Shown in pieces: positions 1 through 64,000 of a stretch of 64,000 nt of DNA. The translations under genes were made by a program, and so were the position numbers. Location of the stretch: NCBI RefSeq assembly GCF_048403405.1, contig NZ_CP183129.1. One strand, written 5' to 3'. The stretch is from Escherichia coli (GTDB lineage Bacteria > Pseudomonadota > Gammaproteobacteria > Enterobacterales > Enterobacteriaceae). The notes beneath the pieces are model-generated. The model had not been told where the DNA came from and did no database searches. It worked only from the letters and a program-made list of their open reading frames with translations. Numbering within the stretch: the first letter of the stretch is position 1; each line of letters starts with the position of its first letter.

Positions 1-18
1 GCCGTAAAAGCGCATTAA
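1..18 (+). CDS. aroP: aroP 3' end (last 5 codons plus stop), partial at window edge
   Basis: Reads AVKAH-stop in frame at 1..18, matching the remembered AroP C-terminus and K-12 gene order (aroP convergent with ampE). Confidence 0.5.
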   Translation, partial: AVKAH

Positions 19-27
19 TCTCTCTAC

Positions 28-52
28 GCCCTCACCCGTGCAGGGTGAGGGC
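28..52. terminator. GC-rich hairpin between convergent aroP and ampE, likely bidirectional terminator
   Basis: Inverted repeat gccctcaccc-gtgca-gggtgagggc directly between two convergent stop codons. Confidence 0.5.
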
Positions 53-60
53 GATAATCT

Positions 61-915
61 TTACACCAACGCCCCGTAAATCGTCAGTAGCGCAATTACC
101 ACCACGACCACGAACGAGGTTTTCTTCGCCATGGAAACCGCTGCCTTCGGCGTCTCCACCTTATCGACATGCGGTTCACGCGCCAGAGAGAACTGTGCCA
201 GACGCGTTAATACCTGATATTGCGAAGTATGGAAATCACCCAGCGAAGCAAACCAGGCCGGTAACGCTTTCTCCCCATGACCGATCAAGGCATATACCAC
301 ACCCGCAAGACGAACCGGCACCCAATCCAGTACATGAAGCACGGCATCAATGCCGGACTGTAAACGATGATGCGGCGTCTGGTAACGCGCCAGCCAGTAT
401 TGCCATGCACGCAAAAACGCATACCCCATCAGCGTAACGGGTCCCCAGGTTCCCCCCACAATCAGCCAGAACAACGGAGCAAGATAAAAACGAAAGTTAA
501 TCCACAGCAATGCATTTTGCAGCTCACGCAAATACTCACGTTCATCGCAGCCTGCCGGGACGCCGTGAATCATGGTGAGTTCGCCAGCCATCGTGGCACG
601 GGCATGGCTATCATTACGTGAAGCAGCTGTCAGATAAGCATGATAATGAAGACGAACTTTACCTGCGCCAATACACAGCAAACCAATCAGCAGCCACACC
701 AGCAGCGTGGGAACGTTGAACAATACACCCTGCAATGCGCGTAACAGTAAAAAAGTCACGCCCATCGCAATAATGGTCATGCCTAATGTGCGCCCGAGAG
801 AAAAATGTTTCACCCGCCGAAAGAACGCTTCAAGACGATGATCAAGCTGCCAGTGCTCGCCCAACTTAAACAGGCGCTCGAAAATTAACACCAGTAAGGT
901 TGTAAATAGCGTCAT
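61..915 (-). CDS. ampE: AmpE inner-membrane protein (284 aa; start at MTLFTT, internal to the 297-aa track ORF)
   Basis: ORF track 61..954; translation matches AmpE; 4-bp overlap with ampD stop. Confidence 0.93.
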
Positions 916-1463
916 GTTGTCTCCTTGCTGACCAGCGCACGAAACCGTGCCCAATCAAATGCAGGGCCGGGATCGGTTTTCCGATCCGGCGCAATATCAC
1001 AATGGCCCGTCATGTTATTAGCGATATCTGGATAGCGATCAATCAGTGCCCGCGTAACCGCCGCAAGCTGTTGATACTGCGCATCGGTATACGCCAGCGT
1101 ATCGGTGCCTTCCAGCTCAATCCCAATAGAAAAATCATTGCAGCGTTCGCGCCCCTGATACTGAGAGACTCCGGCATGCCAGGCACGTTTATCGAAAGGA
1201 ACATACTGGACTATTTCACCATCGCGGCGAATCAAACAGTGAGCGGAGACGCGCAAATGGGCGATCTCAGCAAAGAAAGGATGTTCCTGCGGATCAATAG
1301 TTCCAGTGAATAATGCGTCGATCCACGGACCGCCAAACTCGCCTGGCGGCAGGCTAATATTGTGCACCACCAGCAGGGTGGGTGTTTCGTCATCCGGGCG
1401 GCAATCGTAATGTGGTGAGGGAACGCGGCGCGCGCCAACCAGCCACCCCTGTTCTAACAACAT
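912..1463 (-). CDS. ampD: AmpD anhydro-N-acetylmuramyl-L-alanine amidase (183 aa)
   Basis: ORF track 912..1463; full-length match to AmpD. Confidence 0.95.
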
Positions 1464-1490
1464 GCAGGATCTCCTTATATGTGGTGCTAA

Positions 1491-2444
<954 letters not shown>

Positions 2445-2646
2445 TTGCTGACAGATTTATCCGCTCCATCGCGGGCGGATAATCTCCCCTTTCCCAACTT
2501 TCTTCGTAACGCCTCGCAAATTTCTTGTCTTTCGCTGCAACGTAATAAAAAACTCCGGAAGCTGCTTTCCCGTTTCGTTTTTTGCCCCTCGCTTGTGCTG
2601 ATGGCGTTTGCCAAAGTAGCGCCAACCAAATCAAGGAGCGAAACAA

Positions 2647-3087
2647 ATGGACAAGCAACGCGGTTTTACACTTATCGAACTGATGGTGGTTATTGGCATC
2701 ATTGCCATTTTAAGCGCCATTGGTATTCCCGCTTATCAAAACTACCTGCGCAAAGCCGCACTCACCGACATGCTACAAACCTTTGTGCCTTACCGTACCG
2801 CCGTAGAGTTGTGTGCGCTGGAACATGGTGGATTAGATACCTGCGACGGTGGCAGTAATGGCATCCCCTCGCCTACCACTACCCGCTATGTTTCAACCAT
2901 GAGTGTGGCAAAGGGCGTGGTGTCGCTGACCGGGCAAGAAAGTCTCAATGGGCTAAGCGTCGTCATGACGCCGGGTTGGGATAACGCAAACGGCGTCACC
3001 GGTTGGACGCGCAACTGCAATATTCAAAGTGACAGCGCATTGCAGCAAGCCTGCGAAGATGTCTTCCGCTTTGATGACGCCAACTAA
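2647..3087 (+). CDS. ppdD: Type IV prepilin-like protein PpdD (146 aa)
   Basis: N-terminal GFTLIELMVVIGII prepilin leader/cleavage motif; position upstream of hofB-hofC. Confidence 0.93.
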   Translation: MDKQRGFTLIELMVVIGIIAILSAIGIPAYQNYLRKAALTDMLQTFVPYRTAVELCALEHGGLDTCDGGSNGIPSPTTTRYVSTMSVAKGVVSLTGQESLNGLSVVMTPGWDNANGVTGWTRNCNIQSDSALQQACEDVFRFDDAN

Positions 3088-3096
3088 GGAGCGGCA

Positions 3097-4482
3097 ATGA
3101 ATATTCCACAGCTCACCGCCCTGTGTCTGCGTTATCAGGGAGTCTTGCTGGATGCCAGCGAAGAGGTGGTTCATGTTGCGGTGGTCGATGCCCCTTCGAA
3201 TGAACTACTGGACGCATTGCATTTCGCTACCACCAAACGTATTGAGATCACCTGCTGGACGCGCCAACAAATGGAAGGTCACGCCAGTCGCACACAACAG
3301 ACATTGCCCGTAGCTATTCATGAGAAGCATCAGCCCAAAGCAGAGTTGCTGACTCGAACGTTACAATCTGCGCTGGAACAACGCGCGTCTGATATTCATA
3401 TCGAACCAGCGGACAATGCCTACCGCATACGCTTGCGTATCGACGGCGTATTGCATCCTTTACCGGATGTTTCACCGGATGCCGGAGTCGCATTAACCGC
3501 CAGATTAAAAGTGCTGGGGAACCTGGATATTGCGGAACATCGCCTGCCGCAGGACGGGCAATTCACTGTCGAACTGGCAGGAAACGCCGTCTCATTTCGT
3601 ATTGCGACCTTACCATGTCGGGGTGGTGAAAAGGTGGTATTAAGGTTGTTACAGCAGGTGAGTCAGGCACTGGATGTCAACACGCTTGGAATGCAGCCGT
3701 TACAACTGGCGGACTTTGCTCATGCCTTGCAACAACCACAGGGACTGGTGCTGGTAACAGGCCCTACAGGCAGCGGCAAAACGGTCACGCTTTATAGTGC
3801 CCTGCAAACGCTGAATACCGCTGACATTAATATTTGTAGCGTCGAAGATCCGGTTGAGATCCCCATAGCCGGACTAAACCAGACGCAAATCCATCCGCGT
3901 GCCGGACTCACCTTTCAGGGCGTTTTGCGTGCGTTATTGCGCCAGGACCCTGACGTCATCATGATCGGAGAGATCCGCGATGGCGAAACGGCAGAAATTG
4001 CCATAAAAGCCGCACAAACCGGTCACCTGGTGTTGTCCACGCTACACACCAATTCCACCTGCGAAACGCTGGTGCGTTTACAGCAAATGGGCGTTGCTCG
4101 CTGGATGCTCTCATCGGCACTTACGCTGGTAATAGCCCAGCGTCTGGTACGTAAACTTTGCCCACATTGTCGCCGACAGCAAGGGGAGCCCATCCATATT
4201 CCAGACAATGTATGGCCATCGCCGCTGCCCCACTGGCAGGCACCCGGTTGTGTACATTGCTACCACGGTTTTTATGGTCGCACGGCCTTATTTGAAGTTC
4301 TGCCCATAACACCGGTCATACGTCAGCTTATTTCCGCTAATACCGACGTTGAATCGCTGGAAATGCACGCCCGACAGGCGGGTATGCGTACGCTTTTTGA
4401 AAACGGCTGCCTGGCCGTGGAGCAAGGCTTAACCACCTTTGAAGAGTTAATCCGCGTATTGGGGATGCCGCATGGCGAGTAA
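3097..4482 (+). CDS. hofB: Type IV pilus assembly ATPase HofB (461 aa)
   Basis: Walker A GPTGSGKT and secretion ATPase family features; order ppdD-hofB-hofC. Confidence 0.94.
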   Translation: MNIPQLTALCLRYQGVLLDASEEVVHVAVVDAPSNELLDALHFATTKRIEITCWTRQQMEGHASRTQQTLPVAIHEKHQPKAELLTRTLQSALEQRASDIHIEPADNAYRIRLRIDGVLHPLPDVSPDAGVALTARLKVLGNLDIAEHRLPQDGQFTVELAGNAVSFRIATLPCRGGEKVVLRLLQQVSQALDVNTLGMQPLQLADFAHALQQPQGLVLVTGPTGSGKTVTLYSALQTLNTADINICSVEDPVEIPIAGLNQTQIHPRAGLTFQGVLRALLRQDPDVIMIGEIRDGETAEIAIKAAQTGHLVLSTLHTNSTCETLVRLQQMGVARWMLSSALTLVIAQRLVRKLCPHCRRQQGEPIHIPDNVWPSPLPHWQAPGCVHCYHGFYGRTALFEVLPITPVIRQLISANTDVESLEMHARQAGMRTLFENGCLAVEQGLTTFEELIRVLGMPHGE

Positions 4483-5674
4483 GCAACTCTGGCGCTGGCA
4501 TGGCATAACCGGCGACGGTAATGCGCAAGATGGGATGCTATGGGCAGAGAGTCGTGCTTTACTGCTTATGGCACTACAGCAACAGATGGTTACCCCACTT
4601 AGCCTGAAGCGAATCGCCATCAATTCTGCGCAGTGGCGAGGAGATAAAAGCGCGGAAGTCATTCATCAACTGGCGACGCTACTCAAAGCCGGGTTAACGC
4701 TTTCTGAAGGGCTGGCACTGCTGGCGGAACAGCATCCCAGTAAGCAATGGCAAGCGTTGCTGCAATCGCTGGCGCACGATCTCGAACAGGGCATTGCTTT
4801 TTCCAATGCCTTATTACCCTGGTCAGAGGTATTTCCGCCGCTCTATCAGGCAATGATCCGCACGGGGGAATTGACTGGTAAGTTAGATGAATGTTGCTTT
4901 GAACTTGCTCGACAGCAAAAAGCCCAGCGTCAGTTAGCCGATAAAGTGAAATCAGCGTTGCGTTATCCCATCATCATTTTAGCGATGGCAATCATTGTGG
5001 TTGTGGCAATGCTGCATTTTGTGCTGCCGGAGTTTGCTGCTATTTATAAGACCTTCAACACCCCACTACCGGTACTAACGCAGGGGATCATGACGCTGGC
5101 AGACTTTAGTGGCGAATGGGGCTGGCTGCTGGTGTTGTTCGGCTTTCTGCTGGCGATAGCCAATAAGTTGCTGATTCGCCGCCCGACCTGGCTTATCGCG
5201 CGGCAGAAATTGCTGTTACGCATCCCGATTATGGGTTCACTGATGCGGGGACAAAAACTCACGCAGATCTTTACGATTCTGGCGCTGACTCAAAGTGCAG
5301 GCATTACTTTTTTACAGGGCGTAGAGAGCGTCAGAGCAACAATGCGCTGCCCGTACTGGGTGCAACTTCTGACACAAATCCAGCACGATATCAGTAACGG
5401 TCATCCCATCTGGCTGGCGCTAAAAAATACCGGTGAGTTTAGCCCGCTCTGTTTGCAATTAGTGAGAACAGGAGAGGCATCCGGCTCGCTGGATCTCATG
5501 TTAGACAACCTCGCCCATCATCATCGGGATAACACACTGGCGCTGGCGGATAACCTCGCAGCCTTACTGGAACCGGCGTTGCTGATCATAACGGGAGGAA
5601 TTATCGGTACGCTGGTGGTGGCAATGTATCTGCCCATTTTCCATTTAGGCGATGCAATGAGTGGAATGGGATAA
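4472..5674 (+). CDS. hofC: Type IV pilus platform protein HofC (400 aa)
   Basis: GspF/PilC-like membrane protein; 11-bp overlap with hofB. Confidence 0.94.
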   Translation: MASKQLWRWHGITGDGNAQDGMLWAESRALLLMALQQQMVTPLSLKRIAINSAQWRGDKSAEVIHQLATLLKAGLTLSEGLALLAEQHPSKQWQALLQSLAHDLEQGIAFSNALLPWSEVFPPLYQAMIRTGELTGKLDECCFELARQQKAQRQLADKVKSALRYPIIILAMAIIVVVAMLHFVLPEFAAIYKTFNTPLPVLTQGIMTLADFSGEWGWLLVLFGFLLAIANKLLIRRPTWLIARQKLLLRIPIMGSLMRGQKLTQIFTILALTQSAGITFLQGVESVRATMRCPYWVQLLTQIQHDISNGHPIWLALKNTGEFSPLCLQLVRTGEASGSLDLMLDNLAHHHRDNTLALADNLAALLEPALLIITGGIIGTLVVAMYLPIFHLGDAMSGMG

Positions 5675-5700
5675 CGCTGGCGTGTTGCTCCACGCCAGCG
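5675..5700. terminator. Hairpin between convergent hofC and guaC stops
   Basis: Inverted repeat cgctggcgtg-ttgctc-cacgccagcg immediately after the hofC stop. Confidence 0.5.
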
Positions 5701-5708
5701 TTGGGAGA

Positions 5709-6752
5709 TTACAGGTTGTTGAAGATGCGGTTTTCTTGTTCCAGCACACGGATAAATGTGGTGCGCTTGGTCAACTCTTTCAGGCGTGAAGCCCCAACGT
5801 ATGTACAAGCTGAACGCAGGCCGCCCAAAATATCACGCGCGGTATTTTCAACCGGGCCTCGCAGCGGCAGCTTAACGGTTTTACCTTCTGCTGCGCGATA
5901 TTCCGCAACGCCGCCAACGTGACGTTTCATCGCAGACTCGGAGCTCATGCCGTAGAACAGCATAAATTTCTCGCCGTTCTCCTCAACGATGCGACCGCCG
6001 CTCTCTTCGTGGCCCGCCAGCATACCGCCAAGCATGACGAAATCGGCACCGCCGCCAAAGGCTTTCGCGACATCGCCCGGCGTGGTGCAGCCACCGTCGC
6101 TGACGATCATTCCGCCCAGACCGTGCGCAGCATCGGCACATTCGATTACCGCAGAAAGTTGCGGATAACCGACGCCTGTTTTGACGCGAGTTGTACAAAC
6201 AGAACCTGGGCCAATGCCAACTTTAACGATATCAGCACCGGAGAGGATAAGCTCCTCACACATTTCACCAGTCACTACGTTGCCAGCACAAATGGTTTTG
6301 GTCGGCCACGCTTCACGCGCTTTCGCAACGAACTGCACGAAGTGTTCGGAATAACCATTCGCCACGTCAATACAAACGAAGTTTAATGCCGGGTTCAGGT
6401 CGAGAATCTGTTTAGTTTTTTCGAAATCCGCATCAGACGTGCCGGTAGAAACCATCACATGTTTCAGCACATCAGCGGAAGAATTGTTGATAAACGCTTG
6501 CCACTCTTCGACAGAATAGTGTTTATGCACAGCAGTCAAAATATCAAAAGAAGCCAGCGCAGAGGCCATAGAAAATGTGCCTACGGTGTCCATATTTGCG
6601 GCGATAATCGGCACGCCGGACCAGCTCTGACCTGAATGTTTGAAGGTGAATTGACGTTCCAGTTCAACATCGGAACGGCTTTTAAGAGTGGAGCGTTTAG
6701 GGCGGATGAGAACGTCTTTAAAACCTAACTTCAGATCTTCTTCAATACGCAT
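5709..6752 (-). CDS. guaC: GMP reductase GuaC (347 aa)
   Basis: ORF track; IMPDH/GMP reductase family, full length. Confidence 0.96.
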
Positions 6753-6976
6753 GTGCGGATTCCTGGGGTTAATGGCTATAAGGGTAAGAGCGCAACTCCA
6801 GTGACGCTATCATACGCACTAATCAATGCGGCGCAAGACTGCGAAATTGTCTTTTTTTACGCTACAATCCCATAAATTTACCTGGTAAATAGTGAGCGAA
6901 CGTTTCATCAATTTCGCTTTCGTGCGCTCATTTTTAACGTTTTGATAATCATGATGAATTCCCGGGAATATAAATT

Positions 6977-7597
6977 ATGAGGTATATAGTTGCCTTAACG
7001 GGAGGCATTGGCAGTGGCAAGAGTACCGTTGCCAATGCGTTTGCTGATCTCGGAATTAACGTCATTGATGCCGATATTATTGCGCGTCAGGTGGTTGAAC
7101 CAGGTGCACCTGCGCTACATGCCATTGCTGATCACTTTGGCGCTAACATGATTGCTGCTGATGGAACATTGCAGCGCCGGGCCTTGCGCGAGCGGATCTT
7201 CGCCAACCCGGAAGAGAAAAACTGGCTTAACGCCCTGCTGCATCCGCTGATTCAGCAAGAGACGCAACACCAGATCCAGCAAGCTACTTCCCCCTATGTA
7301 CTATGGGTTGTGCCATTGCTGGTAGAAAACTCACTGTATAAAAAAGCGAATCGAGTGCTGGTGGTGGATGTCAGCCCAGAAACGCAACTTAAGCGCACCA
7401 TGCAGCGCGATGATGTAACTCGCCAGCATGTCGAACAAATCCTTGCTGCTCAGGCACCGCGCGAAGCTCGCCTTGCCGTGGCAGATGACGTCATTGATAA
7501 TAACGGCGCACCGGATGCTATCGCATCGGATGTTGCCCGCCTGCACGCACACTATTTGCAGCTTGCGTCGCAGTTTGTTTCACAGGAAAAACCGTAA
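6977..7597 (+). CDS. coaE: Dephospho-CoA kinase CoaE (206 aa)
   Basis: P-loop GGIGSGKST near N-terminus; conserved position. Confidence 0.95.
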
Positions 7598-8340
7598 TGC
7601 AGACCCAGGTCCTTTTTGAACATCCACTAAATGAAAAAATGCGTACATGGCTGCGCATTGAGTTTTTGATTCAGCAACTCACCGTTAATCTACCCATCGT
7701 TGACCACGCTGGCGCGCTGCATTTCTTCCGTAATGTCAGTGAATTACTGGATGTTTTCGAGCGCGGCGAAGTCCGCACTGAGCTGTTGAAAGAACTTGAC
7801 CGGCAGCAACGTAAACTCCAGACCTGGATTGGCGTGCCTGGCGTGGACCAGAGCCGTATTGAAGCATTAATTCAGCAGTTAAAAGCGGCGGGGAGCGTAT
7901 TAATTTCCGCGCCGCGTATCGGGCAATTTCTGCGTGAAGATCGTTTGATTGCTCTGGTGCGTCAGCGACTGAGCATCCCAGGCGGCTGTTGTAGCTTTGA
8001 TTTACCTACATTGCACATTTGGCTGCATCTACCCCAGGCGCAGCGCGACAGCCAGGTAGAAACCTGGATTGCCAGCCTGAACCCGCTCACCCAGGCACTT
8101 ACCATGGTGCTGGATTTAATTCGCCAGTCGGCCCCCTTCCGTAAACAAACCAGCCTGAATGGTTTTTATCAGGATAACGGTGGCGATGCCGACTTGCTGC
8201 GTCTGAATCTGTCGCTCGATTCACAGCTTTATCCGCAAATTTCCGGTCATAAGAGCCGTTTTGCCATTCGTTTTATGCCGCTGGACAGTGAAAACGGACA
8301 GGTACCGGAACGTCTGGATTTCGAACTGGCCTGTTGCTAA
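7597..8340 (+). CDS. zapD: Cell division factor ZapD (YacF, 247 aa)
   Basis: ORF track; start overlaps coaE stop; conserved order coaE-zapD-yacG. Confidence 0.94.
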
Positions 8341-8349
8341 GGAGTAAAA

Positions 8350-8547
8350 ATGTCAGAAACTATTACGGTGAATTGCCCAACCTGCGGGAAAACGGTGGTG
8401 TGGGGTGAAATCAGCCCGTTTCGGCCATTTTGTTCCAAACGTTGCCAGCTGATCGACCTCGGAGAATGGGCTGCTGAAGAAAAACGAATCCCCAGCAGTG
8501 GCGATCTTTCCGAAAGCGATGACTGGAGCGAAGAGCCAAAGCAGTGA
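8350..8547 (+). CDS. yacG: DNA gyrase inhibitor YacG (65 aa), zinc-binding
   Basis: CPTCGK...CSKRCQ zinc-finger cysteines in ORF translation. Confidence 0.93.
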
Positions 8548-8553
8548 CATTTT

Positions 8554-8748
8554 GTCTGATGCGACGCTGGCCTGATAAGACGCGGGCAGCGTCGCATCAG
8601 GCATCGTGTGCAAATGTCGGATGCGATGTGAACGCCTTATCCGACCTACAAGACCTTACATATCAACGTATTAAAATTATAGATACTGATAAGACGCGCC
8701 AGCGTCGCATCGGACATCTTGTGCAAATGTTGGATGCGGCATAAACAC
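8554..8748. repeat. BIME/REP cluster (several palindromic units) between yacG and mutT
   Basis: Repeated gcctgatgcgacgc / gcgtcgcatcaggc / ggatgcg...cttatccgacctac palindromic-unit motifs. Confidence 0.8.
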
Positions 8749-9147
8749 CTATCCGACGTACACGCGCTTAAGCTTCGCAATTACCGGTTCATTGGCTGGC
8801 GGAAACTCATCGGCATTAAGACCGACCAGCGACATCCACTTACCGGGTTGCCCTTCTTTACCCCACGGCTCCCCTTCCCAGCTTTCGACCAGCCAGAACC
8901 ACAGTGTTATATGCCTGTCCGGGAATTCATATTCGAGTTTTTCAAATAGCGAAAAATGTTGTGGGGTAATCCCGACTTCTTCCTGAAGTTCACGCACCAC
9001 CGCCTGTTCCGGCGTTTCACCCATTTCAATTTTACCGCCGGGAAACTCCAGTTTATTCGCCATGTGCGCATCTGCTGCGCGACGGGTTATAAAGATTTCA
9101 TTGTTCTCGTTGCGAATAATACCTACCGCAATTTGCAGCTTTTTCAT
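8749..9147 (-). CDS. mutT: 8-oxo-dGTP diphosphatase MutT (132 aa here; C-terminus differs from K-12)
   Basis: Nudix box GGKIEMGETPEQAVVRELQEEVG; last codons lie inside a REP palindromic unit. Confidence 0.93.
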   Translation of the reverse strand: MKKLQIAVGIIRNENNEIFITRRAADAHMANKLEFPGGKIEMGETPEQAVVRELQEEVGITPQHFSLFEKLEYEFPDRHITLWFWLVESWEGEPWGKEGQPGKWMSLVGLNADEFPPANEPVIAKLKRVYVG

Positions 9148-9161
9148 TGTCTTAAACCTAT

Positions 9162-9189
9162 AAAAAAGGCGCAGAATCCTGCGCCTTTT
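9162..9189 (-). terminator. Rho-independent terminator downstream of secA
   Basis: Stem aaaggcgcag/ctgcgccttt followed by a T-run on the minus strand. Confidence 0.6.
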
Positions 9190-9206
9190 ACTTCAACTGT
9201 TAGCTT

Positions 9207-11912
9207 TTATTGCAGGCGACCATGGCACTGCTTGTATTTTTTACCAGAACCGCACGGGCAAGGATCGTTACGTCCTACTTTACGTTCACCGGTTTGCGCC
9301 GCCAGTGCAGCAGCGGCTGCAGAGTCGTCATCCTGATGGCTAAGCTGCTGCATCTGCGCTAAACGCTCGGCTTCCATACGACGCTGTTGTTCCAGCTCCT
9401 CAACCTCTTCAGGCATACGTACCTGAACTTTGCTCAGCGTACTGATAACTTCATATTTCAACGACTCCAGCATCGCTGCAAACATGGAGAACGATTCACG
9501 TTTGTATTCCTGCTTCGGATCTTTCTGTGCATAGCCACGCAGGTGGATACCCTGACGCAGATAGTCCATCGCTGCCAGGTGCTCTTTCCACAGGGAGTCA
9601 AGCGTTTGCAGCATGACGCCTTTCTCGAAGTGACGCATCATCTCTGCACCAACCACTTCTTCTTTACGCTGATACACTTCGATGGACTGCGCCAGAATGC
9701 GCTCACGCAGCGTCTCTTCATGCAGTTCTGGTTCTTTATCCAGCCACTCGGCAATTGGCAAATCAAGGTCGAAATCGTTCTTCAGACGTTCCTGCAGCCC
9801 CGGAATATCCCACATTTCTTCCAGCGACTGTGGTGGAATGTAGGCATCAATGGTCGCTTTGAACACATCTTCACGAATGCTGTTGATGGTTTCGCTCACA
9901 TCGCTGACATCCAGCAGTTCGTTACGCTGGGAGTAAATGGCGCGACGCTGATCGTTAGCCACGTCATCATATTCCAGCAGTTGCTTACGAATGTCGAAGT
10001 TACGACTTTCAACTTTACGCTGGGCGTTGGCAATCGCTTTAGTCACCCACGGGTGTTCAATGGCTTCGCCTGGCTTCATACCCAGTTTACGCATCATGCC
10101 GGATACTCGGTCGGAAGCAAAAATACGCATCAGCGCATCTTCCATCGACAGGTAGAAACGGGAAGAACCAGCATCCCCCTGACGACCAGAGCGACCGCGC
10201 AACTGGTTATCGATACGACGGGATTCGTGACGCTCGGTACCGATGATATGCAGGCCACCTGCTGCCAGTACCGCATCGTGACGTACCTGCCAGTCGGCTT
10301 TAATTTTTTCAATTTGCTCTGCGGTCGGATTTTCCAGCGCGGCAACTTCTGCCTGCCAGCTACCACCGAGCACAATATCTGTACCACGACCCGCCATGTT
10401 GGTCGCGATAGTCACCGCAGCCGGATAACCTGCCTGAGCAACAATCGCCGCTTCGTTGGCGTGGAATTTGGCGTTCAGGACGTTGTGCTTAATACCGGCT
10501 TTGGTCAGTTCGTTTGACACCAGCTCAGATTTTTCGATGGAGATAGTACCCACCAGCACCGGCTGGCCTTTCGCAGTACGTTCTTTGATATCTTCAATGA
10601 TCGCCTGAATTTTTTCTGCTTCAGTCATGTAGACCAGGTCCGGCAGATCTTTACGAATCATTGGACGGTTGGTCGGAACAACGACGGTATCCAGCTTGTA
10701 GATGGAGCTGAATTCGAAAGCTTCGGTATCAGCAGTACCGGTCATCCCCGCCAGTTTTTCATACAGACGGAAGTAGTTCTGGAAGGTGATCGAAGCCAGC
10801 GTTTGGTTTTCGTTCTGGATCTGCACACCTTCTTTCGCTTCCACAGCCTGGTGCAGACCATCGGACCAGCGACGGCCCTGCATGGTACGACCGGTGTGTT
10901 CGTCAACGATGATAACTTCACCATCTTTAACGATGTAGTCGACGTCACGGGTAAACAGCGCATGAGCGCGCAGCGCCGCCGTTACGTGGTGCATCAGCAT
11001 GATGTTTGCCGGAGAGTACAGAGACTCCCCTTCATCCATGATGCCTTCTTTCACCAGCAGTTCTTCAATCAGGACCAGACCACGTTCGGTCAGGTTCACC
11101 TGGCGAGATTTTTCGTCCACCGAGAAGTGGCCTTCGCCCTGGAAGGTTTCGGAGTCTTCTTTTTCCTGACGGATCAGGTGCGGAATAATTTTATTCACGC
11201 GTTTATACATTTCCGAGCTGTCTTCTGCCGGGCCGGAAATGATCAGCGGTGTACGCGCTTCATCGATCAGGATGGAGTCCACTTCGTCCACCAGCGCATA
11301 GTGCAGTTTACGCTGTACACGTTCTTCAGGGCTGAACGCCATGTTATCGCGCAGGTAGTCAAAGCCGTATTCGTTGTTCGTACCGTAAGTGATGTCAGCT
11401 GCGTAAGCTTCACGCTTCGCCGGTGCTGGCATGCCCGGCAGGTTGATACCGACAGTCAGGCCAAGGAATTCAAACAGCGGACGGTTGTTTTCGGCGTCAC
11501 GTTGCGCCAGGTAGTCGTTGACGGTAACAACGTGTACGCCCTTACCGGTTAATGCGTTCAGGTAAGCAGGCAGCGTTGCGGTCAGGGTTTTACCTTCACC
11601 GGTACGCATTTCGGCGATGCAGCGTTCGTTAAGAACCATACCGCCGAGTAACTGAACGTCGAAGTGACGCATACCAAAGACGCGCTTACTTGCCTCACGC
11701 ACCACGGCGAAAGCTTCCGGGATCAGATTTTCCAGCACTTCGCCTTTTTCCAGACGTGCACGAAACTCTGCGGTTTTCCCTTTCAGTTCTTCGTCGGAGA
11801 GTTTTTCCATCTCCGGTTCCATGGCATTGATGATGTTAACCACTTTGCGCATCCGGCGCAGGGTGCGATCGTTACGACTACCGAAAACTTTAGTTAATAA
11901 TTTGATTAGCAT
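9207..11912 (-). CDS. secA: Preprotein translocase ATPase SecA (901 aa)
   Basis: Full-length ORF, C-terminal zinc site [14 protein letters not shown]. Confidence 0.98.
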
Positions 11913-11973
11913 AATAAAATCTCAAACGCCCCGCGTTGCGGAGTCAATAAAATGAAGTAAAGGTTTATTGTTG

Positions 11974-12654
<681 letters not shown>

Positions 12655-12716
12655 TCACCTGGCCGGAGAGAGTGCCAGATTTGCCAGTCGAATTTTATAC
12701 GACAGTATAAATGTCG

Positions 12717-13655
<939 letters not shown>

Positions 13656-13734
13656 CTATCCAACCGAAGTGTACTATACATTCGGCGGGCCAGTTTAGCA
13701 CAAAGAGCCTCGAAACCCAAATTCCAGTCAATTC

Positions 13735-14886
13735 TTAATCAGCTTGCTTACGCAGGAATGCTGGGATATCCAGATAATCCGGCTCTTTCGCAGTTTGCGG
13801 CGCATTGTCATTCACAACTTTAGCAACCGGCTTCTGCTCCTGGGTCAGCGGAGCCATCCCGTGCTGCTGGTAGCGATCCATCACTGGCTGCTGAACCTGC
13901 TTATTGGTCACCAGAGTGATTTCAGGACGTTTGTCCATGCCGATACCTGTCGCAACAACAGTTACACGCAGCTCGTCATTCATATCCGGGTCAAGAGAAG
14001 TACCGATAACCACAGTCGCGTTGTCGGAAGCAAATGCACGGATGGTGTTACCTACCGTTTCGAACTCATCCAGACGCAGGTCGAAGCCCGCTGTGATGTT
14101 AACCAGCACGCCGCGCGCGCCAGACAGGTCGATATCTTCAAGCAGCGGAGAAGAGATAGCCATTTCAGCAGCTTCTTCCGCACGGTCTTCACCGCTCGCC
14201 ACGCCAGAACCCATCATTGCGTAGCCCATTTCAGACATTACGGTGCGTACGTCTGCAAAGTCCACGTTCATCAAACCCGGACGAGTAATCAGTTCGGCGA
14301 TACCTTGCACAGCGCCTTTGAGTACATCGTTCGCTGCGCCAAACGCATCCAGCAGGGAGATACCGCGGCCCAGAACTTTCAGCAGTTTGTCGTTCGGGAT
14401 AGTGATCAGAGAGTCCACATGTTTGGACAGTTCAGTGATCCCCTGCTCCGCGAATGCCATACGCTTCTTGCCTTCAAAGTTGAAAGGCTTAGTGACGACA
14501 GCAACGGTCAGGATACCCAAATCTTTTGCCACTTCAGCGACGACTGGAGCTGCGCCTGTACCGGTACCACCACCCATACCCGCAGCAATAAAGACCATGT
14601 CTGCACCTTCCAGCGCCGCACGCAGTGCATCGCGATCCTCATCAGCCGCATTACGGCCAACTTCTGGATTAGCGCCAGCGCCCAGTCCTTTGGTGATACC
14701 GCTACCGATTTGAATCGTCTGTCCAACCGCTGTTTTACGCAGCGCTTGTGCATCGGTATTTACCGCGAAGAATTCAACACCTTCAATGCGCTCGCGCACC
14801 ATGTGTTCAACAGCATTACCGCCGCCGCCGCCGACGCCGATGACTTTAATCACCGCGTCATTGGTAAGTTCCATTGGTTCAAACAT
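13735..14886 (-). CDS. ftsZ: Cell division GTPase FtsZ (383 aa)
   Basis: Tubulin signature GGGTGTG; full length. Confidence 0.98.
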
Positions 14887-14946
14887 AGTTTCTCTCCGAT
14901 TTGTGCCTGTCGCCTGAGGCCGTAATCATCGTCGGCCTCATAAAAA

Positions 14947-16209
14947 TTAAAACTCTTTTCGCAGCCAACTATTGAGTCGCTTGATCCACGAGCCAACTGA
15001 TGCTGTAACACGTTTTTCTACTTCAGCTTCACCGTTAAGATGTGACTCTTTTCCATAGTGAAGCAATCCCACCGCCGTCGAATAATACGGCTCCTGAGCA
15101 TAATCCGTTAAACCGGTAATGTTCAGCGGCGCGCCGATACGCACTTGCGTATGAAACACGCGCTGAGCACAGGCTGCAAGACCTTCAATCTGCGCTGCGC
15201 CACCAGTTAATACAATGCCTGCCGCCAGGTGATGTTTAACCCCTTGTTGGCGAAGCTTTTCCTGCAACTGCAATATCTCTTCGTTGACCAGGTTGAGCAG
15301 CTCGGTATAGCGCGGCTCGATCACCTCTGCCAGGGTCTGACGTTGCAGACTCCGCGGCGGACGACCGCCTACGCTCGGCACTTCCACGCTCTCATCTTTT
15401 CCAACGATGGAACCCAGCGCACAACCGTGGCGAACTTTAATCGCTTCGGCGTCGCTTGGCGGCGTGCCAAAGGCGTAAGCGATATCACTGGTCACGACAT
15501 TGCCAGCATAAGGAATTACCTTAGTGTGGCGCAATGCCCCACCGGTATAAACGGCGATATCCATTGTACCACCACCGATATCGACGACGCAGACACCCAG
15601 TTCACGTTCATCTTCCGTCAATACCGAATAACTTGATGCCAGTCCAGCAAATATCAGTTGGTCAACTTTCAGCCCACAACGTTCAACCGCTTTGACGATG
15701 TTTTTCGCCATATCGTTGTGACATGTGATCAGGTGCACTTTTGCCTGCATCCGCACGCCCGAAAGTCCTACCGGATTCTTGATCCCTTCCTGATAGTCAA
15801 TCGCATACTCTTGCGGGATCACATGCAGCACACGGTGTTCATCGCGCACACGCACCGATTTCGCGGTATGGACGACGTTTTCCACATCTTCTTGCGTTAC
15901 TTCTTCTTCAGAAATAGGCACCATACCAATTTCATTCTGGCAGCTGATGTGCTTACCAGAAAGCGCCAGATATACCGAAGAGATCTGACAATCTGCCATC
16001 AATTCTGCCTGGTCAATGGCGCGTTGTACGCACTTGACCACGGATTCGAGGTCGTTCACCCCGCCTTTATCCATACCACGCGACGGGCAGCTGCCCACGC
16101 CAATGATATTGACCATACCGTCGGGCAGAACTTCCCCTACTAAAGCGGCAACCTTCGCGGTACCAATCTCCAGTCCTACTACCAGTTTTCTGTCCGTCGC
16201 CTTGATCAT
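14947..16209 (-). CDS. ftsA: Cell division protein FtsA (420 aa)
   Basis: Actin-like ATPase; order ftsQ-ftsA-ftsZ. Confidence 0.98.
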
Positions 16210-17036
16210 TGTTGTTCTGCCTGTGCCTGATTTTGTTGCTGAGTAGATTCCTCTGGCGGCAAGGGCGCCCAGCCTACTGCCGCTCCAGAGTCATAACGCA
16301 AATCAACGTAGCTAATCCGTTTGCCATCGGTTTGCGCCTGCTGCTGTAAAACCGGATAAAGTTCTACAAAGCGAGCCAAACGTTTCATCGTATCGCCCCG
16401 GCCAAGATTGAGCTTAATATCGTTATTCAGCGTCAACTGCCAGGAACGCCGCGCGGTCATCGCCGCTTCCTTCAGAGTAAATCTGTCCTTTGCCAGCATC
16501 TGCCCCATTTCGCGATAGCCCTGCAACACTTCATTGGCGCTGCCTTCCGGGCCATACAGCATTGGAAGCACCTGCTTGCTGGTGCGATCTGGCGGCACGC
16601 TGAAAGTGTTTCCTTCCGCGTCTACCATATGTTGATCATTCCACCGCGCAATCGGCACATATTCAACCAGATGAATCTTCAATTCATCAGGCCACTGCTT
16701 TCTGACGCTCACCTGCTTAATCCACGGCAGGCGTTGTTCTATTTGCGTCTGGATGATGTTGACATCCTGGGTCATAAAGGTACCTGGCTCACCCAATGCC
16801 AGGATCGACTGCCGGATATCGTCATTACGCGTGTAATGGCGTTCACCGGTCAACACCAGCTTTGAGAGCGGCAGGCGTTGCACATCTTCCATCCAGCCCA
16901 ACACGACCCAGCCGCTCACCAACACTGTCGTTAAAACGGTCAGCAGGAAAAGGATCCCCGCCAGACGCGTTCCATTATTGCGGCGAGAAGAAACCTCTTC
17001 TTCGCTGTTTCGCGTGTTCAGAGCAGCCTGCGACAT
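16206..17036 (-). CDS. ftsQ: Cell division protein FtsQ (276 aa)
   Basis: ORF track; 4-bp overlap with ftsA. Confidence 0.97.
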
Positions 17037-17037
17037 A

Positions 17038-19426
<2,389 letters not shown>

Positions 19427-19479
19427 TCTTTACGCCATTAACTTCTTAAATTCATACGATGCAAAAGGCATCGCTACAA

Positions 19480-20547
19480 TTACGCCCGGGCAGCCCGGCT
19501 CACTTCATTTGCCACTCGCTCGGTGGCATCCGGAATGGATGCGGCACGGGCGCGTTCTGCCATGGTTAATAAGGTTTCTCGCGACCACCCGGCCAGGGTG
19601 TTGGCGACAGCATCCACGCTAAGCTGTGGCTGCTCGATAATTTTGGCTGCGCCCGCTTTTTCCAGCGGTAGCGCATTCCAGTATTGCTGGCGGTCTTTAT
19701 GTTGAAACGGCACAAACAACGCCGGTAGTCCTGCCGCGGCGATTTCACTCACCGTTAACGCACCGGAGCGGCAAACGACGACATCCGCCCACGCATACGC
19801 CGCCGCCATATCATCAATAAATTCCGTCACTTTATGCTGCGGTTGCCCCGCTTCGGCATACGCCTGTTCAACGGATTGTTGCGAACCTTTGCCGCTCTGA
19901 TGCCAGATAGTGACTGAATCACCCAGTTTCGCAGCAACCTGCGGCATTGTCTGGTTAAGAATGCGTGCGCCCTGGGAACCACCCACTACCAACACACGAA
20001 CCGGACCTTCACGTCCAGCCAAACGTTGCTGCGGCAACGGCAGCGCCAGCACATCGGTACGCACCGGGTTACCCACCACTTCCGCATTAGGGAAAGCGCC
20101 TGGAAACGCCTGCATCACTTTGGTAGCAATCTTCGCCAGCCATTTATTGGTTAAGCCCGCAATACCGTTTTGTTCATGAAGCACAACCGGAATGCCTAAC
20201 GACCACGCGGCCAGACCACCTGGACCTGATACGTAGCCGCCCATACCGAGCACCACGTCAGGTTTGTACGCTTTCATAATCGCCCGCGCCTGACGCCAGG
20301 CGTTGAAGATACGCAGCGGGGCAGCTATCAGTGCTTTTATACCTTTTCCACGCAGACCAGAGATACGAATGAAATCAATTTCGATGCCATGTTTTGGCAC
20401 TAAGTCCGCTTCCATACGGTCGGCAGTCCCCAGCCAGCGAACTTGCCAACCCTGAGCCATTAGATGGTGCGCAACCGCCAGCCCCGGGAATACATGTCCA
20501 CCGGTTCCGCCTGCCATCACCATTAATCGCTTTCCTTGACCACTCAT
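19480..20547 (-). CDS. murG: Lipid II synthase MurG glycosyltransferase (355 aa)
   Basis: ORF track; conserved position. Confidence 0.97.
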
Positions 20548-21788
20548 CGTGAACCTCGTACAAACGCCTGCGCTTTCTCCAGACGCGTTTCATAATCAAT
20601 ACGCAACAGCATCATGATGGCTGTCGACATAATCAGTAAGCTCGAACCACCGTAACTGATCAGCGGCAATGTCAGACCTTTGGTCGGTAACATCCCCGCC
20701 GCCGCGCCTACGTTAACCAGCGCCTGGAAGCTAAACCAGATGCCAATGGAACAGGCGAGAAAACCGGAAAAACGGTGGTCAATTTCTAACGCTTTGCGGC
20801 CAATCGACATCGCACGAAAAGCGACGAAGAATACCATTAAAAGTGCCAGCACCACACCGACATACCCCAGTTCTTCGCCGATAATGGCGAAAATAAAGTC
20901 AGTGTGCGCTTCCGGCAGATACTCCAGTTTTTGTACCGAGTTACCTAAGCCTTGCCCCCAAAGTTCGCCGCGACCAAACGCCATCAGCGATTGCGTTAAC
21001 TGATAGCCGCTGCCAAAGGGATCTTCCCACGGGTTCCAGAATGCGGTAACACGGCGGATACGGTACGGTTCGGCGAGGATCAGCAACACAACCGCTGAAA
21101 TGCCCATACCGATAATGGCAATGAACTGCCACAATTTCGCTCCCGCCAGGAATAACATCGCCAGCGTAGTCACAAACAACACCACCACCGTACCAAGGTC
21201 TGGCTGTGCCAGCAGTAACACTGCCAACACCAGAATCACGCCCATCGGTTTCAGGAAGCCGCGCAGGTTATTACGTACTTCGTCGCCTTTACGCACCAGA
21301 TAGTTGGCGATATAGCAAAACAACGACAGTTTTGTCAGCTCCGCAGGCTGGATACGCAGCAAGCCGAGATCGATCCAACGCGATGCCCCTTTAACAGAGC
21401 TACCCACTACCAGAACGATCATCAACAGGATGATTGATCCGAGTAGCATCGTAGCGCTGTAACGTTGCCAGAACTCCATCGGCAGACGCAGCGTAATGAT
21501 CGCCAGAATGAATGCCAGGATCAGATAGACGCCATCACGCTTCGCGAAGAAGAACGGATCGTTGGTTAAGCGTTGCCCTATGGGCATTGACGCCGAGGTC
21601 ACCATGATAAAGCCAATCGCCGCGAGGCCGAAGGTCAGCCACAGTAAGGTGCGATCGTACATGATCAGGCTGTCGGTATCTTTTTCCCGCGAGCCCATCA
21701 CCCAGCCCTTTAGCGCCGTGGAGATCCAGACCAGAATACTGAATCCTGGCAGGCGCGGCATTTTCAGGCGAGGGAGAGATAAACGCAT
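20544..21788 (-). CDS. ftsW: Peptidoglycan glycosyltransferase FtsW (414 aa; second Met of track ORF)
   Basis: SEDS family polytopic membrane protein; start overlaps murD stop. Confidence 0.95.
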
Positions 21789-23104
21789 CAACCTAACTCC
21801 TTCGCCAGACGGGCAAACTCATTGCCTCGTTGTTCAAAGTTCTTGAACTGATCAAGGCTGGCACAGGCCGGGGAGAGCAGAACCATATCGCCCGGCTGAA
21901 CACGCGGAGCCAGCAAGCGCATCGCCTGTTCCATGGTTTCGGTTTGTTCTGCCACTTCCGGGCGTAGCGCCGCCAGCTGCGCGCCGTCCCGACCGAAACA
22001 ATACAGACGTACGTTATCGCCATTCAGGTAACGCGCCAGTGGGCTAAAATCTGCCGATTTACCATCGCCGCCCAGCAACAAATGCAGCGTGCCGTCTACG
22101 TGCAGGCCATTCAGTGCCGCTTCCGTACTGCCGACGTTGGTCGCTTTTGAATCGTTAATCCAGCGCACACCGTTATGCTCCAGCACAACTTCAAAGCGAT
22201 GCGGCAGACCAGTGAATGTGGTTAACGCTTTCAGGCTGCTGGCGCGCGGCAAACCAGCGGCATCTGCCAGTGCCAGTGCTGCGAGCGCATTGGTGTAGTT
22301 ATGCTGCCCGGAAAGTTTCATTTCTTTCACGTTCAGCACTTTCTCGCCTTTCACCCGCAGCCAGGTTTCGCCCTGCTGATGATTCAGGTGATAGTCACCC
22401 ATGTTGATGCCAAAGCTGACGCAGCGTTCATCCGCACCGCGAATCGGCATTGTTAAGGCATCATCAGCATTAACCACGCAAATTTTTGCGTTTTCGTAAA
22501 TGCGCAGTTTTGCTGCACGATACTGTTGTAAACCAAACGGATAGCGATCCATATGATCTTCAGTTACGTTCAGAATGGTCGCTGCTACCGCCTGTAAACT
22601 GGAGGTGGTTTCAAGCTGGAAGCTCGACAGCTCCAGCACGTACAGTTCGCACTCATCATCCAGCAGCATCAACGCAGGCAGGCCAATATTGCCACCCACA
22701 CCAACGTTAACCCCCGCCGCTTTCGCCATTTCACCCACTAGAGTGGTGACCGTGCTTTTGCCGTTAGAACCGGTGATCGCCACAATCGGTGCTTGTGCTT
22801 CACGACAGAACAGCTCGATATCGCCAACGATTTCGATTCCGGCATCAGCGGCAGCGCTTAAGGATGGATGCGCCAGTGCAATACCGGGACTGGCGACAAT
22901 CAGATCTGCCGCCATCAGCCATTCATCATTCAGACCGCCCGTGTGGCGTTCTACGGCTTCGGGTAATTTATCCAGGCCAGGCGGTGTCATACGCGTATCC
23001 ATAACGCGCGGCGTCACACCGCGAGCGAGGAAAAAGTCCACGCAAGAAAGCCCGGTGAGGCCCAGGCCGATAATGACGACATTTTTACCCTGGTAATCAG
23101 CCAT
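21788..23104 (-). CDS. murD: UDP-MurNAc-L-Ala--D-Glu ligase MurD (438 aa)
   Basis: ORF track; Mur ligase. Confidence 0.97.
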
Positions 23105-23106
23105 GA

Positions 23107-24189
23107 TTAACGTACCTTCAGCGTTGCCAGACCAATCAGGACCAGCATCAGCGAAATAATCCAGAAACGTACAATGACGCGCGGTTCCGGCCAGCCTTTC
23201 AGTTCATAGTGGTGATGAATCGGTGCCATGCGGAAAATACGTTGTCCGCGCAGTTTAAAGGAGCCGACCTGCAGGATGACGGAAAGTGTTTCTACCACGA
23301 ACACGCCCCCCATAATCACCAGCAGGAATTCCTGACGCAGCAGTACGGCGATAATACCTAACGCACCACCTAACGCCAGCGAACCGACATCGCCCATAAA
23401 GACCTGCGCCGGATAGGTGTTAAACCACAGGAAGCCCAGCCCTGCCCCGACTATCGCGGTACAGACAATGACCAGTTCCCCGGCGTGTCGTAGATACGGT
23501 ATGTGTAAATAGCTGGCAAAGTTCATGTTGCCGGTCGCCCACGCCACCAGCGCAAAACCACCGGCGACAAATACGGTCGGCATAATTGCCAGACCGTCGA
23601 GACCATCAGTCAGGTTTACCGCGTTGCCTGTACCCACAATGACGAAGTAAGCCAGCAGAATGTAGAACAGCCCCAGTTGCGGCATCACATCTTTAAAGAA
23701 CGGAACCACCAGCTGCGTTGCGGGCGTGTCTTTGCCGGCAAGGTACAGCGCGAAGGCAACACCCAGCGCAATGACCGACATCCAGAAATACTTCCAACGA
23801 GCGATCAACCCTTTGGTGTCTTTACGCACCACTTTGCGATAGTCATCAACAAAGCCAATGATGCCGTAACCTACCAGCACCACCAGTACGCACCAGACGT
23901 ACGGATTGGATGGATAAGCCCACAGCAGCACGGAGATCACAATCGCTGTCAGGATCATAATCCCGCCCATGGTCGGCGTACCACGCTTGCTGAAGTGTGA
24001 TTCAGGACCGTCGTTACGCACTACCTGACCAAAGGAAAGTTTTTGCAAATGAGCAATCATACGCGGGCCCATCCACAATGAGATGAACAGCGCGGTCAGC
24101 AGGCTGACGATGGCGCGAAACGTCAGATAGGAAAAGACGTTAAAGCCGGAATAATATTTGACCAAATGTTCGGCCAGCCAAACTAACAT
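23107..24189 (-). CDS. mraY: Phospho-MurNAc-pentapeptide translocase MraY (360 aa)
   Basis: ORF track; polytopic membrane protein. Confidence 0.97.
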
Positions 24190-25541
24190 GTCCCATTCTC
24201 CTGTAAAGCGCGTACTACCTCTTCCATGGCAGCACTACGTGAACCCTTAACTAAAATCGTAATTACCTGTTGCTCAGCAATCAGTGATTTAAGACGCGCG
24301 ATAAGCGCAGTTTTATCGGAAAAATGTTCGCCAACGCCGCTAGCGGTGCTGATAGCATGGCTTTGTTTGCCCACGCTTAACACGCGGTCAATACCAGCTG
24401 CTTTTGCCGCTTCGCCCACCTGTATATGGCAGGCTTCGCTTTCAGCGCCCAGTTCCGCCATATCGCCCACCACCAGCACGCGGTAGCCCGGCATTTCAGC
24501 CAGTACCTGGACTGCTGCAGTCATTGAACCAACATTGGCGTTGTAGGAGTCGTCGAGCAGCAACTGGTTTTCCGCCAGTTGGATGGGGAACAGACGGCCT
24601 GGAACAGCTTTCAGATTTGCCAGCCCCGCTTTGATAGCATCAAGCGTTGCGCCCACGGACATGGAGAGCGCAGCGGCTGCCAGCGCATTCGCAATATTGT
24701 GACGCCCTGGAAGCGGCAGCAGAACATCGACGCTACCTGTTGGGGTTTGGAGGGTAAATTCCGTACCGTGCGAAGTCACATGGATGTTGGTGGCGGTGAA
24801 ATCGCTGTTGGCGGCATTGGGTGAGAAACGCCACACTTTGCGTGAGCCAATTACGCTCTGCCAGTTCAGCCAGTCGTTGTTGTCAGCGTTCATGATGGCG
24901 ATACCGTTTTCCGGCAGGCCGCTAAAGATTTCACCTTTCGCTTTCGCGACACCCGCAAGCGAGCCAAAACCTTCCAGATGCGCCGCTGCCAGGTTGTTGA
25001 CCAGCGCCGCTTCCGGGCGAGTCAGACTCACAGTCCAGGCAATTTCGCCCTGATGGTTCGCGCCAAGTTCAATAACTGCGTAATCGTATTCCGGCGTTAA
25101 GCGCAACAGCGTCATCGGTACACCGATATCGTTGTTGAGATTGCCTGCCGTATAAAGCGTGTTGCCGCACTGGCTTAAAATCGCCGCCGTCATCTCTTTA
25201 ACGGAGGTTTTGCCGGAGGAACCCGTCAGAGCAACCACGCGCGCCGGAACTTGCTGGCGAACCCATGCAGCCAGTTCACCAAACGCCAGACGCGTATCCT
25301 TGACGATTAACTGCGGCAGATCGATATCCAGCGGACGGCTGACCAGTAGTGCGCCCGCGCCGCCAGCTTTCGCCTGGTCGGCAAAATCATGAGCATCGAA
25401 ACGTTCGCCTTTCAGGGCAACAAACAGGCAGCCCGGCGTCAGTTTTCGTGTGTCAGTGGTTACAGCATCAAGGGTAATATCTGCACCTTGCAGTTCACCG
25501 TTGAGAATATCGGTAAGTTGGCTAAGGGTTACGCTAATCAT
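24183..25541 (-). CDS. murF: UDP-MurNAc-tripeptide--D-Ala-D-Ala ligase MurF (452 aa)
   Basis: ORF track; Mur ligase GSSGKTS. Confidence 0.97.
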
Positions 25542-27025
25542 GCAATCACCCCCAGCAGACGCGCCACCGTGACGCGATCGGAGTAATCCAGACGCTGATT
25601 GCCAACAATCTGGTAATCCTCATGACCTTTGCCCGCGACCAGTACCACATCATTCTCTTTAGCCTGCATAACAGCGCAAGTCACCGCTTCAGCACGGCCT
25701 TCCATCACTTTGGCATGTCCGGCATCTAACATTCCCGCCAGAATATCGTTGATGATGGCACGCGGTTCTTCGGTACGCGGGTTATCGTCCGTCACCACCG
25801 CCACGTCAGCAAACTCTTCAGCAATTGCGCCCATCAGTGGACGTTTGCCTTTATCACGATCGCCACCACAGCCAAAGACGCACCACAGCTTGCCCGCACA
25901 GTGCAGGCGCGCCGCCTGTAAGGCTTTTTCCAGTGCATCTGGCGTATGCGCGTAATCCACCACCACCGTCGGTTTGCCTGGTGCAGTGAACACTTCCATA
26001 CGTCCGCAAACCGGTTGCAGACGCGCGGCAGTTTTCAGCAGGTCAGCCAACGGATAGCCCAGCGCCAGCAGCGTCGCCAGCGCCAGCAGCAAGTTGCTGA
26101 CGTTAAAAGCGCCCATCAGATGGCTTTCAATTTCGCCATCGCCCCAGCTTGAGCTAAAGCGAATAGTCGCACCGCTGTCGTGATAGTTCACTTCAGTCGC
26201 TTTCAACCAGCGTCCGTGACAGTTCGGATTGATATGATCTTCCATTGATACCGCAACCGCGTCCGGCAGTTTTGCCAGCCAGCGGCGACCCACTTCATCG
26301 TCGGCGTTAACAATCGCCTGACCGCAATGATGTGCAGAATAAAGCAGCCATTTCGCGGCTTCGTAGTGTTCCATATCACCATGATAATCAAGGTGATCGC
26401 GGCTTAAGTTGGTAAAGACCGACGCCGCAAATTTCAATGCCGCCACACGGTGCTGTACCAGCCCGTGGGAGGAAACTTCCATTGCGCAAAAAGTCGCGCC
26501 CTGATCCACCAGCCCCGCCAGCTCATGCTGAACATCGACTGCCGAACCGGTTGTATTTTCTGTCGGGATCACTTTCCCCAGCAGGCCGTTACCAACGGTG
26601 CCCATTACCGCGCTGGTTTCGCCAAGCAGTTGGCTCCACTGCGCCAGCAGCTGGGTCGTCGTGGTTTTGCCGTTGGTGCCCGTTACGCCCACGAGACGTA
26701 AATTGTCAGAGGGTTCATGGTAAAAGCGGCCCGCCAGTGCAGATAAACGCTCGTTGAGCTGGCTCAGATAGATGACCGGTACGCCGTGCATTTCACGGAT
26801 TTCACCGTCGGTCGCCTCATCTTTCGCCTCTGCAATAATGGCAGCCACACCTTGCGCTATCGCCTGCGGGATATATCGACGCCCGTCCGCCTGATGACCT
26901 ACTACAGCTACAAAGAGATCGCCCGCCGCAGCCACACGGCTGTCGAGTGTCATCTCTCGCAGTGCTCGCGAAGGTGCGTCTGGCACCCACGGAGCAAGAA
27001 GGTCGCGCAAATTACGATCTGCCAC
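25538..27025 (-). CDS. murE: UDP-MurNAc-L-Ala-D-Glu--meso-DAP ligase MurE (495 aa)
   Basis: ORF track; Mur ligase GTNGKTTTT. Confidence 0.97.
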
Positions 27026-28778
27026 CTGTCCCCTCGCCTTGATTAATCACAAATTCATTTTTATCGCCCGTTGTCAGCGCATCCGGCTCGATGTTCATGG
27101 TACGCAATACGCCGCCCATGATGGCACCAAAGACCGGCGCGGAAACGGCGCCGCCGTAGTATTTACCCGCCTGCGGATCGTTGATAACAACAACCAGCGC
27201 GAAGCGCGGCTGACTCGCAGGCGCAACGCCTGCGGTATAAGCAATATATTTATTGATGTAGCGACCGTCCGGCCCGACCTTTTTCGCGGTACCGGTTTTA
27301 ATGGCGATACGATAGCCCTTAATCGCCGCCTTCACGCCGCCACCACCCGGTAGCGCCACGCTTTCCATCATATGCACCACGGTGCGAACAATGGATTCCG
27401 GGAAGACTCGTTCACCGGGAACCGGGGGGTCAACTTTGGTAATCGACAGTGGGCGATAAATGCCGTAGCTGCCGATAGTTGCGTAGACTCGCGCTAACTG
27501 TAACGGTGTTACCATTAGCCCGTAGCCGAAAGAGAAGGTGGCCCTCTCTATGTCAGACCACCGTTGTTTTTGAGGATATAAGCCACTGCGTTCTCCGACC
27601 AACCCCAAATTGGTCGCTTTTCCCAGTCCAAAACGTGAGTAAGTATCTACTAACGCTGAGGACGGCATCGCTAACGCCAGCTTGGAAACACCGACGTTAC
27701 TCGACTTCTGTAATACCCCGGTCAGGGTTAATTCGCTGTAGCGTGCCACGTCTTTGATTTCGTGGCCGTTAATTCGATAAGGAATGGTATTGAGTACCGA
27801 GTTTTCCCGCACCACGCCACGTTGCAACGCGGTCATCACCACCATCGGTTTAACCGTTGAGCCCGGTTCAAACACGTCGGTGATGGTACGGTTACGCATC
27901 GCCTCTTTCGGCGTGCCGCTCAGATTGTTAGGGTTGTATGACGGACTGTTAGCCATCGCCAGCACTTCACCGGTGTTGACATCCACCAGCACGGCGCTAC
28001 CAGATTCAGCCTTGTTAAAGGCCACCGCGTTGTTCAGTTCGCGATAAACCAGCGCCTGCAAGCGTTCATCAATACTCAGCGCCAGGTTGTGCGCTGCCTG
28101 GCTGTCAGTAGAAGAAATATCTTCAATTACGCGACCATAGCGGTCTTTACGCACAATGCGCTCACCCGGCTGCCCGGTAAGCCATTTATCGAAACTCTTC
28201 TCGACGCCCTCAATCCCCTGACTATCGACGTTAGTAAAGCCGATGAGGTGAGCGGTCACTTCGCCGGATGGATAATAACGGCGAGATTCTTCACGCAGAT
28301 GAATCCCCGGCAGTTTCAGTTTTTTGATGTACTCTGCCATGTCAGGGTTTACCTGACGCGCCAGATAAATAAAGCGCCCTTTCGGGTTGGCGTTAATGCG
28401 GGCTGAAAGCTGATCCAGCGGAATATTGAGTGCGTTAGCCAGCGCCTTCCAGCGATCACCGACGCTGATACCGCCAGCGTCATGCACTTCTTTCGGGTCA
28501 GCCCAAATCGCTTTAACCGGCACGCTCACCGCTAACGGGCGACCAGAACGGTCAGTAATCATGCCGCGGGAGGTGGAAACTTGCTGAACGCGAAGAGAAC
28601 GCATGTCGCCCTCTTTTACCAGCATATCCGGGGAGATAACTTGTAACCACGCTACGCGTCCGAGCAGAAAAGCCAGCGCCAGGAGAATACAGCCGCATAA
28701 CAACGCAAAACGCCAACTGATAAAGTTGGCATGTTCTTCCTGACGTTTTGGTTTCTGCGTTTTCGCCGCTGCTTTCAT
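27012..28778 (-). CDS. ftsI: Penicillin-binding protein 3 FtsI (588 aa)
   Basis: Transpeptidase motifs STVK, SSN, KTG. Confidence 0.98.
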
Positions 28779-28793
28779 GCGTCGCGTTTATCC

Positions 28794-29159
28794 TTATTTT
28801 TGCACTACGATATTTTCTTGTGACGGATCAACATGCTGCATTTGCAGCTTTTCCGTGGCGATCCTTTCCACCCGGCTATGGTCGCCGAGCGCATTCTCTT
28901 CAAGGATCAGGTTGCGCCATTCAATGTCTAAAGCATCTCGCTCCAGCACCAGTTGTTCGCGCTGAGCGGTCAGTAAACGGGTATGGTGCGCCGTGGTTAC
29001 CACAGTCACCGCCGTCAAAATAATGCAAATGAACAGGCAGAGTGGCAGCTTCCCAAATCGCAAAAGATCGTCACCGATAACACCAGGCAATGCATGGCGC
29101 TCGTGGCTTCCCATCGATCCTTTAACTTTGCTTAGAGCTTCTGTCACTCTGCTGATCAT
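28794..29159 (-). CDS. ftsL: Cell division protein FtsL (121 aa)
   Basis: Small bitopic protein between rsmH and ftsI. Confidence 0.95.
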
Positions 29160-30097
29160 GCGTTCGTCCTCTCTGCAATACGCAGAACTGAACTACGGGC
29201 ACGAGGGTTCTCAGCCACCTCTTCTTCGCCCGGCATTAACTTGCCTAGTGCTCGCAGCTGACGGCCACCCAGTTTTTTGAGCTGCTCTTCAGTCATCGGT
29301 AACCCTGCCGGAACTTGCGGACCGCGGCTGTTTTCACGCATAAAGCGTTTCACAATACGGTCTTCCAGCGAGTGGAAGCTGATGATCGAAAGCCGCCCAC
29401 CCGGGGCCAGCACGTTGAGCGAGCTTTTTAGCGCCTGCTCTATCTCCTCCAGTTCACTGTTTACCCAAATGCGCACCGCCTGGAAGGTCCGGGTCGCGGG
29501 ATGTTTAAACTTATCTTTCACCGGCGTTGCAGCAGCCACGACTTCCGCCAGTTCTTTGGTGCGGGTCATCGGCTGTTCGCGGTTACGCTCGACAATGGCG
29601 CGGGCAATGCGTTTGGCAAAACGCTCTTCACCATAGGTTTTCAATACCCAGGCGATATCGGCTTCTTCTGCGGTTTGTAGCCATTCAGCGGCTGACTGCC
29701 CACGGGTTGGGTCCATACGCATGTCCAGCGGACCATCGCGCATAAAGGAAAAGCCGCGTTCAGCATCATCAAGTTGCGGTGAAGAGACGCCAAGATCGAG
29801 GAGAATGCCGTCGATCTTGCCGATAAGATCGCGCTCGGCAACATATTCGCCCAGCGCGGAGAAAGGTCCGTGGATGATGGAGAAGCGCGGATCATCAATA
29901 GTCTTCGCAACGGAGATAGCCTGCGGGTCGCGATCGATCGCCAGCAAACGCCCCTCTTCGCCAAGCTGCGAGAGGATCAGACGTGAGTGACCACCGCGAC
30001 CAAAAGTCCCATCAATGTAGATGCCATCAGGACGGATATTGAGGCCATTAACGGCTTCATCCAGCAGCACCGTAGTATGTTTATAGTTTTCCATCAT
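29156..30097 (-). CDS. rsmH: 16S rRNA m4C1402 methyltransferase RsmH/MraW (313 aa; start at MMENYKHTT)
   Basis: Track ORF 29156..30226 carries an N-terminal extension; conserved start is internal. Confidence 0.93.
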
Positions 30098-30098
30098 T

Positions 30099-30557
30099 TT
30101 ATAGAGACAAGTCCTGCAGTCGCTCCGATAAGTCTCCGGTAGCCAACTGCTCTGCGTCGATATCTTCCTTGACCTGTTGATGCCAGGTTGTTTCATCCCA
30201 CAGCTCAAACTTGTTGAACTGTCCAACCAGCATCACTTCTTTTGTCAGCCCGGCATGTTGCCGCAGTACTGGCGCGATTAACAATCGACCTGCGCCATCC
30301 ATCTGACATTCGCTGGCATGACCTAACAGTAGGCGCTGCACACGGCGCTCAACCGGGTTCATGCTCGACAGACGCGATAATTTTTGCTCGATAATTTCCC
30401 ATTCAGGCAGGGGGTAAAGCAGCAGGCACGGGTGATGAATGTCAATGGTGCAAACCATTTGACCGGCAGCGTTCTCAAGCAGCTGTTCCCGATAACGGGT
30501 AGGCACTGATAAGCGCCCTTTGCTGTCGAGATTGACTAACGTTGCTCCCCGGAACAT
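30099..30557 (-). CDS. mraZ: Transcriptional regulator MraZ (152 aa; start at [11 protein letters not shown])
   Basis: Track ORF 30099..30593 from an upstream alternative start; conserved MraZ sequence. Confidence 0.93.
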
Positions 30558-30575
30558 GCCAGCCTCACCCCTTAT

Positions 30576-44509: not shown

Positions 44510-45493
44510 GTGTTAAAAAAATGTCTTCCCCTGCTGTTGCTGTGCACAGCGCCCGTTTTCGCTAAACCCGTTCTGACTGTTTATACCTACGATTCCTTCG
44601 CCGCCGACTGGGGGCCTGGTCCAAAGATCAAAAAAGCTTTTGAAGCCGACTGTAACTGCGAACTGAAACTGGTGGCGCTGGAAGATGGCGTTTCGCTGCT
44701 CAACCGTCTGCGGATGGAAGGCAAAAACAGTAAAGCCGATGTGGTGCTGGGGCTGGATAACAACCTGTTAGATGCCGCCAGTAAAACCGGACTATTTGCC
44801 AAAAGCGGTGTGGCAGCGGATGCCGTTAACGTTCCCGGCGGCTGGAATAATGACACTTTCGTCCCGTTTGATTACGGCTATTTCGCCTTCGTCTATGACA
44901 AGAACAAACTGAAAAATCCGCCGCAAAGCCTGAAAGAGCTGGTTGAAAGCGATCAAAACTGGCGGGTGATTTATCAGGATCCGCGCACCAGCACGCCGGG
45001 ACTGGGTCTGCTGTTGTGGATGCAAAAAGTCTATGGCGATGACGCCCCACAAGCCTGGCAAAAACTGGCGAAGAAAACGGTCACGGTCACCAAAGGCTGG
45101 AGCGAAGCCTACGGCCTGTTTTTAAAAGGTGAAAGCGATCTGGTACTGAGTTACACCACCTCTCCGGCTTATCACATTCTCGAAGAGAAGAAAGATAACT
45201 ACGCCGCCGCGAACTTCAGCGAAGGTCACTATCTGCAGGTGGAAGTCGCCGCCCGCACCGCTGCCAGCAAGCAGCCGGAGCTGGCGCAAAAATTTCTCCA
45301 GTTTATGGTTTCTCCGGCTTTTCAGAATGCGATCCCAACCGGCAACTGGATGTATCCGGTGGCAAATGTCACGCTGCCTGCCGGGTTTGAACAATTGACC
45401 AAACCGGCAACCACGCTGGAGTTCACGCCAGCCGAAGTGGCGGCACAACGTCAGGCATGGATTAGCGAATGGCAACGCGCCGTCAGCCGTTAA
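44510..45493 (+). CDS. thiB: Thiamine ABC transporter periplasmic binding protein ThiB/TbpA (327 aa; GTG start)
   Basis: Signal peptide LKKCLPLLLLCTAPVFA; track ORF starts at upstream TTG 44498. Confidence 0.94.
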   Translation: MLKKCLPLLLLCTAPVFAKPVLTVYTYDSFAADWGPGPKIKKAFEADCNCELKLVALEDGVSLLNRLRMEGKNSKADVVLGLDNNLLDAASKTGLFAKSGVAADAVNVPGGWNNDTFVPFDYGYFAFVYDKNKLKNPPQSLKELVESDQNWRVIYQDPRTSTPGLGLLLWMQKVYGDDAPQAWQKLAKKTVTVTKGWSEAYGLFLKGESDLVLSYTTSPAYHILEEKKDNYAAANFSEGHYLQVEVAARTAASKQPELAQKFLQFMVSPAFQNAIPTGNWMYPVANVTLPAGFEQLTKPATTLEFTPAEVAAQRQAWISEWQRAVSR

Positions 45494-47079
45494 TTCCCGG
45501 CTGGTTAATTCCAGGAATAAGCGCCGCTACGCTTGTGGTGGCGGTTGCGCTGGCGGCGTTTCTCGCCCTGTGGTGGAACGCGCCGCAGGGTGACTGGTCG
45601 GCAGTCTGGCAGGACAGCTATCTGTGGCATGTGGTGCGCTTCTCCTTCTGGCAGGCGTTTCTCTCTGCGCTGCTCTCTGTCGTGCCCGCGATATTCCTTG
45701 CCCGCGCCCTCTACCGCAGGCGCTTTCCAGGACGGCTGGCGCTGTTGCGTCTGTGTGCCATGACCTTGATCCTCCCGGTGCTGGTTGCTGTTTTCGGCAT
45801 TCTTAGCGTCTATGGTCGCCAGGGCTGGCTGGCATCGCTCTGCCAATCGCTCGGTCTGGAGTGGACCTTTTCGCCCTACGGCCTGCAAGGTATTTTGCTG
45901 GCCCATGTGTTTTTTAATCTGCCGATGGCGAGCCGTTTATTACTTCAGGCACTGGAAAACATTCCCGGCGAACAACGTCAGCTTGCCGCCCAGCTTGGGA
46001 TGCGCGGCTGGCATTTTTTCCGCTTCGTCGAATGGCCGTGGTTACGGCGACAAATCCCGCCAGTTGCTGCGCTTATCTTTATGCTCTGTTTCGCCAGCTT
46101 CGCCACCGTGCTGTCGCTGGGCGGCGGTCCGCAGGCGACCACTATCGAGCTGGCTATTTATCAGGCGCTGAGTTACGACTACGATCCTGCCCGCGCGGCG
46201 ATGCTGGCGTTGATCCAGATGGTGTGTTGCCTCGGGCTAGTGCTGTTGAGTCAGCGATTGAGTAAGGCCATTGCGCCCGGCACTACGCTGCTGCAAGGCT
46301 GGCGCGACCCGGACGATCGTCTGCATAGCCGCATTTGCGACACGGTGTTAATTGTGCTGGCGCTGTTGCTGTTGCTGCCACCGTTACTGGCGGTGCTCGT
46401 CGATGGGATAAATCGCCAGTTGCCGGAAGTGCTGGCGCAGCCGGTGCTGTGGCAGGCGCTGTGGACCTCGTTGCGTATTGCGCTGGCGGCAGGCGTATTA
46501 TGCGTAGTGCTGACCATGATGCTGCTATGGAGCAGTCGCGAACTGCGGGCGCGGCAAAAAATGCTGGCGGGTCAGGCGCTGGAGATGAGCGGTATGTTGA
46601 TCCTCGCCATGCCGGGGATTGTGCTGGCAACGGGCTTCTTTTTGCTGCTCAACAACACCATTGGCCTGCCACAATCTGCTGACGGCATTGTGATTTTCAC
46701 CAATGCGTTAATGGCGATCCCTTACGCGCTGAAAGTGCTGGAAAACCCGATGCGCGATATCACCGCCCGCTACAGCATGTTATGTCAGTCGCTGGGGATT
46801 GAAGGCTGGTCGCGCTTAAAAGTGGTGGAACTGCGCGCCCTGAAACGTCCGCTGGCGCAGGCGCTGGCTTTTGCTTGTGTGCTGTCGATTGGTGATTTTG
46901 GCGTGGTGGCGTTGTTCGGTAACGATGATTTCCGCACCCTGCCGTTTTATCTCTACCAGCAAATTGGCTCCTATCGCAGCCAGGACGGTGCGGTCACCGC
47001 GTTAATTCTGCTACTGCTCTGTTTTATGCTGTTTACCGTGATTGAAAAACTACCGGGGCGAAATGTTAAAACTGACTGA
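45469..47079 (+). CDS. thiP: Thiamine ABC transporter permease ThiP (536 aa)
   Basis: Polytopic permease; overlaps thiB end by 25 nt. Confidence 0.96.
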
Positions 47080-47761
47080 TATCACCTGGCTTTACCACCA
47101 TTTGCCGATGCGTTTTAGCTTAACGGTGGAACGCGGCGAGCAGGTGGCGATCCTCGGGCCAAGCGGCGCGGGTAAAAGTACCCTGCTGAATTTGATCGCC
47201 GGTTTTCTGACGCCAGCCAGCGGTTCGCTGACTATCGACGGCGTTGATTACACCACGACGCCGCCGTCACGCCGTCCGGTATCGATGCTGTTTCAGGAGA
47301 ACAACCTGTTCAGTCACCTGACGGTCGCGCAGAACATCGGGCTGGGGCTTAACCCTGGATTGAAGCTGAACGCGGCGCAGCAGGAGAAAATGCACGTGAT
47401 TGCCCGTCAGATGGGGATTGATAATTTAATGGCGCGGTTACCGGGCGAGCTTTCCGGCGGTCAGCGACAGCGCGTGGCGTTAGCGCGTTGTCTGGTACGC
47501 GAACAGCCGATTTTATTGCTCGATGAACCGTTCTCTGCGCTCGATCCGGCGTTACGTCAGGAGATGCTGACGCTAGTGAGCACGAGCTGCCAACAGCAAA
47601 AAATGACGCTATTGATGGTGTCGCACAGTGTGGAAGATGCGGCGCGGATCGCCACACGCTCGGTGGTGGTCGCCGACGGGCGCATCGCCTGGCAGGGTAA
47701 GACTGAAGAATTGTTGAGCGGTAAGGCGAGTGCTTCAGCGCTGTTGGGGATTACAGGTTAA
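47063..47761 (+). CDS. thiQ: Thiamine ABC transporter ATPase ThiQ (232 aa; start at [11 protein letters not shown])
   Basis: Walker [13 protein letters not shown] signature LSGGQRQR; 17-nt overlap with thiP. Confidence 0.95.
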
Positions 47762-47775
47762 AAGCACACGGACAG

Positions 47776-47814
47776 CCCCCTCGCCCCTCCGGGGAGAGGG
47801 TTAGGGTGAGGGGA
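47776..47814. repeat. GC-rich intergenic repeat (boxC-like), copy 1
   Basis: cccctcgcccctccggggagagggttagggtgagggga; near-identical copy at 53225..53265. Confidence 0.5.
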
Positions 47815-47842
47815 ACAAACCAGCGCCGATGCAAACTATCCC

Positions 47843-48607
47843 CTAAACCCCAACCACTTTACGCAAAATATCGATATACACCGGCATCAACGGGTGGCGA
47901 ATTAACACCACCAGCGCCACCACGCCGATGGCAGAAATCAACGGCGTCAACCACAACAAACGACCGTGCGACAAATAATGACTTAAACGATCGGTTGCTT
48001 TGCCGCTGCGCCATAACCGCCAGCACAGCCAGCCCCCAACCCACAAAAATACCGCCGTCGCCAGCAGCAACCATTTAAACTCACCACTCTGCATCCCGGC
48101 AGGAATATCGATCGCCGCGCCCGCCAGAATCCCTGGCAGGAAGTAAAACGGCGGCCACAGCAGGCAGCCTATAATATTCGGCGTAATGAATTTTGCCACC
48201 GGGAGATCCAGCATTCCCGCCACCATTGGCACCAGCGGACGCGTCGGGCCAACAAAGCGACCGACCAGAATGGTGAACATGCTGTGTTGATGCAACGCAT
48301 GTTCAGTTTTATCGAGTAATGCTTTGTTTTTCTTCAGAAATGACCAGCGATGCAATGGCTTTTTAAAACGCCAGCCCAGCCAGAAAGAGATCCAGTCGCC
48401 CAGCAGGCAACCGACGATCCCTGCCAGCCAGGCGTGCCAGAAACTTAACTCGCCACTGCCAATCAGCGCCCCCAGTCCCGCCATTAGCACCGTACCGGGT
48501 AAAATCAAACCGACCAGCGCCAGCGACTCCAGAAAGGCCACCAACACCACCGCCATCAATGAATACACGGTGGATTGGGTAATAAAGTGTTCCAGCAATG
48601 CTTGCAT
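47843..48607 (-). CDS. yabI: DedA-family inner membrane protein YabI (254 aa)
   Basis: ORF track; conserved position between thiQ and araC. Confidence 0.93.
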   Translation of the reverse strand: MQALLEHFITQSTVYSLMAVVLVAFLESLALVGLILPGTVLMAGLGALIGSGELSFWHAWLAGIVGCLLGDWISFWLGWRFKKPLHRWSFLKKNKALLDKTEHALHQHSMFTILVGRFVGPTRPLVPMVAGMLDLPVAKFITPNIIGCLLWPPFYFLPGILAGAAIDIPAGMQSGEFKWLLLATAVFLWVGGWLCWRLWRSGKATDRLSHYLSHGRLLWLTPLISAIGVVALVVLIRHPLMPVYIDILRKVVGV

Positions 48608-48692
48608 AATGTGCCTGTCAAATGGACGAAGCAGGGATTCTGCAAACCCTATGCTACTCCGTCAAGCCGTCAATTGTCTGATTCGTTACCAA

Positions 48693-49571
48693 TTATGACA
48701 ACTTGACGGCTACATCATTCACTTTTTCTTCACAACCGGCACGGAATTCACTCGGGCTGGCCCCGGTGCATTTTTTAAATACTCGCGAGAAATAGAGTTG
48801 ATCGTCAAAACCAACATTGCGACCGACGGTAGCGATAGGCATCCGGGTGGTGCTCAAAAGCAGCTTCGCCTGACTAATGCGTTGGTCCTCGCGCCAGCTT
48901 AAGACGCTAATTCCTAACTGCTGGCGGAACAGATGCGACAGACGCGACGGCGACAGGCAAACATGCTGTGCGACGCTGGCGATATCAAAATTGCTGTCTG
49001 CCAGGTGATCGCTGATGTACTGACAAGCCTCGCGTACCCGATTATCCATCGGTGGATGGAGCGACTCGTTAATTGCTTCCATGCGCCGCAGTAACAATTG
49101 CTCAAGCAGATTTATCGCCAGCAGCTCCGAATAGCGCCCTTCCCCTTGCCCGGCGTTAATGATTTGCCCAAACAGGTCGCTGAAATGCGGCTGGTGCGCT
49201 TCATCCGGGCGAAAGAAACCCGTATTGGCAAATATTGACGGCCAGTTAAGCCATTCATGCCAGTAGGCGCGCGGACGAAAGTAAACCCACTGGTGATACC
49301 ATTCGCGAGCCTCCGGATGGCGACCGTAGTGATGAATCTCTCCTGGCGGGAACAGCAAAATATCACCCGGTCGGCAGACAAATTCTCGTCCCTGATTTTT
49401 CACCACCCCCTGGCCGCGTATGGTGAGATTGAGAATATAACCCTTCATTCCCAGTGGTCGGTCGATAAAAAAATCGAGATAACCGTTGGCCTCAATCGGC
49501 GTTAAACCCGCCACCAGATGGGCGTTAAACGAGTATCCCGGCAGCAGGGGATCATTTTGCGCTTCAGCCAT
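48693..49571 (-). CDS. araC: Arabinose operon regulator AraC (292 aa; start at [15 protein letters not shown])
   Basis: Track ORF 48693..49622 has an N-terminal extension; AraC family HTH at C-terminus. Confidence 0.96.
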
Positions 49572-51610
<2,039 letters not shown>

Positions 51611-51620
51611 GGACACGACA

Positions 51621-53123
51621 ATGACGATTTTTGATAATTATGAAGTGTGGTTTGTAATTGGCAGCCAGCATCTGTATGGCCCGGAAACCCTGCGTCAGGT
51701 CACCCAACATGCCGAGCACGTCGTTAATGCGCTGAATACGGAAGCGAAACTGCCCTGCAAACTGGTGCTGAAACCGCTGGGCACCACGCCGGATGAAATC
51801 ACCGCTATTTGCCGTGACGCGAATTACGACGATCGTTGCGCCGGCCTGGTAGTGTGGCTACACACTTTCTCCCCGGCCAAAATGTGGATCAACGGCCTGA
51901 CCATGCTCAACAAACCGTTGCTGCAATTCCACACCCAGTTCAACGCGGCGCTGCCGTGGGATAGCATCGATATGGACTTTATGAACCTGAACCAGACTGC
52001 ACATGGCGGTCGCGAGTTCGGCTTCATTGGCGCGCGTATGCGTCAGCAACATGCCGTGGTTACCGGTCACTGGCAGGATAAACAAGCCCATGAGCGTATC
52101 GGCTCCTGGATGCGTCAGGCGGTATCTAAACAGGATACCCGTCATCTGAAAGTCTGCCGTTTTGGCGATAACATGCGTGAAGTAGCGGTCACCGATGGTG
52201 ATAAAGTTGCCGCACAGATCAAGTTCGGTTTCTCCGTCAATACCTGGGCGGTTGGCGATCTGGTGCAGGTGGTGAACTCCATCAGCGATGGCGATGTTAA
52301 CGCGCTGGTCGATGAGTATGAAAGCAGCTACACCATGACGCCTGCCACACAAATCCACGGCGAAAAACGCCAGAACGTGCTGGAAGCGGCGCGTATTGAG
52401 CTGGGGATGAAGCGTTTCCTGGAACAAGGTGGCTTCCACGCGTTCACCACCACCTTTGAAGATTTGCACGGTCTGAAACAGCTTCCTGGTCTGGCCGTAC
52501 AGCGTCTGATGCAGCAGGGTTACGGCTTTGCGGGCGAAGGCGACTGGAAAACTGCCGCCCTGCTTCGCATCATGAAGGTGATGTCAACCGGTCTGCAGGG
52601 CGGCACCTCCTTTATGGAGGACTACACCTACCACTTCGAGAAAGGTAATGACCTGGTGCTCGGCTCCCATATGCTGGAAGTCTGTCCGTCGATCGCTGTG
52701 GAAGAGAAACCGATCCTCGACGTTCAGCACCTCGGTATTGGCGGTAAAGATGATCCAGCGCGCCTGATCTTCAATACCCAAACCGGTCCAGCGATTGTCG
52801 CCAGCTTGATTGATCTCGGCGATCGTTATCGTCTGCTGGTTAACTGCATCGACACGGTGAAAACACCGCACTCCCTGCCGAAACTGCCGGTGGCGAATGC
52901 GCTGTGGAAAGCGCAACCGGATCTGCCAACTGCTTCCGAAGCGTGGATCCTCGCTGGTGGCGCGCACCATACCGTCTTCAGCCATGCGCTGAACCTCAAC
53001 GATATGCGCCAGTTCGCCGAGATGCACGACATTGAAATCACGGTGATTGATAACGACACCCGCCTGCCAGCGTTTAAAGACGCGCTGCGCTGGAACGAAG
53101 TGTATTACGGATTTCGTCGCTAA
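51621..53123 (+). CDS. araA: L-arabinose isomerase AraA (500 aa)
   Basis: ORF track; full length. Confidence 0.98.
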
Positions 53124-53146
53124 GTAGCTGCATCAGGTGTGTAACG

Positions 53147-53227
53147 CCTGATGCGACGCTGGCGCGTCTTATCAGGCCTACACGCTGTGATTTTGTAGGC
53201 CGGATAAGCAAAGCGCATCCGGCATTG
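53147..53227. repeat. BIME/REP palindromic units between araA and araD
   Basis: gcctgatgcgacgctggcgcgtcttatcaggcctac and gtaggccggataagcaaagcgcatccggc. Confidence 0.8.
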
Positions 53228-53265
53228 TTTTCCCCCTCGCCCCTTTGGGGAGAGGGCCGGGGTGA
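53225..53265. repeat. GC-rich intergenic repeat (boxC-like), copy 2
   Basis: ccccctcgcccctttggggagagggccggggtgaggggaaa; paralogous to 47776..47814. Confidence 0.5.
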
Positions 53266-53291
53266 GGGGAAACGACCTCTCAGGAGTCAAC

Positions 53292-53987
53292 ATGTTAGAA
53301 GATCTCAAACGCCAGGTATTAGAAGCCAATTTGGCGCTGCCAAAACATAACCTGGTCACGCTCACATGGGGCAACGTCAGCGCCGTTGATCGCGAGCGCG
53401 GCGTCTTTGTGATCAAACCTTCCGGCGTCGATTACAACGTCATGACCGCTGACGATATGGTCGTGGTCAGCATCGAAACCGGTGAAGTGGTTGAAGGAAC
53501 GAAAAAGCCCTCCTCCGACACGCCAACTCATCGGCTGCTCTATCAGGCATTCCCGTCCATTGGCGGCATTGTGCATACGCACTCCCGCCACGCCACCATC
53601 TGGGCGCAGGCGGGCCAGTCAATTCCGGCAACCGGTACCACCCACGCCGACTATTTCTACGGCACCATTCCCTGCACCCGCAAAATGACCGACGCAGAAA
53701 TCAACGGTGAATATGAGTGGGAAACCGGTAACGTCATCGTAGAAACCTTCGAAAAACAGGGTATCGATGCGGCGCAAATGCCCGGCGTCCTGGTCCATTC
53801 TCACGGCCCATTTGCATGGGGCAAAAATGCCGAAGATGCGGTGCATAACGCCATCGTGCTGGAAGAGGTCGCTTATATGGGGATATTCTGCCGTCAGTTA
53901 GCGCCGCAGTTACCGGATATGCAGCAAACGCTGCTGAATAAACACTATCTGCGTAAGCATGGCGCGAAGGCATATTACGGGCAGTAA
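53292..53987 (+). CDS. araD: L-ribulose-5-phosphate 4-epimerase AraD (231 aa; start at [11 protein letters not shown])
   Basis: Track ORF 53262..53987 has an N-terminal extension; class II aldolase fold. Confidence 0.96.
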
Positions 53988-53990
53988 TGA

Positions 53991-54006
53991 CTGTATAAAA
54001 CCACAG
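53991..54006. promoter_or_regulatory. LexA (SOS) box upstream of polB
   Basis: CTGTATAAAACCACAG fits CTGT-N8-ACAG, about 55 nt upstream of the polB GTG. Confidence 0.8.
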
Positions 54007-54020
54007 CCAATCAAACGAAA

Positions 54021-54048
54021 CCAGGCTATAATCAAGCCTGGTTTTTTA
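54021..54048 (+). terminator. Hairpin plus T-run after araD (araBAD terminator), with a TATAAT in its loop that may be the polB -10
   Basis: ccaggct-ataatc-aagcctgg followed by tttttt. Confidence 0.55.
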
Positions 54049-54061
54049 TTGGATTTTCAAC

Positions 54062-56413
54062 GTGGCGCAGGCAGGTTTTATCTTAACCCGACACTGGCGG
54101 GACACCCCGCAAGGGACAGAAGTCTCCTTCTGGCTGGCGACGGACAACGGGCCGTTGCAGGTTACGCTTGCGCCGCAAGAGTCCGTGGCCTTTATTCCCG
54201 CCGATCAGGTTCCCCGCGCTCAGCATATTTTGCAGGGTGAACAAGGCTTTCGCTTGACGCCGCTGGCGTTAAAAGATTTTCACCGCCAACCGGTGTATGG
54301 CCTTTACTGTCGCGCCCATCGCCAGTTGATGAATTACGAAAAGCGCCTGCGTGAAGGTGGCGTTACCGTCTACGAGGCCGATGTGCGCCCGCCAGAACGC
54401 TATCTGATGGAGCGGTTTATCACCTCTCCGGTGTGGGTCGAGGGTGATATGCGCAATGGCGCTATCGTTAATGCCCGTCTGAAACCGCATCCCGACTACC
54501 GTCCGCCGCTCAAGTGGGTTTCTATTGATATTGAAACCACCCGCCACGGTGAGCTGTACTGCATCGGCCTGGAAGGTTGCGGGCAGCGCATCGTTTATAT
54601 GCTGGGGCCAGAGAATGGCGACGCCTCCGCGCTCGATTTTGAACTGGAATACGTCGCCAGTCGCCCGCAGCTACTGGAAAAACTCAACGCCTGGTTTGCG
54701 ACTCACTATCCCGATGTGATCATCGGCTGGAACGTGGTGCAATTCGATCTACGAATGCTGCAAAAACATGCCGAGCGTTACCGTATTCCGCTGCGTCTTG
54801 GACGTGATAACAGCGAGCTGGAGTGGCGCGAGCACGGCTTTAAAAACGGCGTCTTTTTTGCCCAGGCCAAAGGGCGACTGATTATCGACGGTATCGAGGC
54901 GCTGAAATCCGCGTTCTGGAATTTCTCTTCATTCTCGCTGGAAACCGTCGCTCAGGAGTTATTAGGCGAAGGAAAATCTATCGATAACCCGTGGGATCGG
55001 ATGGACGAAATTGACCGCCGTTTCGCCGAAGATAAACCTGCGCTGGCAACTTATAACCTGAAAGATTGCGAGCTGGTGACGCAGATCTTCCACAAAACTG
55101 AAATCATGCCGTTTTTACTCGAACGAGCGACGGTGAACGGCCTGCCGGTGGATCGGCACGGCGGTTCGGTGGCAGCGTTTGGTCATCTCTATTTTCCCCG
55201 AATGCATCGCGCTGGTTATGTCGCGCCTAATCTCGGCGAAGTGCCGCCACACGCCAGCCCTGGCGGCTATGTGATGGATTCGCGGCCAGGGCTTTATGAT
55301 TCGGTGCTGGTGCTGGACTACAAAAGCCTGTACCCGTCGATCATCCGCACCTTTCTGATTGATCCCGTCGGACTGGTGGAAGGCATGGCGCAGCCTGATC
55401 CAGAGCATAGCACCGAAGGTTTTCTCGATGCCTGGTTCTCGCGGGAGAAACATTGCCTGCCGGAGATTGTGACTAACATCTGGCACGGGCGCGATGAAGC
55501 CAAACGTCAGGGTAATAAGCCGCTTTCGCAGGCGCTGAAGATCATTATGAATGCCTTTTATGGCGTGCTTGGCACCACCGCCTGCCGCTTCTTCGATCCG
55601 CGCCTGGCGTCGTCGATCACCATGCGTGGTCATCAGATCATGCGGCAAACCAAAGCGTTGATTGAAGCGCAGGGCTACGACGTGATCTACGGCGATACCG
55701 ACTCAACGTTTGTCTGGTTGAAAGGCGCACATTCGGAAGAAGAAGCGGCGAAAATCGGTCGTGCACTGGTGCAGCACGTTAACGCCTGGTGGGCAGAAAC
55801 GCTGCAAAAACAACGACTGACCAGCGCACTGGAACTGGAGTATGAAACCCATTTCTGCCGTTTTCTGATGCCAACCATTCGCGGAGCCGATACCGGTAGT
55901 AAAAAGCGTTATGCCGGGCTGATTCAGGAGGGCGATAAGCAGCGGATGGTGTTTAAAGGGCTGGAAACCGTACGCACCGACTGGACGCCGCTGGCCCAGC
56001 AGTTTCAGCAGGAGCTTTACCTGCGTATCTTCCGCAACGAGCCATATCAGGAGTACGTCCGCGAAACCATCGACAAACTGATGGCGGGTGAACTGGATGC
56101 GCGGCTGGTTTACCGTAAACGCCTTCGCCGTCCGCTGAGCGAATATCAGCGTAATGTTCCGCCTCATGTACGCGCCGCTCGCCTTGCCGATGAAGAAAAC
56201 CAAAAGCGCGGTCGCCCCTTGCAATATCAGAACCGCGGCTCCATTAAGTACGTATGGACCACCAACGGCCCGGAGCCGCTGGACTACCAACGTTCACCAC
56301 TGGATTACGAACACTATCTGACCCGCCAGCTACAACCCGTGGCGGAGGGAATACTCCCTTTTATTGAGGATAATTTTGCTACACTTATGACCGGGCAACT
56401 TGGGCTATTTTGA
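54062..56413 (+). CDS. polB: DNA polymerase II PolB (783 aa, GTG start)
   Basis: B-family polymerase motifs (DIETT exo, YGDTDS pol); full length. Confidence 0.97.
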
Positions 56414-56576
56414 GCAAAAAAAGAGTTCGCCAGATACCATTTTGATGCGTGACGAATGCTTTGCCATCCAGTACCATAGCGCCCTTTCCATTCCTGGACC
56501 TGAATAACACCACTACCTCATAAGCACGGTAGCGGGTGGTTATTGCCTGCAATTAAAGATATAGAGCCGAACACAT

Positions 56577-59483
56577 ATGCCTTTTACACTTGGTCAACGC
56601 TGGATCAGCGATACAGAAAGCGAATTGGGACTTGGAACCGTTGTCGCGGTGGATGCGCGAACTGTCACTTTACTTTTCCCATCTACTGGTGAAAACCGTC
56701 TGTACGCACGCAGTGATTCCCCCGTGACCCGCGTGATGTTCAACCCTGGTGATACCATTACCAGCCATGATGGCTGGCAGATGCAAGTCGAAGAAGTAAA
56801 AGAAGAAAATGGCTTGCTGACCTATATCGGTACTCGCCTGGATACTGAAGAGTCCGGCGTAGCCCTGCGTGAAGTTTTCCTTGATAGCAAACTGGTGTTC
56901 AGCAAACCGCAGGACCGTCTGTTTGCCGGGCAGATTGACCGTATGGACCGCTTTGCGCTGCGTTATCGCGCGCGTAAGTATTCCAGCGAACAGTTCCGTA
57001 TGCCGTACAGCGGCCTGCGCGGTCAGCGTACCAGCCTGATTCCGCACCAGCTCAACATCGCTCATGATGTTGGCCGCCGCCACGCGCCGCGCGTCCTGCT
57101 GGCTGACGAAGTGGGTTTAGGGAAAACCATTGAAGCCGGGATGATTCTGCATCAGCAACTGCTCTCTGGCGCTGCTGAACGTGTGCTGATTATCGTCCCG
57201 GAAACCTTACAGCATCAGTGGCTGGTAGAAATGCTGCGCCGTTTCAACCTGCGCTTTGCTCTGTTTGATGATGAGCGTTATGCCGAAGCTCAGCATGATG
57301 CTTACAACCCGTTCGACACCGAACAGCTGGTGATTTGCTCGCTGGATTTTGCCCGTCGTAGCAAACAGCGTCTGGAACATCTCTGTGAAGCCGAATGGGA
57401 TCTGCTGGTGGTCGATGAAGCCCATCACCTGGTGTGGAGCGAAGATGCGCCGAGCCGCGAATATCAGGCCATTGAACAACTGGCAGAGCACGTGCCCGGC
57501 GTTCTGCTGCTGACCGCAACCCCGGAACAACTGGGGATGGAAAGCCACTTCGCCCGTCTGCGTCTGCTGGACCCGAACCGTTTCCACGATTTCGCGCAAT
57601 TCGTTGAAGAGCAGAAAAATTATCGTCCGGTTGCGGACGCCGTTGCCATGCTGCTGGCAGGTAACAAACTGAGCAATGACGAACTGAACATGCTTGGCGA
57701 GATGATCGGCGAGCAGGATATCGAGCCGCTGTTACAAGCAGCAAACAGCGACAGCGAAGATGCCCAGAGCGCCCGTCAGGAGCTGGTTTCGATGCTGATG
57801 GATCGCCACGGCACCAGCCGCGTGCTGTTCCGTAACACCCGTAACGGTGTGAAAGGCTTCCCGAAACGCGAGCTGCACACCATTAAGCTGCCGCTGCCGA
57901 CGCAGTATCAGACGGCTATTAAAGTCTCCGGCATTATGGGCGCACGCAAAAGTGCGGAAGATCGCGCTCGCGATATGCTCTACCCGGAGCGTATTTATCA
58001 GGAATTTGAAGGTGATAACGCCACCTGGTGGAACTTCGATCCGCGCGTTGAGTGGCTGATGGGCTACCTGACCAGCCATCGCTCTCAGAAAGTGCTGGTG
58101 ATCTGCGCTAAAGCTGCCACTGCGCTGCAACTGGAGCAAGTACTGCGCGAACGTGAAGGTATCCGCGCCGCGGTGTTCCACGAAGGCATGTCGATTATTG
58201 AACGTGACCGCGCTGCCGCCTGGTTTGCTGAAGAAGACACCGGCGCACAGGTACTGCTGTGCTCGGAAATCGGTTCTGAAGGACGTAACTTCCAGTTCGC
58301 CAGCCACATGGTAATGTTTGACCTGCCATTCAACCCGGATCTGCTGGAGCAGCGTATTGGGCGTCTGGATCGTATCGGTCAGGCGCACGATATTCAGATC
58401 CATGTGCCTTATCTGGAGAAAACCGCTCAGTCGGTGCTGGTGCGCTGGTATCACGAAGGTCTGGATGCATTCGAACACACCTGCCCGACCGGACGCACTA
58501 TCTACGATAGCGTATACAACGATCTGATTAACTATCTGGCTTCACCGGATGAGACCGAAGGCTTTGACGATCTGATCAAAAACTGCCGCGAGCAACATGA
58601 AGCGCTGAAAGCACAGCTGGAACAAGGTCGTGACCGCCTGCTGGAAATCCATTCCAACGGTGGCGAAAAAGCCCAGGCACTGGCAGAAAGCATTGAAGAG
58701 CAGGATGACGATACCAACCTGATCGCCTTCGCCATGAACCTGTTCGATATTATCGGTATCAATCAGGACGATCGCGGCGACAACATGATCGTACTGACGC
58801 CGTCCGATCATATGCTGGTGCCGGACTTCCCTGGCTTGTCGGAAGATGGCATCACCATCACCTTCGACCGTGAAGTGGCGCTGGCGCGTGAAGATGCGCA
58901 GTTTATTACCTGGGAGCATCCGCTGATCCGCAACGGTCTGGATCTGATCCTTTCTGGCGACACCGGTAGCAGCACGATTTCACTGTTGAAAAACAAAGCG
59001 TTGCCGGTAGGTACGCTGTTGGTGGAACTGATTTACGTGGTTGAAGCCCAGGCTCCGAAGCAGTTGCAGCTCAACCGCTTCCTGCCGCCGACACCGGTAC
59101 GTATGCTGCTGGATAAAAACGGCAACAACCTGGCGGCGCAGGTGGAGTTTGAAACCTTTAACCGTCAGCTTAACGCGGTTAACCGTCACACCGGCAGCAA
59201 ACTGGTTAACGCCGTGCAGCAGGATGTTCACGCGATCCTTCAGTTGGGTGAAGCGCAGATCGAGAAATCTGCCCGTGCACTGATTGATGCCGCACGTAAC
59301 GAAGCCGACGAAAAACTGTCTGCCGAGCTGTCTCGTCTGGAAGCTCTGCGTGCAGTGAACCCGAACATTCGTGACGACGAACTGACCGCCATTGAGAGCA
59401 ACCGTCAGCAGGTAATGGAAAGCCTGGATCAGGCAGGCTGGCGTCTGGATGCCCTGCGTTTGATCGTTGTAACGCATCAGTAA
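56577..59483 (+). CDS. rapA: RNA polymerase-associated Swi2/Snf2 ATPase RapA/HepA (968 aa)
   Basis: Helicase motifs [13 protein letters not shown]; full length. Confidence 0.98.
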
Positions 59484-59494
59484 CGGAGCCGAAA

Positions 59495-64000: not shown

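Follow-up and report, generated by a model that had tools for sequence, protein, structure and literature searches.

An intact ppdD-hofB-hofC operon in an espY2-carrying Escherichia coli strain is the known, species-wide type IV pilus operon

Three adjacent open reading frames (ORFs) in a stretch of 64,000 nucleotides of E. coli DNA (hereafter the window) raise the question of whether they represent the complete ppdD-hofB-hofC type IV pilus operon, and whether its intactness in a strain that also carries an effector gene has any significance. The ORFs are located on the plus strand at positions 2647-3087 (ppdD or hcpA, type IVa major prepilin, 146 aa), 3097-4482 (hofB, assembly ATPase of the PilB/GspE family, 461 aa) and 4472-5674 (hofC, inner-membrane platform protein of the PilC/GspF family, 400 aa). 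None of them contains an internal stop codon and their lengths equal those of b0108, b0107 and b0106 of K-12 MG1655, respectively, with protein identities of 99.3 % for PpdD, 98.5 % for HofB and 97.3 % for HofC. The flanking genes are nadC and guaC, and the gene order is collinear with that of K-12. Seven E. coli genomes in RefSeq contain this DNA at 100 % identity, annotated as ppdD, gspE (hofB) and hofC, and differences from other strains were overwhelmingly synonymous. Therefore, the three ORFs are not a chance set. We are highly confident that this stretch is the chromosomal E. coli ppdD-hofB-hofC operon at its usual site between nadC and guaC, encoding core parts of a type IVa pilus. The identity of all three proteins was already settled by solved structures and equivalog models. 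A previous sequence-only reading had proposed these gene names, three full-length ORFs, a prepilin cleavage motif in PpdD and a Walker A motif in HofB; the ORFs and both motifs are indeed present, and the names are borne out by the identity to K-12, the Pfam domains and the NCBIfam equivalogs.

The ppdD start codon is preceded at a distance of 8 nt by a Shine-Dalgarno sequence, AAGGAG (2633-2638, plus strand), as read from the sequence. PpdD begins with a leader of six residues, MDKQRG, followed by the mature N-terminus FTLIE with G-1, F+1 and E+5. This processing site and the N-terminal stretch behind it (MDKQRG followed by FTLIELMVVIGIIAILSAIG) constitute a class III signal peptide with a hydrophobic alpha-1 segment. 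The protein matched the Pfam families N_methyl (39.9 bits) and Pilin as well as TIGR02532, and scored 268.8 bits on its NCBIfam equivalog (cut-off 138). Cysteines are found at positions 50, 60, 118 and 130 (mature numbering), together with H54. The pairs C50-C60 and C118-C130 and H54 typify the enterobacterial PpdD subclass (bioRxiv 10.1101/2021.04.14.439816), and PpdD carries all of these residues, with both disulfides being predicted. All residues reported to be critical are kept (E5, K30, D35, E53, H54, E92, E131, D132, R135, D137 and the four cysteines). Compared to K-12 there is a single substitution, A84T, and 138 of 140 residues match the cryo-EM model of the EHEC PpdD pilus (6GV9).

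The Shine-Dalgarno sequence of hofB, AAGGAG (3086-3091, plus strand), overlaps the ppdD stop codon. HofB was matched by Pfam T2SSE (E = 1e-146) and by the HofB-specific NCBIfam model NF007755 with 821.8 bits, well above the cut-off of 617. The protein harbours the complete motif set of a PilB-type assembly ATPase, namely the Walker A motif GPTGSGKT at aa 222-229, the Asp box EDPVE at 250, the Walker B motif VIMIGEIRD at 287, a His box at 308 and a tetracysteine (zinc) motif made up of CPHC at 355 and CVHC at 385. None of the seven substitutions relative to K-12 falls within these motifs. PGAP/RefSeq labels the hofB product 'type II secretion system protein GspE', and one could read the genes as type II secretion components that build a pseudopilus for protein secretion. 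The ATPase and platform families of type II secretion systems and type IV pili are homologous and both HofB and HofC gave strong E-values on the GspE and GspF models, but HofB reached only 456.7 bits on the GspE equivalog TIGR02533 (cut-off 630.25) and HofC 264.4 bits on the GspF model TIGR02120 (cut-off 424). Moreover, the 'GspE' label was taken over from how the HofB-specific model NF007755 is named, and the operon is flanked by nadC and guaC rather than by gspC, gspD or gspG-M. The first gene encodes a pilin whose filament was solved as a T4a pilus, and among solved structures HofB is closest to the PilB assembly ATPases (E = 5e-105). With the equivalog cut-offs missed and gsp neighbours absent, we rejected a type II secretion identity as extremely unlikely.

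HofC, the third component of the type IVa pilus operon, contains two T2SSF domains (Pfam, two stretches, E = 3e-57), as is characteristic of PilC-type polytopic platform proteins, and three hydrophobic segments around aa 167-185, 217-235 and 369-387. It scored 658.5 bits on NCBIfam NF007861 (cut-off 401), and its closest solved relative is PilC in the Myxococcus T4aP machine (3JC8, E = 1e-43). Eleven substitutions separate it from the K-12 protein. The first 11 nt of hofC are also the last 11 nt of hofB, stop codon included, an arrangement suggestive of translational coupling. Downstream, the convergent spacer of 34 bp between the stop codons of hofC and guaC is filled by a perfect 13-bp hairpin (AACGCTGGCGTGG...CCACGCCAGCGTT; 5672-5703, strand not assigned) with a folding energy of -28.8 kcal/mol (z = -3.5 compared to shuffled sequences) and without a U-tract. 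This hairpin probably functions as a shared 3′-end or terminator structure for both genes. It was absent from the output of a consensus intrinsic-terminator scan, which gave 7 matches against 4.2 expected; these we took as chance matches, as each falls inside a coding region or has the wrong orientation. An Rfam scan of the whole window revealed no RNA family inside 2300-5900.

We then consider the regulation of the operon. Upstream of ppdD a candidate CRP-S (Sxy-dependent CRP) site, the 22-mer TTCTTCGTAACGCCTCGCAAAT, is located at 2500-2521 on the plus strand, with the core TTCGT-N6-TCGCA at 2503-2518. This core is the sole match with three or fewer mismatches to TGCGA-N6-TCGCA in the gap between nadC and ppdD and carries C6 and G17, the bases that define CRP-S sites, while no CRP-N-like core was found between the two genes; an upstream core with C6/G17 and no canonical CRP-N site is the arrangement of the CRP-S regulon. 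A fragment of the ppdD promoter was bound by CRP in EMSA (Cameron & Redfield 2006, PMC1635313). When the primers were mapped, the window equivalent of this CRP-shifted fragment was 2433-2563, which includes the candidate site. In addition, the site is invariant across seven diverse strains, with the same sequence in K-12, O157:H7 and four others, and none of the 9 positions that differ from K-12 in the 202-bp promoter region falls within it. A relaxed CRP-S pattern was not enriched across the window (34 found, 46 expected), so the support for the site comes from its position and conservation and not from the motif match alone. From the motif, the position in the EMSA fragment and the conservation, we infer that 2503-2518 is the CRP-S site of the published ppdD fragment. 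A scan for sigma-70 consensus promoters in 2300-5900 found none (3.3 +/- 2.2 expected) and gives no transcription start site; the result fits an activator-dependent promoter. In K-12, Sxy induces ppdD about 90-fold in a CRP/cAMP-dependent manner and the operon is silent in LB-grown cells (PMC1635313), in agreement with the earlier description of the operon as silent in laboratory K-12.

How unusual is an intact operon? All but two of the 5426 complete E. coli genomes (5424) carry ppdD-hofB-hofC. ORF lengths were identical in K-12 and five diverse comparison strains; the comparison loci had been sampled without regard to indels, and every one kept the same lengths. The one exception among the checked loci was SMN152SH1, in which hofC is frameshifted and hofB is 12 nt shorter. 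An intact copy is thus nothing out of the ordinary for this strain, as nearly all E. coli genomes have the operon and only one of the loci checked was damaged. Silence in standard culture and the SMN152SH1 locus could be taken as signs of a decaying relic, in which the ORFs are open by chance and the proteins no longer work, and both dS and dN of hofB and hofC are somewhat above those of neighbouring genes. Against such decay, dN/dS of the operon was 0.05-0.13 in six strain comparisons over about 3 kb, not far from the 0.03-0.05 of the flanking housekeeping genes nadC and guaC, every catalytic motif is intact, ORF lengths and presence are conserved as described above, and the K-12 and EHEC versions function when expressed. 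Considering the low dN/dS and the intact motifs, we rejected pseudogene decay, which we regard as very unlikely. Like nearly all of the species, this strain keeps the three genes intact under purifying selection.

The allele itself is rare, with a match of at least 99 % in just 15 of the 5424 genomes. Two short tracts in hofB and hofC show a dense and almost purely synonymous divergence from K-12, giving the operon an imported-looking mosaic structure. Conceivably, such an allele might change expression or activity and lead to natural pilus production, perhaps aiding colonisation beside EspY2. We give this idea next to no credence, as the sequence offers no hint of it; neither the promoter nor the CRP-S site departs from the common type, and the substitutions spare the known motifs.

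The sequence-only reading had further suggested that the intactness of the operon beside an effector-like islet could be of interest. The strain does carry espY2, a T3SS effector gene that we found in 841 of the 5426 complete genomes (about 15 %). However, with the operon in 5424 of 5426 genomes it pairs with any accessory gene, so that its co-occurrence with espY2 is automatic and uninformative, and the suggestion fails. The two loci are also about 38 kb apart, with core genes in between, among them the dcw cell-division cluster and the ilv and leu operons. Given this distance, the core genes in between and the universal presence of the operon as opposed to the restricted one of espY2, a functional link between them was rejected.

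Based on the named protein families and on published work in K-12 and EHEC, the following mechanism can be proposed. A weak activator-dependent promoter would fire only once the CRP-S site, some 136 nt ahead of the ATG, is occupied by both cAMP-CRP and Sxy/TfoX. The six-residue PpdD leader would be cut off after Gly6 by a prepilin peptidase whose gene lies elsewhere, and HofB, presumably as a hexamer docked on HofC, would use ATP to drive the extraction of mature pilins from the membrane and their polymerisation. The growing fibre is expected to cross a HofMNOP-HofQ complex, with PpdA, PpdB, YgdB and PpdC as the minor pilins that prime it; the genes for all of these proteins are at other loci. 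The peptidase, the HofMNOP alignment complex, the HofQ secretin, the minor pilins and Sxy are all encoded outside the 64-kb window. At the species level, hofMNOPQ and ppdAB-ygdB-ppdC were each present in 5425 of 5426 complete genomes, and both are therefore very likely present in the source strain. The assembled machine may mediate low-level DNA uptake and, in EHEC, may also serve as an adhesive pilus (HCP).

[quoted passage not shown] The first of these agrees with the literature: upon sxy induction processed PpdD is made, and DNA uptake occurs at a low level in a hofQ-dependent manner (PMC3330819). The nutrient phenotype on the other hand is disputed, as three laboratories were unable to confirm it according to a review (PMC6135910). 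The literature names no natural condition that induces sxy. Expression of EHEC ppdD-hofBC in K-12 brings PpdD to the cell surface (PMC2649431), and EHEC builds PpdD pili on Minca medium (PMC2920817). The genes might serve mainly as an adhesion or virulence pilus of the HCP type instead of a DNA-uptake machine. EHEC HCP contributes to adherence, invasion, biofilm formation, twitching and cytokine induction (PMC2920817), hofQ mutants of UPEC are poorer at kidney colonisation (PMC2649431), PpdD is nearly identical to the EHEC pilin (138/140), and with espY2 the strain possesses a gene for a T3SS effector. Nevertheless, UPEC pili were not visible under many conditions, the sole conserved regulatory element that we found is a competence-type CRP-S site, and commensals and laboratory strains show the same degree of conservation of the operon. 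We consider a mainly adhesive role possible but rather unlikely; the two roles are not mutually exclusive, and the identity of the genes is unaffected by the choice.

Taken together, the operon is real, correctly identified and already known. The genes, the regulation, the pilin structure and the reconstituted function of this species-wide core operon have all been published before, and intact genes in one more genome leave untouched the question of when, if ever, E. coli naturally turns on Sxy and the pilus. The outcome is useful as a negative one, in that the suggested link to the espY2 islet is uninformative.

In comparison with known systems, the operon is closest to b0108-b0106 of K-12 MG1655, with which it shares the position between nadC and guaC, the gene order, the strand and the ORF lengths; the difference lies in 1, 7 and 11 amino acid substitutions in PpdD, HofB and HofC, respectively, none of them in a recognised motif. 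The hcpABC genes of EHEC O157:H7, encoding the hemorrhagic coli pilus (6GV9 for the pilus, 6GMS for the pilin NMR structure), are orthologous, and PpdD shares with the EHEC pilin the cysteines of the two disulfide pairs as well as the residues of the calcium site, whereas the mature residues 78 and 115 are Thr here and Ala in EHEC. EHEC EDL933 assembles pili on Minca-type media. With the pilABCD operons of Haemophilus influenzae and Vibrio cholerae, which belong to the Sxy/TfoX-CRP regulon, the operon shares the order pilin, ATPase and platform protein, as well as a putative upstream CRP-S-type site and, as shown in K-12, Sxy-dependent induction (PMC1635313). It differs in that pilD, encoding the prepilin peptidase, is missing, since guaC directly follows hofC. 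Unlike these competence systems, E. coli does not possess pilF2, and its DNA uptake is very low. Compared to PilB of the T4aP systems of Pseudomonas, Myxococcus and Geobacter, HofB lacks some 100 residues at its N-terminus (alignments start at HofB 76-88, corresponding to PilB 176-201) and stays under the cut-off of the PilB equivalog (487 bits, cut-off 675.65), but the ATPase core and the fold family of the platform protein are shared with the PilB and PilC proteins of these species.

The ppdD-hofB-hofC type IV pilus operon occupies 2647-5674 on the + strand, between the annotated genes nadC (1551-2444, +) and guaC (5709-6752, −). Its open reading frames, ppdD (2647-3087, +, 146 aa), hofB (3097-4482, +, 461 aa) and hofC (4472-5674, +, 400 aa), had been described as intact in the sequence-only reading, which is borne out by our ORF list and by lengths equal to those in K-12 MG1655 with zero internal stops. 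At the protein level, PpdD is 99.3% identical to its K-12 MG1655 counterpart (A84T being the sole change), HofB 98.5% (7 substitutions) and HofC 97.3% (11 substitutions). All three exceeded the cut-offs of their specific NCBIfam equivalogs (268.8 bits against 138 for PpdD, 821.8 against 617 for HofB and 658.5 against 401 for HofC). Pfam recognised N_methyl and Pilin in PpdD, T2SSE in HofB (E = 1e-146) and two stretches of T2SSF in HofC. By megablast, seven genomes match 2400-5900 at 100% identity, and the genes there are named ppdD, gspE (= hofB) and hofC. E. coli TUM14771 (CP128875) is 99.96-99.98% identical in reverse orientation across the full 64-kb window, and because this near-identity spans the whole window we could use its annotation as a map. 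The operon is the K-12/EHEC operon itself and not a mere relative.

The protein motifs were read directly in the translations. PpdD carries the leader MDKQRG followed by FTLIE, confirming the prepilin cleavage motif noticed earlier, and has cysteines at positions 50, 60, 118 and 130 (mature numbering). The Walker A motif previously attributed to HofB is GPTGSGKT at aa 222-229; it is accompanied by an Asp box (EDPVE), a Walker B motif (VIMIGEIRD), a His box (TGHLVLSTLHT) and CPHC...CVHC. HofC has three hydrophobic segments. In the cryo-EM pilus model 6GV9, the PpdD chain of EHEC shares 138/140 residues with the mature pilin encoded here, which keeps all residues critical for PpdD stability, calcium binding or assembly in the 6GV9 follow-up study. 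The nearest solved relatives of HofB are PilB assembly ATPases, and that of HofC is PilC of the Myxococcus machine.

On the + strand, an AAGGAG lies 8 nt 5′ of the ppdD ATG, and a second one, 5 nt 5′ of the hofB ATG, shares bases with the ppdD stop codon. The hofC start precedes the hofB stop by 11 nt, an arrangement typical of translational coupling. The stops of hofC and guaC are convergent; an inverted repeat with perfect 13-bp arms (5672-5703), which begins at the hofC stop codon, takes up the 34-bp spacer between them. The predicted hairpin has a free energy of −28.8 kcal/mol (z = −3.5), with no U-tract on either strand. No sigma-70 consensus promoter was found across 2300-5900, against 3.3 expected. 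The nadC-ppdD spacer is free of canonical CRP cores and contains a single core resembling CRP-S, the Sxy-dependent type of CRP site (TTCGT-N6-TCGCA, 2503-2518). This site is flanked on both sides by the K-12 primers that Cameron & Redfield (2006) used for EMSA, which correspond to 2433-2563 here, and the 22-mer of the site is unchanged in K-12, O157:H7 and four further diverse strains. Since the relaxed CRP-S pattern is no more frequent than chance in the entire window, the predicted site rests on position and conservation, not on the motif match.

Among 5,426 complete E. coli genomes, 5,424 contain the 2400-5900 region by megablast. For the operon, 5,424 genomes likewise reach at least 80% query coverage, at 95-100% identity. 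In 38 of 40 evenly spaced sampled records the match is exactly 3,041 bases long, and all three ORF lengths are equal in five diverse fetched loci. A record chosen on purpose for a match 11 bases short, SMN152SH1 (CP024618), has a hofC annotated as frameshifted and a hofB shorter by 12 nt, in frame (758-3324 of the fetched locus); this is natural decay of the operon, so inactivation happens, but rarely. Nei-Gojobori dN/dS values against six strains were 0.05-0.10 for ppdD, 0.06-0.11 for hofB and 0.09-0.13 for hofC, compared to 0.05 and 0.03 for the flanking nadC and guaC. These ratios indicate clear purifying selection and not the drift of a dead operon. The pilus also needs the partner loci hofMNOPQ and ppdA-ppdB-ygdB-ppdC, each found in 5,425/5,426 genomes. 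Given the near-universal presence, constant match span, equal ORF lengths, low dN/dS and universal partner loci, intactness is unremarkable.

It had been suggested that intactness beside an effector-like islet could be of interest. This islet is espY2 (43570-44139, −), which encodes the 189-aa T3SS effector EspY2 and stands as a single gene between the thiBPQ TPP riboswitch and sgrR. It is found at ≥80% coverage in 841/5,426 genomes, including O157:H7 (~95% identity). Because the pilus operon is universal (5,424/5,426), its co-occurrence with espY2 is automatic, and the suggestion falls. In some genomes the espY2 site is annotated as pentapeptide-repeat proteins. Elsewhere in the window, a broken IS3-family transposase lies between djlA and rluA (~60275-61632, −; ORFs of 240 and 176 aa, annotated in TUM14771 as a pseudogene with internal stop). 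Rfam gave gathering-level matches to naRNA4 (8569-8646, −, near yacG), STnc40 (9162-9231, −, near mutT) and PssrA (14878-14967, −, near lpxC/ftsZ), besides the expected Leu leader (36469-36618), SgrS (41377-41603) and TPP riboswitch (44380-44479).

The operon allele belongs to a minority: identity across the whole operon reaches ≥99% in only 15 genomes, compared to 369 and 441 for the flanks. The excess divergence is concentrated in tracts of hofB (3940-4140) and hofC (4740-4940), each with 11-20 differences per 200 bp from every comparison strain; relative to K-12, both together cause one amino-acid change, T156A in HofC. The hofB tract likewise represents a minority haplotype: 98 genomes match it at ≥99% and 4,450 at only 90-95%. 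Strain WP4-S18-ESBL-07 shows no difference from the window in ppdD and its promoter, and differs at 38 sites in hofB. Such a mosaic looks like the ordinary product of recombination in the core genome of E. coli.

The operon was said to be silent in laboratory K-12, in agreement with undetectable ppdD in LB; Sxy raises ppdD ~90-fold, CRP and cAMP are required, and CRP weakly binds the ppdD promoter fragment (PMC1635313). Upon sxy induction processed 15-kDa PpdD appears, and together with lambda Red a few transformants per microgram DNA are obtained, which are lost in a hofQ mutant (PMC3330819). EHEC produces PpdD pili in Minca medium (PMC2920817), and its ppdD-hofBC cluster gives surface PpdD when expressed in K-12 (PMC2649431). 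Of the two roles linked to the operon earlier, DNA uptake agrees with the hofQ-dependent transformants; growth on DNA as nutrient is disputed, three laboratories having failed to replicate it according to a review (PMC6135910). The operon is an ordinary feature that was known before, and the earlier interpretation of it is otherwise supported. In this strain we observe the gene content, motifs, gene coupling, a conserved CRP-S-like site and selective constraint. If it behaves like its orthologues, the operon would be activated through CRP-S, a peptidase encoded elsewhere would cleave the leader, HofB and HofC would drive polymerisation and the pilus would exit via HofQ.

In RefSeq/PGAP, HofB bears the product name 'type II secretion system protein GspE', taken from the title of model NF007755. 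HofB scores below the cut-offs of both the PilB equivalog and the true GspE equivalog, so this name is a labelling artefact, not evidence of type II secretion, and automated reading may be misled by it. The N-terminus of HofB is ~100 residues shorter than that of canonical PilB. Functionally, the operon probably resembles the competence pilus operons pilABCD of Haemophilus and Vibrio, except that it lacks pilD.

What the first reader, a model, noticed from the sequence alone, without database searches (positions are those of the whole stretch)
8745..8770. mutT C-terminus is encoded by a REP palindromic unit
The last codons of mutT (...KRVYVG-stop) lie within a REP element of the yacG-mutT BIME cluster, giving a C-terminus that differs from what I remember for K-12 (...KRL). 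This is an example of REP sequence turnover remodelling a protein end.
Basis: partly seen in the sequence, partly recalled or inferred. Interest (0 to 1): 0.25.

Follow-up and report, generated by a model that had tools for sequence, protein, structure and literature searches.

The report
mutT reads three codons into REP
In this E. coli strain the mutT gene has lost its usual stop codon and reads three extra codons into an adjacent repeat element before a second, repeat-encoded stop, a common and probably harmless natural variant found in about a third of E. coli genomes.

Summary
mutT (window 8749..9147, minus strand) encodes 132 aa ending ...AKLKRVYVG-TAG, whereas K-12 MutT has 129 aa ending ...AKLKRL-TAG. 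The Tyr, Val and Gly codons and the stop lie inside a Y-type REP, the outer unit of the second of two REP pairs (BIMEs) between yacG and mutT.

No REP was gained, lost or replaced at the gene end. The same REP sits at the same place in every Escherichia species examined, and K-12's own TAG is the "GTAG" tail of that REP.

The 132-aa allele differs by point changes (CTG TAG to GTG TAY). Translation then continues through GTC GGA to the in-frame TAA of the REP's conserved GGATAAGG motif. In the window a 1-nt deletion makes that stop TAG.

Five Escherichia outgroups all have 129 aa, so the extension is derived. Diagnostic 30-mers place the stop-loss haplotypes in 1,707 of 5,426 complete E. coli genomes (including O157:H7, Nissle 1917 and the type strain) and the 129-aa haplotypes in 3,194. 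PGAP annotates the 132-aa product.

The MutT tail is hypervariable across Enterobacteriaceae, so the change is probably neutral. This is an ordinary polymorphism of low interest.

The parts
8749..9147 (-). mutT (8-oxo-dGTP diphosphatase) CDS, 132-aa allele ending KRVYVG-TAG
   Evidence: ORF list. It matches K-12 MutT structures (1mut, 3a6s and others) over residues 1-129 at E 1e-84. PGAP annotates the same 399-nt CDS in the 100%-identical strain TUM14771 as WP_000736024.1.
8749..8761 (-). REP-encoded end of mutT: last base of the Val129 codon, Tyr130 (TAC), Val131 (GTC), Gly132 (GGA) and stop (TAG)
   Evidence: Sequence; overlap with the REP match at 8732-8761 and with the naRNA4 alignment that ends at 8758.
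8732..8761 (+). Decayed Y-type REP (palindromic unit), outer unit of BIME 2. In mRNA sense it reads GUAC GUC GGA UAG GUG UUUA UGCC G CAUCC.
   Evidence: Consensus match with 5 substitutions and 1 deletion. Its hairpin is only -8.1 kcal/mol with z +0.24. The orthologous unit of the O157-type allele folds at -20.6 kcal/mol, z -4.9.
8685..8716 (-). Z-type REP, inner unit of BIME 2
   Evidence: Inverted and direct repeats D1, D2 and I2; second hairpin of the naRNA4 alignment.
8683..8758 (-). BIME unit 2 (Y + Z REP pair), which overlaps the mutT stop and last three codons
   Evidence: Rfam RF02564 naRNA4 at 45.3 bits, E 3.4e-7, model positions 1-77 of 77, below the gathering score of 59.5.
8569..8646 (-). 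BIME unit 1 (Z + Y REP pair), fully intergenic
   Evidence: Rfam RF02564 naRNA4 at 67 bits, above the gathering score of 59.5; consensus Y match at 8618-8649 with 2 mismatches.
8553..8572 (+). Partial REP arm 5 nt after the yacG stop
   Evidence: Inverted repeats I1 and I2.
8350..8547 (+). yacG (DNA gyrase inhibitor) CDS, convergent with mutT
   Evidence: ORF list; annotation in homologous records.

Best explanation
A Y-type REP has abutted the 3' end of mutT since before the Escherichia species diverged. Read on the mutT strand, its consensus is G-TAG-GCC-GGA-TAA-GG, which carries two stop codons in one frame, nine bases apart. That frame is mutT's frame.

In the ancestral 129-aa allele (K-12, phylogroup A/B1-type strains and the other Escherichia species) translation ends at the first of these positions, in the REP tail. 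In the window's allele that TAG has mutated to TAC (TAT in other lineages), and the preceding Leu codon CTG has become GTG. Ribosomes therefore read three more codons, Tyr-Val-Gly, along the 5' arm of the REP hairpin and stop at the second REP stop. That stop is TAA in most strains and TAG here, because one base of GGATAAGG is deleted.

The result is MutT with L129V plus a YVG extension on the end of its C-terminal helix. This tail is unconstrained in the family, so the change is most likely selectively neutral. The REP copy in this window is also degenerate and has lost most of its hairpin stability.

Shown here: the anatomy, the allele differences, the outgroup states and the allele frequencies. 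Inferred: neutrality, and any effect on termination or mRNA stability.
For: 1. Anatomy is established.

2. Fifteen E. coli strains aligned have a collinear REP. They fall into two end types: CTG TAG (KRL*, with one KCL* variant) and GTG TAY GTC/GCC GGA TAA/TAG (KRVYVG* or KRVYAG*).

3. The outgroups E. albertii (KRM-TAG), E. whittamii (RRL-TAA), Escherichia sp. MOD1-EC7003 (KRF-TAA), E1V33 (KRL-TAG) and SCPM-O-B-8794 (KRL-TAG) are all 129 aa. In each the stop is followed directly by gtcggataa/gtcagataa.

4. Diagnostic 30-mers count 206 + 564 + 937 = 1,707 genomes with stop-loss haplotypes and 1,377 + 1,817 = 3,194 with 129-aa haplotypes, out of 5,426. An evenly spaced sample agrees, at about 21 of 60 against 39 of 60.

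5. PGAP annotates 399-nt mutT CDSs in these strains.

6. After PVIxKL the MutT tail is hypervariable in sequence and length (129-133 aa) across Citrobacter, Salmonella, Klebsiella, Enterobacter and others.

7. Hairpin energies are -8.1 kcal/mol for the window, -13.1 for K-12, -20.5 for the B1-type and -20.6 for the O157-type.
Against: 1. The direction of change rests on five outgroup genomes and on parsimony. The 132-aa allele occurs in B2, E and other early-branching E. coli groups, so the A/B1 129-aa allele could be a reversion or a recombinational import rather than simple retention. No tree or recombination test was run.

2. The 30-mers do not cover the terminal stop. That all 1,707 genomes end after VY[VA]G is extrapolated from 8 sequenced representatives.

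3. 525 genomes remain unclassified.

4. Neutrality is inferred from tail variability, not measured. No proteomic evidence for the extended C-terminus was examined.
Confidence: 0.85

Rival explanations
1. REP turnover: insertion, replacement or excision of a REP at the mutT 3' end swapped in a new C-terminus.
For: The yacG-mutT spacer does vary in REP content. A 113-nt BIME unit is present in the window and in K-12 but absent in AUSMDU00002545 and KOr019. Only 2,618 of 5,424 matching genomes cover at least 80% of the two-unit query.
Against: The variable unit lies on the yacG side. The REP touching mutT is present and collinear in every E. coli and Escherichia sequence examined. One-unit and two-unit strains share the same KRVYVG end (KOr019 and the window). 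The allele difference is two or three point substitutions, not an indel or a new junction.
Confidence: 0.05
2. Sequencing or assembly artefact, or a strain-private mutation of no population relevance.
For: None beyond the fact that the K-12 reference differs.
Against: 206 complete genomes carry the identical 30-mer and 1,707 carry stop-loss haplotypes. These include O157:H7, Nissle 1917 and the type strain ATCC 11775.
Confidence: 0.01
3. Regulatory allele. Moving the stop codon from the foot of the REP hairpin into its 5' arm changes ribosome behaviour at termination (stalling and tmRNA tagging, as reported for REPs within 15 nt of a stop by Liang, Rudd and Deutscher, Mol Cell 2015) or the REP's protection of the mRNA 3' end. 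That would tune MutT dosage and hence mutation rate between lineages.
For: The REP starts 0 nt from the stop in the 129-aa allele and contains the stop in the 132-aa allele. Hairpin strength varies widely among alleles, from -8.1 to -20.6 kcal/mol. REPs between convergent genes correlate with raised expression, and REPs can act as terminators and stabilisers (abstract of bioRxiv 10.64898/2026.03.23.713779). PMC6815119 cites REP regulation of termination.
Against: Nothing here measures expression. Both alleles place the hairpin within the footprint of a terminating ribosome, so any effect may be the same in both. The window's REP is degenerate, with a fold no better than shuffles. A second hairpin (Z unit) and another BIME lie downstream and could serve as the 3' barrier. 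The Liang et al. paper could not be read, so the 15-nt rule comes from my memory.
Confidence: 0.08

Closest known systems
REP / BIME elements of E. coli (Y and Z palindromic units; Rfam RF02564 naRNA4 models one REP pair of REP325)
   Same: The sequence matches the Y consensus, is paired with an inverted Z unit across a short linker, is tandemly duplicated as a 113-nt unit, and lies between convergent genes at mRNA 3' ends.
   Different: The outer unit is not extragenic: 13 nt of it are mutT coding sequence plus the stop. This copy is decayed, with a 1-nt deletion, mismatched stem and -8.1 kcal/mol hairpin, and scores below the Rfam gathering threshold.
Small repeat elements fused to or extending the 3' ends of ORFs (reviewed by Delihas 2011, PMC3184786, citing Delihas 2007, Croucher 2011 and Hot 2011)
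   Same: Repeat-element sequence supplies the last codons and the stop of a chromosomal gene (for the review's statement; for this case).
   Different: In the cases described there, the repeat's own open reading frame becomes fused to the chromosomal gene. Here the repeat was already in place, and a stop-codon point mutation let translation run three codons into it.
REP sequences close to stop codons that modulate translation termination (Liang, Rudd, Deutscher 2015, Mol Cell 58:431; cited in PMC6815119)
   Same: A REP hairpin lies within 15 nt of a stop codon (here distance zero, or overlapping).
   Different: No stalling, cleavage or tmRNA tagging has been shown for mutT. I could not read the paper to see whether mutT is in its list.
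K-12 MutT (NudA), 129 aa, PDB 1mut / 3a6s and others
   Same: Nearly identical over residues 1-129. By direct reading against the alignment the differences are R89S, E103K, D114E and L129V. The Nudix box GGKIEMGETPEQAVVRELQEEVGI is intact.
   Different: Three extra C-terminal residues (YVG). All 23 PDB entries with E. coli MutT use the 129-aa form.

Membership tests
REP (Y-type palindromic unit) / BIME | Sequence match to the ~35-nt Y consensus | tested here: met
   8732-8761 matches with 5 substitutions and 1 deletion in 31 nt. There was 1 hit in 25 shuffled windows against 3 observed. The orthologous copies in other strains are near-consensus.
REP (Y-type palindromic unit) / BIME | Imperfect palindrome able to form a stable stem-loop | tested here: not met
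   The window copy folds at -8.1 kcal/mol with z +0.24. The orthologous O157-type and B1-type copies fold at -20.6 and -20.5 kcal/mol, z -4.9 and -3.7. This is a decayed member by descent.
REP (Y-type palindromic unit) / BIME | Arranged with an inverted partner REP across a short linker (BIME) | tested here: met
   The Z unit at 8685-8716 is inverted relative to the Y unit at 8732-8761. The naRNA4 model aligns to both hairpins over positions 1-77 of 77.
REP (Y-type palindromic unit) / BIME | Extragenic location | tested here: not met
   13 nt (8749-8761) overlap the mutT CDS. In the 129-aa allele only the stop and one base overlap.
Rfam RF02564 naRNA4 | Score at or above the gathering threshold of 59.5 bits | tested here: not met
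   The unit that overlaps mutT scores 45.3 bits. The neighbouring unit at 8569-8646 scores 67 bits and passes.
MutT / NudA 8-oxo-dGTP diphosphatase | Full-length homology to E. coli MutT with an intact Nudix box | tested here: met
   E 1e-84 to 1mut over residues 1-129. The Nudix motif is read directly from the translation. Synteny secA-mutT-yacG-zapD-coaE is preserved.
REP-mediated control of translation termination (Liang et al. 2015) | REP within 15 nt downstream of the stop codon | tested here: met
   The stop lies inside the REP. The criterion itself is recalled from memory because the paper is not held.
REP-mediated control of translation termination (Liang et al. 2015) | Ribosome stalling, mRNA cleavage and tmRNA tagging of the product | not testable with these tools
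   This needs SsrA-tag detection or ribosome profiling.

The most novel reading that the evidence does not exclude
The two mutT alleles are not equivalent. Placing the stop codon inside rather than at the foot of the REP hairpin, together with lineage-specific decay of that hairpin, changes termination efficiency, tmRNA tagging or mRNA 3'-end protection. MutT dosage, and with it the A:T to C:G mutation rate, would then differ heritably between E. coli phylogroups.
Probability: 0.06. Interest if true: 0.45.

Novelty: new member of a known kind. Interest (0 to 1): 0.12.

Why it matters
The finding matters little on its own. It shows that the K-12 reference form of MutT (129 aa, the only form with solved structures) is one of two common natural alleles. 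It also shows that a 'repetitive extragenic' element can supply coding sequence.

The one instructive point is that a Y-type REP in this orientation carries two in-frame stops (TAG and TAA, nine bases apart). It therefore acts as a built-in tandem terminator that limits read-through to three residues when the first stop is lost.

The case would become more interesting only if stop position within the hairpin were shown to alter the level of an antimutator enzyme.

Tried and rejected
1. I tried to read Liang, Rudd and Deutscher 2015 by DOI and by PMC4427526. Neither is held. I confirmed only the citation and its gist through PMC6815119.

2. Literature searches for mutT with REP or C-terminus found no paper describing this overlap. 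The 2026 REP preprint does not mention mutT or stop codons.

3. Folding the whole 111-nt mutT 3' region gave no structure better than shuffles for the window (z -1.0) or for K-12 (z +0.1). Single-unit folds were more informative. My first K-12 range cut off the 3' arm and was redone.

4. The simple terminator scan found no intrinsic terminator in the yacG-mutT spacer.

5. The MG1655 RefSeq record in this collection lists no REP features for the spacer, so curated REP names could not be taken from it.

6. The sequencing-artefact reading was considered and rejected.

7. I did not determine the window strain's phylogroup, build a tree or test for recombination.

Full report
**What is there.** The region is the conserved coaE-zapD-yacG / mutT-secA neighbourhood of E. 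coli (ORFs; matching annotation).
- mutT occupies 8749..9147 on the minus strand and encodes 132 aa ending ...PVIAKLKRVYVG, followed by TAG.
- A strain that is 100% identical over 631 nt (TUM14771) has this same 399-nt CDS annotated by PGAP as WP_000736024.1.
- K-12 mutT is 390 nt, or 129 aa, ending ...AKLKRL-TAG.
- All 23 PDB entries for E. coli MutT use the 129-aa form, and the window protein aligns to it over residues 1-129 at E 1e-84.

**The repeat.** The 201-nt yacG-mutT spacer holds a partial REP arm (8553-8572) and two REP pairs.
- Each pair is an inverted Z-type unit plus a Y-type unit, and the two pairs form a 113-nt direct repeat.
- The Rfam model naRNA4, built on a REP pair from REP325, aligns end to end to both pairs. 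Pair 1 at 8569-8646 scores 67 bits, above the gathering score of 59.5. Pair 2 at 8683-8758 scores 45.3 bits (E 3.4e-7), below it.
- A fuzzy match to the Y consensus places the outer unit at 8732-8761 with 5 substitutions and 1 deletion. At that tolerance 25 shuffled windows gave one hit in total, against three observed.
- On the + strand the mutT stop is 8749-8751, Gly 8752-8754, Val 8755-8757, Tyr 8758-8760 and the preceding Val 8761-8763. So YVG and the stop are REP sequence, the first Val codon only touches the REP's last base, and K and R lie outside it.
- The other two REPs detected in the window (53149-53181 and 60176-60206) lie 26 and 22 nt beyond the nearest stop codons and are fully extragenic.

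**How the two alleles differ.** I fetched 15 E. coli representatives spanning the identity classes of two searches and aligned their 3' ends.
- The REP next to mutT is present and collinear in all of them.
- The 129-aa alleles read, in mRNA sense, AAR CGY CTG TAG GTC RGA TAA GGC. The TAG is the GTAG tail of the REP, so K-12's stop is itself REP-derived.
- The 132-aa alleles read AAG CGY GTG TAY GTC (or GCC) GGA TAA GG, giving KRVYVG, or KRVYAG in B2 strains such as F11.
- The difference is a stop-codon substitution (TAG to TAC or TAT) plus a linked CTG to GTG change. It is not an insertion, deletion or new junction.
- The new stop is the TAA inside the REP's conserved GGATAAGG motif. In the window and its close relatives one base of that motif is deleted (GGATAGG), which still leaves TAG in frame.
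- Reading the consensus directly, G-TAG-GCC-GGA-TAA-GG holds two stops in one frame nine bases apart. That frame is mutT's, so the REP acts as a tandem stop that caps read-through at three residues.

**Direction and frequency.** A scan of species-representative genomes returned five non-coli Escherichia lineages. All have 129 aa with the stop at the same position, followed directly by gtcggataa or gtcagataa: E. albertii KRM-TAG, E. whittamii RRL-TAA, MOD1-EC7003 KRF-TAA, E1V33 KRL-TAG and SCPM-O-B-8794 KRL-TAG.
- The REP therefore predates E. coli, and the 132-aa form is most simply a derived stop loss.
- Diagnostic 30-mers need a 28-nt exact word that spans the stop site and the Leu/Val site. 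They count 206 window-type, 564 O157-type and 937 B2-type genomes, or 1,707 stop-loss genomes.
- The same method counts 1,377 B1-type and 1,817 K-12-type genomes, or 3,194 with 129 aa, out of 5,426. The remaining 525 are unclassified.
- An evenly spaced 60-row sample classified by identity and length gave about 21 against 39.
- Carriers of the long allele include O157:H7, O145, Nissle 1917 and the type strain ATCC 11775.
- The long allele sits in B2 and E, and the short one in A and B1. Reversion or recombination may therefore have shaped the distribution, but I did not test this.

**Turnover.** Genuine REP turnover exists in this spacer. The 113-nt unit is absent in AUSMDU00002545 and KOr019, and only 2,618 of 5,424 matching genomes cover at least 80% of the two-unit query. 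It affects the yacG-proximal unit, however. KOr019 has one unit and the window has two, yet both end in the same KRVYVG.

**Likely consequence.** Beyond Escherichia, the MutT tail after PVIxKL varies freely in sequence and length, from 129 to 133 aa. Examples are KLIAG, KLRQCAH, KLIKRF, KLKQQYPAS and RLIADARAR. This argues that L129V plus YVG is tolerated.
- At the RNA level the REP hairpin differs greatly among alleles: -20.6 kcal/mol (O157-type), -20.5 (B1-type), -13.1 (K-12) and -8.1 in the window, where it is no better than shuffles.
- The window copy is therefore a decaying REP whose stem is partly translated.
- REPs can stabilise upstream mRNA, attenuate transcription and, between convergent genes, correlate with higher expression (abstract of bioRxiv 10.64898/2026.03.23.713779).
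- REPs near stop codons are reported to affect termination (Liang et al. 2015, cited in PMC6815119). That paper is not held, so its details come from my memory.
- Whether the stop's position inside or beside the hairpin alters MutT output is untested. I rate that reading at under 10%.

**Comparison with known things.** Repeat elements that extend the 3' ends of genes are a recognised phenomenon (Delihas 2011, PMC3184786).
- This case belongs to that kind, with the twist that the extension arose by stop loss into a pre-existing REP.
- The protein variant is already in RefSeq.
- I found no paper describing the mutT-REP overlap, but it is a minor polymorphism.

**Verdict.** This is an ordinary variant of low interest.

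Noticed in passing
window 9162-9231 (-): Rfam STnc40 (a Salmonella sRNA family) matches at 81.7 bits against a gathering score of 45. The match spans the secA stop and the secA-mutT spacer and includes the hairpin AAAAGGCGCAGAATCCTGCGCCTTTT, so a terminator-like element or 3'-derived sRNA sits just upstream of mutT.
   Followed up: no
window 8569-8646 versus loci L003 and L004: The yacG-mutT spacer has either one or two 113-nt BIME units among E. coli strains. Roughly half of the complete genomes cover the two-unit form. This is real REP copy-number turnover, but it is independent of the MutT end.
   Followed up: partly
L011 and L012 (strains SMN152SH1 and E70), at the mutT stop: A 7-bp tandem duplication (CTACAGA CTACAGA on the + strand) sits exactly at the stop/REP-tail junction. 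The protein still ends KRL-TAG.
   Followed up: no
L013 (strain R32_14_1F): This divergent strain has an internally deleted REP next to mutT (TGTTGGATGCCTTAACCGATCTAC), and its MutT ends KCL-TAG. Its yacG product also differs (WP_000005043.1).
   Followed up: no
L029 (QXHL01000193.1, 424 bp): A 424-bp contig labelled Alicyclobacillaceae bacterium I2511 encodes an enterobacterial-type MutT at 79% identity, with coverage 0.83 in the contig name. It is probably contamination in that assembly.
   Followed up: no
window 8545-8572: The yacG stop (TGA, 8545-8547) is only 5 nt from a partial REP arm. Both convergent genes therefore end essentially at REP sequence.
   Followed up: no
L018 (Escherichia sp. 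E1V33), downstream of mutT: This GTDB-distinct Escherichia genome carries a mutT 3' end and REP haplotype almost identical to the K-12 type (gtcagataaggc.ttttcgccgcatcc). That hints at a shared or exchanged haplotype across lineage boundaries.
   Followed up: no

Follow-up and report, generated by a model that had tools for sequence, protein, structure and literature searches.

The window, that is, the whole stretch of 64,000 nt of DNA that was analysed, is a segment of the Escherichia coli chromosome (GCF_048403405.1, NZ_CP183129.1) and corresponds to the reverse complement of roughly 56–120 kb of the K-12 map; it comes from a strain other than K-12, and TUM14771 showed 100% identity to it in every compared stretch. 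The intergenic gaps considered here are bounded by the following genes.

1–18: last codons of aroP; ampE lies opposite, on the minus strand, from 62
Up to 47761, plus strand: thiQ
47843–48607, minus strand: yabI
51621–53123, plus strand: araA
From 53292 (ATG), plus strand: araD

Elsewhere in the window, the expected Rfam families were found (SgrS at 41377–41603, the leucine leader at 36469–36618 and the TPP riboswitch at 44380–44479). Three further families scored above the gathering score on the minus strand: naRNA4, which is derived from REP325 (8569–8646), STnc40 (9162–9231) and PssrA (14878–14967), the last of which is described as a plasmid-encoded Shigella sRNA and is here chromosomal.

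The original prediction held that two near-identical repeats of about 40 bp, resembling boxC, lie after thiQ and between araA and araD. The pattern CCCTCGCCCCTNNGGGGAGAGGGNNRGGGTGAGGGG was indeed matched exactly twice in the window, both times on the plus strand (47778–47813 and 53234–53269), and in none of 100 dinucleotide-preserving shuffles. When aligned, the two copies have in common a block of 40 nt, CCCCCTCGCCCCT[CC/TT]GGGGAGAGGG[TTA/CCG]GGGTGAGGGGAA, which spans 47776–47815 and 53232–53271 and in which 35 of the 40 positions are identical. Both copies are intergenic, between annotated genes. The interval first assigned to copy 1 (47776–47814) was correct, whereas that of copy 2 (53225–53265) was placed about 6 nt too far left and lost the last G block. 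Likewise, the extent of about 40 bp applies to the shared block, but the mobile or allelic units are longer, at ~70 and 55 nt, and include subtype-specific flanks. The two units and their parts are as follows.

47762–47832, plus strand: whole allele-specific unit of copy 1, a type A BoxC element with its flanks (~70 nt), in the convergent gap between thiQ (plus) and yabI (minus)
47778–47813, plus strand: core of copy 1, an exact pattern match, identical to TMECO no. 23, type 'A mm' (PMC4666352, Table 1)
47778–47787: block 1 of copy 1, CCCTCGCCCC, followed by the loop TCC
47791–47800: block 2 of copy 1, GGGGAGAGGG, followed by the loop TTA
47804–47813: block 3 of copy 1, GGGTGAGGGG
53227–53281, plus strand: whole allele-specific unit of copy 2, a type B BoxC element (55 nt), flanked by GTTTTCC on the left and by AAACGACCTCTC on the right
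53234–53269, plus strand: core of copy 2, an exact pattern match, identical to TMECO no. 3, type 'B mm'
53234–53243: block 1 of copy 2, followed by the loop TTT
53247–53256: block 2 of copy 2, followed by the loop CCG
53260–53269: block 3 of copy 2
53146–53223: REP/BIME unit beside copy 2 and outside BoxC, with two inverted REPs (53146–53181 and 53195–53223)

The motif was first named BoxC, then rediscovered as the 'potential intrastrand triplex' (PIT) and finally renamed TMECO, with the consensus CCCTCNCCC N3–6 GGGNGAGGG N3 GGGNGAGGG (Holder et al. 2015, NAR, PMC4666352). In that study, 23 copies were catalogued in K-12 MG1655 (Table 1), 63 loci were listed over 56 strains and the motif was reported from >260 genomes, with no bias in orientation or neighbouring-gene class and no tie to flanking-gene function. 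BoxC also appears among the known E. coli families of Petrillo et al. (2008), where it is entered with 32 copies and a literature length of 56 bp; a length of 50 is given as well (PMC2267715). Both window cores fit the three-block consensus exactly, and their second loops, TTA in copy 1 and CCG in copy 2, are those of type A and type B, respectively. Judged by sequence, both are thus members of the BoxC/PIT/TMECO family, copy 1 of type A and copy 2 of type B: they have the same three blocks, consensus, A/B loops, 'mm' G in block 1, flanks and dispersal. Compared with the K-12 catalogue, the window copies show no difference in sequence; both loci are unoccupied in K-12, and the copies are therefore missing from the catalogue. 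In Rfam, the BoxC copies matched nothing at the gathering threshold, and at E≤1 gave chance-level matches to eukaryotic families only. The family was already known, so that the finding is correct but ordinary; the BoxC/PIT literature is said to include the work of Bergler in 1992, of Bachellier in 1996 and of Hoyne and Maher in 2000 and 2002.

All 23 copies of Table 1 were re-found at their published coordinates in NC_000913.3 (18 K-12 loci). The genome-wide search for the motif that had been proposed with the original prediction was carried out with the 40-mer; 5425 of 5426 complete E. coli genomes contain it, at 2–32 places each (median 18), so that it is by no means confined to the two sites of the window; the listed matches had no annotated feature beneath them. 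Aligning the K-12 copies together with their flanks separated two subfamilies, A and B. Type A copies have a left flank of ~17 nt with the consensus aaaGCgCACGGACgGTC and a right flank that begins with GAACAGgCCaGCAc, and the flanks of copy 1 (AAGCACACGGACAGCC on the left and GAACAAACCAGCGCC on the right) fit the flank consensus of 15 K-12 type A copies. The left flank of copy 2, GTTTTCC, fits GTTTTCY, which is common to K-12 type B copies. Five K-12 loci consist of an inverted B/A pair, with spacers of 18–29 nt in four of them and of 59 nt in one, and the spacer sequence of these pairs recurs as the right flank of type A copies that stand alone.

Neither window site holds BoxC in K-12, where the entries of Table 1 begin at 164 kb. 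At thiQ–yabI, K-12, ST131, O157 and strain E32 carry REP/BIME sequence in place of the ~70-nt unit, with both sides conserved. The BoxC allele was found there in 492 of 5426 complete genomes (~9%), and no empty allele was found in a spread sample of 40 genomes. At araA–araD, the copy 2 segment stands in for a BIME unit or for the 3-nt CGA, as judged against alleles with one, two and three REP/BIME units (L127, L126 and MG1655, respectively), and the window allele, in which one REP/BIME unit is followed by the 55-nt BoxC unit, is present in 1568 of 5426 genomes (~29%). The claim that REP units adjoin copy 2 was borne out by a match to the REP consensus GCCKGATGCGRCG at 53146–53158, by sub-threshold naRNA4/REP325 matches at 53126–53178 and by the inverted REP that can be read at 53195–53223; the two BoxC units themselves contain no match to this consensus.

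Among E. coli strains, araA–araD holds differing numbers of REP/BIME units (one, two, three, and a longer allele in XL10-Gold), which makes this slot a hot spot by itself, independently of BoxC. In several places the type B left flank GTTTTCY directly follows an unrelated hairpin, which creates a hairpin plus U-run at the junction; the hairpins in question are the REP at 53195–53223 in the window and, in K-12, the ppiC terminator and the fepB leader hairpin, and K-12 Term-seq 3′ ends fall just before BoxC at the latter two (3959499, minus strand, at ppiC; 624680, minus strand, at the fepB leader). On its other side, the copy 2 unit abuts the araD Shine–Dalgarno sequence AGGAG (53282–53286), the core ending 12 nt upstream of it. 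The G blocks of both copies hold Shine–Dalgarno-like GGAG/GAGG and the C block holds anti-Shine–Dalgarno-like CCUC, and any influence of these letters on ribosome binding is a matter of speculation only.

Two further BoxC loci of K-12 were compared. At adk–hemH, about half of the E. coli genomes (O157 type) carry an unrelated, shorter segment instead of the BoxC-containing one (K-12 type), which is a clear case of replacement of a whole intergenic cassette; each of the two alleles has a different terminator-like hairpin. At zntA–tusA, three REPs are inserted beside BoxC in some strains. Querying the joined flanks of thiQ–yabI, araA–araD, zntA–tusA and adk–hemH revealed neither a clean empty site nor a target-site duplication, and the alleles at these four loci are either replacements or REP arrays next to BoxC. 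The window copies are thus strain-variable intergenic cassettes, at sites where other strains hold REP/BIME. Since their boundaries are those of replacements rather than of clean insertions, the copies most likely arrived by recombinational exchange of a variant intergenic segment.

Such replacements bear on the possibility that BoxC is a selfish, non-autonomous mobile element, REPIN- or MITE-like, which is copied in trans, serves no host function and has left the window copies as leftover singletons. Near-identical copies at unrelated loci, presence that differs between strains, and the inverted B/A pairs of K-12, whose spacer is retained as the right flank of single type A copies, all favour this possibility, but the lack of a clean empty site or target-site duplication at the four loci, where the alternatives are replacements, does not. 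REPINs are reportedly mobilised by RAYT transposases, a concept attributed to Bertels and Rainey in 2011. K-12 BoxC resembles them in its inverted B/A pairs with short spacers and in singletons that look like half-pairs, whereas both window copies are singletons and the sampled copies have no RAYT-like gene beside them: when the 1.07 Mb that surround 166 copies in four other genomes were searched by tblastn with E. coli RayT, no homologue was obtained (best E = 3.1).

Beyond E. coli, a cross-species scan of one genome per species listed matches from four genomes, and these establish presence across phyla rather than a taxonomic census. The three-block motif, with lineage-specific loops and flanks, occurs in at least four genomes, namely a Methylomirabilota MAG, Mitsuaria chitosanitabida, a Contendobacter MAG and one further MAG, and this cross-lineage presence agrees with the report by Holder et al. 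of >260 genomes. In Mitsuaria chitosanitabida, the ~1 Mb that was sampled contains at least 145 copies, with a nearly fixed GCTTGC-like first loop and, in most copies, the 3′ flank TCTTCGGGCT; 27 inverted neighbour pairs of constant order are found among them, and the expansion is far above that in E. coli. Large expansion in distant lineages, together with inverted pairs in Mitsuaria (27) and in the Methylomirabilota MAG (4), again argues for a mobile element. However, the families of open reading frames that recur near BoxC copies, obtained by clustering of neighbouring ORFs, look like ordinary paralogues when judged from their sequences alone, and the motif is near-absent from phages (3 of 50,697 records). 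Its plasmid matches are mostly to megaplasmids or chromids of Klebsiella, Rhizobium, Sinorhizobium and Azospirillum or to chromosomes filed as plasmids. Overall, we consider the selfish-element explanation rather unlikely. As an aside, the E. coli BoxC 40-mer is matched twice, at 97%, in each of the Campylobacter phage records MG065686.1 and MG065691.1, an unexpected find for such a host that may stem from contamination or misassembly.

As to structure, block 1 has two options for Watson–Crick pairing, either with block 3 (10 pairs, including one G–U) or with block 2 (with one G–A mismatch). The predicted fold of BoxC was not more stable than those of composition-matched shuffles (z from 0.0 to −1.4), and among 16 type A copies none of 13 pairs showed compensatory change. 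Across 191 copies from five lineages, the variable (N) position of block 1 was only ever T or G, that of block 2 was A in 187 copies and that of block 3 was T or A; the T/G variation in block 1 was compensated in neither block 2 nor block 3.

The same three blocks underlie a proposal of action at the level of DNA, by which the unwound G-rich strand folds into an intrastrand purine-motif triplex and stalls replication or provokes recombination, so that the locus becomes unstable (Holder et al. 2015). Read directly, block 3 can be laid antiparallel on block 2 with eight G·G, one A·A and one T·A contacts, all of them allowed as purine-motif triplets, and both window copies satisfy this rule. Type A and type B 'mm' oligonucleotides with cores identical to those of the window formed intrastrand triplexes in vitro, as detected by CD and NMR, and polymerase stops occurred in primer extension; in vivo DMS footprinting of copy no. 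3, however, showed no protection of the triplex guanines (PMC4666352). The near-constant A of block 2 and the restriction of block 3 to T or A, which are the third-strand bases allowed opposite an A:T pair, are also in keeping with a triplex, but such constancy can equally be explained by descent from a few master copies. Similarly, both window loci and adk–hemH differ between strains, yet this variability may be confounded with the site, as the REP number at araA–araD varies even without BoxC, and the presence or absence of the element was itself scored as variability. The motif has the likeness of H-DNA-like purine triplexes in its pyrimidine, purine and G/T-rich third blocks of the right polarity, which would give G·G:C, A·A:T and T·A:T. 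Classical H-DNA, by contrast, depends on supercoiling and a long mirror repeat, whereas the BoxC triplex arises from one strand and was seen in vitro. We regard triplex-driven instability as an unlikely account of the window copies.

A further possibility is that the repeat spreads a site recognised by some DNA- or RNA-binding protein, such as a nucleoid protein or a regulator, in line with blocks and N positions that are unusually constant across lineages. REP/BIME elements bind IHF, gyrase and Pol I. No partner, however, is named in the BoxC/TMECO literature examined, no tie to flanking-gene function was reported (PMC4666352) and the present analyses point to none; this explanation is, in our judgement, very improbable.

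Related letters recur at the left end of the window, where a hairpin at 28..52 had been described as akin to the repeat.

27–53, plus strand: stem-loop at the 3′ end of aroP, in the convergent aroP/ampE gap and outside the BoxC family, with an 11-bp stem (27–37 paired with 43–53) and a 5-nt loop

The hairpin is present and shares the 9-mers CCCTCACCC and GGGTGAGGG with BoxC, the latter occurring four times in the window against an expectation of 0.23. Membership of the family was nevertheless rejected, as the hairpin consists of two blocks rather than three, carries at the N position of block 1 an A that was seen in none of the 191 BoxC copies, and occurs at a single place per genome, always the same locus, in 5423 of 5426 genomes; it is also kept in K-12 save for one loop base. 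It folds far better than chance (z of −6.0 on the plus strand and −5.1 on the minus strand), and in comparison with such values of −5 to −6 an exceptional stability of the BoxC hairpin, at 0.0 to −1.4, was discarded. The K-12 Term-seq primary 3′ end of aroP (120140, minus strand) lies 4 nt past the stem, at about window position 56. This sequence is thus a locus-specific aroP 3′ stem-loop. It has no U tract, the ampE stop codon of the opposite strand lies only ~5 nt away from its 3′ end, and the hairpin almost fills a convergent gap of 42 nt by itself.

Each BoxC copy of the window likewise comes after a stop codon and is able to fold into a GC-rich hairpin, as would be the case if the two were gene-specific intrinsic terminators of thiQ and araA that are alike by chance. 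No T-run follows either copy on the plus strand, though, and a scan with the terminator consensus was empty there; on the minus strand near copy 1, one weak terminator-like site of five pairs was found, which is no more than shuffles yield. Copy 2, moreover, is internal to the araBAD operon, with 12 nt separating it from the ribosome-binding site of araD, the family occupies a median of 18 places per genome and K-12 has neither copy. A family member that does coincide with an RNA 3′ end in K-12, at lldD, has an intrinsic terminator score of 1.32, under the cut-off of 3. We thus find it extremely improbable that the copies are gene-specific terminators, which were dismissed on the missing T-run or U tract, the intra-operon position and the genome-wide copies. 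In K-12, the BoxC copy at adk is preceded by the stop codon and followed by a separate hairpin with its own T-run, and PIT elements showed neither promoter nor terminator activity in an earlier study (reference 41), as reported by PMC4666352.

The original prediction of boxC-type dispersed repeats rather than gene-specific terminators is accordingly upheld by the consensus, the identity with catalogued copies, the genome-wide spread and the missing plus-strand T-run. As a statement about RNA ends it stands in part: the hallmarks of an intrinsic terminator are absent, but dispersal as such leaves a role at RNA 3′ ends open, and other K-12 copies coincide with mapped ends. These ends were taken from the Term-seq tables for MG1655 of Adams et al. 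2021 (PMC7815308), whose rows span −50 to +10 around each 3′ end; the coordinates of copy no. 17 were used to confirm this register for the row of lldD. The ends found past BoxC hairpins are listed below.

3781065, plus strand: 3′ end at copy no. 17, 4 nt past the hairpin (primary end of lldD)
3959467, minus strand: 3′ end at copy no. 20, 4 nt past block 2
847200, minus strand: 3′ end at a degenerate copy, 4 nt past block 2
4231270, minus strand: 3′ end at a degenerate copy, 3 nt past the hairpin
632098, plus strand: 3′ end at a degenerate copy, 10 nt past the hairpin

A check of RNA-seq for termination or processing at the two window sites, which had also been proposed, could thus be made in part, as K-12 lacks both copies and the evidence comes from its other copies, where the ends are 3–4 nt (four copies) or 10 nt (one copy) past the hairpin. 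Such ends were found at only 2 of the 23 canonical K-12 copies, in addition to the three degenerate ones, and none was found at a canonical type A copy in G-rich orientation (GAGAGGGTTAGGG, 0 occurrences). The lldD end lies within a significant Rho termination region (Rho score 1.49).

Rho-dependent transcripts end just past stable stem-loops without U tracts, which block PNPase and RNase II and of which REP elements form part (Dar and Sorek 2018, PMC6061677). Four of the K-12 BoxC copies (the fifth having its end at 10 nt) and the aroP hairpin resemble these protective 3′ stem-loops in being U-less with a 3′ end a few nucleotides downstream, although that class is defined by function rather than sequence. 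On this model, the C block and a G block of a transcribed copy would form a GC-rich hairpin of 9–10 bp with no U tract, which would halt 3′-to-5′ exonucleases after termination further downstream and in this way fix and protect the 3′ end of the upstream message, the very job attributed to the REP elements that BoxC replaces. The messages affected would be those of thiQ and, from the opposite strand, yabI, as well as the araBA portion of the araBAD transcript. That the main effect in cis is such a REP-like hairpin, fixing and protecting RNA 3′ ends after downstream and probably Rho-dependent termination, is suggested by the other copies of the family; we propose it tentatively, with a confidence a little short of even. 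Counting against it are the unremarkable fold stability, the lack of covariation and, as given in PMC4666352, the absence of bias in orientation or neighbouring-gene class and of promoter or terminator activity. As a whole, the explanation that best fits the data, and one we consider quite probable, is that the two sequences are BoxC members that exist as strain-variable cassettes and may act in cis as REP-like hairpins protecting RNA 3′ ends.

Under this explanation, the parallel with REP/BIME is close: both are dispersed, intergenic, GC-rich imperfect palindromes without a U tract that lie after genes or between cistrons, both occupy the same two slots in different strains and both kinds are associated with RNA 3′ ends. 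They differ in that their sequences are unrelated, REP having two arms and BoxC three blocks, and in that REP has RayT as its partner whereas BoxC has no known one. A more far-reaching conjecture, which we hold to be doubtful, is that BoxC and REP/BIME are interchangeable cassettes that compete for 3′-end slots, both being kept for the U-less protective hairpins they provide after Rho-dependent termination; the BoxC family would then span Enterobacteria, Burkholderiales, Methylomirabilota and, according to the literature, Cyanobacteria, and its near-invariant blocks would point to a trans-acting copying factor.

For annotation, the repeats of the window can be labelled BoxC type A and BoxC type B, and 27–53 can be labelled as the aroP 3′ stem-loop; for the window itself, the repeats are of little further weight. 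For the family, the occurrence of BoxC and REP/BIME in the same slots at these loci is a partial confounder of the local instability that has been linked to BoxC in the literature, and the Term-seq ends just past K-12 BoxC hairpins offer a testable role at the level of RNA.

Follow-up and report, generated by a model that had tools for sequence, protein, structure and literature searches.

The junction between araD and polB in Escherichia coli raises the question of how two transcription units that run in the same direction, one sugar-induced and very strong, the other damage-induced and weak, can share a 74-bp junction without cross-talk. An initial annotation of the sequence had proposed that the spacer holds a LexA box and a hairpin, that the hairpin is the araBAD terminator, and that this terminator is physically interleaved with an SOS-regulated promoter of polB.

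Genomic context of the spacer

The window (the whole 64,000-nucleotide stretch of DNA that was analysed) contains the araD-polB locus of E. coli, with araB, araA, araD and polB all on the plus strand. Over the 661 bases around the spacer, identity is 100% to strain Ecol_316 and 97.3% to K-12, and both araD and polB are annotated at matching loci in more than 5,300 complete genomes. The two genes that border the spacer are:

53292..53987, plus strand, araD (L-ribulose-5-phosphate 4-epimerase), from the open reading frame list and the RefSeq annotation of the identical strain Ecol_316
54062..56413, plus strand, polB (DNA polymerase II), with a GTG start, from the open reading frame list and RefSeq annotation

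The last gene of araBAD, araD, has a translation that begins MLEDLKRQV and ends in a TAA stop codon at 53985-53987. Bounded by this stop and by the polB GTG at 54062, the spacer occupies 53988-54061, and the length of 74 bp given initially is exact. K-12 coordinates were transferred to the window by the relation that the K-12 coordinate equals 119842 minus the window coordinate.

An Rfam search of the spacer returned no family and only sub-threshold chance matches. Elsewhere in the window Rfam matches were found to naRNA4, STnc40, PssrA, the leucine operon leader, SgrS and the TPP riboswitch (window positions 8569-8646, 9162-9231, 14878-14967, 36469-36618, 41377-41603 and 44380-44479), all of them expected in this region of the E. 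coli chromosome. Between araA and araD, the 168 bp at 53124-53291 are taken up by stacked REP/BIME-type inverted repeats (GCCTGATGCGACGC..., GCCGGATAAG...CATCCGGC).

Structure and stability of the hairpin

The hairpin comprises the following parts:

54017..54027, plus strand, 5' arm GAAACCAGGCT, from folds, with core CCAGGCT at 54021-54027
54028-54034, plus strand, loop ATAATCA, 7 nt
54035..54045, plus strand, 3' arm AGCCTGGTTTT, from folds, with core AGCCTGG at 54035-54041
54042..54047, plus strand, T6 run, the putative U-tract of the ara-transcript terminator and, in the polB mRNA, positions +4 to +9

The anatomy is that of an intrinsic terminator, a 7-bp G+C-rich core followed by U6 and beginning 30 nt past the araD stop, with the core arms lengthened by GAAA/UUUU to 11 pairs. 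Typical intrinsic terminators have a shorter loop than this one (7-9 nt). The predicted folding energy of the 74-nt spacer is -21.8 kcal/mol (z = -5.1), and 0 of 200 shuffled sequences were as stable; the 41-nt hairpin core reaches -16.2 kcal/mol (z = -6.1). The hairpin described in the initial annotation is therefore real and stable, and the TTTTTT reported behind it is present at 54042-54047, but the loop had been given as ATAATC and is the 7-nt ATAATCA. A simple terminator scan called the hairpin on the minus strand only; the plus-strand call is missing because the maximal stem takes up four of the six T's.

On the minus strand the hairpin (window 54018-54044) scores as a terminator, with an A-tract GAAA upstream, a tail CGTTTGATT and a fold of -15.4 kcal/mol; no convergent gene ends there. 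We also considered whether the palindrome is a copy of a REP-like repeat and rejected this, as it is single in the window and its sole other match has two mismatches and is non-palindromic.

The polB promoter and its LexA operator

The promoter elements overlap with the hairpin and with one another:

53991..54006, no strand, LexA operator (SOS box) CTGTATAAAACCACAG, from a pattern search, at -48 to -33 from the polB start
54004..54009, plus strand, putative weak -35 hexamer CAGCCA, read from the sequence
54027..54032, plus strand, polB -10 hexamer TATAAT (TATACT in K-12), from the sequence, its fixed geometry and allele counts
54039..54039, plus strand, polB transcription start (K-12 65803), with an uncertainty of a few nt, within the 3' arm

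In SMRT-Cappable-seq data the gene b0060 (polB) forms an operon alone, with a start at 65803 on the reverse strand of K-12 (Yan et al. 2018, Supplementary Data 2; PMC6131387). By coordinate transfer this is window position 54039, 7 nt past the last T of the hexamer and within the 6-8 nt that are expected downstream of a sigma-70 -10 element, which bears out the earlier statement that the hexamer is correctly placed for polB. Table offsets of a UV-response tiling-array study place the UV-induced polB transcript start at about 54036, some 3 nt from 54039 (PMC3009722). The part of the Cappable-seq supplement available as text (Ettwiller 2016) has no entry at 65800-65805. In 49 columns of the PRECISE compendium, none of them arabinose-induced, polB expression is at a log-TPM of 4.4-6.7 where araBAD is deleted or close to zero, and polB must therefore have a promoter of its own.

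The hexamer is shared between promoter and hairpin. Its first T is the stem-closing base and bases 2-6 (ATAAT) lie within the loop, so that the description of a TATAAT inside the loop applies to all but its first base. A perfect -10 hexamer, as claimed initially, is present in this strain but is allele-specific, since K-12 MG1655 carries TATACT. Both alleles are common: a 40-mer with TATAAT occurs in 2403 and one with TATACT in 2931 complete E. coli genomes. Window position 54031, base 5 of the hexamer and part of the loop, is thus a common A/C polymorphism within the species. Between the T-run and the GTG, K-12 differs from this strain by a further two or three bases.

Upstream, the candidate -35 hexamer CAGCCA stands 17 bp from the -10, within the usual 16-18 bp spacing, and it begins with the CAG that closes the LexA box; with 3/6 matches to TTGACA, it falls short of a sigma-70 -35 hexamer. 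A consensus promoter scan found 0 sites at the polB promoter because CAGCCA fits the consensus at just three of six positions. The 5' arm of the hairpin doubles as the promoter spacer, with a G at -14, and the promoter apparently leans on this G and on the -10. A review reports that full expression of polB needs RpoS (Dapa et al. 2017, cited in PMC6590174). A C at -13 together with the TATACT allele would fit a sigma-S-friendly -10, and these bases may be linked with the RpoS dependence.

The LexA box CTGTATAAAACCACAG conforms to the 16-bp CTG-N10-CAG palindrome with a TA-rich centre. Its left half fits the consensus and its right half is divergent (AACCACAG); the box was called consensus initially, which is right for CTG-N10-CAG but not for the full TACTG(TA)5CAGTA, which is absent. 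The motif CTGT-N8-ACAG occurs at 3 sites in the 64-kb window against 0.6 expected, and the two further sites are without an A/T-rich core. Given the published start at 54039, the box overlaps the putative -35 and hence the core promoter of polB. To cover the -35 is the usual mode by which LexA blocks initiation at SOS promoters. Binding of LexA to this box is predicted here from the sequence, and the literature gives polB as UV/SOS-induced with such a motif; in the tiling-array study polB is among the UV-induced genes, with this LexA motif given (PMC3009722).

Conservation in Enterobacteriaceae

We searched 100,044 species genomes with residues 1-300 of PolB and compared the best 80 of 414 loci, all from Enterobacteriaceae. 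Among these, araD lies directly upstream of polB, with a spacer of up to 215 bp, in 58 sequences, and is displaced by 740-1500 bp with another gene in between in 20 loci. The inserted gene is an opposite-strand DUF4751 gene in Salmonella and some Citrobacter, and elsewhere a same-strand DUF218 gene or a membrane ORF. The stem, scored as kept when at least 8 of 9 pairs are canonical, is retained in 56 of the 58 araD-adjacent sequences versus 9 of the 20 with an inserted gene (Fisher p ~1e-6, which ignores shared ancestry; best 80 of 414 loci).

Salmonella, C. sedlakii, Pseudocitrobacter, Phytobacter and Superficieibacter have lost the 3' arm but kept the LexA box, most of the 5' arm and the TATAAT, and the 3' arm is therefore dispensable for the promoter. 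Displaced araD genes mostly carry a different strong hairpin of their own, 3-27 nt past the stop (for example -18.6 kcal/mol in Pseudocitrobacter and -20.8 kcal/mol in Phytobacter). In two loci (L071, L082) a co-directional gene follows araD without a hairpin of its own, and the polB hairpin is retained; the hairpin is absent from seven loci whose inserted gene is co-directional and lies directly 5' of polB. Pluralibacter gergoviae (L074) has lost the hairpin even though araD is adjacent. The T-rich tail is retained in hairpin-bearing loci. The fate of the 3' arm is what would be predicted for a terminator of incoming transcription, and this comparison of sequences supports such a function.

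The promoter side shows a fixed geometry. A CTGTA-N8-CAG box precedes polB in 79 of the 79 loci that cover that stretch, among the best 80 of 414. Of the 81 sequences in this set, 79 have a gap of 20 nt between the box and the hexamer (TATAAT/TATACT), and two have one of 21 nt.

Another type of LexA box, CTGTACAAAA...CAG, usually followed by TA, is found in most loci where a gene separates araD from polB (L010, L012-L015, L021, L023, L027, L031, L037, L042, L043, L049, L052, L058). It is located about 72-79 nt 5' of the polB start and is more palindromic than the E. coli type CTGTATAAAACCACAGCC. The two box types suggest two promoter 'alleles' that would have separate histories.

At -13 the base C has changed to T (GGTTATAAT vs GGCTATAAT) in eight loci that lack the 3' arm (L012, L013, L027, L031, L037, L043, L049, L074), a change that arose in several separate genera, as if the C were held mainly by its pairing in the stem. 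Phytobacter-type loci (L042, L052, L058) have lost the arm and kept the C. Spacers in Klebsiella, Raoultella and some Enterobacter are 155-215 bp long, against about 80 bp elsewhere, and keep the hairpin; the extra 80-130 bp, located between the araD stop and the LexA box, hold no convincing ORF (L034, L036, L038, L041, L045, L048, L050, L051, L055, L056, L059, L069, L079).

Termination, initiation and alternative explanations

We consider it probable that the 57 bp from 53991 to 54047 work in two ways, on DNA as a LexA-repressed promoter and on RNA as the intrinsic terminator of the ara operon. LexA bound to its box (-48 to -33) would cover the weak -35 CAGCCA, and RNA polymerase would engage the strong -10 (TATAAT here, TATACT in K-12) together with the G at -14 and start at about 54039. 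RNA arriving from the ara promoter would fold the same stretch into the G+C-rich hairpin followed by U6, and the araBAD transcripts would end about 8-12 nt into the polB transcription unit. That the hairpin and U6 end these transcripts as an intrinsic terminator is most likely. The polB start lies within the 3' arm, so the 5' arm is missing from the polB mRNA, in which the hairpin cannot form. The terminator would thus hit only transcripts that come from upstream; it is blind to those of polB because they start inside the 3' arm. Strong ara transcription would in this way be kept off polB, leaving polB to control by LexA and reportedly also RpoS. The interleaving postulated in the initial annotation accordingly stands for the promoter, whose start is mapped, and is probable for termination; the hairpin as araBAD terminator gains support from its anatomy and its context-dependent conservation. 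Term-seq tables (Adams 2021) list an internal polB 3' end at 63552 and no 3' end at K-12 65793-65797, but as the cultures were not grown on arabinose they are uninformative on ara.

The inverted repeat can also be read on the DNA level, with ACCAGGC-N9-GCCTGGT as the operator of a dimeric regulator that acts on the polB -10 and without any RNA terminator. Half-sites at constant spacing would suit an operator, as would the near invariance of AACCAGGC across 59 sequences and the conservation of the 5' arm (AACCAGG) even where its partner arm is lost, from which it follows that part of this conservation has a promoter-level or other cause. However, Salmonella, Pseudocitrobacter, Phytobacter and others retain the LexA box and the -10 yet do without the 3' half, and the loss of this half goes with a displaced araD, which is unexpected for a regulator of polB. 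The stem core is nearly invariant in the 59 sequences and covariation says little either way, with one compensatory change, from A-U to G-C in L077. One-sided changes that result in G.U pairs number seven in the sense RNA vs one in the antisense, which is a signature on the RNA level, and the repeat is followed by a T-rich tail. We regard such an operator as very unlikely.

Somewhat less remote, but still quite improbable, is that the hairpin is a fortuitous or vestigial palindrome, with the ara transcript ended by Rho or reading through and polB in part induced by arabinose. Termination at the hairpin is indeed deduced rather than taken from measured 3' ends of ara transcripts, and polB is reportedly arabinose-responsive in RNA-seq work on the AraC regulon, which would imply at least a leaky terminator. 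A palindrome with read-through fits the conservation pattern poorly, however, because 56 of 58 genomes with an adjacent araD retain the 3' arm and a separated araD mostly has another hairpin behind it; the strong canonical stem with U6, and the listing of polB as an operon of its own by SMRT-Cappable-seq, likewise speak against it. A role as 5' leader or attenuator of the polB mRNA, for which the frd terminator in its relation to ampC offers a precedent, would agree with a hairpin that follows the LexA box and precedes the polB start codon. The start at 54039 (about 54036 by tiling array) falls after the 5' arm, though, so that the hairpin cannot form in this mRNA, and folding of the polB mRNA from 54039 shows no structure in its first 26 nt. 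We regard this role as ruled out by the start position and give it next to no credence.

Implications

An intrinsic terminator of ara interleaved with the polB promoter would represent a simple trick of insulation, in which the downstream start is set inside the 3' arm of the upstream terminator, and the polB/ara junction may serve as a textbook and design example of compact insulation. Caution is also advisable where ara deletions or pBAD-style constructs on the chromosome take out or preserve the junction. The understanding of SOS or ara regulation is unchanged. The TATAAT/TATACT polymorphism may bear on strain differences in the level of Pol II and in RpoS dependence.

A wider interpretation, which we hold to be rather unlikely, is that the layout is a selected design throughout Enterobacteriaceae, in which arabinose-driven transcription over the LexA operator alters polB output and the U-tract makes initiation UTP-sensitive. 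If it were true, heavy ara transcription ending on the polB -10 to +10 region would displace LexA or occlude the promoter, with a measurable effect on polB output, and so link the SOS polymerase to the carbon source in cells growing on arabinose, and the U-tract at +4 to +9 could confer UTP sensitivity on polB initiation via reiterative transcription.

Comparison with known systems

All components of this junction have long been known and are mapped in K-12; the present analysis contributes the comparison of the 3' arm across loci and the census of -10 alleles. Searches of the literature available in full text returned no explicit discussion of the overlap between the polB promoter and the araBAD terminator, and those on the araBAD terminator and arabinose read-through returned nothing relevant. 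By coordinate transfer, the SOS promoter of polB (dinA) and the end of araBAD in E. coli K-12 are the same locus, with the same box, hairpin and start; the hexamer is TATACT there and TATAAT here, the difference lying at 54031 in the loop.

Canonical SOS promoters such as those of recA, lexA, uvrA and umuDC likewise have a CTG-N10-CAG operator that overlaps the core promoter, whereas in polB the right half of the box is more divergent and bases are shared with a terminator. The closest parallel in arrangement is the frd terminator and ampC attenuator, where tandem genes likewise have the intrinsic terminator of the upstream operon inside the control region of the downstream gene. The ampC promoter, however, lies upstream of the hairpin, so that its own transcripts contain the hairpin and are attenuated, in contrast to polB, whose transcripts start inside the 3' arm, do not contain the hairpin and escape.
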